From Candidatus Enterousia sp. (GTDB lineage: Bacteria > Pseudomonadota > Alphaproteobacteria > Rs-D84), in the NCBI GenBank assembly GCA_045133095.1, contig JBGUTP010000007.1:7669-71668 (forward strand): 64,000 nucleotides of DNA, written 5' to 3'. A program made the translations under genes and the position numbers. Positions 1 through 64,000 of the stretch are shown here, one piece after another; position 1 is the first letter of the stretch, and each line of letters opens with the position of its first letter. The notes under the pieces are model-generated. The model was not told the DNA's origin. It saw only the letters and a list, made by a program, of their open reading frames with translations, and did not search any database.

Positions 1-8515: not shown

Positions 8516-9445
8516 CTATCTAACCTGTTGATTCGCCAAGAATTTTTGCACATTCATATTTTTAAAACACAGGTTGTAATATTGCAGATATTGCATTACC
8601 TGTTTACGCTCTTGACGTTCAAAATTATTTTTGCACAATTTTTCATACTGATTTGAACTGCCTGACGCCACCACTTGTCGCACTATTTTCCGCCCACGAT
8701 AAGACAATCGCCCATAATATGTCACCCCAGTTTCACCCCAATCAATTATGCGCCCTGCTCTTAAATTTCTGCCATTATTTTCTTTATCACTAATTGCGAA
8801 CACGCTGTTCATACTTTGTTCTATGGGCTTGTCATCATCATATTCACCCGCCCACTTGGTCAATAAATATTTACCATAAATCAAAGATGCCATGTAAACC
8901 GGATTATTATTTTTGGGCTTTGCCTTGGTGGCGGCGAACGCCGTTGGAATTTCAAACCAAGGTCCATGTTGACTATAATTTTCAAAATCTGATTTATAAA
9001 CCTTTAACGCATAGCAAGCGTTAATTTCTGGGAAACTCATCTTGCACACTATGCCGGTCAATCCTTCCCACGGCGACACACCACACATCAACACACCACG
9101 CATTTCCAACACGCACGACGTTCCGAACAACGCCCCAATTTCAGACAAATTAAACACAGTATCCTTTTCCTGCTCTTTAATAGTCCATACATTTAAAAGT
9201 AAAAAATTTTCCAGTTTATCACGAAACTGCTTAGTTACATCTGCAACGTCTTCACGCGACACGCGCGCACGCAGTTCTGGTGGCAACGCCCCAAAATAAG
9301 GCTTTACATCACAATTATAAAAAATCTGGCGCAGTCGTTCTGTACCACTGGTCCAATTTTTACGACAAAAACCAGTCAACGCCCTGTGCTTTGGTCGTTG
9401 CGTAACACGTTCACACGACGAAAATTTAATATCCTCACTCATCAC
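8516..9445 (-). CDS. Hypothetical protein with weak protein-kinase-like motifs
   Basis: 309-aa ORF; EGLTGIV, YALKVY, ..DKENNGRN.., IIDWG. Confidence 0.55.
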   Translation of the reverse strand: MMSEDIKFSSCERVTQRPKHRALTGFCRKNWTSGTERLRQIFYNCDVKPYFGALPPELRARVSREDVADVTKQFRDKLENFLLLNVWTIKEQEKDTVFNLSEIGALFGTSCVLEMRGVLMCGVSPWEGLTGIVCKMSFPEINACYALKVYKSDFENYSQHGPWFEIPTAFAATKAKPKNNNPVYMASLIYGKYLLTKWAGEYDDDKPIEQSMNSVFAISDKENNGRNLRAGRIIDWGETGVTYYGRLSYRGRKIVRQVVASGSSNQYEKLCKNNFERQERKQVMQYLQYYNLCFKNMNVQKFLANQQVR

Positions 9446-9481
9446 TCTTTAATATAACACTAAAACCACAATCGTCAACCC

Positions 9482-9679
9482 TTACTTATTCAAATCTTCG
9501 CACAATTTATTATGTCGATATATATTTCTGGCCAAATCATCACTTATAACATCCCAATCCATCGCCCGCCCAAAGATAGGCCGACACACAATCGGCGCAC
9601 AAACATTATTCTGCAATGGTGTATTTTTCGCGCAGGCTGTGGCGGATATCATCAGTAGCAGCATGAAAAATCTCTTCAT
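9482..9679 (-). CDS. Small lipoprotein (o-spanin/Rz1-like)
   Basis: MKRFFMLLLMISATA-C lipoprotein signal; C..PI...D.ISDDLARNIYRHNKLC pattern. Confidence 0.55.
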   Translation of the reverse strand: MKRFFMLLLMISATACAKNTPLQNNVCAPIVCRPIFGRAMDWDVISDDLARNIYRHNKLCEDLNK

Positions 9680-9836
9680 CTATCCCCCTTTCCATATTTA
9701 TTAAATAACTTTGTTGTTGCGTTGCAAATGCGCTGCTCTGTCCAAGGCAGGCATCAACCCCGCTTTTTCGACCGACAAAAAAAGCAATAAAAATCACACA
9801 AACCGCAACAGTTATTTCGAACAAAAACACTTTCAT
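9606..9836 (-). CDS. Small single-TM protein (i-spanin/Rz-like)
   Basis: N-terminal TM (ITVAVCVIFIAFFVG), helical periplasmic tail; 3' end overlaps the lipoprotein gene by 74 nt. Confidence 0.5.
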   Translation of the reverse strand: MKVFLFEITVAVCVIFIAFFVGRKSGVDACLGQSSAFATQQQSYLINMERGIDEEIFHAATDDIRHSLREKYTIAE

Positions 9837-9866
9837 AAAAAACTCTTAATAAACAAACGAATTTTT

Positions 9867-9888
9867 AAACCCGCCAATTGGCGGGTTT
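9867..9888. terminator. Terminator after rho
   Basis: AAACCCGCCA-AT-TGGCGGGTTT. Confidence 0.75.
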
Positions 9889-9891
9889 ATG

Positions 9892-11160
9892 CTATTGATT
9901 CATAGAATTGAAAAAATCTGCATTAGTCTTGGTCATTCTCAGTTTATCTAACAAGAACTCCATTGCCTCAAGTGTTCCCATTGGATTGATAATTCTGCGC
10001 AAAACATACATTTTATTCAGAATATCCTTACCGACCAACAAATCTTCTTTTCTTGTTCCAGACTTAGTAATATCAATTGCCGGATAGACACGTTTATCAG
10101 ACAACTTTCTATCCAGAATAATTTCACTATTACCTGTTCCTTTAAATTCTTCGAAAATAACTTCATCCATCTTGGACCCGGTATCAACCAAAGCAGTTGC
10201 AATAATGGTAAGGCTGCCCCCACCTTCGATATTACGCGCCGCACCAAAGAACCGCTTTGGACGTTGCAACGCATACGCATCGACACCACCGGTTAAAACC
10301 TTGCCGCTTGATGGCACACATGTATTATAGGCACGCCCCAAACGAGTAATTGAATCTAACAATATAACCACATCCTGTCCGGCTTCGACCAGGCGTTTTG
10401 CTTTTTCAATAACCATTTCTGCCACCTGAATATGGCGCGCTGCTGGCTCATCAAACGTCGAAGAAATCACTTCGCCCTTAACACTGCGCTGCATATCCGT
10501 AACTTCTTCTGGTCGTTCATCAATCAGCAACACAATCAATTTCACATCCGGATAATTTTCCGCAATCGAATGCGCAATATTTTGCAGCATAATTGTTTTA
10601 CCGGTACGTGGTGGCGCAACAATTAACGAACGCTGTCCCTTACCTGTTGGCGAAATCAGGTCAATCACACGCGCAGACAAATTGCGTCCTTTATCCTTAT
10701 CGTTTTCCACCTCCATCTTCAACTGTTCATCAGGATACAGCGGTGTCATATCATCAAAAGACACACGATGTTTTAATTTTTCTGGATTATCACCATTTAC
10801 ACGCTCGATTGTTTCCAACGCGAAATATCGTTCTGTTTCTGCTGCAGGTGCCTGAATTTGCCCTTCTACATAATCACCTGTTTTCAATCCATATTTTTTA
10901 ATCAAATTAGGCGACACATATAAATCATCGGGTCCCGCCAGGTAATTAGATTCTGGCGCACGCAGGAATCCAAATCCATCCTGCATTCTTTCTAAAACCC
11001 CATCCCCAATCAGTGTCACTTTATTATCAGCGGCAAAAACCCGCATAACCGCAAAGCGCAACTGTTGTACGTTCAACTGTGATGGGTTTTCAATTCCCAT
11101 ATCTTCCGCCATTTTCAGCAATTGCTGTGGCGTCTTGGCCTTTAATTCATTAATATGCAT
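9892..11160 (-). CDS. rho: Transcription termination factor Rho
   Basis: [46 protein letters not shown]; start at MHINEL (11160). Confidence 0.98.
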
Positions 11161-11215
11161 AAAAAATCCTTTGTTGGAAATACGGGCATCAGAACTGCGC
11201 CCCATGACATCATTT

Positions 11216-11244
11216 ATTTTACAACAAATTGACAAAAAAGTCAA
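11216..11244 (-). promoter_or_regulatory. Sigma70-type promoter of rho
   Basis: TTGACT-17 nt-TAAAAT on the minus strand. Confidence 0.6.
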
Positions 11245-11324
11245 GTTTTTTTATTCTTTTCACCGCCATACAAACAAAAAAAAAAGACGTCCACCCACGA
11301 ACGCCTTTTTTATCAGCACCTGCC

Positions 11325-12737
11325 TTATTTTTCTTTTAATCTAAACCGTCTTTGTCCGGCTGTTCTGCGAATAGCGTCCGCCTTGACATAGCACGTTGCA
11401 CGATTAGACATATCCATACGCAATTGATTTCCATCTGTACGCAAACTTTTGGCATAAATATTATAATTATTAAACTTCTGTTTGTGCAATGGCACACGTG
11501 ACCGCAAATCTGCATCATACAACTGCCATACAGGTTGTGCCGGATACTCAGAACTTTCTGACATCACGCCATGAACCGCCAACAACGTCCCATCAAACAG
11601 GATATCCACATCTGTGTTTAAGTGATTTTTCAGCAACCGGAAACCGTTTACAAAAACATTGTTATATGTTCCATCCAAAGTTGTCTTAACAGGCTTAACC
11701 AGCACGACCAAATCTTTTTCATCTGGCAATGGCATTTCACCATCTTCACCCACCATTTCCTTTTTATTTTGTTCGAACAACACCGCTAATTTTTTCGCCA
11801 ATTCGTCATTTTTTTTGTCCAACACAACCGAATCCAGCTTTTCTGTCTGACCATTTGCATCCACCAAAATAGTCGCCGGACGAATAGTATCTGCGGCAAT
11901 TGAAAACGCATCGCCAGGCACAATCATAACCTGACTTGGCTCACTCTTGGCAGACAACGCCCAATATGAAGTTGATGTATATTTATCTTGCATCGCGTAC
12001 AAAGAATGATTTGCCGTATCAACATACACAACATCAACGCCATTTTTTACCTCTGGCACAATCTTACCATCGTTTAAATTCACAATCAGCAAACACGCAT
12101 CTTGTTGATTAACAAACTTGCGCACAACAGCCAATCCAGATTCCGCATCAACCAAACATAACGCGTACGGTGCAGACGCCCGGTTCGAAATATTAGTCAT
12201 ATTCACGCCATTATCAAAATAAAGGGCATGTTTTCCCGCATTAGACCGCTTTGACACCAATGGCATTTTATGCCCCGGTGCCACAGATGATTTTTGCGCG
12301 ACCACTTTTCTAGGCTTCGGACTTTTCATAACTGTTCGCCCGGTAAAGACTTGATTTTCCCTGTCATACGTCGGGATTCGTTTTGCTAATGCTTCTTGCA
12401 ATGCGTCTTCGATATCCAACCCATGTCTTTTTCTGTTATAATACGCACTGCGCAAAGACATCAGCGGCGCCTTCATCCAATCGGTACGACGTCTTCCCGC
12501 TGTTTTTATTGTTTTCTTTGCAACAGGTGCTGCCTCTTTCTGAACAGGTCCATTGTTTACCGCTTGCTGTGCGGCACCATGTAAAACATTATAAGACACC
12601 TTTTCTGCCACAATCTTATATAACGACGCGATACTTTTTTCCACATTTTGCATTGCGGAACGAATTGCCGCATCTTTCATTAATTCAGGCACCAAAGAAT
12701 CGACAACTGTTTTCACTTCAACGTTATTCTTTGCCAT
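11325..12737 (-). CDS. Hypothetical protein (470 aa)
   Basis: Long ORF; ATG overlaps the msbA-like stop (TAATG); no motif recognised. Confidence 0.7.
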   Translation of the reverse strand: MAKNNVEVKTVVDSLVPELMKDAAIRSAMQNVEKSIASLYKIVAEKVSYNVLHGAAQQAVNNGPVQKEAAPVAKKTIKTAGRRRTDWMKAPLMSLRSAYYNRKRHGLDIEDALQEALAKRIPTYDRENQVFTGRTVMKSPKPRKVVAQKSSVAPGHKMPLVSKRSNAGKHALYFDNGVNMTNISNRASAPYALCLVDAESGLAVVRKFVNQQDACLLIVNLNDGKIVPEVKNGVDVVYVDTANHSLYAMQDKYTSTSYWALSAKSEPSQVMIVPGDAFSIAADTIRPATILVDANGQTEKLDSVVLDKKNDELAKKLAVLFEQNKKEMVGEDGEMPLPDEKDLVVLVKPVKTTLDGTYNNVFVNGFRLLKNHLNTDVDILFDGTLLAVHGVMSESSEYPAQPVWQLYDADLRSRVPLHKQKFNNYNIYAKSLRTDGNQLRMDMSNRATCYVKADAIRRTAGQRRFRLKEK

Positions 12738-14584
12738 TACTTTTTACCCCCAGAACGTTTTTTTGAATCTGTTTTAAATTGAATATCGCGCAGTTTTTTA
12801 TACTCCCCATCCAGCGCGCACAATTCTTCATCAGTTCCTTGTTCGATAATCTGTCCATCTTTTATCACGCAAATAATATCCGCATCCAAGATAGTTGACA
12901 ACCTGTGCGCAATAACGAACGTAGTACGCCCACGCATCAAATCTCCCAAGGCGGCTTGAATTAACTTTTCGCTTTGCGTATCCAATGCGGACGTCGCCTC
13001 GTCCAGCAACAATATCGGCGCATCTTTCAGGATTGCGCGCGCAATTGCGATACGCTGTTTTTGTCCCCCAGACAACAACCCGCCACCTTCACCAACCGGC
13101 GTATCATAGCCCTTTGGAAATTCCATAATAAAATCATGTGCATTGGCTGCCCGTGCCGCTGCAACAACATCATCATCTGTTGCATCCGGACGTCCATACT
13201 TAATATTATCGGCAACAGTTCCATTAAACAGGAACACCGCCTGCGAAACTTCTGCTATATTTTCTCTCAACGATTTCAAAGTATATTTTTTGATATCCAC
13301 CTTATTAATCATAACCTTGCCAATCTGCGGTTCATAAAAACGTTCCAGCAAATTAAACAACGTCGTCTTTCCGCCACCCGATGGTCCCACCAAGGCGCAA
13401 ACCTTGCCCGCCGGTACATTAAGGTTGATATTTTTCAGCACAGGTTCATTTGGATTATACGCAAAAGACACATCCTTAAACCCAACTGACAGACTTTTTG
13501 CATTTAATTCACGCGCATCAGGCGCATCCTTAATATCTGGTTCACTGTCCAAAAATTCGAACAATATTTCCGCCGCCAACAAACCATGCTGTAACGTATC
13601 CCCTGTCCCAGTAATACTTTTCGCTGGCTTATACGCCGCCGTCAACGCCAACAAGAACGCGGTAAAATCACCAGTTGTAATTGCGCCACTGGCAATAAAA
13701 TGTCCGCCCATAATCATCGCGATACACAAACCAATTGAAATCATAAATTCCATCAATGGCGACCGCAAAGCATTAGCCTGGGTACTTTTATATGAATTAA
13801 CCATAGAACTGTTCAACACATGCGCAAACTTTTTCCCTTCGCGTTCTTCCGCAGCGAACGCCTGAATAGTTTTAATTCCATGCAAAGTCTGATTCAACTG
13901 TTGCGACACGTTATTTGCGATACCAAAAGACTGACGCGACAATTTACGTCTTTTACGCATAATAATAACCATTGGAATCATGATTGCCGGCGCCAAGAAC
14001 ATCAGCACCACACACATCTGATGCGCATAATAGAACATCAACGCCAAAGTCATTGCCAACGTTGCGACATTTTGAACTAATTTTATAATCGTGTTTGTCA
14101 CCAGGTTAAGCACGGCACCCGCCTGAACACCAAAATAGTTCAAATTTTTCCCAATTCCGTCGCCATAAAAACGCGACAGATTCATGTGGGTCATGTGCTT
14201 ATAAATTTTTTTCTGCAAACTGGCACTTGCCAACAACCCACCCTTAGACATAATCAGCGACTTAGCATAGGTAAACGCCCCCTTTGCGCCGAACGCCACA
14301 ACAACCTGCAGCCCCAGCCAATATATAGCCTCCATGCTTTTATTTATAAACGCCTTATCCACCACCTGCTGAACCAAGGTAATTGTATATGCCTCGGCAC
14401 CCGCCGCCAAGACTGTAAAGACAACACCCGCCGCCAACCACTTCCAATAAGGTTGTCCAACTTCGCGCCAAACCCGACCATACAAAGACCACTTTATACG
14501 CCCGTTACTTTCATCGCCTTTTACAAAGGCCTTTATTTTATTCGATATTTTCTTAATCATAGCGCCCATATTATAAGAAATCAT
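12737..14584 (-). CDS. msbA: ABC transporter ATPase/permease, MsbA-like (probable start 14560)
   Basis: TM domain plus GPSGGGKT, LSGGQKQR, LLDEATSALD, IAHRLST. Confidence 0.8.
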   Translation of the reverse strand: MISYNMGAMIKKISNKIKAFVKGDESNGRIKWSLYGRVWREVGQPYWKWLAAGVVFTVLAAGAEAYTITLVQQVVDKAFINKSMEAIYWLGLQVVVAFGAKGAFTYAKSLIMSKGGLLASASLQKKIYKHMTHMNLSRFYGDGIGKNLNYFGVQAGAVLNLVTNTIIKLVQNVATLAMTLALMFYYAHQMCVVLMFLAPAIMIPMVIIMRKRRKLSRQSFGIANNVSQQLNQTLHGIKTIQAFAAEEREGKKFAHVLNSSMVNSYKSTQANALRSPLMEFMISIGLCIAMIMGGHFIASGAITTGDFTAFLLALTAAYKPAKSITGTGDTLQHGLLAAEILFEFLDSEPDIKDAPDARELNAKSLSVGFKDVSFAYNPNEPVLKNINLNVPAGKVCALVGPSGGGKTTLFNLLERFYEPQIGKVMINKVDIKKYTLKSLRENIAEVSQAVFLFNGTVADNIKYGRPDATDDDVVAAARAANAHDFIMEFPKGYDTPVGEGGGLLSGGQKQRIAIARAILKDAPILLLDEATSALDTQSEKLIQAALGDLMRGRTTFVIAHRLSTILDADIICVIKDGQIIEQGTDEELCALDGEYKKLRDIQFKTDSKKRSGGKK

Positions 14585-14606
14585 ACGTTTTATGTCTAGT
14601 ATTTAA

Positions 14607-15575
14607 TTATTTTGTATTAACCTGCGCAAAGCGTTTCTGCGACTGTATCAGTCGCAAAATCGCCCCCCAGTCTTTATACTGGTCTATAAAACTGTGACGA
14701 GAATTTTTGAACACAACAAACTTCCACAAATGTCCGTTTTTACCCTCTCGCAAAATCTTGTACTTCTTGCGCAGTTCATTTGGTAGCGATTTCCGGTCAC
14801 GACCACCCGCAACCAAAGTAATTGGAATGCCATACTTATCCATAATTTCCGGACAAAACGAAACACTGTCAACCGCACTATAAACGCCCGGCAAAACAGA
14901 CAGACATTGAAATTTACCGTTAACACGCGGTTCATGCGGACTAACCAAACCAATGGCAGTATTATAGAATTCCTGGTTATCGTCATCCCCTCCCCGCGCC
15001 CCAGGACGCGAACGAATATAATCAATAATGTATTTAGTAAAACTTTTATCAACATAAGGCGCAAACATAATAGACGCAGAAAACCGCAGTTTCTTTCGCA
15101 TACGAATACGCTTATTATAAATTTCGAATGTTGCGGTCGCACCTGCCGAATGCCCAATAACACACGAATAAGAATACTTATGCGCCTTGCATTCAGCCTC
15201 AACCCTATCCATTCCTGTATCAACCAGATTTATATACTCTTCAAATGTATGCTTTTCCGCCAATTCTTGGGAAACTTCGGGCAAAAAGTTCCCCCAACAC
15301 GTATCTAAACAATACACATCATGACGATTGACCAACGCCCAATATGCAATCACCCGCATCAACGGTTCTGTATCAGTATTAGACGCCAAACCTGGGATTA
15401 ATATCAAGCAATTTGACGCATCATCATCGATTGAATAGTGCGAAATATGCCCAATTGTTTTATTTTCGGTACGCGAACAATAATCCAGCCGCCATTTAAA
15501 CGACTGATGTTTTATATCACCTAATTCTTCGTGCCAGTTATCCGGAATCTGGACAATCTTTTTATTATATCGCAT
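14607..15575 (-). CDS. Alpha/beta hydrolase
   Basis: LIPGLAS oxyanion region, GHSAG nucleophile elbow, GGRD, SRHSF. Confidence 0.75.
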   Translation of the reverse strand: MRYNKKIVQIPDNWHEELGDIKHQSFKWRLDYCSRTENKTIGHISHYSIDDDASNCLILIPGLASNTDTEPLMRVIAYWALVNRHDVYCLDTCWGNFLPEVSQELAEKHTFEEYINLVDTGMDRVEAECKAHKYSYSCVIGHSAGATATFEIYNKRIRMRKKLRFSASIMFAPYVDKSFTKYIIDYIRSRPGARGGDDDNQEFYNTAIGLVSPHEPRVNGKFQCLSVLPGVYSAVDSVSFCPEIMDKYGIPITLVAGGRDRKSLPNELRKKYKILREGKNGHLWKFVVFKNSRHSFIDQYKDWGAILRLIQSQKRFAQVNTK

Positions 15576-15671
15576 ATCACTTCACTTAACTTACATCACA
15601 CTAAGTCTATTACAAAAACGCCAATTGTCAATATTTTTATCTAAAAGGAATAACCAAAGACAAAAAAACTG

Positions 15672-15700
15672 TTGACATTCATTCTATAAAACTATAAAAT
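15672..15700 (+). promoter_or_regulatory. Sigma70 promoter for tRNA-Ala
   Basis: TTGACA-17 nt-TAAAAT. Confidence 0.7.
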
Positions 15701-15732
15701 ACAGTCGCTTTCATCTGAAAGTGCAAAGTTTT

Positions 15733-15808
15733 GGGGTCATAGCTCAGTTGGTAGAGCACCTGCTTTGCAAGCAGGGGGTCGTCAGTTCGAGTCTGATTGG
15801 CTCCACCA
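15733..15808 (+). tRNA. tRNA-Ala(TGC)
   Basis: GGGGTCATAGCTCAG...CCTGC-TT TGC AA-GCAGG...GGCTCCACCA; G3:U70 pair. Confidence 0.97.
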
Positions 15809-15881
15809 AAATAACGGAAAGGGGGATTCGTTCCCCTTTTTAGGTAAAATGATTAAATTGCGTTAAAGGGGGTGAAGACCG

Positions 15882-16088
15882 ATGGTAAAAGTTCTAGTTC
15901 GCGACAATAACGTCGAACAGGCATTGCGCGTTGCAAAACGTAAATCACAGAAAGAAGGCCTATACCGCGAAATGAAAGAACGTCAGCGTTTTGAAAAACC
16001 AACAACCAAACGCAAACGTTTAAAAGAAGAAGCCGTGCGCAACGAAAAGAAACGTCAATCAAAACAACGCATGGTTTTCGGGTTCTAA
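15882..16088 (+). CDS. rpsU: 30S ribosomal protein S21
   Basis: [21 protein letters not shown]...[10 protein letters not shown]. Confidence 0.95.
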
Positions 16089-16093
16089 AAATC

Positions 16094-16115
16094 GACCGCC
16101 AATGGCGGTCTTTTT
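16094..16115 (+). terminator. Terminator after rpsU
   Basis: GACCGCC-AAT-GGCGGTC-TTTTT. Confidence 0.8.
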
Positions 16116-16170
16116 ATTTTCCAGCATTATTCCAACACATAAAATAAAACCGCGAACGCGGCTTTATTTT

Positions 16171-16899
16171 CTACATTACAAAATCTTCCCCCAGATAAAC
16201 CTTCTTTACCATTTCATCTTGCACAATCTCGGCGGTGGTACCATGCTTTAAAATTTTACCATCATGCAAAACATAACTTCTGTCGGTAATTCCCAATGTT
16301 TCACGCACATTATGGTCAGTAATAATCACACCCAATCCACGGTTTTTCAACTGCGACACCAAACTTCTGATTTCATTAACGGCAATAGGGTCAATCCCCG
16401 CAAAAGGTTCGTCCAACAAAATAAACTTAGGGTCATTCGCCAACGCACGTGCAATTTCAACACGGCGACGTTCCCCCCCGGACAACGCGGTCGCCGGACT
16501 GTGTCGCAACGCAGAAATAGAAAACTCTTCCAACAGGGTATCCAATTTCTTTTTACGTTTTTTGCGGTCAGGTTCCACCACTTCTAATATTGCCATAATA
16601 TTTTGTTCAACGGTCAGCCCACGAAAAACGCTGTTTTCCTGGGGCAAATAACCAATGTGCAATCTTGCCCTTTGATAGAAAGGCAAATGTGTTATATCCT
16701 GGGAATTTAAAAATATCTGACCACCAGTTGCCGCCAACTGTCCTGTAATACAATAGAACGCGGTTGTCTTCCCTGCCCCATTTGGCCCCAACAGCCCGAC
16801 CGATTCGCCCTGTCTGGCTTCTAACGAAACATCTTTGATAACCATACGTTTTCCGTACGACTTAGACAAATGCTGAATACGTAATACTGATTGTTTCAT
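16171..16899 (-). CDS. lptB: LPS export ABC ATPase LptB
   Basis: GLLGPNGAGKTT, YLPQENSVFRGLTV, LSGGERRRVEIARAL, LLDEPFAGIDP, TDHNVRETL. Confidence 0.95.
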   Translation of the reverse strand: MKQSVLRIQHLSKSYGKRMVIKDVSLEARQGESVGLLGPNGAGKTTAFYCITGQLAATGGQIFLNSQDITHLPFYQRARLHIGYLPQENSVFRGLTVEQNIMAILEVVEPDRKKRKKKLDTLLEEFSISALRHSPATALSGGERRRVEIARALANDPKFILLDEPFAGIDPIAVNEIRSLVSQLKNRGLGVIITDHNVRETLGITDRSYVLHDGKILKHGTTAEIVQDEMVKKVYLGEDFVM

Positions 16900-17375
16900 A
16901 GTCTTATCACCAATTCATCTGTTCTTATTTTATCACCATTACTGGAATCCACACGCACATTACCACTAAGCGTTATTGTTTTATTTTTTCGATTAAACTG
17001 CCCGGCACGCGCAGAAATATTATCCGTAACCTTTATCCCCGCAGTCACGCGACTAATCGTTCCCGACACAACATCCAAAAAGATAACATCAGGATTATCA
17101 TACTCTTGATACCCTGTCTTGGCTTGAATTTTGAACGGTTGACCACTTTTATCGGTTCCAACGAACGATGCCCCCGACATTTTAAATTGATTTGACACAA
17201 TATCTGTCATATTTATTGCGGAAATCGGTGTCCACAACAACTGCTTTGTAAACAGCGACCCTGCCACCAATGCGGCAATCATGACCAGGCCCCACCCAGT
17301 AAAAAAGAACTGCCACAGGCGTTTCAGTCGTCTGTGTTTTGACAAAATAATAAAATTCCGTTTATCTTTATACAC
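16896..17375 (-). CDS. lptC: LPS export protein LptC
   Basis: N-terminal TM then beta-jellyroll-like G.DKSGQPFKIQAK; directly upstream of lptB. Confidence 0.75.
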   Translation of the reverse strand: MYKDKRNFIILSKHRRLKRLWQFFFTGWGLVMIAALVAGSLFTKQLLWTPISAINMTDIVSNQFKMSGASFVGTDKSGQPFKIQAKTGYQEYDNPDVIFLDVVSGTISRVTAGIKVTDNISARAGQFNRKNKTITLSGNVRVDSSNGDKIRTDELVIRL

Positions 17376-17460
17376 AGGTACAGTTTAACCTGTCAATATA
17401 AAAAAAGCAATTTTTATATTTATCAAAGATTTTTTTTATGATATAATGTCACCCAGAGAG

Positions 17461-18270
17461 ATGAAAAAGTTTTTAACATTTTTTATATGCACATTTATAA
17501 TTGCCCACGGCACGGGCATGGCTGTTACAATTAAAAAAGCATCATCTGTATCAACAAAGCAAACATCTGTCACTGATGCGGGGGCTGGATTCATCCCCAC
17601 GGTAATGAACATAATCAGTGGCGTCCAACAATTAAATCAAAAGCAAAAAACACTAACTGCCGAATGTTTACCCAGCAGTCGTGAAATCCAATTCGTAAAT
17701 GAACTTGTCAAAGAATGGGCAAAAACCGGTGCCGCCACCGCCACAGAGGTTGAAACAAAACTAAAGATGAAGCGCTGTCAACAACCATCTGGCGGCTACG
17801 CATCTTCTGTACAACTTGCCGCGGGAACCGACGAAGACGAGCTGCTTTGTTACGACTGGTTTGGCGACAGTGGCGACCGAAACACCGTCTGGGAAGGTTT
17901 TCCAAAGGCAACCACTGCATCATATTGCACAGATGGCTCACTAAGTTGTTCTGAAAAAGAAAAGAAACAAGTTTCAAATATTTACGACGTATTTAACCTG
18001 GTCGACTTTGCCGAAGCAGACTATGCCAACCAACAAGAACTGAACATGGCGGCAAACCTGCTAAACAAGGTTGAAAAATGTTCCTATGCGAAATTAAACG
18101 CACAAAAGAAAGCAATGTGGGGGGAATTCCTGGTCAACACCATCAGCACAGCCGGTCAAAAGACCAGCACCGGCAGCATTATGCAGGTGGTGGGCAGCAC
18201 TGCTAACGCAGGTCCCATGGGCGCGCTGCAATCTCTTGGTGGATTTGCCACACAGTTTATGAACAAATAA
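17461..18270 (+). CDS. Secreted hypothetical protein
   Basis: Signal peptide MKKFLTFFICTFIIAHGTGMA; several Cys; own terminator. Confidence 0.7.
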   Translation: MKKFLTFFICTFIIAHGTGMAVTIKKASSVSTKQTSVTDAGAGFIPTVMNIISGVQQLNQKQKTLTAECLPSSREIQFVNELVKEWAKTGAATATEVETKLKMKRCQQPSGGYASSVQLAAGTDEDELLCYDWFGDSGDRNTVWEGFPKATTASYCTDGSLSCSEKEKKQVSNIYDVFNLVDFAEADYANQQELNMAANLLNKVEKCSYAKLNAQKKAMWGEFLVNTISTAGQKTSTGSIMQVVGSTANAGPMGALQSLGGFATQFMNK

Positions 18271-18290
18271 AATCGCCTGATGGCGATTTT
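18269..18290. terminator. Terminator
   Basis: AAAATCGCC-TGAT-GGCGATTTT. Confidence 0.7.
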
Positions 18291-18388
18291 ATTTTACATT
18301 TTCGGCACCCCTTTTATTTTTTTCTTCTTTACTATGGGGGCTAAAAATCGTATAATAACAAAGATAAAAAAGAACGAAGGAAAGACAA

Positions 18389-20128
18389 ATGAAAAATAAA
18401 TCTTGTGCGGCAACATGGATTATTTCACGCATGCTGATTACGGCTGGCGTTGTGGCATTAACTGCCTGCGCGCGTTCTGGCGGCGATGCTATGGAATACA
18501 CCGGCCCTGTATCAACACCTACTGTTGACTATGTCGAATCGCTTGATGTGTATTCTGCGCCACACAAAGATTCATTCCTTAATCAATTGGCAATGAACTA
18601 TCGTTCTTATGCTATTTACAACGCCCGCACCAGTGGTTATGCCGACATGGGCGAATTATTCGCGAACAAAGCGGTCGCCGCATTCAGTGGCGAAACCCCA
18701 TTCCCTGAATCTTTAAACAATTGGCCTGTTGACGACGAACAGACGGAATTTGAACTTAACAATGCATACAACGAACTGTTGGAACAGTTAAAAAATGATG
18801 CAACCTATACAAATCCTGAACTTGCCGCCGAAGCCCAGGCTAAATTTGATTGTTGGCTTTCCGCCACTGCCAGTGGGCAAATCGCCACTGCAAATCAATG
18901 TCGCGACAGATTTAACAAGACAATCACTGCATTACGCGATTGTCGCGGTGGTAAAATCGTTCAAAAAACGACACAAACAACCGCCCAGGATACTGTTGTT
19001 GAAACTAATGGCGACATGATTGTTGAAACCACCACCACTCAACGCAGCGCGGGTACCTATTACCCAGACACACGCAACATGGCAACAATGCGTGGCGCGG
19101 GCAACGCACGCGAAGGCGTAATCATCGTTAATAACGTCAGTGTACCTGAACATCTGATTAAACCAGAACCGGTTCAACCAATGGTCTTTAATCAAAACAT
19201 TTATGGCGGCGACAAAACCATAACCAAAAGTGCCACAGACAACAGCATCCGCAACAGTCATAACTCTCGTTGCGCCCAGCAGCAGGTCCCAGACGGCATT
19301 TGCCAACAGCAACCAATTATCTTAAGTTGCCCACAAAACCAACCCGATTGTCCAAGGCAAGAATGCCCTGACATTGACTGCCCGGAACAACCGGCAACAC
19401 CATTGGCAATTGTAATTAACGAAAAAGAACAACCTGTTCCAACATGTCCTGAATGCCAAAAGTGTCAAAATTGCCCGGATTGCAACGTGAACGTAGATTG
19501 TTCTGCATGCGAAAAATGCGAACCAATCCCAATCATCAGCGACGAATTGGTCACACGTGACGAATTCATTAACATGATGATGGCAATGCGTGCGGAATTG
19601 GCGGCAATCAACACCAGACTCGACCAGATTCAGGCGGCACAAGGCGAAAAAACCATGATTAAGGTTCAACAGATTCCACTGGAACCAAAACAACACGTAA
19701 TGGAAGAAGTCTTTGAAATTCGCTTTGATTTTAACAAGGCCACAATCAAACCTGAATACAAAGAATTAATCGAAAAATTGGCTTCTGCGACCCAGGAAAA
19801 CAAAAACATCAAGGTTTCCGTTGTCGGTCACACCGATACATCTGGCACAACCAACTATAACTATGCACTGGGCGGTCGTCGCGCCGAAGCCGTTCAAAAA
19901 ATGTTAATCCAATACGGCATCCCTGCCAGCCAGATTGTCGCAGTATCTGCCGGCGAAGAAGACCTGGCGGTACCAACACCTGACAACACACCAAACGCCG
20001 AAAACCGTCGTGTACGCGTTGTCAAAGAGGTCCACTACACAGAACCCGCACAACCCGCCCCTGTTGCTATACAGGTAGAAGAAGTTTCTATTGACGGCAC
20101 CTGTGGCGAATACGGCTGTGAAGAATAA
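18389..20128 (+). CDS. OmpA-family lipoprotein with Cys/Pro/Gln-rich insertion
   Basis: Lipobox LTAC; N-terminal helical domain (AAEAQAKFDCW); C-terminal FDFNKA, VVGHTD, YNYALGGRRAEAV, NRRV. Confidence 0.85.
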   Translation: MKNKSCAATWIISRMLITAGVVALTACARSGGDAMEYTGPVSTPTVDYVESLDVYSAPHKDSFLNQLAMNYRSYAIYNARTSGYADMGELFANKAVAAFSGETPFPESLNNWPVDDEQTEFELNNAYNELLEQLKNDATYTNPELAAEAQAKFDCWLSATASGQIATANQCRDRFNKTITALRDCRGGKIVQKTTQTTAQDTVVETNGDMIVETTTTQRSAGTYYPDTRNMATMRGAGNAREGVIIVNNVSVPEHLIKPEPVQPMVFNQNIYGGDKTITKSATDNSIRNSHNSRCAQQQVPDGICQQQPIILSCPQNQPDCPRQECPDIDCPEQPATPLAIVINEKEQPVPTCPECQKCQNCPDCNVNVDCSACEKCEPIPIISDELVTRDEFINMMMAMRAELAAINTRLDQIQAAQGEKTMIKVQQIPLEPKQHVMEEVFEIRFDFNKATIKPEYKELIEKLASATQENKNIKVSVVGHTDTSGTTNYNYALGGRRAEAVQKMLIQYGIPASQIVAVSAGEEDLAVPTPDNTPNAENRRVRVVKEVHYTEPAQPAPVAIQVEEVSIDGTCGEYGCEE

Positions 20129-20146
20129 ACCACACCAGAAATAGAC

Positions 20147-20175
20147 TTGACAAAAAGTTTTTGTTAGTGTATATT
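20147..20175 (+). promoter_or_regulatory. Sigma70 promoter for small ORF
   Basis: TTGACA-17 nt-TATATT. Confidence 0.6.
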
Positions 20176-20216
20176 GACTGGCGTCAGAGAGATGTTTTTT
20201 GAAAGAGGCATTTGAA

Positions 20217-20378
20217 ATGACTAATATAGTAGATATGTTAAACGCAAGCACCGAAACCGTGCAACAAAACGCCCGAACCCATGGGTATAAAAAGGGTATC
20301 GAAGCCATCAATCTGGCTGCAATCTTCCAGGCGCGCGGCATTACATTTGGCGCAGACAATGGCAATATCACAAAATAA
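20217..20378 (+). CDS. Small protein (53 aa), unknown function
   Basis: MTNIVDMLNASTETVQQNARTHGYKKGIEAINLAAIFQARGITFGADNGNITK; SD-like AAGAGG, promoter and terminator; below the ORF-track cutoff. Confidence 0.55.
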   Translation: MTNIVDMLNASTETVQQNARTHGYKKGIEAINLAAIFQARGITFGADNGNITK

Positions 20379-20406
20379 AATCAAAACATCGTTTTTATTT
20401 AAATTA

Positions 20407-20430
20407 AAAATCCCGCAAATGCGGGATTTT
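20407..20430. terminator. Bidirectional terminator
   Basis: AAAATCCCGC-AAAT-GCGGGATTTT. Confidence 0.8.
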
Positions 20431-20445
20431 TAATTGGCTCTCACG

Positions 20446-21510
20446 TTATTCCATATTCGTCAATTGTTCCAATTGGTCCGCCGCAATCAGCGCATCAATC
20501 ATTTCATCTAATCCGGCACCACCCGCCAAAATGTCGTCTAACTTATACAAAGTCAATTTTATACGATGGTCTGTTACACGCTGTTCTGGGAAATTGTACG
20601 TACGAATCTTTTCACTGCGGTCCCCTGAACCAACCATTGATTTGCGCGATGCATTACTGGCATTTTCTTGTTCCATACGCTGTTTTTCATACAGTTTTGA
20701 ACGTAACACCGCCATCGCTGCAGTTTTATTTTGCAACTGCGAACGTTCATTCTGACACGTGACCACAATACCCGTTGGAAAATGAGTAATACGAATCGCA
20801 CTATCTGTTTTATTTACGTGCTGTCCACCGGCACCTGACGCACGAAAGATATCGATTCTGATATCTTTTTCTTCAATAACGACGTCAATATCTTTGGCTT
20901 CTGGCATAACGGCAACCGATGCGGCACTGGTATGAATTCTGCCACCTGCCTCGGTTTCCGGCACACGTTGCACACGATGAATTCCCGATTCGAATTTCAT
21001 ACGACCATACGCACCCGCGCCATCAATCTTAAAAACAATTTCCTTGTACCCGCGCAAAGACGTGGCATTTTCTTCGATAACTTCCACCTTCCACCCCTGA
21101 CGCAGTGCATAGGATTTATATTGATTATACAAATCACCTGCAAACAGCGCAGATTCTTCACCACCAACCCCGGCACGAATTTCCATAATAACACTGTTGT
21201 CATCCGCATCATCACGTGGCAACAGTGCAATCTGCAACTGCTTTTCGATTTCTGGCAACCTGTGATTCAGTTCCACCAATTGCTCATTCGCGATATCACG
21301 CAATTCTGCATCATTTAACATTTCACGCGCATCATCAATACCTGCAACGACCTGAAAATATTCACCAATCAGTGGCAAAATCTCATTCAGGCGTGCATAT
21401 TCCTTGGACAATTTAGTCAAATCATCCCCGGTCACAGTACCACTGTTCATCTGCGCTTCTATATCTGCAGCGCGCGTTTGTATATCTTTTAACTTTTGTT
21501 CTACAATCAT
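20446..21510 (-). CDS. prfA: Peptide chain release factor 1
   Basis: GAGGQHVN, VQRVPETE (PxT specificity motif), RTYNFP. Confidence 0.97.
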   Translation of the reverse strand: MIVEQKLKDIQTRAADIEAQMNSGTVTGDDLTKLSKEYARLNEILPLIGEYFQVVAGIDDAREMLNDAELRDIANEQLVELNHRLPEIEKQLQIALLPRDDADDNSVIMEIRAGVGGEESALFAGDLYNQYKSYALRQGWKVEVIEENATSLRGYKEIVFKIDGAGAYGRMKFESGIHRVQRVPETEAGGRIHTSAASVAVMPEAKDIDVVIEEKDIRIDIFRASGAGGQHVNKTDSAIRITHFPTGIVVTCQNERSQLQNKTAAMAVLRSKLYEKQRMEQENASNASRKSMVGSGDRSEKIRTYNFPEQRVTDHRIKLTLYKLDDILAGGAGLDEMIDALIAADQLEQLTNME

Positions 21511-21514
21511 GTTA

Positions 21515-22816
21515 TTACTTCCCTGTCACGATACGAATTGCCGCATCTGTAGTTACCGATACTTGTTCACCACTTACCATATTTTTCAATGCAACCGTCT
21601 GACTATCTCTTTCTGTTTCACCTATAATCAGACTAAATCTTGCATTAACCTTATCTGCATATTCGATTTGGTTTTTAAACTTCTTATCCGCATCCAGATA
21701 GGCGACCGCCGAAACACCTGCATCACGCAACGCCCCCAGTACAGACACCGCATACCCCAGGTTATCCGCCCCCATACACAATACTGCCGCATCAATTGGT
21801 GCCTCAAATTGACTTAAATCAATTGCTCCTGCCTCCATCAACGCTACAAAGATTCGGGAAAAACCTATGGCTGCACCAACACCGATAATTTTGGTTTTAC
21901 TGAACTTTCCTGCCAAATCCGCATAACGACCACCACCGGCTGCCGTTCCCAGTTCAGGATGATTCAACAATTTAAATTCAAACACCAATCCTGTGTAATA
22001 TGCCAACCCACGCGTAATAGACAAATCTATTTCAGCATTTTTCACACCGAACAATCCCAAAATCTTCATAAAATCGTTCAGTTCTGAAATTGCCGAATCC
22101 AATTTATCAGACTTATTAATAAATCCCGCATAGCCATTTTCGAACACGGATTGAATTTGTTTTTCTTTATCGGCATCCCCCAGTGTATCAGTTAATCCTT
22201 CTGCAAAGTCCGCATCGCCCATTTTATCTTTTTTATCAATCAAAACAAAGACATCTTTTTTCTGTACTTCATTCATTTCCAGATAATCGAACAACGCATC
22301 CCAGAATGGTCGTGACCCAACACGAACTGCATTTTCACCAATAAATTCCGCCACGGAATCCAGGGTCCGTTGAATTACAGAAATAATTTCGGCATCATAA
22401 TTCACAGACAGCGAATTAATCCCCATTATATCCATATCCATCTGGTAAAATTCACGATAACGCCCACGTTGCGCACGTTCTCCGCGATACCGCTTTGAAA
22501 ACTGACTGGCACGGAATGGAAAGACCAAATCATTCAGATGTCCCGCCACATAGCGCGACAAACCAACGGTCCCATCGTACCGCAATCCCATTTTAGTATC
22601 ACCTTTTTGGAACAAGAACATCTGTGTTTCAATTTCGTCCCAATTATCTTTATCTGTCAATACCTCTGCCCGTTCAATCGCTGGCAAATCCAACTGATTA
22701 AACCCCGCTGTTTTCAAAACATTCAACATACGCTGCGCACAAAAATCAAAGCAACGCTGTTGCACAGGCAACAATTCTATAAATCCTGACAAAGGCTTTG
22801 TTGGTTTTAAATCCAT
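21515..22816 (-). CDS. hisS: Histidine--tRNA ligase
   Basis: LRYDGT, RGERAQRGRYREFYQ, RGLAYYTG, GGGRY, anticodon-binding domain. Confidence 0.95.
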   Translation of the reverse strand: MDLKPTKPLSGFIELLPVQQRCFDFCAQRMLNVLKTAGFNQLDLPAIERAEVLTDKDNWDEIETQMFLFQKGDTKMGLRYDGTVGLSRYVAGHLNDLVFPFRASQFSKRYRGERAQRGRYREFYQMDMDIMGINSLSVNYDAEIISVIQRTLDSVAEFIGENAVRVGSRPFWDALFDYLEMNEVQKKDVFVLIDKKDKMGDADFAEGLTDTLGDADKEKQIQSVFENGYAGFINKSDKLDSAISELNDFMKILGLFGVKNAEIDLSITRGLAYYTGLVFEFKLLNHPELGTAAGGGRYADLAGKFSKTKIIGVGAAIGFSRIFVALMEAGAIDLSQFEAPIDAAVLCMGADNLGYAVSVLGALRDAGVSAVAYLDADKKFKNQIEYADKVNARFSLIIGETERDSQTVALKNMVSGEQVSVTTDAAIRIVTGK

Positions 22817-23145
22817 TTTATTATATCCTATTGTTTATATATGAAAATTTACGACATTATCAATGTCAATTATACCACAGAAAAACACAATACGCTAATA
22901 TTCGCCCGCATGGGCGTGATGCAAAACAACAAAAATAAAGTTTTTCTTTATCATATCCCTTTCATTCTAGGACAAAAAAATTTTTTTTCAAGCACAAAGA
23001 AAGGGTGGGACGCACCATTCAAACACAAATGACGAAAGAAAAGAATTCTTGGACGTAAACATTTATGCATCATAATCGCGCGCCCCATCGGGGATACGCT
23101 TTCATTATACATTCACCTCGCCCCAATTACCACAGGTACGTTTTC

Positions 23146-23844
23146 TTAGAAATACTGGTGCAAACTGCCACCATTTTTAGCCAACCAACGTTTTGCACGT
23201 TCAACTCCCACGCCATACAATTCGCGCACCGTCGCCCAGAATTCCGGCGAATGATTCATATGCTTTGTATGCGCTAATTCATGCATAACCACATAGCGCA
23301 TAACACCCATCGGCGCGAACGCCAGCCGCCACGAAAAAGACATTGTTCCGGACGAAGAACAACTGCCCCATCGGCTGGTTGTGTCGCGAAGCGCAATTTT
23401 TTTTGGCCAAAACTCTTGTGGTGTACTTCGTATCATCTGCTTTAATTCTTTCAAGAATTCATCTTTAACAAAATCCCTTACCCGCCGTTCGAACATATCT
23501 GGTGTACCACCTATAATCAACACCTGACCATCATCACTAAATTTATTAGCCCGCATCCCCGAATCGTGCTGCAACACCACGGTTCGCCCCAAAAAAGTTA
23601 TTTCATCCCCCGGCACAATCTTTACTTTTTCGGGGCATTTTTGAAACACGCACTCTATCCATTTTTGCTTAGAAACCAAAAATTTTATCGCGGCATTTTC
23701 CGACACCAACCACGGTTTAGTTATATGAATTTCCTTGCCCGGACGCAATTTTGGTCGCAAAGTTAAATTACGCACACCGCGTCGCGTATTTATAAAAACC
23801 GGAATTTCTTCACCTGACGACAAAGTAAAAACAAACTGCGACAT
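23146..23844 (-). CDS. YgjP/SprT-like zinc metalloprotease
   Basis: SRWGSCS, YVVMHELAH, NHSPEFW. Confidence 0.85.
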   Translation of the reverse strand: MSQFVFTLSSGEEIPVFINTRRGVRNLTLRPKLRPGKEIHITKPWLVSENAAIKFLVSKQKWIECVFQKCPEKVKIVPGDEITFLGRTVVLQHDSGMRANKFSDDGQVLIIGGTPDMFERRVRDFVKDEFLKELKQMIRSTPQEFWPKKIALRDTTSRWGSCSSSGTMSFSWRLAFAPMGVMRYVVMHELAHTKHMNHSPEFWATVRELYGVGVERAKRWLAKNGGSLHQYF

Positions 23845-25626
23845 TTACTTTAATTTATCTTTTATATCCGCCACAATAGCATCAACATTAAATCCCATTG
23901 CATTATAAACCGCATCCCCTGCCCCAGACATTCCAAAGCGGTCCACACCAACCACCGCATCTGCAAATTCAAACCAAGGCGCGGCGGCGGCGGCCTCTAT
24001 AGCAACGACTAACCCACGCAGCATTTCATTTTTATACTGCAAACTTTGCGCACGAAAATCTGACACAGACACCACAGAAACAACCTGTACATCCTTACCC
24101 AGTTTTTCTGCAACCTCAATTGCCAATGCAACTTCTGCGCCCGTCGCTATCAACGTTACCCGAACGCGTTCAGATTGTGCCGCACGAATAATATACGCAC
24201 CGCATGACAACCGCGCACCCAATGGCGTCGAATACTGCCTAAACTGCTGTCTTGACAGGACTATACATGTTGGTCGCTTTTTCTCACCCAACGCCCTGCG
24301 CCAGGCATACATTACCTCAACCCCATTACATGGTCTAAACACATTCAGTCCCGGAATCAAACGCAGCGACGGCAACTGTTCCACCGGTTGATGTGTTGGA
24401 CCATCTTCCCCGACGGCAACACTATCGTGACTTAACACATAGATAACTGGCAACCCCGACAACGCCGCCAATCTTATACTTGGGCGCATATAGTCACTAA
24501 ACACCAAAAAAGTGGACCCAAAAACCTTTAATCCACATGCCGCCATTCCATTTAATATGGCACCCATGGCATGTTCTCTGACCCCAAAGTCGATGTAATT
24601 TCCACTAAAATCCGTCGCGGTAATTTTTTTTGATTGCGCGACCTTAACACCGGTACTGCCGCCTAAATCGGCACTGCCACCAATCAGTCGAACACCACTT
24701 TTTAACAGTTCATTTAAATAAATCCCCGACAGTTCCCGTGTTGAAATTGCCTTTCCCACCTGTGGCAATGATACACCCGGTACAAAATTTTCGGTTTCAC
24801 CACGAACACTTGCGAACTGATTCTGCGCCATATCAGACCACAACGCCACCCCATCTGACGACCCCAGTCTTTGTTCTAGTTCCAATAATTCACGTTCATC
24901 CAATGCCAAACCATGCGCCTTGGCAGACCCCGCCAACGAAGAACCACGCCCTATGACTGTTTTGCATTGTATAAACACCGGAACCTTTGATTTTTGTGCC
25001 GCCATCAACGCCCGGTCCAAAGCGTCAAAATCATCACCTTCAACGCAACTAACATCCCAACCCGCCGCCGCCATACGCGCAGACACATTCGCATCAACCA
25101 GGGCGTCGCCATCAATACTGACCCCATTATCCGCCCACAACAAAACCAGATTTCCCAATTTCAAGCGTCCTGCCAACGCCACAGCTTCCTGAGCAACGCC
25201 TTCCATCAAATCCCCATCCGAGCATAAACAATACACACGCGAATCGGTTTTATTTATTTTTTCTGCCAATGCCATACCTGTGGCGTTTCCGACCCCCTGT
25301 CCCAACGGTCCTGTTGTTGCCTCTACCCCTGGGATACCATATTCCGGATGTCCCGGCAAACCACCAATTTTTCGGAAAGTATTCAGGTCACCAACATCAT
25401 ATCCCGCCAATTTTAATACAGAATATAACAGCGCACTGCCATGCCCCGCGGACAAAACGAACCTGTCACGCCCCCGGCGCAAAAAATTAGCAAACACTAC
25501 CGTAACAATATCCGCCGCCCCCAGCACAATTCCCACATGCCCACTGCGCGCACTACGTAACGCGTTCAGCGCACCCGCTTGAACGACACCCGACATCAGT
25601 TCTAAATCTTTTGAATTATACTTCAT
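23845..25626 (-). CDS. tkt: Transketolase (compact, 593 aa)
   Basis: SGHVG, LSAGHGS, GHPE, TTGPLGQG, SDGDLMEG, FGVREHAM, EDGPTHQP. Confidence 0.93.
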   Translation of the reverse strand: MKYNSKDLELMSGVVQAGALNALRSARSGHVGIVLGAADIVTVVFANFLRRGRDRFVLSAGHGSALLYSVLKLAGYDVGDLNTFRKIGGLPGHPEYGIPGVEATTGPLGQGVGNATGMALAEKINKTDSRVYCLCSDGDLMEGVAQEAVALAGRLKLGNLVLLWADNGVSIDGDALVDANVSARMAAAGWDVSCVEGDDFDALDRALMAAQKSKVPVFIQCKTVIGRGSSLAGSAKAHGLALDERELLELEQRLGSSDGVALWSDMAQNQFASVRGETENFVPGVSLPQVGKAISTRELSGIYLNELLKSGVRLIGGSADLGGSTGVKVAQSKKITATDFSGNYIDFGVREHAMGAILNGMAACGLKVFGSTFLVFSDYMRPSIRLAALSGLPVIYVLSHDSVAVGEDGPTHQPVEQLPSLRLIPGLNVFRPCNGVEVMYAWRRALGEKKRPTCIVLSRQQFRQYSTPLGARLSCGAYIIRAAQSERVRVTLIATGAEVALAIEVAEKLGKDVQVVSVVSVSDFRAQSLQYKNEMLRGLVVAIEAAAAAPWFEFADAVVGVDRFGMSGAGDAVYNAMGFNVDAIVADIKDKLK

Positions 25627-25661
25627 ATATGATATTATATCATAAAAAGGACACGTATAAA

Positions 25662-26090
25662 ATGTTAAAAATTTGGACGGACGGCAGTTGCCTTGGCAAC
25701 CCAGGCCCCGGCGGATGGGGCTTTATTGCAACAGATGGCGTAAATACGGCTGAACGCAGTGGTGGCGAAAAAAACACAACAAACAATCGCATGGAATTAA
25801 CGGCGGTAATACGTGCGCTTACTGCGGCGCATCGCCATAATGAACTAGAAATCCACACCGACAGTCAATATGTAAAAAACGGAATGCAATCTTGGGTCAA
25901 GAATTGGAAGCGCAACAATTGGCGCACATCGGACAAAAAGCCGGTCAAGAACCAAGAACTGTGGCAACAACTTGACCAGTTGGCATCAACAAAAAAAATA
26001 CATTGGTTTTGGGTACGTGGTCACAATGGCGACGAAATGAACGAACGCGTTGACACTCTTGCACGCACGGCGGCTGAATCATTAAAATGA
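25662..26090 (+). CDS. rnhA: Ribonuclease HI
   Basis: TDGSCLGNPGPGG, TTNNRMEL, TDSQYV, WVRGH, NERVD. Confidence 0.96.
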   Translation: MLKIWTDGSCLGNPGPGGWGFIATDGVNTAERSGGEKNTTNNRMELTAVIRALTAAHRHNELEIHTDSQYVKNGMQSWVKNWKRNNWRTSDKKPVKNQELWQQLDQLASTKKIHWFWVRGHNGDEMNERVDTLARTAAESLK

Positions 26091-26177
26091 CGACTTAAAA
26101 AAAACATTTTTGACAAAGGCATATCCAAGGTTGCGAACACGATATTACCGCCCCACCCCCAAACAGAACGCGATTAA

Positions 26178-26204
26178 AAAAAATGGGACTACGTCCCATT
26201 TTTT
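26178..26204. terminator. Bidirectional terminator
   Basis: AAAAAATGGGAC-TAC-GTCCCATTTTTT. Confidence 0.75.
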
Positions 26205-26862
26205 ATCCACGAAATCCCATTGCAACAATAAACATCTCGACACTGTCTTTTCGTGAAGACGGCGGCTTAATATGATGTACAGTTTGAAATTTTTCTTTGA
26301 TTTGCTTTAACAAATCCTGCGTTGTCCCACCTGTAAAAGATTTACACACGAACGTTCCACCTGGTTTCAACGCACGCAACGCGAAATCAAACGCATATTC
26401 CAACAACACCATCTGACGAATATGGTCGGTCTTTTTATGTCCGACGGTATTTGGCGCCATATCTGACACGACAACATCTGCAGTACCTGCCCCTACTTCA
26501 TCTGACGTCAGCCCCAACTTATCTTCCAACCACCTTAACGCTTCATCACTGGTAAAATCCCCTTGATAGGTTTCGACACCCACAATCGGGGATATTTCCA
26601 ACAAATCCATCGCAAAGATTTTAGTTTTCGGATACGTACGCGCAATATATTGCGACCAAGACCCCGGTGCCGCCCCCAGGTCAACCACAACCTGACCATT
26701 GCGCAAGAATTTGAATTTTTCATTCATTTCAATCAATTTGTACGCCGCGCGCGCCCGATACCCTTCTTTTTGCGCCCGCGCGACATACGGGTCAGCCGCC
26801 TGGCGTTGCAACCACGCGACCGAAGACTTCTTGCTGGCAATTTTTTTATTGGTTATCTTCAT
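26203..26862 (-). CDS. rlmE: 23S rRNA methyltransferase RlmE/FtsJ
   Basis: RAAYKL, DLGAAPGSW, SDMAPN, KPPSSRKDSVE. Confidence 0.93.
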   Translation of the reverse strand: MKITNKKIASKKSSVAWLQRQAADPYVARAQKEGYRARAAYKLIEMNEKFKFLRNGQVVVDLGAAPGSWSQYIARTYPKTKIFAMDLLEISPIVGVETYQGDFTSDEALRWLEDKLGLTSDEVGAGTADVVVSDMAPNTVGHKKTDHIRQMVLLEYAFDFALRALKPGGTFVCKSFTGGTTQDLLKQIKEKFQTVHHIKPPSSRKDSVEMFIVAMGFRG

Positions 26863-26864
26863 CT

Positions 26865-27131
26865 TTACGACACACGCCCATTACCCATGCGTTGACGCTT
26901 CATGCTGTTGATATAATTCTGGCGTACGGCAGATGCTGCTTTTAACGGACTGCCATATTGTGCGTACAACGCTTCATTATCTGATGCAAATCTCAAAACC
27001 CTATCACCATGGTGTGCATAACTTACGACCAGGCGATATTCTTGAATACTGCCTCTTTGATTTTTTACTGGGATAATTTCAGAAACAGTTACCACATGCC
27101 AATTTAACAAATTTTTCCAATCGATTTTCAT
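26865..27131 (-). CDS. Hypothetical protein (88 aa)
   Basis: Fills the operon between the M-domain gene and rlmE with tight spacing. Confidence 0.65.
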   Translation of the reverse strand: MKIDWKNLLNWHVVTVSEIIPVKNQRGSIQEYRLVVSYAHHGDRVLRFASDNEALYAQYGSPLKAASAVRQNYINSMKRQRMGNGRVS

Positions 27132-27141
27132 TTATCACTCC

Positions 27142-27678
27142 TTAGTTTCCTTGTGGCTTTACCCCTGGCATACCACCCTGTTGCTGCATTTTCTGCATAA
27201 CAGCCTCCATTCCCCCCATACGCTGAATCATAGCCATTTGTTGTTTCATTTTTGTATATTGCTTAATAATATGTTCGACATCACGCACGGTGCATCCCGC
27301 AGTCTCGGCGATACGCGCCTTGGCATTTGCGAAGACTTTTTCTGGTTCTGCTCGTTCTGCTGGTGTCATAGCCTCCAAGATTTTAATTTGCGCATCAACA
27401 CTGCCATCTTTAATTTTCTCTTTCATTGCGGACACCGCGCCACTCATACCAGGCACCATTTTTAACAGTCCGCTAAAATTACTCATTTTTTTAATTTGTT
27501 TTAACTGTGCCAACATATCATTCATATCGAACTGACCCGACATCATACGTTGGGCAGTTTCTTTCATACCGCTTGGCATTTTATCAACCCCTAAATCCTT
27601 CTCAGCGGCACGTACATCTGCTTCTGTAAAATTATTTTCCGTTATTTTTTTATCTTTTTTCTTACCAAAACCAAACAT
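27142..27678 (-). CDS. Stand-alone SRP54/Ffh M-domain (SRP_SPB-like) protein
   Basis: GQFDMNDMLAQLKQIKKM..LLKMVPGM..AMTPAER..P...RIA..AG.TV.DV..IKQY..MKQQM; no GTPase domain. Confidence 0.8.
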   Translation of the reverse strand: MFGFGKKKDKKITENNFTEADVRAAEKDLGVDKMPSGMKETAQRMMSGQFDMNDMLAQLKQIKKMSNFSGLLKMVPGMSGAVSAMKEKIKDGSVDAQIKILEAMTPAERAEPEKVFANAKARIAETAGCTVRDVEHIIKQYTKMKQQMAMIQRMGGMEAVMQKMQQQGGMPGVKPQGN

Positions 27679-27689
27679 TTCTACTCCTT

Positions 27690-30551
27690 TTACTTTTTTA
27701 TTTTAGTTTCTTTTACCGATTTGTCCAGATACTTCTTCAAATATTTTCCTGTCAAAGATTCCGGAACATCTGCCACCTGTTCTGGCGTTCCTGTTGCGAT
27801 AACCTGACCACCACCTGCCCCACCGGTTGGTCCCAAATCCACAATCCAATCTGCGGTCTTAATCACTTCAAGATTATGTTCAATTACAATCACGGTATTT
27901 CCCTGTTCTACCAACTCGTGCAACACAGACAGCAGCAACTTAATATCTTCAAAATGCAATCCTGTTGTCGGCTCATCAAGAATATACAACGTTTCACCTG
28001 TACTGCGCGCGGCCAATTCCTTGGACAATTTGATACGTTGCGCCTCGCCCCCCGACAGGTCCAACGAACTTTGTCCTAGTTTGATATAATCCAAGCCCAC
28101 ACGTCTTAACAATTCCAATTTTCTGGCAATCTTTGGCACATTAACAAAGAATCTATACGCCTCTTCCACGGTCATATTCAGAACATCCGCGATTGATTTT
28201 CCTTTATATTTAACCGCCAGAGTCTCTTCATTATATCGCGCCCCACGACAGCAATCACATTCGACATAAACGTCCGCCAAGAAGTTCATTTCAATTTTAA
28301 TTTGCCCATCTCCCTGACACGCCTCGCAACGTCCCCCCTTGACATTAAACGAGAATCTGCCCGACGTATATCCACGGGCCTTTGCTTCGGGCAATTCTGC
28401 AAAAAAGTCGCGAATATCCCCAAACACACCGGTATAGGTTGCCGGATTACTGCGTGGGCTGCGCCCAATTGGCGACTGGTCAATATCGACCACCTTATCG
28501 ATATTTTCCATACCTTCTATAATATCATGTGGTGCGATTTCCATTCTGGAATTATACAACGCACGCATCAATGCAGGATAAAGCGTATTTAACAACAGCG
28601 TAGATTTCCCAGACCCCGACACCCCTGTCAACGCCACAAATTTCCCTAATGGAAATTCCACGGTTACATTCTTAAGATTATTTCCACACGCGCCGCGCAC
28701 CACAATTGCATTACCATTCCCCTTTCTGCGCTTTTTTGGGACATCAATCTTTCTTTTTCCTGACAAATACTGTCCTGTTATAGAATCCTTGTTTTTTATA
28801 ACCTGTGCGGGGGTTCCCGCGGCGATAACATTTCCACCATTTATACCGGCACCCCGCCCAATATCCACCAAAAAGTCCGCCGTCCGCATTGCATCTTCAT
28901 CATGTTCCACAACAATCACAGTATTATCCTTGTCGCGCAGCATCTTCAATGTTTCCAACAACTTATCATTATCGCTTTGATGCAACCCAATAGACGGTTC
29001 ATCCAACACGTACAGCACCCCTGACAAGCCACTTCCAATCTGTGATGCCAAACGGATACGTTGCGCCTCGCCACCGGACAAAGTTCCCGCCATTCTCGAC
29101 AGTGTCAAATACCCCAATCCCACGTTTTGCAAGAAATACAATCGGTCTGTAATTTCGCGTAAAATAATTCGTGCAATCTCATTATCCTTACCCGTCAGAT
29201 GATTTGGCAAATCACGAAACCATTCCAACGAATCGTTCACCGACATATCGCACACATCCATAATATCGGCATTATTTATACGCACACACAGCGCATGAAC
29301 ATTCAAGCGTTTTCCATGGCATATTGGGCATGGCTTCTCAGATTGATATTTTGCCAATTCTGTCCGCATAGCCTCGGATTCCGATTCGCGCCAACGCCGT
29401 TCAATATTTGGAATAACACCTTCATATGGTTTTTCATAAACAAAACCATTCCAATTAATTTTTACCGGTTCATCACCACTGCCATATAAAATCAGTTTTT
29501 TCTGCTCTTCGCTTAACGTGTACCACGGTTTTGACAAAGGAATCTTAAATTTTTTATTCAACGCATCTAACAAATGCTCAAACTGGCTAAGCATTCCACC
29601 CCGCGACCACGGTGCTATCGCGCCACCCAAAATAGACTTTGACGGGTCAGGCACAACCAAATCCGGTGACATTTTCAGTTGCACCCCCAGCCCATCACAA
29701 TTTTGACATGCCCCCATTGGCGCATTAAACGAAAACAATCGAGGCTCTATTTTTGGCACGGTAAAACCACTTACCGGACAGGCATAACTTTGCGAATACA
29801 ATATATCTTCGTTATTGTCCAACCGTCGCACCAACACCGACCCAGGCACCAATCGCAACGCACCTTCGAATGACGAATACATCCGCGACCTAAATTCTTC
29901 TGTATCTGCACCTTCATCTGGCATTTGCATTCTGTCAACGACCACAAATATATTATGCTTTTTATTTTTATCCAAGGGTCGCACCGCGGACAAATCTACT
30001 AACTCATCATCAATAATTGCGCGCGTATAACCTTGTTTAACCAAGAAGGCTAATTCCTTTCGGTATTCCCCACGACGTTCACGTACCAACGGCGCCATAA
30101 TAAAAATCCTGATTCCTGCGGGAATTTTCATGGTCCAATCAACCATTTCTGCCACGGTCTGTGACTTAATAGGTTTTCCAGTAACTGGCGAATGCGGCAC
30201 CCCGATTCGCGCCCATAACAATCGCAAATAATCATAAATTTCCGTTACAGTACCAACGGTTGAACGCGGATTTTTCGACGTTGTCTTTTGCTCAATCGAT
30301 ATTGCCGGTGCCAAACCTTCAATCAGGTCAACATCTGGTTTTTTTTGCATATCCAAGAATTGTCTTGCATAACTAGACAGCGATTCGACATATCTGCGCT
30401 GTCCTTCGGCATAAATAGTATTAAATGCCAACGAAGACTTGCCCGAACCCGACACGCCAGTAAACACCACCAATTTATTTTTTGGCAGGTCCAAATCAAT
30501 ATTCTTAAGATTATTTTCACGTGCGCCGCGAATTTTTATTACATTTGCCAT
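27690..30551 (-). CDS. uvrA: Excinuclease ABC subunit A
   Basis: [22 protein letters not shown], two LSGGEAQRI signatures, Zn-finger CxxC pairs. Confidence 0.98.
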
Positions 30552-30593
30552 AGTACTATACCATATAGATACCGAACGTCATTTTTTCAATAC

Positions 30594-30623
30594 AAAGGGC
30601 GAAAAATCCTTTTCGCCCCTTTT
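30594..30623. terminator. Terminator after rodZ
   Basis: AAAGGGCGAAAA-ATCC-TTTTCGCCCCTTTT. Confidence 0.65.
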
Positions 30624-30628
30624 CTTTT

Positions 30629-31489
30629 TTATTTACTTGCCTTTAACTTTTCAGGCGACATAGAAATTCCAGACATTCTTGTATGGTCTGCCCCGACATC
30701 TGGAATCAACACACCGTTTACCCAGACATCAATACCACCGGCATTTCCAAACGTGGCTTTATACTTATCACCTGCCGGCACATAATATACGTCGCCCGGA
30801 ACCAACACACGACTGAACACGGTTTTTCCACGTCCATCTTCAATCTTGACCCACGATTCCTGCGCCGCCTGCAAAACGACATCAGCCGTTTCATAATTAT
30901 CTGTACCGAAACGTTCACGAACTTGCTGTTTAAATTCTGGCTCTTTTGCAAATTCTTCAACGACCTGTGTCACTACTTCTTCTGGCTTAGTTTCTTCTGA
31001 TTTTGGGCTTAACGCGACCAAAGCAACCACCACCAGAACAATCGACAAAACACCGGCTGCGAACCACAACCAATGCTGATAAATAAATTGATAGACTTTC
31101 ACGAACATCACCTTGCCCCAACTTTCTTCTTTGATACTAGGCATGGCACATGCCGACACATCATCGTCATCATCTGCCACGGTGCAATCCGATTCCATCC
31201 CCATTTCTTTCTTTATTTTTGCAACAATTTCATCAGGGTTCAGCCCTAATTCCATGGCATAATTTCTTGCAAAGCCCAAAATATAAACAGTTTCTGGGAT
31301 AAAGGTATAGTTGCCATTTTCCAAGGCTTCTAAAAATTCTTCTCTGATACACAACTGCTTAGATATTGTTGGAATTTCACGTTTACGACGTCCAGTTGTA
31401 CGCGCATTACGCAGCATTTCGCCTGCTGTCAATTCCACTGATGATTCTGCAGTATCCATAATTTCCATATTTTCTGTCATATTTTTCAA
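30629..31489 (-). CDS. rodZ: Cell-shape protein RodZ-like
   Basis: N-terminal HTH (GEMLRNAR..LEALENG..YILGFARNYA..LGL), TM, C-terminal SWVKIED..GNAGGI domain. Confidence 0.8.
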   Translation of the reverse strand: MKNMTENMEIMDTAESSVELTAGEMLRNARTTGRRKREIPTISKQLCIREEFLEALENGNYTFIPETVYILGFARNYAMELGLNPDEIVAKIKKEMGMESDCTVADDDDDVSACAMPSIKEESWGKVMFVKVYQFIYQHWLWFAAGVLSIVLVVVALVALSPKSEETKPEEVVTQVVEEFAKEPEFKQQVRERFGTDNYETADVVLQAAQESWVKIEDGRGKTVFSRVLVPGDVYYVPAGDKYKATFGNAGGIDVWVNGVLIPDVGADHTRMSGISMSPEKLKASK

Positions 31490-31510
31490 TCCCCTAAAAT
31501 TTATTCTTCC

Positions 31511-32416
31511 CTAGATAATACCCCAAAATTCGCGAATTGCAACCCCTAAGGCATCCGCATTATCTATTCTATTAACTTTGATACGAAATTCCGACGAATT
31601 AGGCAAACCTGCACTGTACCACGCGGCATGTTTTCGAAACATTGGCACCGCAGTTTTTTCACCATAATATTCCACAGAATATTCCAAATGTCGCAACACT
31701 ATTTCACCCACATTTTGTGGCACCTGACCACCCTGAATCTGCGCCAAAGCCCACGGTTGCCCTAACAGTCTGCGCCCTATCATTGCCCCGGCGTATCCCA
31801 TTTTTTCGACACGTTCTAAATCATCTGGCGTCTTAATATCACCATTTGCGATAATGGGAATTGGCACCCCATCTAATTGTGGTAACTGGGCCGCCCCGAC
31901 ATACAACTGCGCCCGCGTACGTCCATGCAATGCGGCAAAGCGCACCCCGCAATCAGCCGCAACATTGATTAAATCACGCCAATCCTGATGTTCTGCATCC
32001 CACCCCAGTCGTGTTTTTATTGACACAGGGATTTCGACTGCCCGCACCACAGCCCTCATAATATCCGCCGCTAATTTATGGTCACGCATCAGATACGCCC
32101 CTGCGCCTGCACGTGTTGCGACCTTTGGCACTGGGCATCCCATATTTATATCAATCCATCCAGCACCCTGGTCCTGCAGTATTTTTGCTGCCTCTGCCAT
32201 CAATCCTACATCTGCGCCAAAAATCTGCGCCCCGACATTTCCTTCATTGGCATAATTATCAAAATTTCTTAAACAGTTTTTGTGCGCCCCCACCAATGAA
32301 TGACACGAAATCATTTCCGTTACCAACGGCGCAGACGGTGAAAACTCACGCACGATGCGTCGAAACGGCTTATCAGTAATTCCCGCCAAAGGTGCAGCAA
32401 AAATTTGATTCTTCAT
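31511..32416 (-). CDS. dusB: tRNA-dihydrouridine synthase (DusB-like)
   Basis: APLAGITD, DINMGCP, HGRT, ANGDI, MIGR; start MKNQIF at 32416. Confidence 0.88.
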   Translation of the reverse strand: MKNQIFAAPLAGITDKPFRRIVREFSPSAPLVTEMISCHSLVGAHKNCLRNFDNYANEGNVGAQIFGADVGLMAEAAKILQDQGAGWIDINMGCPVPKVATRAGAGAYLMRDHKLAADIMRAVVRAVEIPVSIKTRLGWDAEHQDWRDLINVAADCGVRFAALHGRTRAQLYVGAAQLPQLDGVPIPIIANGDIKTPDDLERVEKMGYAGAMIGRRLLGQPWALAQIQGGQVPQNVGEIVLRHLEYSVEYYGEKTAVPMFRKHAAWYSAGLPNSSEFRIKVNRIDNADALGVAIREFWGII

Positions 32417-32441
32417 AAACATTTGTGATATAATGCCACCG

Positions 32442-32768
32442 ATGAAGGAAAAAATCAAAAATTTATTCAAATTTCTTGGTCGTGCCTGGTCTGGTGGCGG
32501 CCGTGGCAAACTGGGGATTATATTTGCCCTGTTTGCGGCATTTATGTTCATAGGCTTATTTTTTGGTGATGTAAATGTGCAAAAGTTCACCATGAACATC
32601 TGGCACCTTAACACCGCCCAGGAACAACTAAACGCTGAACAGGCGACCCTGGACACCATTCAACGCCACATTGAACTTTTACAAAGTTACAGTCCTGATT
32701 ATGTTGAAGAACTGGGTTTGAAATATCTTAACATTGGCGACCCAAAGACAAAAATACTAAAAATTTAA
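32442..32768 (+). CDS. ftsB: Septum formation initiator FtsB/DivIC-like
   Basis: TM ..GLFFGDVNVQKF, coiled coil, PDYVEELGLKYLN; TGnTATAAT 7 nt upstream of ATG. Confidence 0.7.
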   Translation: MKEKIKNLFKFLGRAWSGGGRGKLGIIFALFAAFMFIGLFFGDVNVQKFTMNIWHLNTAQEQLNAEQATLDTIQRHIELLQSYSPDYVEELGLKYLNIGDPKTKILKI

Positions 32769-32793
32769 CCCCCTGTTTCAGGGGGCTTTTTTT
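32769..32793. terminator. Terminator
   Basis: CCCCCTG-TTT-CAGGGGG-CTTTTTT. Confidence 0.7.
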
Positions 32794-33269
32794 TAATTCA
32801 AAAACAACACCATCCCATTCAGATACAACGCGAACAACAACCACGCCACATAAGGCCAAACCAAATAAGACGCCGCCCGACTGATTTTTTTGAACGCGAA
32901 CGCCATCCATATTGCAATCGCAATCAACGCCACCAAACACAATAATGCCGCCCCTACAAAATGCAACCCAAAGAACAAATAAGACCACAACGCGTTCAGC
33001 CCCATCTGTGTAGCAAACAAAGCATACGGCACCGATTTATTTTGACGCGCCTTGGAACTGTTCATGACCAAGAACAACGCCACACCCAATATGGCATATA
33101 AAATCAACCATGCCCACAAAAACACCATCCCATTCGGTGTCAGCACAGATTGATTCAGCCCGTTATACCATACATTTGCCCCCGGCGACATTGGGGAAAA
33201 GAACCCACCAATAATCCCAGGAATGAACGAAATAACCATTGCAAAAACAAACATTAAAAATTTTCTCAT
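32793..33269 (-). CDS. tspO: TspO/MBR family membrane protein
   Basis: WYNGLNQSVLTP..F..W..LY, LNALWSYLFFG, PYVAWLLFA. Confidence 0.88.
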   Translation of the reverse strand: MRKFLMFVFAMVISFIPGIIGGFFSPMSPGANVWYNGLNQSVLTPNGMVFLWAWLILYAILGVALFLVMNSSKARQNKSVPYALFATQMGLNALWSYLFFGLHFVGAALLCLVALIAIAIWMAFAFKKISRAASYLVWPYVAWLLFALYLNGMVLFLN

Positions 33270-33381
33270 TTTTTTGACTCCTTTTAACAAAAGGATAACA
33301 CTTTTCATCCAACTTTCACATAGGAACGATTGGCTAATTCTAATAAAAAACCGAATCGTTTTTGCGATTCGGCTAAAATAC

Positions 33382-34287
33382 TTATTCAAAGATTTCCAAT
33401 GGAATTTCATACTCTCTGCAAAATTCATAAAAGAATTCCAAGAACGCCCGCACCTTTGGACTTTTCATTGTCAACGGATTACTGATTCCTGTTAATACAT
33501 ATTCATAATCAAAGTCTATATTTGGCACTTCTACCAACTTGGTATTTCTGGTTGTGCACCATTCTGGCATCAACGAAATTCCCGCCCCATCGCACACCAG
33601 TTGATAAATAATAGATGCCGAATCCGCGGTTGTATTTAATTTTTTTGCTCTTTTCAATATAAAATTACATTCCGGCAATTCCAAGAATTTCTGTCGAATA
33701 CACAAATCAAAATTTTCCAACATATCATCTAAATCTTGTGGCACGCCACACTTTTCCAGATATCCCGGTGCGGCATAAAACTTTACTTTTGTTTTAAATT
33801 TAAACAACGCATTATTTCCCGGAATTTTATTCAACGACCGCACATCCATAATCGAAATATCAGGATTTGACATATTCACATGCCGGTTAGTCAAGATGTC
33901 CAAACGAAATTTTGGATACTTTTCATACAATTTGGACAGTTCTATAAACAACAGACTGCCTGCAAATCCCTCTTCTGTCCATATTGAGATATTACCTGTC
34001 AGTTCATCTGGACCAGTTATATTATGAATAATATTATCCAGTGCCACCGATATATTTTCTATATCAGCGTACAGTTGTCGTGTTGTATTTGTTGGCACAC
34101 TGCCCGATGAACTTCTTATTAATAATCTTGTTTTAAAGCGCGCTTCTAAATCAGATATTAACTTAGACATATTAGAATGTTTGATGCCATTTCTTTCTGC
34201 TGCTGCTTGTATCTGTCCTGTATCTATAACTTCCTTCAAGGCCAATAATTCACGTAAAAATGTGATTTTAGTCTTTATTGTCGGCAT
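33382..34287 (-). CDS. LysR family transcriptional regulator
   Basis: N-terminal HTH (GQIQAAAE..SNMSKLISDLEARF.T.L.IRS), substrate domain, SPKVRAFLEF. Confidence 0.85.
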   Translation of the reverse strand: MPTIKTKITFLRELLALKEVIDTGQIQAAAERNGIKHSNMSKLISDLEARFKTRLLIRSSSGSVPTNTTRQLYADIENISVALDNIIHNITGPDELTGNISIWTEEGFAGSLLFIELSKLYEKYPKFRLDILTNRHVNMSNPDISIMDVRSLNKIPGNNALFKFKTKVKFYAAPGYLEKCGVPQDLDDMLENFDLCIRQKFLELPECNFILKRAKKLNTTADSASIIYQLVCDGAGISLMPEWCTTRNTKLVEVPNIDFDYEYVLTGISNPLTMKSPKVRAFLEFFYEFCREYEIPLEIFE

Positions 34288-34569
34288 CCATCACTCCATC
34301 TATCTGCTAATTTTTCGAAAGACTTCCATTATAACCAGGAAAACAAACCACACAACACTTAATTTTCATAAGAATAAATCCCCACACATTCCAAGAATAA
34401 AAACTTATTTATAATTTTTTGCCCACAAAAAAGCCAAATTCCGTGATTTTTATCCAAACCATCCTTTTTTTATACATAACTTCCGATAAAAACAGGATAA
34501 AAAAAATCCCAAAAGCATAATTTATAATGACCTTATACCTAACCAATTTTCAACAAAAGGAGTTTTTTA

Positions 34570-34821
34570 ATGACACACGAAGACGTTTGGTATGCAATAG
34601 ATCGTTTTGCCCAGGCACATAATGTTTCTTGTTCTGGTCTGGCAAAACGCAGTGGACTTGATCCAACCACATTCAACAAAAGCAAACGCTGTTCAAAATA
34701 TGGACAACCCCGTTGGCCGTCCACCGGCAGCATTGCTAAAATTCTGGATTCGACCGGCACCAGCATCAGTGATTTTATCAAATACTTCACCCCTGCTGTA
34801 CATCAACCAGACAGACATTAA
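34570..34821 (+). CDS. Xre-type HTH protein (alphaproteobacterial repressor-like N-domain only)
   Basis: W.AID.FA..SGLAKRSGLDPTTFNKSKR..RWPST.SIAKIL. Confidence 0.8.
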   Translation: MTHEDVWYAIDRFAQAHNVSCSGLAKRSGLDPTTFNKSKRCSKYGQPRWPSTGSIAKILDSTGTSISDFIKYFTPAVHQPDRH

Positions 34822-34824
34822 CCC

Positions 34825-34852
34825 AAAAAAACACCCAATTGGGTGTTTTTTT
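34825..34852. terminator. Bidirectional terminator
   Basis: AAAAAAACACCC-AATT-GGGTGTTTTTTT. Confidence 0.75.
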
Positions 34853-34888
34853 ATAAAAAGAACCGCCGTTTTACGACGGTTTAAACTT

Positions 34889-34965
34889 TGGCACGCCCTA
34901 CAGGATTCGAACCTGTGACCTGCAGATTAGAAATCTGATGCTCTATCCAGCTGAGCTAAGGGCGC
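34889..34965 (-). tRNA. tRNA-Arg(TCT)
   Basis: Reverse complement GCGCCCTTAGCTCAGCTGGATAGAGC-ATCAGA-TT TCT AA-TCTG..GGTTCGAATCC..GGGCGTGCCA. Confidence 0.95.
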
Positions 34966-35026
34966 AACGTCACCTATTTTATATTATTTTTTATAAAATT
35001 CAAGCCCACAACCAAACAAAGTTTAT

Positions 35027-36298
35027 TTAATCCCCAAGATTTAAATTTTCCGGCGTCAACAACCCCATTGCCGACAGCACCGAAAAATACGCCGACACAC
35101 GTGCATGCCTTGCGCGCACCTGTGCCACCTGGGAATTTAACAATTCTTGTTCTGCGTTTAAAACATCCAAGACCGTTCGTCGCCCCCGCGCCTGTTCATC
35201 CTTGATGCCATTCAACGCCATTTGATTTGCCTTAACACTTGCCCCAGCGGCTTGAACGGCGGCACCTTGCGCATCATACATATTCCACGCGATTCGCAAA
35301 TTCTCTGTAATTATCCGTCGCGTATTTACAATTTGTTCTTCTATTCCTGCGACCTTTGCCCGCACCTTATCTGAATTTGCGAACGCATTACCTTTGTCGT
35401 ACAGTGGCACCTTCAGATATATTCCAACACGACTGTCACGCACATCATCCAGGTATGGCACATCATCAATTTGTTGAATTGCCCCCCGCACATCAACCGA
35501 TGGCAACAAAGACTGATACGCAACAACAATATTTTGTTTTGTTGCCTTTTCGCGCGCCTCCAGTGCAATCAACACCGGATGTTGCCTCATTGCGTATTCT
35601 TCTGCATCATCTATTGTCCGTGGGAATAAATGCCCCACCGGCTCCAGGTCAATGTCTTCATATTCTGCCTCTGCTTCACCATAGATACGCACAAATGTTT
35701 CCAGCGCATTTTCATATTTCGCCTGTGCGTCTACCAATCCGTACTTTGCCATTTCCAGCCTGGCATCTGCCTGTGCCACATCGGTCCGGGTCAACATCCC
35801 CACCTTTTGTCTATCTCGCACCAGCGCATAATACTCTGCCAACACTTTTTTATTATTTTGATTTAACGCCAATACTTCTTTGGCATTTAACACTTCTATA
35901 TAGGCATTAATAGCATTTAAAAACACTTCCTGTTCTGTGGCGTATAAATTAGCCCTTTCCGCCACCAGGTTTCCCTTTGCGGCTTTAAAACTGGCTAAAT
36001 TTGCCCCACCCTGGAACAAGTTTTGTTGAAATTCCACACCATATTGCAACGGCGAATAGTCAAATGTATATTCGTCTATTTTTGTCCGTGCGACACCTGC
36101 ATTTCCCACCAGTCCCAGATACGGTTGGAACCCTGTTGTTGCGCCCTTAACATCGGCATGGGCGGCATCTACTGCGCTTCGTCCTTGCCCTATCACAGGG
36201 TTACTGTCGTACACCCGACGCAATGCAGAATACACATCTGCATGCACTTCACCACCAAACGCCCAACACACCCCAAAAACAACACAAATTCGTTTCAT
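35027..36298 (-). CDS. TolC family outer-membrane efflux protein
   Basis: Signal peptide, QNLFQGG, G.RTVLDVLNAEQEL, two OEP repeats. Confidence 0.9.
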   Translation of the reverse strand: MKRICVVFGVCWAFGGEVHADVYSALRRVYDSNPVIGQGRSAVDAAHADVKGATTGFQPYLGLVGNAGVARTKIDEYTFDYSPLQYGVEFQQNLFQGGANLASFKAAKGNLVAERANLYATEQEVFLNAINAYIEVLNAKEVLALNQNNKKVLAEYYALVRDRQKVGMLTRTDVAQADARLEMAKYGLVDAQAKYENALETFVRIYGEAEAEYEDIDLEPVGHLFPRTIDDAEEYAMRQHPVLIALEAREKATKQNIVVAYQSLLPSVDVRGAIQQIDDVPYLDDVRDSRVGIYLKVPLYDKGNAFANSDKVRAKVAGIEEQIVNTRRIITENLRIAWNMYDAQGAAVQAAGASVKANQMALNGIKDEQARGRRTVLDVLNAEQELLNSQVAQVRARHARVSAYFSVLSAMGLLTPENLNLGD

Positions 36299-36319
36299 AT
36301 CCTTCTTCCTTAGTTACTT

Positions 36320-37411
36320 TTATAACATTGTCTTAAAACGCCTCAGTGCGATTCCCCAAATCACCACCCCCACAACCAGCATCACACCTGCATGTCCCAA
36401 GAAATAAATCCAATCAGGTCCCTTTAACATGATATGTCGCACTAAATATGCGTAATGACTTAATGGATTTATATAACTTATTCCACGTAAAACAATCGGC
36501 ATATTTTCCGTTGACACTATTGCCCCAGATAGCATCAGTGCAACAAACGCAACAATAATCAACCCCAACATAGCCTGTTGCTGTGTATGGGTATATGTTG
36601 ACAACCAAACGGCTATACCGCACGCAGGCACACAGAACACCAAAAACGACATCAAAAACATCAATTGCGAACCAACGAACGGCACTTTAAAAACCGCCAT
36701 TCCCACGACAACAACACTAAGCATTACAATAAAAGACACCACCACATACGGCAAGACCTTGCCAAAAACAATATCGTATTTTGAAATTGGTGCCACCATC
36801 AACGTTTCCATTGTTCCTGTTTCTTTTTCTTTGGCAACAGAAATCGTAATTAAAATCAACAACGCCAGAAACACTAAAATTGTCGCCATTGACGGCACCA
36901 TAAAATATTTAGTATTCAACTGCGGGTTAAACAGCACGCGCACATTAAACTGAATTGGGCGCTCAACCTGCGAATTCATATTTTCATACAGCGCACCTGC
37001 GATAATTCCGCGCAAATACGCCTCTATGCTGTGCGATTTCAGAATATTCATCGAATCGATTAAAATTTGAACTTCTGCCTCATTTCGATTAATTGCCCGT
37101 GTTAATCCGCCCCCTGGTGCCACAATTGCGACATCGGCATTACCAGCCTGAACTAAATTTACAGGTTCTATATTTTCTGCATTTACCGGCACAAAGAACC
37201 CAGACCCAATTGCACGCCTATAAATTTGCATCATCGCATCATCACTCGGCACACTTTTAATTGCCAACCTTAAATTATCTGCTTGAAAAGTTATTGCACC
37301 CGACAACAAAATCATCTGCACCACCGGCATTATCAGAATTGCTATCATCAACACAGGGTCACGCAACAGCGCAATTATTTCCTTTTTAAAAAATCCCACC
37401 AAGACCTTCAT
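36320..37411 (-). CDS. ABC-2 permease (YbhR-like)
   Basis: KKEIIALLRDP, KEKETGTME.L...P, six TMs. Confidence 0.88.
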   Translation of the reverse strand: MKVLVGFFKKEIIALLRDPVLMIAILIMPVVQMILLSGAITFQADNLRLAIKSVPSDDAMMQIYRRAIGSGFFVPVNAENIEPVNLVQAGNADVAIVAPGGGLTRAINRNEAEVQILIDSMNILKSHSIEAYLRGIIAGALYENMNSQVERPIQFNVRVLFNPQLNTKYFMVPSMATILVFLALLILITISVAKEKETGTMETLMVAPISKYDIVFGKVLPYVVVSFIVMLSVVVVGMAVFKVPFVGSQLMFLMSFLVFCVPACGIAVWLSTYTHTQQQAMLGLIIVAFVALMLSGAIVSTENMPIVLRGISYINPLSHYAYLVRHIMLKGPDWIYFLGHAGVMLVVGVVIWGIALRRFKTML

Positions 37412-38535
37412 TCCAAAGACCTCTTAAATTTAATCACACACAGACCGAATACAATCAAAGCCTGACACGCCAAAACCACATACAGCCACCAAATATCAAC
37501 AAACGCACTGCCTTTCAGGAATTGGTCGCGCGTTATATCCATATAAAACCGTGCCGGGAACACCGCCGAAACCAATCGATACCCACGCGCCATATATTCA
37601 ATTGGAAACACAAAGCCCGACAAAATAATAGTTGGCAACAACCCAATTATCGCGGCATATTGAATTGCGACCTCTTGCTTTTTTGTGGATACTGAAATCA
37701 GCAACCCAATCGCCAAATACCCCAGAATAAACAACCCTGTTCCCAACACCAACTGCCACCAACTGCCCACGAACGGCACACCAAAGACAGTCCTTGCGAT
37801 AACAAAGACCAATAAGAAACCAACAAAACTAAGCACGGCGTACGGTGTCACTTTTCCAAAAATTATGTCCAATCTGCTTGCCGGCGTTGACAACAACATT
37901 TCCATTGACCCGCGCTCCCATTCACGACAAATTGTCAGTGTTGTCAACATAATCGCCACCAGTGCAATAATCACTGCCGCCAAACCTGGCACGGCAAACC
38001 ATTTGGAATTTAATTCCGGATTAAACAGATACCTAACCTTCAACCTGGGCTGATACGTTTCCAGCATTTTCGCCGGCACATCAAGTATTTTATAAAACGC
38101 ATCACTGTTAATCGCGGCAAGGTAATTAGACACCGATGACACAGACGAACTTTCTGTTCCATCCACCAACACTTGCACCTGCCCCTGCTGACCAGACAAA
38201 ACATCTTTTTCGAATCCTGGTGGCAAGAACACTGCCATTCTTGTCCGTCCATTTTTCATATTATCGATTGCCGCATCCATATCTTCCACGGCATTCAATT
38301 TAAAGTACCCAGAACTGCCAAATGTTTCCATTACCCTTCGCGCGGCATAACTTTTGTCATTATCGACAAAATCCACATTAATAGACTTTATATTAAATTC
38401 GATTGAATTTCCCAAAATAACCACAATCAACAGCGGCAACATCAGCGCCATCATTAACGTAAAAGGGTCACGCCAAATATGCTTAAATTCTTTTATAAAT
38501 ACGGCACTGGCGCGTCGCCACGAAAACACCCTCAT
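37408..38535 (-). CDS. ABC-2 permease (YbhS-like)
   Basis: KEFKHIWRDP, FNPELNS, REWERGSMEMLLSTP. Confidence 0.88.
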   Translation of the reverse strand: MRVFSWRRASAVFIKEFKHIWRDPFTLMMALMLPLLIVVILGNSIEFNIKSINVDFVDNDKSYAARRVMETFGSSGYFKLNAVEDMDAAIDNMKNGRTRMAVFLPPGFEKDVLSGQQGQVQVLVDGTESSSVSSVSNYLAAINSDAFYKILDVPAKMLETYQPRLKVRYLFNPELNSKWFAVPGLAAVIIALVAIMLTTLTICREWERGSMEMLLSTPASRLDIIFGKVTPYAVLSFVGFLLVFVIARTVFGVPFVGSWWQLVLGTGLFILGYLAIGLLISVSTKKQEVAIQYAAIIGLLPTIILSGFVFPIEYMARGYRLVSAVFPARFYMDITRDQFLKGSAFVDIWWLYVVLACQALIVFGLCVIKFKRSLE

Positions 38536-39446
38536 TGCCTTTTTCCCTCTACTAAATGAATGAACACGTCTTCCAGTGACGGCTGAATCTCTTCAACATA
38601 AAAACTCTCTCTCAGGCGTTTCAGATGTTTTTCCTCGTCCACCCCATGTTTAAACATCAAATGCCAATCCCGTCCGTATGGCTGCCACAAATCCACTAAA
38701 TCCGCATCTGGCGCTTTACCGCCACCCCTGCGCGTACGCAACCGAAACAAAGTACGCTGAAACGCGTCTTTTTTTAGTTGCCCTGGCGTATCCAGTGCAA
38801 TCAATTCACCCGCCCGCATCAATGCCACTCGGTTACAGTTTTCCGCTTCGTCCATATAATGGGTTGTTACGAACACGGTTTTTCCCAAATCAGTCAAATC
38901 TTTAATCAATTTCCAAAAACGCATTCGCGCCATTGGCGCGACACCTGCTGTCGGCTCGTCCAGGAAAATAACCGGCGGATTATGCAGTATTGCCACACAC
39001 AATGCGACCTCTTGCTTTATTCCACCTGGCAAATCCTTGACCACAACACCAAGACTTTGATTAAACTGAATAAAATCCAACAACTTATCTCTTTGTGCGA
39101 CATAATGCCTGCCATCCATACCATGCAAAGCCGCCGCAAAATCCATATTTTCCCTAACCGACAAATCGTTATACAACGTGAACCTTTGCGACATATACCC
39201 CACATTACGCTTAATCAAATTTTCATGGCCTGGAATTAAACTTTGACCATTTATTACCACCTGTCCTGCGCTGGGCATTAATAAACCACACAAAACGCGT
39301 ATAGTTGTTGTTTTCCCCGCGCCATTCGCCCCCAAGAACCCAAAGATTTCCCCCTTTGGCACATTAAACGACACATTTTTAACCGCCCAAAAGTCACCAA
39401 ATCTCACAGACATATTTTTCACACTGACGACAAAATCTCTTTTCAC
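38532..39446 (-). CDS. ABC transporter ATP-binding protein (YbhF C-half-like)
   Basis: GANGAGKTT, YMSQRF, LDEPTAGV, TTHYMDEA. Confidence 0.9.
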   Translation of the reverse strand: MKRDFVVSVKNMSVRFGDFWAVKNVSFNVPKGEIFGFLGANGAGKTTTIRVLCGLLMPSAGQVVINGQSLIPGHENLIKRNVGYMSQRFTLYNDLSVRENMDFAAALHGMDGRHYVAQRDKLLDFIQFNQSLGVVVKDLPGGIKQEVALCVAILHNPPVIFLDEPTAGVAPMARMRFWKLIKDLTDLGKTVFVTTHYMDEAENCNRVALMRAGELIALDTPGQLKKDAFQRTLFRLRTRRGGGKAPDADLVDLWQPYGRDWHLMFKHGVDEEKHLKRLRESFYVEEIQPSLEDVFIHLVEGKRQ

Positions 39447-39449
39447 GGT

Positions 39450-40181
39450 TCACCACCCCCCACCTGCGCGTCTTATAAACAATTCGTTAAAATCTGCGAC
39501 TTGATATTTCTTCAACAGTTCATCTGGCGCCCCAACATCTAAAACCCGTCCCTGTTCCATTAATATAACATTTCCGCATCTTTCGGCTTCATCCATATAC
39601 GCCGTTGACATCAGCACTAAAATCCCTTGCTCTACTGCCTTATGCAACAACCCCCAAAACTCACGACGGCTAATTGGGTCCACCCCATTTGTTGGTTCAT
39701 CAAGCAGCATAATCAAAGGCGACCGCAACAACGCACAAATTAGCCCCAACTTTTTATACATTCCGCCCGACAATTGTCCCGCAGGTCTGTCCAAGAAATC
39801 CCCCAAACGCGCCAATTGAACCAACTCTTCTTTTTTTTGTTTAAAAGCCACATCATTAATCCCATACAACTTTCTAAAAAAATCCAAATGTTCGTCAACC
39901 GACAAATCAGAATATAAACTTTGGCTTTGTGGCATATAGGCAATATGTTCCCGAACATCCTTTTCTAACAAGAATTTATCGCAACTTTTAAACACAACCT
40001 TGCCCCTACTTGCCCGCATCAAATTTAACATAATCCGAAACAAGGTGGTTTTTCCCGCCCCCGCGGGTCCAATAACCCCATACAGCACCCCACCATGAAA
40101 CCGCACGGACACATCATCCAAGGCCAACACATCCTTGAATTGTTTTGACACATTTTGAACTGATATTTCTATATTATTCAT
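39450..40181 (-). CDS. ABC transporter ATP-binding protein (YbhF N-half-like)
   Basis: GPAGAGKTT, LSGGM, LDEPTNGVDP, STAYMDEA. Confidence 0.9.
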   Translation of the reverse strand: MNNIEISVQNVSKQFKDVLALDDVSVRFHGGVLYGVIGPAGAGKTTLFRIMLNLMRASRGKVVFKSCDKFLLEKDVREHIAYMPQSQSLYSDLSVDEHLDFFRKLYGINDVAFKQKKEELVQLARLGDFLDRPAGQLSGGMYKKLGLICALLRSPLIMLLDEPTNGVDPISRREFWGLLHKAVEQGILVLMSTAYMDEAERCGNVILMEQGRVLDVGAPDELLKKYQVADFNELFIRRAGGGW

Positions 40182-40926
40182 CCGTCAACAAAGTGCTTTC
40201 TATCGTCATTCCTGCTTTTAAAATCAGCCCTGGATTTTCGAATTGCACTTTGACACCATAAACTAACCTAGTTCTTTCATCACGCGTTTGAACATTTTTC
40301 GGTGTAAATTCTGCTTCTTCGTTAATTTTAATAATTCGCCCAACGAATTTCATATCATTTGCTTCGGGCAAGAATCCCACAACCTTCTGCCCTACTTTTA
40401 ATTGATGCAACATACTGTACGGCACATAGAAATAAGCCCAAACATCATACGGATTTGCAACCGCCATCAGTACGCTTCCTGGCGCGACCACTTCGCCAAT
40501 TTCACGAAACTTTGTAACAATCATCCCATCAATTGGCGACACGACCCTGCACCAACTGATTTTCAGGTCATTATCCTGTTTATTACGCAACAACACATCA
40601 TATTCCGCCTGACTGACATGTCCTTTTTGCATTAACTGTCGCACTCTTTCAAAATCATTATCAATTTGTCGCCCAACAATCTTGTATGCATCACAAGACA
40701 TTTCCATCAAAACCTGTCCCTGCTGAACCACATCCCCTTCGGCTACAAACACATCTTGAATATCAGACGCCACCCGCGCAGAAATCATAACCTTGGTTGT
40801 TTCTAACGTTCCCGCAAAAACAAACGGTCGCCGTTCCTTTAAATAGTTATAAATAAAAAAGGCTGCCGCACCCACACTCAGCGCGACAACCGTCCCTATA
40901 AAAATACGCTTCCACTTACTGTTCAT
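40174..40926 (-). CDS. HlyD family periplasmic adaptor (YbhG-like)
   Basis: TM anchor, lipoyl-like repeats, AEFTPKNVQT..ER..LVY.VK. Confidence 0.88.
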   Translation of the reverse strand: MNSKWKRIFIGTVVALSVGAAAFFIYNYLKERRPFVFAGTLETTKVMISARVASDIQDVFVAEGDVVQQGQVLMEMSCDAYKIVGRQIDNDFERVRQLMQKGHVSQAEYDVLLRNKQDNDLKISWCRVVSPIDGMIVTKFREIGEVVAPGSVLMAVANPYDVWAYFYVPYSMLHQLKVGQKVVGFLPEANDMKFVGRIIKINEEAEFTPKNVQTRDERTRLVYGVKVQFENPGLILKAGMTIESTLLTDE

Positions 40927-40987
40927 ACCCCCATTATGCCAAAAAAATCCCGGCAATTCGCCGGGTATGAATTCCTTGCCCCACCAT

Positions 40988-41710
40988 TCAATCCAGCCAC
41001 CCAGAACTTTCTGGAATTGAAATCAAAAAAACATTATCTTCTATTTGCTTTTTATTAAACTGCGCATCCAACATTTTGTGCAACCATTTAAAAGACTTTA
41101 TCTTTTCCATATCCACAATAAAATGAATATATCCTGCACTCAACCAAACTTCATTTACACCTGTTGACATACTTCCACTTGATTTTCTTAAATAATAAAC
41201 CGCCGTACCCATTAATTCCTTAAAGGCCTCAAATTCATCTGCTTTTATACCTCTATGTCCATCTTGCGCAACAGGCTCGCGTTCCAACAAAAACTTGCCA
41301 TACAACACTCTCACACACTCAAAACAAAGTCTATTTCTTTCTGTTGTCTCTTGATAAATATCTTCTCTGCTACGATAATTCAAACTATATATTTTATCAT
41401 AATAATCACTATACTTATTGTTTTCTAAAATCGCGACAGCAACCTCTCTAAACGCAGAAAAATTACCATCCACATGCCCATCAGCCATCACCACACGTGG
41501 CTTGATGATTATTTCATTAAATTTTATCGGGGGATTATTTATATCGTCATACCAGTCATATCGTAAATGATAGTGCTTTTTACCACCCGCGGTCACAACC
41601 TCTACCTGCCACCCAAAATATTTAATATCGTTGGTTAATTTACACAACTTTGGCACATTTTTCAAATTCCATTTCATTTGTGCGCCCCACAGCCACGAAA
41701 AAAATCCCAT
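40988..41710 (-). CDS. Hypothetical protein (240 aa)
   Basis: Intact ORF with SD-like GGGG; no motif recognised. Confidence 0.6.
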   Translation of the reverse strand: MGFFSWLWGAQMKWNLKNVPKLCKLTNDIKYFGWQVEVVTAGGKKHYHLRYDWYDDINNPPIKFNEIIIKPRVVMADGHVDGNFSAFREVAVAILENNKYSDYYDKIYSLNYRSREDIYQETTERNRLCFECVRVLYGKFLLEREPVAQDGHRGIKADEFEAFKELMGTAVYYLRKSSGSMSTGVNEVWLSAGYIHFIVDMEKIKSFKWLHKMLDAQFNKKQIEDNVFLISIPESSGWLD

Positions 41711-41737
41711 TTTTTACCCCCATTATTCTGTCAACGA

Positions 41738-42133
41738 TTATTCCCCACGCATTTTCATTTTTGCGCTTTCTATTGCTGCCTTATACGCATATCGTTGAAT
41801 ATAATAATCAATATCCAGCATTTCATCTTGCATTGCCGACACCCCAGACCACGGATTTATCACATCAATAAGATAATCCTGTGGGCTAAATTTAACTATT
41901 AATTCACCATCATGCTTTTGCGACTGTGCAACAATTGTTGAATTCACGACATCCACCGCAATCCAACGCTTTTTTAACAGCCCCGCTGTAATACTACCTT
42001 CTGCCTGAACCTGACTTAATCCATGGGGCAATCTATTTCCCAGCGGTGCCACTTGAACATTTTCCACCCCTGTCATACACCCAGACATTCCCAAAAGACA
42101 CGTCACCATTACCGCAACACGTTTCATTTTCAT
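41738..42133 (-). CDS. Lipoprotein, co-transcribed with the KS arm
   Basis: Lipobox MSGC; overlaps KS stop. Confidence 0.65.
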   Translation of the reverse strand: MKMKRVAVMVTCLLGMSGCMTGVENVQVAPLGNRLPHGLSQVQAEGSITAGLLKKRWIAVDVVNSTIVAQSQKHDGELIVKFSPQDYLIDVINPWSGVSAMQDEMLDIDYYIQRYAYKAAIESAKMKMRGE

Positions 42134-43356
42134 TCTCCTTTTGTAAAAATCAACGAAGTATTTATTCCCCCAAACGCAAAGTTATTGCTCATTACAATAT
42201 CCGTATTTATCTCCCGCCCTTGCCCCATTATATAATCCAATTTTCCACACCGCACATCAGGCTTATTCAGATTCAGCGTTGGCGCGAACCATCCATCTTG
42301 CATCATACGAATTGTCCAAATCGCCTCCAGCGCCCCACACGCCCCCAGTGTATGTCCAACATAACTTTTCAACGTACTGACCGGTACCGAATTTCCCATC
42401 ACATTTTCTGTCGCCAATGATTCTGCGATATCCCCATGCAAGGTTCCCGTTCCGTGCATATTTACATATCCTATCTGATTTGGTGCTATACCTGCATCAT
42501 TCAACGCCAATCGCATACATTGCGCCATGGTATCTTTGTTTGGCTGGGTGATATGCGTTCCATCGGTATTAGTACCAAAACCAATAATTTCCGCTAAAAT
42601 CTTGGCACCCCTTGCCTTGGCATGTTCATACTCTTCCAAAATCAGCGTACCCGCCCCTTCACCAATCACCAATCCGTCACGATTTTCATCAAACGGCGCC
42701 GGTGTGATTTCTGGCGACGAATTTTTAACACTTGTCGCATACAGCGTATCAAACACTGCGACCTGTGTTGCGTCAAATTCTTCGGCGCCCCCTGCTATCA
42801 TAATATCCTGCGCACCGCTTTTAATTGCCTCATAGGCATATCCAATTGCTAAACTGCCTGATGTGCATGCGGTACCACTGGGGATTAATCGCCCTGTCGT
42901 TTTAAAGTACAACGAAATATTAACCGCCGTTGTTTGTGGCATAATTTTGATATAAGACGAAGACGTAATTGCCCCAACTTCATTGGTCTGAACCATGGAA
43001 TAAAAGTCAAACACTGGGCGCGCCGAACCAAACGAAGACCCGTATGCCACACCAACGCGTCCTGATTGCAACACATCATCCCCGCTTAATCCTGCTTGCT
43101 GCAAAGCCTGCTCGGCTGAATGCACCGCCATCACGGCGACACGCCCCATAGTTCGTAAAACCTTACGTGAATAGTGCGCCGGCACAACATAATCATCAAC
43201 AGGTGCCGCCAAATGCGCATTCAATCCCTGTACTTGCTTTAATTCATCCAGTACCCGAATCGCATTTTTATAAATTCTCAATCGTGCCACTGATGACTCA
43301 ACATCGTTCCCCAGCGCACTTATTGCCCCCATACCTGTTACAACAACCCGCCTCAT
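42130..43356 (-). CDS. Beta-ketoacyl-ACP synthase II (ApeR/FabF-like)
   Basis: MRRVVVTGMG, TACTSG active Cys, NMHGTGT, KSYVGHTLGA, NFAFGG. Confidence 0.92.
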   Translation of the reverse strand: MRRVVVTGMGAISALGNDVESSVARLRIYKNAIRVLDELKQVQGLNAHLAAPVDDYVVPAHYSRKVLRTMGRVAVMAVHSAEQALQQAGLSGDDVLQSGRVGVAYGSSFGSARPVFDFYSMVQTNEVGAITSSSYIKIMPQTTAVNISLYFKTTGRLIPSGTACTSGSLAIGYAYEAIKSGAQDIMIAGGAEEFDATQVAVFDTLYATSVKNSSPEITPAPFDENRDGLVIGEGAGTLILEEYEHAKARGAKILAEIIGFGTNTDGTHITQPNKDTMAQCMRLALNDAGIAPNQIGYVNMHGTGTLHGDIAESLATENVMGNSVPVSTLKSYVGHTLGACGALEAIWTIRMMQDGWFAPTLNLNKPDVRCGKLDYIMGQGREINTDIVMSNNFAFGGINTSLIFTKGE

Positions 43357-43357
43357 A

Positions 43358-44083
43358 TCAAATCATCCCCCCATTTACCGCGATAACCTGTCGTGTAATA
43401 TACGCGGCATCATCTGACAGTAAATACGCCACCAAACTTGCTACTTCTTTTGGTTGCCCGACCCGACGCACAGGAATCATATTTTTCACTTCGTCCATTG
43501 GCAAATCGCTTGTCATATCTGTATCAATGATACCCGGCGCAATACAATTGACGGTGATTTTTCGTCTTGCCAATTCAACTGCCAATGATTTCACCACCCC
43601 GATAATTCCCGCCTTAGACGCGGCATAATTCACCTGTCCCCTGTTTCCTATTTGCCCCGAAACCGAAGACATTGCGATTATTCGCCCTGGCTGTCTTGCC
43701 TCTATCATAGGCATAACCACCGGTGCTAACACATTATACAAACCGCCCAAATTAGTATCCAGCACCCTGTCCCACATATCACCACTTATCATTGGGAATG
43801 GCGCATCATCATTAATTCCGGCATTACAGACCACGCCATAATATGCGCCGTGTTCTGCAATATCTGCGCCCAACACGGCGGCAACTTGTTCACGGTCTGC
43901 GGCATCAAAACACACCAATCGTCCCTTTCCGCCCAAGTTTTGAACATCTGCCAAGACCTGTTCTGCGGCTTGCCTGTTTTTATTATAATGCAACACTAAT
44001 TCATACCCCATCGGTGCCAAATACAATGCAATCGCCCGTCCAATACCCCGACTTGCCCCAGTAATTAAAACAGTTCTATTCAT
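43358..44083 (-). CDS. 3-oxoacyl-ACP reductase (ApeQ/FabG-like)
   Basis: TGASRGIG, NAG, GNRGQVNYAASKAG, IAPGIIDTDM. Confidence 0.92.
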   Translation of the reverse strand: MNRTVLITGASRGIGRAIALYLAPMGYELVLHYNKNRQAAEQVLADVQNLGGKGRLVCFDAADREQVAAVLGADIAEHGAYYGVVCNAGINDDAPFPMISGDMWDRVLDTNLGGLYNVLAPVVMPMIEARQPGRIIAMSSVSGQIGNRGQVNYAASKAGIIGVVKSLAVELARRKITVNCIAPGIIDTDMTSDLPMDEVKNMIPVRRVGQPKEVASLVAYLLSDDAAYITRQVIAVNGGMI

Positions 44084-44543
44084 TTCGTCCTTCCATAAAA
44101 TCATTTATATCATCTGGTCTAAAGACATTTAAAGTCCCCACCGCCACATTTTGATTTTTATCATTATATATCACACAATCAAACGACGCAATATTATCAT
44201 CGTTAAACAAAGACTGCACCCGCACAAAGTAACTTTGATTAACCTTAAACACTGGGATTTCTACATCAATATTTCGCGACCCCAACACAAATCCAACCCC
44301 AGGACTTGCATCAGGATTTTTTTCTAAATCCCGCAATCCAACGAAACACCCAATTGCCTGCGCCATATATTCCAGACCGACCCACGACGGCACCCCACCC
44401 ATGGACTTCTGATACAAAACATCTGTTTCTTTGACATCCACGCGTGCGACCAATGTTTCCGTCTGAAAATCCACCGATTCAATATCAGTAATTAATAACA
44501 TTGGCGCCCTGTGTGGCAACAACCTTTCCAAATCACACTTCAC
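44076..44543 (-). CDS. Hotdog dehydratase (ApeP-like)
   Basis: LLPHRAPM.L, LEYMAQ, GFVLGSR. Confidence 0.82.
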   Translation of the reverse strand: MKCDLERLLPHRAPMLLITDIESVDFQTETLVARVDVKETDVLYQKSMGGVPSWVGLEYMAQAIGCFVGLRDLEKNPDASPGVGFVLGSRNIDVEIPVFKVNQSYFVRVQSLFNDDNIASFDCVIYNDKNQNVAVGTLNVFRPDDINDFMEGRNE

Positions 44544-44544
44544 A

Positions 44545-45681
44545 TCACACCCCCAAAATCAAACTGGCATTGCTGCCCCCAAAGGCAAAAGCATTACACA
44601 ACACCCGCCGCACATTCAGATTTTCTGTTCCTGTGGCAATTGATATTTTCGCACACCTTTCATCCACACACCCATCCCAAACATGCGGTATAACAAACTG
44701 ATACTTTAACATCAGCCATCCCAACGCGGCACTTATTGCCCCTGCTCCGCCCAGAACATGCCCAGTCAGCGGCTTTGACGAAGCACACAATACCCCATCC
44801 CCAAACACATCGCTGATTGCCTGTGCCTCCATTTCATCATTTGCCACCGTACCGGTTCCGTGCATATTAATAAAGTCTATATCCTGGGGGTTCAACCCCG
44901 CATCCAATAACGCCGCCCGCATAGCAGCCGCCGCCCCATCCCCTGTTGGGTCTGGACTGGTCAAATGATACGCATCACTACTTTCGCCCACCCCCATCAT
45001 TTTAATTCCGTCATCTGCACGCGTCATTATAAATAATGCCGCCCCTTCGCCCAGATTTATTCCATCACGATTAACCGACATCGGGTTAGTATGCCCCATA
45101 CTTAACGCCCCCAGCGCATAAAACCCATTCAACGCAAAATCGCACCGCGCATCAACTCCGCCAACTAAAACAGCATCACAGACATCATTAATTAACAAAT
45201 CGCGCGCACTACGAAACGCCTTCAACGCGGACGAACACGCCGTCGATACCGTAAACGCAGGTCCCGAAAATCCAACCAATTCGCGCAAATATTCGGCAGG
45301 CATTCCTAATTCCAATTGCCACATTGCGAAATCCTTGGGCATTTGCCCTGATGCCAAGAACTGCCCTAAATATTCCTGTGCTTCATGAACTGCGGTATTA
45401 CTGGCGCCGACAACCACCCCTAATCTTTCTGATTTGTATTTTTGCTTTATATCTTCTATGTCCTGTGCAATTTGTTTCACGGCGCACTTTATCAAATCAT
45501 GACACCGCACTTGCGACTTGGTCTCTACTGGCGCGCATCCAAAAGGCACAACATGACCATCCACGACAACATTACCCACCATCATCCCAGACGTATCACC
45601 CGCCATTGCGCGCTGAACAATTTCCCCGTGTCCAACACCCAAAGCACACACACAACCCATACTATTTAATACTATCGCCAT
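44545..45681 (-). CDS. Beta-ketoacyl-ACP synthase (ApeO-like)
   Basis: STACSS, GINLGEGAA, SDAYH, NMHGTGT.ND.ME, KPLTGH, FAFGGSN. Confidence 0.88.
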   Translation of the reverse strand: MAIVLNSMGCVCALGVGHGEIVQRAMAGDTSGMMVGNVVVDGHVVPFGCAPVETKSQVRCHDLIKCAVKQIAQDIEDIKQKYKSERLGVVVGASNTAVHEAQEYLGQFLASGQMPKDFAMWQLELGMPAEYLRELVGFSGPAFTVSTACSSALKAFRSARDLLINDVCDAVLVGGVDARCDFALNGFYALGALSMGHTNPMSVNRDGINLGEGAALFIMTRADDGIKMMGVGESSDAYHLTSPDPTGDGAAAAMRAALLDAGLNPQDIDFINMHGTGTVANDEMEAQAISDVFGDGVLCASSKPLTGHVLGGAGAISAALGWLMLKYQFVIPHVWDGCVDERCAKISIATGTENLNVRRVLCNAFAFGGSNASLILGV

Positions 45682-45758
45682 ATCAGATAACCAACTTGCA
45701 AATAACAATTATTCCTATTACAATGCCAGTATTGTAAAAAAAAACATTATTTTCAAGC

Positions 45759-46394
45759 ATGAACAACACATTATACATTGACAACTTTACAATTTGGCGT
45801 GAATCAGACACTACGCCATTACCCGACACATCATTTATTCCGGCAATGTTACGCCGTCGCCTGACCGCTTTGGAAAAGATTGCCCTATCACTGGCACACC
45901 ATATTGCCCCCACGGACCGCCCCTATACAACGGTGTTTGCATCCCAATACGGCGAATGGGAGCAAACCGCCCGACTAATAAGTCAATTTCACACAGACCA
46001 TGAAATGTCCCCCGCCGGGTTCAGCAATTCTGTCCACAACGCGGCACCCGGACATCTGTCATTACTGACCAAAAACAAAAACAGTTACACATCCATTGCG
46101 GCTGGCGCACGCACATTGGAAATGGGGTTACTGACCGCATTTCTACAACCCAAACCAACGCTTTTTATTTATGCAGAAGAACGCACACCGGACTTATACG
46201 ATTCCGTATTGCCACGCAAAACCAAATCTCATGGACTGGCATTGTTTATAAACGACACCGCCACCGCGACCCCCATATTGGTATCAAACGCCACCACCAC
46301 CCAAACCACCCCCCTGTCCTTTGACAGGGTATGTGACTTTCTGACCCAGGGAACTACAATCACAGCCAACCATTGGACCATAACCAAACAATGA
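45759..46394 (+). CDS. KS chain-length factor (ApeC-like)
   Basis: IPAMLRRRL..L.K, SPAGFSNSVHNA, EE; lacks catalytic Cys motif. Confidence 0.82.
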   Translation: MNNTLYIDNFTIWRESDTTPLPDTSFIPAMLRRRLTALEKIALSLAHHIAPTDRPYTTVFASQYGEWEQTARLISQFHTDHEMSPAGFSNSVHNAAPGHLSLLTKNKNSYTSIAAGARTLEMGLLTAFLQPKPTLFIYAEERTPDLYDSVLPRKTKSHGLALFINDTATATPILVSNATTTQTTPLSFDRVCDFLTQGTTITANHWTITKQ

Positions 46395-47140
46395 TAAGAT
46401 TAATTCGCAGTTTTTTATGTTGCATTTGTTTTACACTGTTTGGCATTGGCGGTCTGGGGCTTGGGCTGCTGGTATTCCCGATTATTTTAATATTTTTCCG
46501 TGGCACGCACCAACGTCGAATCCTGTGCAACAGCATACACATCACATGGCGTTTTTTTGTATGGTTACTAACTTTTTCACGCTTGATTTCCGTTAGATGC
46601 GACCAGGACAACCTGCTGCGCAATCTGCATGGACATATTGTAATTGCCAACCATCCATCATTAATCGATGTTGTAATTGTTGTTTCTAAAATCCCTAATT
46701 CCGTATGCGTTGTCAAAGACAACCTATTTCACAATTTTTTTATTCGTCATGTAATCCGGCGCATATACCTGTCCAACAACATGTCGCCTGACGAATTTCT
46801 TACACGTGGCACGGAATATTTAAAATCAGGTCACAACCTTGTAATTTTCCCCGAAGGCACCCGCACGCGTCCCAATCATTCAATACACTTTCATCGTGGC
46901 TTTGCCTATCTTCATCTGCATTCTGGCGCACCAATACTGCCAATTATGATACACAATACGCCGCCTATCCTGGGCAAAGGGCAACCATGGTATGACATAG
47001 GTCGCCAAACATCCAACTATACTTTAACGCCCCTTTCGGTTATACAACACACACCATCTGCGGACCGATTCGACCGACAAATTGCCCACGACATTACAGC
47101 ACAGGCAAAATCCGCCCTATTCCCGGCACAGGACGCTTGA
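46373..47140 (+). CDS. PlsC-type acyltransferase (ApeD-like)
   Basis: IANHPSLID, IFPEGTR, FHRG. Confidence 0.88.
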   Translation: MDHNQTMIRLIRSFLCCICFTLFGIGGLGLGLLVFPIILIFFRGTHQRRILCNSIHITWRFFVWLLTFSRLISVRCDQDNLLRNLHGHIVIANHPSLIDVVIVVSKIPNSVCVVKDNLFHNFFIRHVIRRIYLSNNMSPDEFLTRGTEYLKSGHNLVIFPEGTRTRPNHSIHFHRGFAYLHLHSGAPILPIMIHNTPPILGKGQPWYDIGRQTSNYTLTPLSVIQHTPSADRFDRQIAHDITAQAKSALFPAQDA

Positions 47141-47193
47141 CATTGCCGGCAATCTTTCCTATTGTTAAACAACAAAAAATAACAGGAACAATC

Positions 47194-47469
47194 ATGAAAC
47201 GCGATACACTTGAACAGGAAATCAAAGAAATCATAATTTCTTCCCTGGAACTTGAAGATATTACTGTTGCTGACATTGACACAAACGCCGCGCTTTTTGT
47301 CACGGGCCTGGGGCTTGATTCTATTGATGCGCTGGAACTGGGGATGGCGTTAAAAAAGAAATATGGCGTAAATTTCAAGGCTGACAAAAATGCCAACAAA
47401 GAACACTTTAAATCTGTTCATCACTTGGCTGAATACATTGCATCTGAATTAAATATTACATTGGAGTAA
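47194..47469 (+). CDS. Acyl carrier protein 1 (ApeE-like)
   Basis: LGLDSIDALEL Ppant serine motif. Confidence 0.88.
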   Translation: MKRDTLEQEIKEIIISSLELEDITVADIDTNAALFVTGLGLDSIDALELGMALKKKYGVNFKADKNANKEHFKSVHHLAEYIASELNITLE

Positions 47470-47474
47470 GCATC

Positions 47475-47741
47475 ATGCACACAAAAGAACAAATTTTTGA
47501 AACCATCAAAGAAATTCTGGTTGCGGACTTTGAATTTGATGCCGCCCAATTGACCCTGGATGCCCGCCTGGTCGAAGATCTTGACCTGGACAGTATTGAT
47601 GCCGTTGACTTAATTGTCCGTCTGCAAAAGGTTGTAAAAACCAAGGCTGCACCCGAAGACTTTAAACAAATCCGCACATTACAGGACATGGTTGATGCCA
47701 TTGAAAAAATCGTTAATTCAAATTCTGCAACAAATAACTAA
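47475..47741 (+). CDS. Acyl carrier protein 2 (ApeF-like)
   Basis: LDLDSIDAVDL Ppant serine motif. Confidence 0.9.
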   Translation: MHTKEQIFETIKEILVADFEFDAAQLTLDARLVEDLDLDSIDAVDLIVRLQKVVKTKAAPEDFKQIRTLQDMVDAIEKIVNSNSATNN

Positions 47742-48264
47742 GATTGCATTGGGTGCATTATTTGTCACCTATCCATTTATAATATTTTTCGCCCTGCAAC
47801 GTGGCGTTGCATTGCGCGCACTTGCACTGGTGCTGGTTGCGTATGCCGCACTTTCGTTTTGTCGGCACCGCAACAAAACCTTGCTTGTCCTTGGCGCACT
47901 TTTATCATTGTTATTACTGTGTTTTGACAACGGCATATTCCTGCGCCTGTACCCAGTATTGATGAACATGGCTGTTTGCGGATTATTTTTTTCATCCATG
48001 TCATCAACACCACTAATAACAACCATCGCCCGGCGCATGGGAACCACAATGACCCCACGCGCCATTCGTTATACACGCAGTGCAACAATCGCATGGGGTA
48101 TATTTATGTTGCTAAACACCTTGATATCATTTACCACCCTATTTACATCACTTGAAACATGGACACTGTACAATGGTTTGATTTCCTATATTTTAATCGC
48201 TATGATGATGCTTGCAGAATACATTATCCGAACCAGGTTTATGCGCAATGACACCAATAAATAG
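47692..48264 (+). CDS. Membrane protein (ApeG/COG4648-like)
   Basis: LYPVLMN, YTRSAT..W, WTLYNGLISYIL. Confidence 0.8.
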   Translation: MMPLKKSLIQILQQITKIALGALFVTYPFIIFFALQRGVALRALALVLVAYAALSFCRHRNKTLLVLGALLSLLLLCFDNGIFLRLYPVLMNMAVCGLFFSSMSSTPLITTIARRMGTTMTPRAIRYTRSATIAWGIFMLLNTLISFTTLFTSLETWTLYNGLISYILIAMMMLAEYIIRTRFMRNDTNK

Positions 48265-49957
48265 ATTCTTCACAGACTTTTCTGATTCCCGCGCCCCTAT
48301 TTTCATCCGGGATGGTTTGCATATTGATTTTGCGACCTTCAAATCAGATGTTGCGCGCCACGCAACGTATTTCAGTCACCTGGGCTTATCACGCGCGACA
48401 TTGTACACAGAAAACGATTTTTACACTTTTTGTGTGTATTTCATGGCACTTTTACAATCGGGTTGCGATGTCATACTGCCGGCGTTATTATCAGACCAAA
48501 ATACATTATCACTGACTGACACGCCACTGATTACCAACCGCCCGGATTTATTTTCATCATTTTCCAAGATAATACCACTTGACACTATCCCCTCTGTCCC
48601 ATCATATCAGTTTCGCGACATTAACAACCGCACGATACATTTTTTCACATCAGGCAGCACCGGCACCCCCAAACAGATAAGCAAACCTTTTCACACCCTA
48701 TCTGCCGAGGTCACATATCACGCATCACACTTGTCTGCACTTGCATCCGCCGCCCCTGTAATGATTGCATCAATTGCACCCCATCACATGTATGGCTTAC
48801 TGTGGCGTTTTTTATTTCCACTATCTGCGGGCATTCCAACCGACACAGACTTAATTTTCACCCCCGAAGAACTAATCGAAAAACAGTCTGCATATCCAAA
48901 CATAATCTTTGCCACCACGCCATCATTTTTGGATTGCATATCTAAATACAAGACACAATACGACTTCAGGAAAAATTTTTCTGCCATCTTCACATCGGGC
49001 AGCATGCTGTCCGCCGACACATCTGCATCTGCAATGGAAATTTTTGGCGTATCCCCCATTGAAATTTACGGCAGTACCGAAACCGGCGGCATCGCATTCC
49101 GCCAACAAGGCGAAACCAACATTTGGGAAAAATTTGACACCACAATAATATCCACCGACCTGACGGACCAATTAATCGTGACATCACCTTTTTCATATAA
49201 AAACCCATTTACAATGTCGGACATAGTCACATTGACCGACGACACGCACTTTATTTTGCACGGTCGCACAGACCGCATGGTAAAAATTGCCGAAGAACGC
49301 ATATCCCTGCCCCAGGCGGAACAGCACCTAATCCAACATCCCTATATCAATCAGGCTTTCTTATCTGCGATTTCCCAAAACAATCGAACCGTTATCGGTG
49401 CCATAATATCCCTGACCGATGCGGGGCGTAACGCATTAATTGCCAACGGACGTCAACATATTATAACCATCATCAAAGACCAATTGCGCCCTATCTTGCC
49501 ATCTGTTGCCATCCCGCGCAAGATTCGCCTGACCCACGCCCTTCCTTTCACCCCCCAGGGCAAGATTTTAAAATCAGACACAGACGCCATCTTTTCCAAT
49601 CGCATTTATGAACCTGTAATCACGAATTTAATAACAACACCTGATTGCATATCGGCGAACCTGACATTTTTACCGGACTCGGAATATTTCCGCGGTCATT
49701 TTACCGACCATCCTATTTTGCCTGGGGTTATCCAACTGCATTTTGTAATGACATTTATAAAGATGTTTTTTGGGATTGCGCACTCTGGCAATTACACCAT
49801 TTCAAAATTAAAATTTTCCAGTCTGATTCTGCCCGGCACCACAATCAGGTTTCAATTAAACCGTCTGTCACAAAATTGCTTTTCCTTTCAATACGAATCA
49901 GAAACATCCAAACATTCATCAGGCAAAATAACATTTCAGGACACACAACATGTTTAA
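48248..49957 (+). CDS. AMP-binding acyl-ACP synthetase fused to hotdog dehydratase (ApeH+ApeI-like)
   Basis: FTSGSTGTPK, YGSTETGG, GRTDRMVK; C-terminal YFRGHF.DHPILPGV.Q. Confidence 0.85.
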   Translation: MTPINRFFTDFSDSRAPIFIRDGLHIDFATFKSDVARHATYFSHLGLSRATLYTENDFYTFCVYFMALLQSGCDVILPALLSDQNTLSLTDTPLITNRPDLFSSFSKIIPLDTIPSVPSYQFRDINNRTIHFFTSGSTGTPKQISKPFHTLSAEVTYHASHLSALASAAPVMIASIAPHHMYGLLWRFLFPLSAGIPTDTDLIFTPEELIEKQSAYPNIIFATTPSFLDCISKYKTQYDFRKNFSAIFTSGSMLSADTSASAMEIFGVSPIEIYGSTETGGIAFRQQGETNIWEKFDTTIISTDLTDQLIVTSPFSYKNPFTMSDIVTLTDDTHFILHGRTDRMVKIAEERISLPQAEQHLIQHPYINQAFLSAISQNNRTVIGAIISLTDAGRNALIANGRQHIITIIKDQLRPILPSVAIPRKIRLTHALPFTPQGKILKSDTDAIFSNRIYEPVITNLITTPDCISANLTFLPDSEYFRGHFTDHPILPGVIQLHFVMTFIKMFFGIAHSGNYTISKLKFSSLILPGTTIRFQLNRLSQNCFSFQYESETSKHSSGKITFQDTQHV

Positions 49958-50690
49958 CCCAGTAATACTTATACCATGCTTTAATCATGCTGATGCGCTG
50001 GCATCGGTTGCATCCCGCATTGCAGACCTATCTATTCCTGTAATCATCATTGACGACGGCAGCACCCAAACCCAATCGGACAAGATACGCACAATATGTG
50101 CCAACAACAACTATACCTATATTCACCAGACCCCAAACGCCGGCAAAGGTGCCACCATGATAACAGGCTTTCGCGCCGCCCATGACATGGGTTTTTCGCA
50201 CGCCCTTCAGATTGACGCCGACGGACAGCACGACATATCAGACATTCCAAAGTTTTTATCCACCGCCCATCAACACCCGACCGCATTAATCACCGGCGCC
50301 CCCATTTATGATTCCAGCGCCCCAAAATCCCGTCTAATCGGTCGCAAAATCACAGATTTTTGGGTGGCAATAGAAACCCTTAACCGTCACATGCCCGATT
50401 CCATGTGTGGTTTTCGTGTTTATCCCCTGTCTGCCACATCTAAAATATTGCGCACACTGAAATTCAAGCGCATGGGCTTTGACATTGAAATATTGGTAAA
50501 GCTTTTCCGCACAGGCACCCCGATAATACCAATTTCCACCAAAGTTATTTATCCGCCGTGTGGCATTTCCCATTTTCGTGTCTGGCGCGACAATTTTTAT
50601 ATCAGCCTGCTGCACACCTATCTATTTATCACAATTCCAACATGGTTAATTACAAAGGCGTTCAAAAAATGTACGAAACAATCGAACTAG
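49950..50690 (+). CDS. Glycosyltransferase family 2 (ApeJ N-half-like)
   Basis: IPCFNH, DDGS, GKGA, DADGQH, SMCGFRVYP, FDIE. Confidence 0.88.
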   Translation: MFNPVILIPCFNHADALASVASRIADLSIPVIIIDDGSTQTQSDKIRTICANNNYTYIHQTPNAGKGATMITGFRAAHDMGFSHALQIDADGQHDISDIPKFLSTAHQHPTALITGAPIYDSSAPKSRLIGRKITDFWVAIETLNRHMPDSMCGFRVYPLSATSKILRTLKFKRMGFDIEILVKLFRTGTPIIPISTKVIYPPCGISHFRVWRDNFYISLLHTYLFITIPTWLITKAFKKCTKQSN

Positions 50691-51073
50691 AAATCCCATT
50701 TTATGACCTGGACCCTATGCAGGTCGTCTGGCACGGCAACTATATAAAATATTTTGAACGCGCACGTTGCGCCCTGCTGGCTAAGATAGGCATGACTTAT
50801 ATCGACATGAACGATGCTGGCTATGCATTTCCTGTGGTTAAACTGTCTGTAAAATACATACGTCCATGCACATTTGGTCAACGCATAATTGTCAAGGCCA
50901 CCCTTATCCCATCGGACAGTTTTTTAATTTTTGATTATGAAATCACCGATGCGACATCCGGCACAAAAATCTGTCGCGCCCAAACCAAACAGATGGCATT
51001 TGACATTGCAAACGAATGCAGTTTATGTATAATTCCGGAACCATTCCTATCAAAAATCCAAGGTGCCAAATAA
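50669..51073 (+). CDS. Acyl-CoA/ACP thioesterase (ApeK-like)
   Basis: FYDLDPMQVVWHGNYIKYFERAR. Confidence 0.88.
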   Translation: MYETIELEIPFYDLDPMQVVWHGNYIKYFERARCALLAKIGMTYIDMNDAGYAFPVVKLSVKYIRPCTFGQRIIVKATLIPSDSFLIFDYEITDATSGTKICRAQTKQMAFDIANECSLCIIPEPFLSKIQGAK

Positions 51074-51666
51074 TGAAGAAACTTTGCTTATTTTTGTCAT
51101 TACTGATACCGCTGTCGGCGCACACCGCCCCAATCAGTGAAATGCCACCACGCCTGCAGACCTTTTCTGAAAATCTGGGTACGGTCACCGCGACCTTTAC
51201 CCAAACCAAGATACTGCCCGAAATTACACGGCGTTTCATATCAACAGGCCGGGTTAAATTTATCAAAGGCACTGGTTTTACATGGCAACAAACAACACCA
51301 ACCACAAAAACATTTACCGCCACAACAGACCAATATTGCACAGAAGACGGCATTGCCCATCCATTAAATGAACTGCCCCACTTTAATTATGTCAAGCAAA
51401 CTATTGACGACATGCTTAGCGGTGATATGAACAAATTTTTATTCACATTTTCCGTTGACTATACCGACACACCCGATTCTGATTTATGGCATCTGACCGC
51501 GACCCCACGTTTCAGCACGATATCCGACATCCTGCAAGACATCACCATGTATGGCAGTACAACCGACCTGACAAAAATAATTATCACATACCAAAACGGC
51601 ACGATTCTTATCATGGAATTCGCAAAAACATCCCAGGACCCTATCAACGATGAAATTAAATGTTAA
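51073..51666 (+). CDS. LolA-like carrier protein (ApeL-like)
   Basis: Signal peptide, FTQTK, STG..F....F.WQ..P, W.L.ATP. Confidence 0.75.
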   Translation: MKKLCLFLSLLIPLSAHTAPISEMPPRLQTFSENLGTVTATFTQTKILPEITRRFISTGRVKFIKGTGFTWQQTTPTTKTFTATTDQYCTEDGIAHPLNELPHFNYVKQTIDDMLSGDMNKFLFTFSVDYTDTPDSDLWHLTATPRFSTISDILQDITMYGSTTDLTKIIITYQNGTILIMEFAKTSQDPINDEIKC

Positions 51667-53800
51667 ACAGATTATTTTTGGCATCTGCATTTTACTGTTC
51701 GGGGCAATAACTTTTATTCCCCGTTCGACAATAACTGTTCAAACAGACCTGACATCATTAGTATCAACCCATGATTCCAACTGGCCAACGGGCAACATAA
51801 CCGATTCGTTTTCATCGGTGGCAAGTGTGATAATCAAATCAAAATCGGAAACTTCCGCTAACGTTGTCGCAGAACAATTTATTGCGAAATTACAGGACAA
51901 TAATTTTCCAGGATTTTCCAACAATCACTTTTCACTGCGTGAAATTTCAAATGAATTGGTCAACCATCACGGCAATTTATTAAGCCCACAATATCGCCAC
52001 CTTATCAAATCTGGCGATACTGCGACCATCACCCAAAATGCCATAAATCAAATATCACAATCACTGACCCCAACCATTGCCCCTCTGACCCAAGACCCAT
52101 TTTTAATTTTGACAGATTATATATCCGCCCTATCAACATCATCCGCTAATTGGACACCCAAAAACAATATGCTGTGGCAATATCGCCATCCCTTTCACTA
52201 TTATCTGATTACATTAAACATGCCATCATCGGCAAATGACGATTTTTTACAACACGTCAACCTTATTAAAAACGCTGCAAAAACTTTATCCACCCCGGAC
52301 GTTCAGGTCCTGGTTGCCGGCGCACCTATGCACACCGCCCACATGGTACAACACAGCAAATCAGAACTGGGGCTGCTGTCATCCCTGGCGATTATTGCCG
52401 CCATTATATTAGCATGGTTGCTGTTTCATCACACATCTGCACTGTTGCCAATCATATCATGCCTGTTCACAGGCTTTGTTGCCGGCACCACATCACTATT
52501 TTTCTTTTTTGACACGCCACACATTTTAGTCTTTGTGTTTGGCACCACACTTATCGGACTGGGCATAGATTACACATTTCACTTTATGACCGCCGCATCA
52601 TCTGACCAAGGCTCATCTATTCGCAAAAACATCTTTCATTCGTATTTAACGACAATGCTTTGTTTTATTCCGCTGTTATTTTCAGACCTGTCGTTATTAC
52701 AACAAATATCGGTCTTTACGATAACCGGCATCACTACGATATACTTATGCATGTTAATTTTTATGCCCCGCAATCTAGATCTTACCCCACGACACACAAA
52801 TCTTCCACGCCCGCTTACAGGTAGCACTCGCTTTTATACACTGATATCAATATGCACGATAATTTTTGTATGTCTGCCCTTTACCCGCATTGAAAACAAT
52901 ATGTCAATGCTGTACAGACCAACCGCCGAATTAGTTTCCGGCGACAAACTGCTGTCCGAATTAAGCAACGTCTCTGCCACAAAATTCTTGTTGGTCCGCG
53001 GTCCCGACCTGCAATCCGTACTGGCGACCGAAGAAGAAATCAAATCGCGCACACCATTCTTTGGCATATCAAGCATCATTCCATCCATCACCCGCCAACA
53101 GGAAAATCAACAACTGATACAAAAACTTTATAACGAACAATTATCCACACTGGTAAACGAACTTGGATTAAAACAAACACCTGTTTTTAACACCACGTCC
53201 CCATTAACACCCGACAACATCAATTCAAACTTTATAAAAAATTGGATACAAAAATTAACAATAACCCATAATGGCAAAGTTTATTCCATATCCCAGGTTC
53301 CATTAGACTTTTCCACCACGCACCCTGATGCCAAGACATTATCACCATCGGACATGCTGACAAACCAAATATCAAAATACAGTACCGAAACATATCACCT
53401 GCTGACTTTATGTACTGTAACGTTATTAGGCTTACTGTTGATATTATACGGTCGTCGGGCATTACACTATTTAATTCCTTCGATATTGGGCATTGGCTTA
53501 ACCATCGCGCTTTTAACAATCATGGGTCAGCCGATTACATTCTTTCATCTGCTAAGTCTGTTTATTGTAATTGGCTTAAGCCTGGACTATACCATCTTTC
53601 ACATTAATTCCACCAACACATCCGAACTGCGCCCTGTACTGTTCTCTTTTCTAAGCAGTTTTATAGGTTTTGGCTTACTGTCATTTACAACATTTTTTCT
53701 TATCCAATCAATGGGCCTGACACTGGGGCTGGGGTTGGGTCTATCATACCTTATATCATTTTACATGTTCCGCCCCAACCATCATGGGCAAAACACCTAA
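51650..53800 (+). CDS. MMPL/RND family transporter (ApeM-like)
   Basis: FGTTLIGLGIDYTFH and IGLSLDYTIF repeats; about 12 TMs. Confidence 0.82.
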   Translation: MKLNVKQIIFGICILLFGAITFIPRSTITVQTDLTSLVSTHDSNWPTGNITDSFSSVASVIIKSKSETSANVVAEQFIAKLQDNNFPGFSNNHFSLREISNELVNHHGNLLSPQYRHLIKSGDTATITQNAINQISQSLTPTIAPLTQDPFLILTDYISALSTSSANWTPKNNMLWQYRHPFHYYLITLNMPSSANDDFLQHVNLIKNAAKTLSTPDVQVLVAGAPMHTAHMVQHSKSELGLLSSLAIIAAIILAWLLFHHTSALLPIISCLFTGFVAGTTSLFFFFDTPHILVFVFGTTLIGLGIDYTFHFMTAASSDQGSSIRKNIFHSYLTTMLCFIPLLFSDLSLLQQISVFTITGITTIYLCMLIFMPRNLDLTPRHTNLPRPLTGSTRFYTLISICTIIFVCLPFTRIENNMSMLYRPTAELVSGDKLLSELSNVSATKFLLVRGPDLQSVLATEEEIKSRTPFFGISSIIPSITRQQENQQLIQKLYNEQLSTLVNELGLKQTPVFNTTSPLTPDNINSNFIKNWIQKLTITHNGKVYSISQVPLDFSTTHPDAKTLSPSDMLTNQISKYSTETYHLLTLCTVTLLGLLLILYGRRALHYLIPSILGIGLTIALLTIMGQPITFFHLLSLFIVIGLSLDYTIFHINSTNTSELRPVLFSFLSSFIGFGLLSFTTFFLIQSMGLTLGLGLGLSYLISFYMFRPNHHGQNT

Positions 53801-54319
53801 ATCAATCTGATATCCATTCCATTCAACTTCATTTTTCTGATGCGCCCCAGCCAATGCAATTAAATATTTTCCCATGGTCCAATATTGGACCCACGCATCA
53901 TTACATCCACGTTTAAGTACGGCCTCACCCCTAACAAAATTACGATAAAAAGTGTCTGCACTTGCATCGGCATCATACCCCAACACCGCATTCAACGCCG
54001 GGAAATCGCGCGTTATTTCCGTATTTTCAACATCAACCCCAACAGGTTCGTCATCTATCGCCAAGACAACCATTGAATCACGATGCGCCAAACTTACCCA
54101 CGCCCCCTGCACACACAACCGCCCATTTTCATCCGTCCACGGACATTTTTTCAACACATCGAACACCATGGCATGCCCGACCAAGAACTGTAGTTTTCGA
54201 TTTTCATTATTAAAATCAAGATACCTTTGCGCATCACTTTCACTTAATTTTTCATACAATTGCGCTATTTTTCCTGACTGGTTGCGAAAACAATTTAAAT
54301 CTGCTATATAAACTTTCAT
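53756..54319 (-). CDS. 4'-phosphopantetheinyl transferase
   Basis: SLAH, PVGVDVE, EAVLK; start MKVYI at 54319 with TTGCCT-17-TATAAT upstream. Confidence 0.78.
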   Translation of the reverse strand: MKVYIADLNCFRNQSGKIAQLYEKLSESDAQRYLDFNNENRKLQFLVGHAMVFDVLKKCPWTDENGRLCVQGAWVSLAHRDSMVVLAIDDEPVGVDVENTEITRDFPALNAVLGYDADASADTFYRNFVRGEAVLKRGCNDAWVQYWTMGKYLIALAGAHQKNEVEWNGYQIDLGVLPMMVGAEHVK

Positions 54320-55256
54320 GACAAGCATTATAAAATCAAATAAAAACAAAGGCAAGCCTTCAACCCACTGGCACAATCAACACGAACAAAGTGCTGGCAT
54401 CATCAGGCTGGAAATTTTATGGCGCATTTATAAAATATTTGGCTTACGCACAATCAAACTGATTTTATACCCTGTATCATTCTTTATTGCCCTTTTTGCC
54501 CGCGCCCCCCGACATGCATCATACCAATATCGTCAGATACTAAACGCATATCAATCAAGACATAACCTGCCCATAACACGTTTTTCATCATTTGCGCACA
54601 TCCGCACCTTTGCGTATTCATTGATTGATAAACTATCTGCGAACTGCGACAAAAAAACACCTTTAAAATTCACACACGAACCCAACAATGACTATCAAGA
54701 CTTCAAAAAAATCCTGGCTGAAAATCATGGTGCATTTTTAATCTGTTCACACCTTGGCAACATCGAAGCATTATGTGCCATTTCCGATGCCCGAACAAAA
54801 ACCATGCACGCCTTTATGCAGGTCACCCAAACCCAAACCTTTCACAAATTTATGACCAATAAATCTGTAAATCGTCACACCATTTTGCACCCAACCGAAA
54901 ACATAGACATTTCTGTTGCCGGCACAATGTATGATAATTTATGCCAAGGCGACCTGGTTATGATGGCGGGCGACCGCACATCCGCAACCGCCCCACACAA
55001 AACCATCCCCACCGAACTGCTTGGCACGCCCTGTCACCTGCCCCTTGGGGTTTTTAAGTTTGCTCGCGGCATGTCGCACCCTGTTTTTGCGATTGCCCTG
55101 CTTAACACAGGTGGCTGCAACTATAAATTATATTTAAAACGTCTGGACACGAACACCACAACCACAATGGCATCGCAATATACAGATTTTCTTAACGACT
55201 TATTGGTACGCTATCCAAAACAGTGGTTTAATTTCTATAAATACTTTCAAAATTAA
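54318..55256 (+). CDS. LpxL/LPLAT-type acyltransferase (ApeJ C-half-like)
   Basis: HW..Q.E, SHLGNIE, MAGDR, P.QWFNFY.YF. Confidence 0.8.
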   Translation: MTSIIKSNKNKGKPSTHWHNQHEQSAGIIRLEILWRIYKIFGLRTIKLILYPVSFFIALFARAPRHASYQYRQILNAYQSRHNLPITRFSSFAHIRTFAYSLIDKLSANCDKKTPLKFTHEPNNDYQDFKKILAENHGAFLICSHLGNIEALCAISDARTKTMHAFMQVTQTQTFHKFMTNKSVNRHTILHPTENIDISVAGTMYDNLCQGDLVMMAGDRTSATAPHKTIPTELLGTPCHLPLGVFKFARGMSHPVFAIALLNTGGCNYKLYLKRLDTNTTTTMASQYTDFLNDLLVRYPKQWFNFYKYFQN

Positions 55257-55278
55257 AAATGCCCTTATCGGGCATTTT
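55256..55278. terminator. Bidirectional terminator
   Basis: AAAATGCCC-TTATC-GGGCATTTT. Confidence 0.75.
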
Positions 55279-55297
55279 CATCTGACTATCTATACCC

Positions 55298-55561
55298 CTA
55301 GCGAGTATGCTTTAAAATTTCTTCACGCGCCACACCTGCCAGCATACAACCATTACCACGCTGGAACGGATTAAACACCACGTTTTCATCAATCACTGGT
55401 GCTGTTTCTGCAACAACCCCTAATTTAGCCTCTGCAGGTACAATTTTCAAAATTGTATCCTTACCTAAATTATAATCCTTAATAATGCAATGCCCATGGA
55501 AATTGCACTTACCTGATTTGCCATCCAAATACGCACAGCGCATAGAATTACAAGTTGACAT
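55298..55561 (-). CDS. Small Cys-containing hypothetical protein
   Basis: MSTCNSMRCAYLDG..CNFHGHC..GCML; SD-like AGGGG. Confidence 0.55.
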   Translation of the reverse strand: MSTCNSMRCAYLDGKSGKCNFHGHCIIKDYNLGKDTILKIVPAEAKLGVVAETAPVIDENVVFNPFQRGNGCMLAGVAREEILKHTR

Positions 55562-55687
55562 AATATAACCCCTTTGTTTTTTGTTAATTTTTTCGCCAAA
55601 GATATTAACAAACATTTTTATTTGTCAACTTGTTTTTATTCCTAGTCCCCCAATCACACTTAAAAACCCCCATTTCTGGGGGTGGCA

Positions 55688-56554
55688 TTATATTAAACCA
55701 AACGAAGTTATATAATTGAAAGATATTCCCATTATAAAGTTACTGCCATAAACATCTGCCCCACGCGCGCGCGCCCGACGGTATTGCACATATGGCCCCA
55801 TTGTTAAATCGCCCCACAGGTTCGTATCCAAACGCAAAACTGCGCTTAAATCACGTTCCAGGTCAGTTGCGACAAATTCAGAATAACTCAGATATTCACG
55901 ATAATATCCATTCGAAGACAATTTAACACCATCTCGAATCTGGTACTCTAATCTCCAACCTAATTCTGCCGCCAATTTACTTGTCTGATGCCCTGCATCG
56001 GTAAAATCATATTCATACACCCCTGTCAAATACAGACTTTTTACAACCGTATTATCGAACAATGAAATACCCGCATTGGCACGAATTATATTCTGTCTTG
56101 CCACATCATCGCTGGTCTTAAATTCTGTATCGTATGCCCCACGCACAGTTGGACCAAATTTAAATCCAGAAAATTCCCAACACGCGTAAGACAAATTACT
56201 GCTTAACAAAATATCATCTGCATTTTCACTGGTTGTGGCGGGTTCATCATACGGTTTCAGTTTTGTTTCACCATATTCCATAAACAAACTGTTATCCCAC
56301 TGGAACCGATTTTTATTATATTCCAACGCAGTATCAAAGACACCCTTAATAAAATCTTGACTATCTGCCCTTAATGCGGACACAGGCGATTCCTGATATT
56401 CTGCGGCATGTCTTATCTGTGTCTTGGACCATTCCAACCCGATACGTCGCACCGCCAACACCAACGACCCTTTATCATCATCTTTTACTGCATCATCTGC
56501 ATAAGACACCATTGGCAACATAGCCAACATAAAAAACAACGGTAATTTTTTCAA
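55688..56554 (-). CDS. Outer-membrane beta-barrel protein (DUF481/DUF3078-like)
   Basis: Signal peptide, amphipathic beta-strands rich in Y/F/W. Confidence 0.6.
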   Translation of the reverse strand: MKKLPLFFMLAMLPMVSYADDAVKDDDKGSLVLAVRRIGLEWSKTQIRHAAEYQESPVSALRADSQDFIKGVFDTALEYNKNRFQWDNSLFMEYGETKLKPYDEPATTSENADDILLSSNLSYACWEFSGFKFGPTVRGAYDTEFKTSDDVARQNIIRANAGISLFDNTVVKSLYLTGVYEYDFTDAGHQTSKLAAELGWRLEYQIRDGVKLSSNGYYREYLSYSEFVATDLERDLSAVLRLDTNLWGDLTMGPYVQYRRARARGADVYGSNFIMGISFNYITSFGLI

Positions 56555-56620
56555 GATTTTCCCCTTTTATTTCCGTTTTGTACGATACCCTAAAAAAGCC
56601 AAAAGTCAAGGAACAAAAAC

Positions 56621-57229
56621 CTATTTCCAGATACGCATTCCGCCATCATTTGCGGCATATTTCCAACCAGCCTCTCTGACTGCTGCGGTAAACTTGCTTC
56701 TTGCGGACACAGGCACCGCCACCCTTGCCTGTCCTTTTGAAATATATTGTGTTCCCAAATCAATTTTCAACGCACGCGCAATTTTATTCAGTTCCATCCA
56801 ATTTGCCATTCCATCCGACATAGACACCACAACAATGAACGAATCCTGCGTATCATCATTTGGCACCCAGTTTTGAACATTACCTGCATCCAACCAGGCA
56901 CGCGCCGCATCTGCATCAACAGTCATGGTAATCGTTGCCGCATAGGTAGTATCTGAAAACTGTTCCCCATCAATGCTGGACGCAGAAATTATATTCATCA
57001 ATTCTGAATTTTCTGCGTTATTCAGCGCACTTTTCAAACCATCTACATCTGCATATTGCCGCAATGCATCGAAAATAATTTCACGTCTTGCGGTATTAAA
57101 GGCTTTATTTTTTGCCTCTGCTGCGGTATCGCTGGTCACATTCACCGACGACACCCCTTTCAGTTCTATTGCGCCTGCCGCCCCCAACGCATGCATTGCA
57201 ACCAAAGCAAACAATAATTTTTTCAACAC
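56621..57229 (-). CDS. Secreted hypothetical protein
   Basis: Signal peptide MLKKLLFALVAMHALGAAGA. Confidence 0.65.
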   Translation of the reverse strand: MLKKLLFALVAMHALGAAGAIELKGVSSVNVTSDTAAEAKNKAFNTARREIIFDALRQYADVDGLKSALNNAENSELMNIISASSIDGEQFSDTTYAATITMTVDADAARAWLDAGNVQNWVPNDDTQDSFIVVVSMSDGMANWMELNKIARALKIDLGTQYISKGQARVAVPVSARSKFTAAVREAGWKYAANDGGMRIWK

Positions 57230-57252
57230 TTTACAATACCCTTTACTATATA

Positions 57253-58809
57253 TCAGAACTTTGCATTTACCCCGATACGCACACCCAAAGATTTATAGAA
57301 AGATTCAATTTCACCATTTGCTGTGCAGACCCATCCTGGGCATTCTTCTTCCAACTGAACAATATTCTGTGCGACCGCATCGTTTGCCAGCATCTGATTT
57401 TCATCACCACCATACAGATTTTCCAATCTATCGTTATAGATACCCATATAGTAATCCTCGCTCAGATATGTTTTTGCATCGGCATCACTTACACTGTAAT
57501 AGTCATAGGTAACCCCAAACGACAAAGACACCGTATTTGAAATTGCGGTCGCCCAACTTGCCCCCATCCCCAGATGCAATGCCGAACCAACACCCGCTTC
57601 ATCTTCCACCGACTTAGGATGTTCCCAGTCAAATCGATATGGCTGATTACCTGTTGCCTTATACGATGGCAATCCCAATTCCACATATGCATTAACATAA
57701 TTATCCTTATTGATGTCATACAGCATATCCAACGCCACATACGGTCCTGACCACTGCACTTCGTATTCATGGCTGACCCCTGGCTGGTCATAATAATATG
57801 TCCCACCAGTATTTACAAAATCATAAGTCTCCCCTGTTTCTGGATCTACTGGCACCTGGATTTGGTCATCTAAATCAATTTTACCATCACCATTAGTATC
57901 ACCACGCGTTGCCAAGAATTGATTTCCCGCCTGGTCATAGAAAATCAGCACTGGGTCACATTGCACTTCATCACTACCTGGCACACTGATGCATCCGCCA
58001 TCACCATCAAATGTATCGATTGCCAACCCATGATTATTGTGTGTTTCCAATTTATACTTCAAATGACGCCATCCGATTGACGGGCTAAACTTAACATTTC
58101 CCCATTTAAACAGGTCAACAAACCCAAACCCCACATTAAATTCCATCAAAGAACCATCCTTGCTGGTTCCAATAGACAACGCACGTCCCAACTGGTCCCC
58201 CAGTGTATCATACTTAATACATTCGCCATTAACGTCTGTTTCCAAACACGTGGCCCATTCTGTTACGAAATACCCACCATTAGTAACGTCATCGTCAACC
58301 ATGGTCGATTCACCCGCCTGCATTCCATACTTAAATCCCGCCGTGGCTTTCATTTTTGTATTACCACCGAACACAAACCCTGCGTTTATATCCAGCACAT
58401 TCCAATCCACATTATCATAATGCAAAATTGATTCAGACTCTTTCATTTCGAACTGCCACATAGACGTCTGGCGTGACAATCCGCCGCCCAAATAGAATCC
58501 ATTTTTATCTGCCTGCACGGTGCTGCGCTGTTGTGTTTGTCTGGCGGCTTGCGGCTGTGTTGTCCGCACTCCTTGTGTATTTCGTGTTGCGCTATAGCCT
58601 GCATTGGCATATTGATTTCTGTTATACGGCGACACCCCTTGCTGTGAATAAGTGGTGCTTCTTGTACGTTGCGTGCCTGACTGTTGGGTATATCTGCTGA
58701 CCTGTGGCGATTGATAGTTCCCGGTATAATAGGTCCCTGCAGCATTTGCGGCGGCAGGTATCAGCAACAAAGCGGAACACTTAAACAGCAACCCAGACAA
58801 ATATTTCAT
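57253..58809 (-). CDS. Outer-membrane beta-barrel protein, omptin-like pattern
   Basis: Signal peptide, Q/T-rich linker, beta-strands, C-terminal GVRIGVNAKF. Confidence 0.6.
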   Translation of the reverse strand: MKYLSGLLFKCSALLLIPAAANAAGTYYTGNYQSPQVSRYTQQSGTQRTRSTTYSQQGVSPYNRNQYANAGYSATRNTQGVRTTQPQAARQTQQRSTVQADKNGFYLGGGLSRQTSMWQFEMKESESILHYDNVDWNVLDINAGFVFGGNTKMKATAGFKYGMQAGESTMVDDDVTNGGYFVTEWATCLETDVNGECIKYDTLGDQLGRALSIGTSKDGSLMEFNVGFGFVDLFKWGNVKFSPSIGWRHLKYKLETHNNHGLAIDTFDGDGGCISVPGSDEVQCDPVLIFYDQAGNQFLATRGDTNGDGKIDLDDQIQVPVDPETGETYDFVNTGGTYYYDQPGVSHEYEVQWSGPYVALDMLYDINKDNYVNAYVELGLPSYKATGNQPYRFDWEHPKSVEDEAGVGSALHLGMGASWATAISNTVSLSFGVTYDYYSVSDADAKTYLSEDYYMGIYNDRLENLYGGDENQMLANDAVAQNIVQLEEECPGWVCTANGEIESFYKSLGVRIGVNAKF

Positions 58810-58915
58810 GATAAAAATCCTTTTTTCCATTAACTAAATTTACTTCTGTTAAAATTTTATCATAAAAAGTGTTGAAAAACAAATTACTTCTTGTAAAAAT
58901 AGTCGCACCGACGAT

Positions 58916-59000
58916 GCGACCATGGCGGAACTGGCAGACGCTCAGCACTAAGGATGCTGTGGGGCAACCCGTGGGGGTTCGATTCCCCCTGGTCGCACCA
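58916..59000 (+). tRNA. tRNA-Leu(AAG)
   Basis: 85-nt type II tRNA: GCGACCA/TGGTCGC-A-CCA acceptor, CAGCA-CT AAG GA-TGCTG anticodon arm, variable arm GGG-GCAA-CCC, A73. Confidence 0.93.
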
Positions 59001-59066
59001 CAAAACAATCATATTTTCCACTTGCCCCGGTTTTAATAAATTTGCTAAGATTCTTTCGTACAAGGA

Positions 59067-61889
59067 ATGAAGGGCTTCAAACTAATTTTTGCTGCGATAT
59101 GCGCACCGCTTGTTTTACATGCGGCAACTGCTGATGATGCGGTTGATTTGTCACGTGCGGCGAACCGTCGCGACACCACAACCACGGTGACCAGCACACG
59201 CAAAAAAACCGACACACCAAAGAAAGCCACCACGAAACAAACTGCTTCACGCACTGCGGACACGGCTACTGCGCCACGCGAAACGCCCCACGTTGGCAAC
59301 CGGGCGACAACCGCCCCCCGTCCTACGGACAAGGCCGTAACGGCACGCACAACGTCAACCGTTCTGCCCCGCACTATCAAGACAACATCTGTGCGCACAA
59401 CATCGGCACGTCCGGCGACAACCACTGCCCGCACGGCGACACGAACCACTGCGCTTTCCACGCCATCACGCACGGACGGCGCACGCGCCGCCACTGATAC
59501 TGCATCCCGCGCCCGCACGGCAAAGATTGCGCGCGCCACGACCAGTGCGGACATCCTTAACCGCGACTATTCCAAATGCCGTCAGGTTTTTCACGATTGC
59601 ATGGACGAATTCTGCGCCAACAAGGACAACCAACTTAAACGCTGTGCCTGTTCTGCCCGCATGAACGAATTTGACAAGACTAAAAAAAGCCTGGCCTCTG
59701 CCGAAGACAAACTTCTTGATTTCAGTCAACGTCTTTTAACCGTCAACATGGACGCCGAAGATGCCATGGCAATAAACACCGCGACCGAAGGTGAAATTGC
59801 CTATGCTGCCAAGGACACATCTAAGTCTAAGAAATTACTGGACGAAATCGCAAAAAAATTAAACACCAGTTTTAACAACAGCAACTTTGACCAAAATCTG
59901 AACGCGATATCGCTGTCATTGAACACGGACATGGCATTTGATAGTGTCAGTTCGATGATGGGCGCATCCACCACCAGCAAAAGTGGCACAGACCTGTATC
60001 GTTCGGCATTACCGATATGTCGTCAAATGACACTTGAAATCTGTGACCAGGCGGAACTTGACATCGCAGAAAGCAGTTATTTAATGGCAATCGAACAAGA
60101 TTGCAACACTGTTTCAAAATCCTATCAGACCCAGGTTGACCAGGCACGGACCAAGGTCCTGGAATCAAGCGCACTTCTTGACATGTCGCGCCTTGACATT
60201 TATCAACAGCGCAATTCCGACGACATCTTGACCTGCAAGCGCAAGATGCTTGACATGTTGACTGACTCTACCATTTGTGGGACGGACCTGGGAAAATGTC
60301 TGGACACATCTGGTCGCTATATTGATCCGACCACTGGCACGGCATTTTTGACGACGGACCTGTGGCAGTTATCTAAATTAATCGAACGCCCCACCGCACA
60401 ACAGACATGGACCAACGCCCCTGGCAACTATATGTTTGTAAACTTTTTAAATTCCAAAAAGACCTATCTTGAACCTGCCATGGAAAAATGCCAGGACATA
60501 TCAGATTATGTCTGGGATTCATTTCTTGAAGATGCCCTGGCGCAAATCAAACTGGCCCAGGATTTAAAACTGGAACAGATGCGTCAATCCTGCACGACCC
60601 TGACGACGCAATGTTTAGATGAAACCCTGGATTCTATCACGGAATTTGATGCACGTGCGCTGTCTATTTTTGGTATTGCGGCGGACCGCACTGTAAACGC
60701 GATGTGTGCCAACGTAACCAACGCCTGCACTGCACTTTTAGCAAACACTGGCGATATCAAAAAAGAATGGGAAAAGGGCATGTCTGGCATTGCCACCGAC
60801 AAAACCTATGAATCCATTCTGCAAACCTGTCGAGAGATTGGACGTTCCTGTATTATTCAGGTTTGCACATCCACATCGGGCAACTTTGGACTTTGCGAAA
60901 GCATTGACACATCCATTAACCGCAAGGCTATTATCACCGGCACCGCCTGTTGGGACAAGGTCAAGGAATGCGTACTTAGTGCCGGCGACGCCCTGACGGA
61001 CATAGCTGCTAAACACCACAGCGAAAATTTCCTTACCGAAGTTTATGGAACCGCCCCATCCCCCTATTACTCTGTTTGTACAAACGAAGATAAAGATGCC
61101 TACGCCTGCCTCCTGACGGAACGCATTTGGGGGCATTGCGAACACTCACCAACCGACAAGAACAACCCAACAAACAAAATCATAATCCCATCCGACAACA
61201 CATCGACCCTGCTGGCTTGGTTTGCGGTAAACACAGGCACCAACAACCATCCCGACAGTTGCCGCGACACATCATGCCCGCCCGGTTACACCCTTAATGC
61301 AAACGGTGAATGCAGCGAAATCGGCAATGTCGATATATGCGGTAACGATTGCAATAGCAACAAAATCACAGTTGCCAACAATATTGTCAACTGTTGCAGT
61401 GGCGACGTACTAAACAACAGCATCTGTTGCGCATACCACACAACAACTGGTACCATCGCCAACAATTCGTACGTATTCGGCATCACCGACACAAACAAAG
61501 GTACAACGTTCTGCAAGGCTTCCGACACCAACACCGCACCAACCCTGGTTGCCGAATACACCCTTAATGACGATAAACACCTTGTAATGTGCTATGGCAC
61601 GGTCAACTACCAACCGGACGACAACGGTACTGATGCCTATCCAAACGGAACCAATATCGTGTGCAATGGACAAATGGTTATTGTTAACACCAAAACAAAC
61701 ATTCACAATGTAATCGGCGGCAGAACCACAAACTATATCCAAACCGGACCCGGCGCAACATGCACAACCAACGACGGCGCATGGAACTGCAATGGAATTA
61801 CGGGAATACAGGGGCACATCGTCGGCGAACCCACCGCCTGTAAAACACAAACCAGGGCGGAACAAGAAACATCAGGAACCAACCAATGA
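59067..61889 (+). CDS. Large secreted Cys-rich protein (940 aa)
   Basis: Signal peptide, T/A/R-rich linker, [18 protein letters not shown] domain, T/N/C-rich C-terminus. Confidence 0.8.
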
Positions 61890-63055
61890 CACGCATCCTT
61901 ATTGCAATTTCATTAATAACATTCACCCTAATTCAAAATGTCGCACTTGCATACAGCCGCGAAGAGTGCAACACTCAAGGTAGCGACCAAAGTACGTGCG
62001 AAGAAAATCCATTCTGTTATTTTCAGGACCTGAATTGCATATCCTGCGAGCTAAACACTGTACACGACCCTTATTCACCAAAAGATACACCATGTATAAC
62101 CTGCAGCGACCTGCTAGACGACGCATTCACCCCATACTCAATTTTTGACGACACAAAGATTGAGGGGTTTTCAAGCTCATCATTCGACAAAGAAAAACTA
62201 CAAGGATATTGTTACAAAGAATGCCCAACCAAGCCTTCATGCATTGCACCATCAATAGCACCATCGAATGATGATGCTTCACCAAAAGCAACCAAAGCAT
62301 ATTATGGCAATGAATGCGACTATGGTGATTTTAATTGTGACAACAACTATCACGCCAACAAAACAACCGGTTGTTGTGATGCCGATATCATCACAAATGT
62401 CACCCTACCCGCGATACAACATTGCACGAACAAAAAAGGGGTAAAGATATGGCAAGGCAATGGTTATCTGACATTCTGCACAGAATGCGCGACGGGCTAT
62501 CACCTGGAAAACACAAAGACAGCGACAACAACCAATGGCACAAACACAACCTATGGCACATGCGTAGCCGACACATCACTATGTTCAGAGTTAATAAAAG
62601 AACCTTGTGAAACGAATGGCACAATCACAGGCAACGCGGATTGGAGCACAGACAATGGCAAATACGACTACTCTGCCTGCACATGCGCCGCACTTACACA
62701 AGATGACCAGGGAACGTGTGGCACGGTTTACAACACATGGGATGGTACACAATGGACTGATTCAGAAACCAAATGTACCACATGTATCGCAGGTGCCTGC
62801 TGGGACGGGACCCCAAACAATAAATGTGCCCCGGCTCAACAAGGCTATTATTCCCCCGCGACGGACGCAGAATGCTATAAATGCCCCGCCGGCTCAACAA
62901 CCCCCAGCAATAAAGTAGGCGCCCAATCGCTTGACGAATGCAGCCTTACCCCCGGCACAACCAAATTCTGCAGCAATAACAACACAAACTGCTTTACATT
63001 GCCCACCAACGCCAAAACAATCCCGGCATCTAAAACAGCTTCATCCCAACAATAA
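61886..63055 (+). CDS. Secreted Cys-rich protein with GCC2/GCC3 (ephrin-receptor-like)-type repeat
   Basis: Signal peptide, about 30 Cys, CAPAQQGYYSPATDAECYKCPAGSTT. Confidence 0.7.
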   Translation: MTRILIAISLITFTLIQNVALAYSREECNTQGSDQSTCEENPFCYFQDLNCISCELNTVHDPYSPKDTPCITCSDLLDDAFTPYSIFDDTKIEGFSSSSFDKEKLQGYCYKECPTKPSCIAPSIAPSNDDASPKATKAYYGNECDYGDFNCDNNYHANKTTGCCDADIITNVTLPAIQHCTNKKGVKIWQGNGYLTFCTECATGYHLENTKTATTTNGTNTTYGTCVADTSLCSELIKEPCETNGTITGNADWSTDNGKYDYSACTCAALTQDDQGTCGTVYNTWDGTQWTDSETKCTTCIAGACWDGTPNNKCAPAQQGYYSPATDAECYKCPAGSTTPSNKVGAQSLDECSLTPGTTKFCSNNNTNCFTLPTNAKTIPASKTASSQQ

Positions 63056-63560
63056 CACGGTTTATCGCATCAATTTGTGCCGCACCAAACCGCCCCAGGA
63101 CCCAATCCGCCGGATCCATTGGCAAACCAAAATCACGCGGATGCCCTATTCCAATTCTTATCCGTCTGTAATCACGCCCAACATGCGCATCAATGGACCT
63201 TATACCATTATGACCGGCGCTGCCCCCGCCGACTTTTTCGCGGCAATCACCAACCGGAATATCCATATCATCGTGAATCACAACTATATTTTCCAGTGGT
63301 ATATTATAATATGTCATCAATGCCTGAACCGCCACACCGCTGTTATTCATAAAGGTCTGGGGTTTGGCAAAAATTACACGTCGTCCATCAACATCTGCAC
63401 GTGCCACCAGTGCATTTTTTTCACTTTTCCATTTTACCCCATCGCCCGCCAGCATATCGACCGCCATAAACCCAACATTATGACGTGTCATTGCATATTC
63501 GCCCCCGGGATTCCCCAGTCCAACAACTAAAATCGGTTTATTTTCTTGCATACTTAACAC
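63030..63560 (-). CDS. pth: Peptidyl-tRNA hydrolase
   Basis: VGLGNPG.EY..TRHNVGF, KPQTFMN.SG, HDDMD, GHNG, RIRIGIG. Confidence 0.96.
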   Translation of the reverse strand: MLSMQENKPILVVGLGNPGGEYAMTRHNVGFMAVDMLAGDGVKWKSEKNALVARADVDGRRVIFAKPQTFMNNSGVAVQALMTYYNIPLENIVVIHDDMDIPVGDCREKVGGGSAGHNGIRSIDAHVGRDYRRIRIGIGHPRDFGLPMDPADWVLGRFGAAQIDAINRVIVGMKLF

Positions 63561-63596
63561 CCTTTTTCTATCATAATATCACAGAAAGGAGAAAAC

Positions 63597-64000
63597 ATGA
63601 AAATAAAATCACTTGGTATTTTAACTGCGGCGGCTGTAATGTTATCTGCGGGCGCGGCAAATGCAAATTTCCTGTTTGATATTTACGCGGGTGGCACGTA
63701 TGGCATTGGCGGCTATACTGTCTTTGCGGACGACGACCACCAATCTTATTCATCACAATCTTATGGCGCGGTTCTGGGCATGGACATTCCATTGTTTCGC
63801 TTTGAATTAGAATACAATTATTTGGATGCCGACGAATTAACAATGAACATGGGTTTAATTAACGCGTACTTCAAATTCCCTGTTCCTGTTGTAAAGCCAT
63901 ACATTGGTGTTGGTATCGGTTCCACATTTTCCAGTAAATATGAACCATCTGCCGCGCCACACATTGACATTGACGACACCATGGTATATCAGGGCATGCT
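63597..64000 (+). CDS. Outer-membrane beta-barrel (OmpA/opacity-porin-like), partial
   Basis: Hand-translated MKIKSLGILTAAAVMLSAGAANA..RFELEYNY..NAYFKFP..KPYIGVGIG; SD AAGGAG; runs off the window end. Confidence 0.8.
   Translation, partial: MKIKSLGILTAAAVMLSAGAANANFLFDIYAGGTYGIGGYTVFADDDHQSYSSQSYGAVLGMDIPLFRFELEYNYLDADELTMNMGLINAYFKFPVPVVKPYIGVGIGSTFSSKYEPSAAPHIDIDDTMVYQGM

Follow-up and report, generated by a model that had tools for sequence, protein, structure and literature searches.

Is the adenosine at the wobble position of an alphaproteobacterial leucine tRNA a substrate of TadA, and where did such a tRNA come from? These questions are raised by a tRNA-Leu gene with the anticodon AAG (wobble base A34) in Candidatus Enterousia sp., found in a 64-kb stretch of DNA that is called here the window. 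In GtRNAdb-based surveys, nearly all bacterial Leu(AAG) belongs to Bacilli, with scattered proteobacterial cases (PMC13249217; Raval et al. preprint). The inosine form, Leu(IAG), is known from Oenococcus and Streptococcus, and Lactobacillales have a TadA of expanded specificity (PMC11472039; 10.1101/2023.09.19.555891; PMC13249217). The order Rs-D84, to which Enterousia belongs, is described as comprising gut bacteria whose genomes are smaller than 1 Mb (PMC12306168). The assembly is 1.08 Mb long and 97% complete, with a GC content of 43%, and the contig that contains the window measures 161 kb. The relevant features of the window are as follows, with coordinates counted from its first base.

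4883 to 4959, plus strand: tRNA-Arg(ACG), the canonical TadA substrate, with anticodon arm UCUGA-CUACGGA-UCAGA (ARAGORN)
57253 to 58830, minus strand: gene for a Pom-like outer-membrane protein (PF17251, by Pfam), divergent and upstream of tRNA-Leu
58872 to 58900, plus strand: promoter-like site TTGAAA-17 nt-AAAAAT with TG upstream, a weak consensus match (9 of 12)
58916 to 59000, plus strand: type II tRNA-Leu(AAG) with discriminator A73 and an encoded CCA (ARAGORN, Rfam RF00005)
58943 to 58959, plus strand: its anticodon stem-loop CAGCA-CUAAGGA-UGCUG (sequence and cross-genome comparison)
58950 to 58952, plus strand: its anticodon AAG, with A34 at base 58950 (ARAGORN and sequence)
59067 to 61889, plus strand: gene for a 940-aa protein downstream of tRNA-Leu, the second synteny anchor

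The window has five tRNAs by ARAGORN, Leu(aag) and Arg(acg) among them, and the anticodon AAG is placed at position 35 of the Leu tRNA. The Rfam RF00005 model matches the gene with 51 bits (gathering score, 29; E = 1.7e-9). The sequence folds into an acceptor stem of GCGACCA/TGGTCGC, a D stem of 3 bp (GCG/CGC), a long variable arm (GGG-GCAA-CCC) and a T arm of GGGGG/CCCCC. Discriminator A73 is a LeuRS element and G37, located 3′ of the anticodon, is a TrmD element; the gene has both (TGGTCGC-A-CCA at the 3′ end and CUAAG-G-A in the loop). The promoter-like site, a consensus match, ends 16 nt upstream of the gene. An earlier reading of the window, made from sequence only, had described a type II Leu tRNA with AAG at 58950–58952 and a tRNA-Arg(ACG) in the same window, and the ARAGORN and Rfam results agree with it on both. 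The Enterousia tRNA-Leu(AAG) is a real gene and is the normal reader of CUY codons in this lineage.

The genome encodes a permuted tmRNA and 45 tRNAs, with five Leu isoacceptors (AAG, UAG, CAG, UAA and CAA). Leu(GAG) is absent among the 45, and tRNA-Leu(AAG) is the sole reader of CUU and CUC in that set. Only Leu(AAG) and Arg(ACG) have A34. The sequence-only reading had suggested, as one of two possibilities, that a reduced tRNA set serves the CUN box and had raised the absence of Leu(GAG) and Leu(UAG). GAG is indeed missing, but UAG is present; with 45 tRNAs, Leu(UAG) and Leu(CAG) included, the set is therefore not reduced, and AAG merely substitutes for GAG. Outside the window (contig C4, 89230–89320), the intact tRNA-Leu(UAG) gene is followed at a distance of approximately 80 nt by a second, truncated copy, which lacks the 5′ acceptor strand and has a damaged variable arm. 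Two UAG-type matches are found in many genomes of the genus.

The gene is highly conserved within the genus. The exact string AGCACTAAGGATGCT is present in 176 of 184 genomes of species of the genus with a completeness of at least 90% (∼96%), and the anticodon-arm core AGCACUAAGGAUGCU is likewise found without change in 176 of the 184. AAG is the anticodon of all 30 orthologues retrieved from other species in the genus. They show 84–98% identity in the tRNA, and the 17-nt anticodon arm is invariant between them; the acceptor and variable stems vary in a compensatory manner. Across 18 diverse copies of the gene, pairing is kept in 99.5% of cloverleaf cells and 12 of 23 pairs display changes on both sides; none of 500 shuffles in a control of this covariation reached the observed values. 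The copy in the window is thus not a singleton, a possibility that the sequence-only reading had entertained, and Rs-D84 relatives that have GAG carry it in place of AAG: one or the other is found, never both in one genome.

The positions of neighbouring genes provide the link between the two anticodons. Families of the order are designated here f1–f6 and genera g1 and upward. In family f1, both flanking genes keep their position by the Leu tRNA, and the tRNA at this locus is either AAG or GAG. By tblastn, the Pom-like gene is found beside AAG as well as GAG tRNAs across the family. The gene family of PF17251 is Pom-like, a Protochlamydia outer-membrane protein family; the 940-aa protein has no match in Pfam. 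The same tRNA with its flanking genes is also present in records named 'Candidatus Enterousia sp.' and in records of uncultured gut Alphaproteobacteria. AAG is found in most of g1 and in g16 and g13. GAG is found in g14, g15, g17–g21 and two g1 species (G143 and G029). Families f2–f5 carry Leu(GAG). Family f6 has AAG in two genomes (G045 and G048) and GAG in another (G041), with a near-identical tRNA body: the acceptor stem and T arm are identical, as is the D arm in G048, and the differences are mainly at the remodelled positions of the anticodon arm. Because synteny around the Leu tRNA is not conserved in f6, orthology in that family is drawn from the near-identical tRNA body by itself. By position, the Enterousia tRNA-Leu(AAG) is orthologous to the usual tRNA-Leu(GAG). 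It shares with the canonical alphaproteobacterial tRNA its locus, type of tRNA body and role as CUY reader, but differs from it by five substitutions in the anticodon arm, the wobble base included.

These substitutions stand out against a nearly uniform class. The survey covered 149 other alphaproteobacterial families with one genome each, and a match was obtained in 134. All 134 have Leu(GAG); none has Leu(AAG) and none has A38. The arm is nearly always CAGCG-UUGAGGU-CGCUG, with position 32 always U and position 38 U or sometimes G. A further CTAAGG match (G317) appears not to be a tRNA. Relative to the class-wide arm, Enterousia has the changes G31A, C39U, U32C, G34A and U38A. All AAG forms of Rs-D84 (g1, g16, g13 and f6) share G34A, U38A and the replacement of G31-C39 by A31-U39. 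U32C, which yields the loop CUAAGGA, is present in every AAG clade except g13. The GAG forms of the order all have U32 and U38. In f6, G048 has the stem UAGCA/UGCUA instead of CAGCA/UGCUG. The g13 tRNA (G068, L174) has the loop UUAAGGA, in which U32 is retained and A38 gained, and this loop looks like a step between the GAG-type loop and CUAAGGA.

How often did the change take place? A maximum-likelihood tree of RpoB from 30 genomes requires at least four changes between the labels GAG and AAG, and all four are forced by well-supported branches. On this tree AAG is carried by the main g1 clade, g16, g13 (nested in g14) and f6. The AAG genes of f1 are also alike in the variable arm and T arm. 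Since this likeness extends beyond the anticodon arm, allele exchange or reversals are inseparable from parallel mutation in this family, and the patchy distribution of AAG in f1 suggests some allele exchange among close relatives. The f6 event is clearly separate from those in f1. Three arm variants with GAG are found in f1 besides AAG. The two g1 species with Leu(GAG) at the orthologous locus (G143, L185; G029, L186) have the arm CCACU-UUGAGGU-GGUGG and a T arm similar to the one in genera g18 and g20; these two species, g20 and the AAG clade form three unresolved branches on the RpoB tree.

The form of the remodelled loop points to TadA. With the exception of nucleotide 35, the loop and the A31-U39 closing pair of Leu(AAG) are those of the Arg(ACG) of the same genome. 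The other CUN-reading Leu tRNAs of the genome retain U32 and U38. The TadA of Streptococcus pyogenes edits tRNA-Leu(AAG) fully and has the consensus YUAMGRA, but the Escherichia coli enzyme requires YUACGAA and cannot edit the S. pyogenes tRNA-Leu(AAG) (PMC11472039; preprint 10.1101/2023.09.19.555891). The Enterousia CUAAGGA loop, with its C32-A38 pair, fits the S. pyogenes consensus and is the loop of the Streptococcus tRNA-Leu(AAG) whose editing to inosine was shown by experiment. In the complex of S. aureus TadA with RNA, the stem-proximal C32-A38 pair is contacted via Lys106 and Asn123; A31-U39 is present in the complex, yet not contacted. The A38 base is touched by a loop that is conserved in TadA and ADAT3. 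In its remodelled form, the CUAAGGA loop thus has exactly the features that a TadA substrate needs.

The genome has a single TadA homologue, which lies on another contig and adjoins a tRNA-Met gene.

Contig C21, 83546 to 83983, minus strand: TadA homologue with HAE and PCxxC motifs (by homology)

It matches the solved structures 2a8n, 1wwr, 2b3j, 2nx8 and 1z3a at E values from 1e-33 to 1e-20, and on a reading of the structure alignment its K102 aligns with S. aureus Lys106. TadA sequences were compared between 12 AAG-bearing and 17 GAG-bearing genomes of Rs-D84. No substitution in this set tracks AAG in all four AAG-versus-GAG sister contrasts. One change is specific to g1, a Thr after GGGI where GAG-bearing g1 has Ile or Leu, but it is not present in g16, g13 or f6. 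Either the Rs-D84 TadA already tolerates A35, or the tRNA-Leu(AAG) is unedited.

Deamination of A34 by the single TadA, which would give a mature tRNA-Leu(IAG), is the most likely mechanism and probably the correct one. The change of G34 to A34 arose with U38 to A38, G31-C39 to A31-U39 and, other than in g13, U32 to C32. These changes create the C32-A38 pair and the CUAAGGA loop; TadA would then convert A34 to inosine, and Leu(IAG) would read CUU, the few CUC codons and, redundantly with Leu(UAG), CUA. On this reading of the loop remodelling, TadA would accept A35 and the mature tRNA would carry I34. An independent broadening of TadA specificity had been proposed in the sequence-only reading. 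The independent origin is upheld by the alphaproteobacterial tRNA body and by the locus shared with sister Leu(GAG) genes; the broadened specificity is the best-supported mechanism, suggested by the remodelling of the loop.

Leu(IAG) of Lactobacillales (S. pyogenes, S. mutans, S. pneumoniae and Oenococcus oeni) is the nearest known counterpart. There too AAG replaces GAG and the two are never found together, A31-U39 closes a CUAAGGA loop, and there is a single TadA together with tRNA-Arg(ACG) and a retained Leu(UAG), so that CUA reading is redundant. The Arg and Leu loops differ only at nucleotide 35 in Enterousia, but at nucleotides 35 and 37 in S. pyogenes. Unlike the Lactobacillales tRNA, that of Enterousia originated independently from the alphaproteobacterial CAGCG-UUGAGGU-CGCUG arm; CUU and CUC usage is low rather than raised; no adaptation of TadA is visible; and the editing is a prediction from sequence.

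Several observations sit less well with inosine. Across the four sister contrasts, TadA shows no substitution that goes consistently with AAG. CUC makes up 0.7% of Leu codons, and the genus has accordingly little need for inosine. An I-U wobble pair is no better than the G-U pair that it would replace, and A34 itself would form a Watson–Crick pair with CUU. The loop changes could instead tune the decoding by A34 on the ribosome. Perhaps, then, A34 is unmodified or partly modified. CUU would be read by an A-U Watson–Crick pair, the very rare CUC inefficiently, through A-C wobble or by Leu(UAG), and C32 and A38 would tune decoding rather than recognition by TadA. This is the serious rival to editing, though the less probable of the two. 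It draws on the 12:1 ratio of CUU to CUC, with which a pure CUU reader would be enough, on the lack of a convergent TadA change among the sister contrasts and on the E. coli TadA, which leaves AAG loops unedited (PMC11472039). Engineered four-box tRNA(ANN) species are unmodified yet functional in E. coli (Raval et al. preprint, 10.64898/2026.05.15.725136), and unmodified A34 pairs best with U (PMC11066159). An unmodified A34 would also be adaptively attractive in a genus in which only CUU matters, as A-U is superior to I-U or G-U. A natural precedent, as cited in the Raval et al. preprint, is tRNA-Thr(AGU) of Mycoplasma capricolum, in which A34 is unmodified. The Enterousia tRNA resembles this tRNA and the engineered E. 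coli tRNA(ANN) in serving a four-fold box, in the small genome and in the dominance of the U-ending codon. In contrast to them, it occurs together with TadA and its loop matches the TadA consensus. Weighing further against an unmodified A34, the same arm changes recur in separate clades and yield the TadA-contacted C32-A38 pair and a YUAMGRA loop.

The codon usage itself has another explanation. In 770 long open reading frames of the genome, the Leu codons number 5572 UUA, 9565 UUG, 1963 CUU, 163 CUC, 783 CUA and 5980 CUG. CUY codons are therefore 8.9% of Leu codons, and the CUU:CUC ratio of 12:1 (1963 versus 163) corresponds to a C/(C+T) value of 0.077, compared with 0.25–0.69 in other NNY pairs. 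At the DNA level, CTC/GAG is the most depleted trinucleotide genome-wide, with an observed/expected ratio of 0.20 (∼5-fold) on both strands. The depletion is found in all frames (counts by frame are 163/563/488 for CTC and 1749/514/535 for GAG), and off-frame counts amount to 0.21–0.33 of the counts after synonymous-codon shuffling. The ratio is 0.42 in intergenic-like DNA. Ratios of 0.08–0.25 are found in all f1 genomes sampled, the GAG-bearing G089 and G143 among them (the samples include the 20-kb loci L151–L156, L161 and L162), and the depletion is not found in families f2–f6, where ratios are 0.5–1.3. The CUY box is little used and CUC almost absent because CTC/GAG has been purged genome-wide in f1. 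As the depletion is independent of frame and extends to GAG-bearing sisters, it says nothing about decoding or modification; scarcity of CUC as a sign of an unmodified A34 was rejected on these grounds, the depletion being off-frame, intergenic and present where the anticodon is GAG. The depletion either predates the anticodon switch or is independent of it.

A restriction site is an unlikely cause of the CTC/GAG depletion, since the shortage is even across the eight NCTC and CTCN 4-mers (0.15–0.24). Separately, the palindromic 4-mers CTAG, AGCT and GATC are found at about 0.10 of expectation genome-wide, and GTCGAC, GTGCAC and GTATAC are strongly depleted. This depletion of palindromes is the signature of heavy restriction-site avoidance.

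The low-use CUY box of f1 may be behind the fast evolution of its Leu tRNA: infrequent use probably relaxed selection on the tRNA and would have permitted repeated switching between GAG and AAG. A more specific proposal is that an unedited A34 became fixed genus-wide despite the presence of TadA, enabled by the DNA-level purge of CTC/GAG that nearly erased CUC. If so, the loss of a codon by sequence-context pressure would be the cause of repeated anticodon switching. That account is unlikely. Family f6 weighs against an unmodified A34. The f6 genome G045 (genus g9) has an identical AAG anticodon arm and uses CUC normally, with 793 CUU and 288 CUC among 2015 Leu codons. Its CUC/CUY value of 0.27 is similar to that of its other NNY pairs, and CUY codons are 54% of its Leu codons, versus 28% in the GAG-bearing G041. 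Normal use of CUC calls for a tRNA that reads this codon efficiently, and inosine would suit that need. The Leu tRNAs detected in this genome, which is 80% complete, are AAG, CAG and CAA only (L272, L273, L277), and Leu(GAG) was not found. The sample has 104 CUA codons, and if Leu(UAG) is truly absent, the reading of CUA would need inosine. Enrichment of CUU and CUC has been reported for Lactobacillales with Leu(IAG) (PMC13249217), and the CUY enrichment of G045 parallels it. Raised CUU/CUC usage compared with GAG-bearing relatives (Katanski 2026), a correlate and not a defining property of Leu(IAG), is absent from the Enterousia genome and present in G045.

Acquisition of the AAG gene by horizontal transfer, from Firmicutes or another phylum that has Leu(AAG), is a further explanation to consider. 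A scan of 185,579 species genomes, which gives a sample of the distribution, yielded at least 119 Leu(AAG) genes confirmed by ARAGORN (loci L031–L150). The sequence-only reading, in which Leu(AAG) was known mainly from some Firmicutes, therefore understated its range. The matches listed come from many, mostly uncultured phyla and include Verrucomicrobiota (Akkermansia among them), Cyanobacteria, many Clostridia, Cloacimonadota, Planctomycetota and Actinomycetota; Prochlorococcus and Synechococcaceae single-cell genomes and Ca. Actinomarina; and Hydrogenedentota, Fermentibacteria, Synergistales, Micavibrio and Mycoplasmopsis agalactiae. Among the 119 genes listed, A38 is found in 111 and the CUAAGGA loop in 99, those of Streptococcus included. 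Seven of the matches listed have UUAAGGG loops, including apparently isolated cases in a Yoonia MAG and a Bifidobacterium breve MAG. The CUAAGGA loop is thus common to Streptococcus and many phyla, and the patchy distribution in f1 is consistent with some exchange among close relatives. Foreign origin is nonetheless highly improbable. The Enterousia stem CAGCA/UGCUG derives from the alphaproteobacterial CAGCG/CGCUG, but other sampled phyla have CNAGA/UCUNG or CAGGA/UCCUG stems. Furthermore, the gene occupies the orthologous locus, and in f6 the AAG tRNA has almost the same body as the local GAG tRNA.

That the AAG reflects an assembly or binning error or a pseudogene, with GAG or UAG as the true anticodon or the gene unused, is hardly credible: conservation of AAG across species, with the identical arm in 176 of 184 genomes of the genus, rules out an assembly error and effectively refutes the rest, and the compensatory changes in stems, the status of the gene as the only CUY reader, the conserved locus on a 161-kb contig and the promoter-like site upstream all argue against it.

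Leu(AAG) as a kind of tRNA is already known, and Rs-D84 represents a clean independent origin in the Alphaproteobacteria. Its value lies in the parallel recurrence of the same arm changes against a background that is nearly frozen in more than 100 alphaproteobacterial families, and in the closely interleaved sister genomes with AAG and GAG, which permit direct comparison. The loops UUGAGGU, UUAAGGA and CUAAGGA offer a natural mutational series, well suited to defining the features of the tRNA, and those of TadA if any, that are needed to carry wobble inosine beyond tRNA-Arg, the step which came before the expansion of eukaryotic ADAT. In the Enterousia lineage, the anticodon change is further linked to the near-loss of a codon, CUC, that was caused by depletion of the CTC/GAG trinucleotide.
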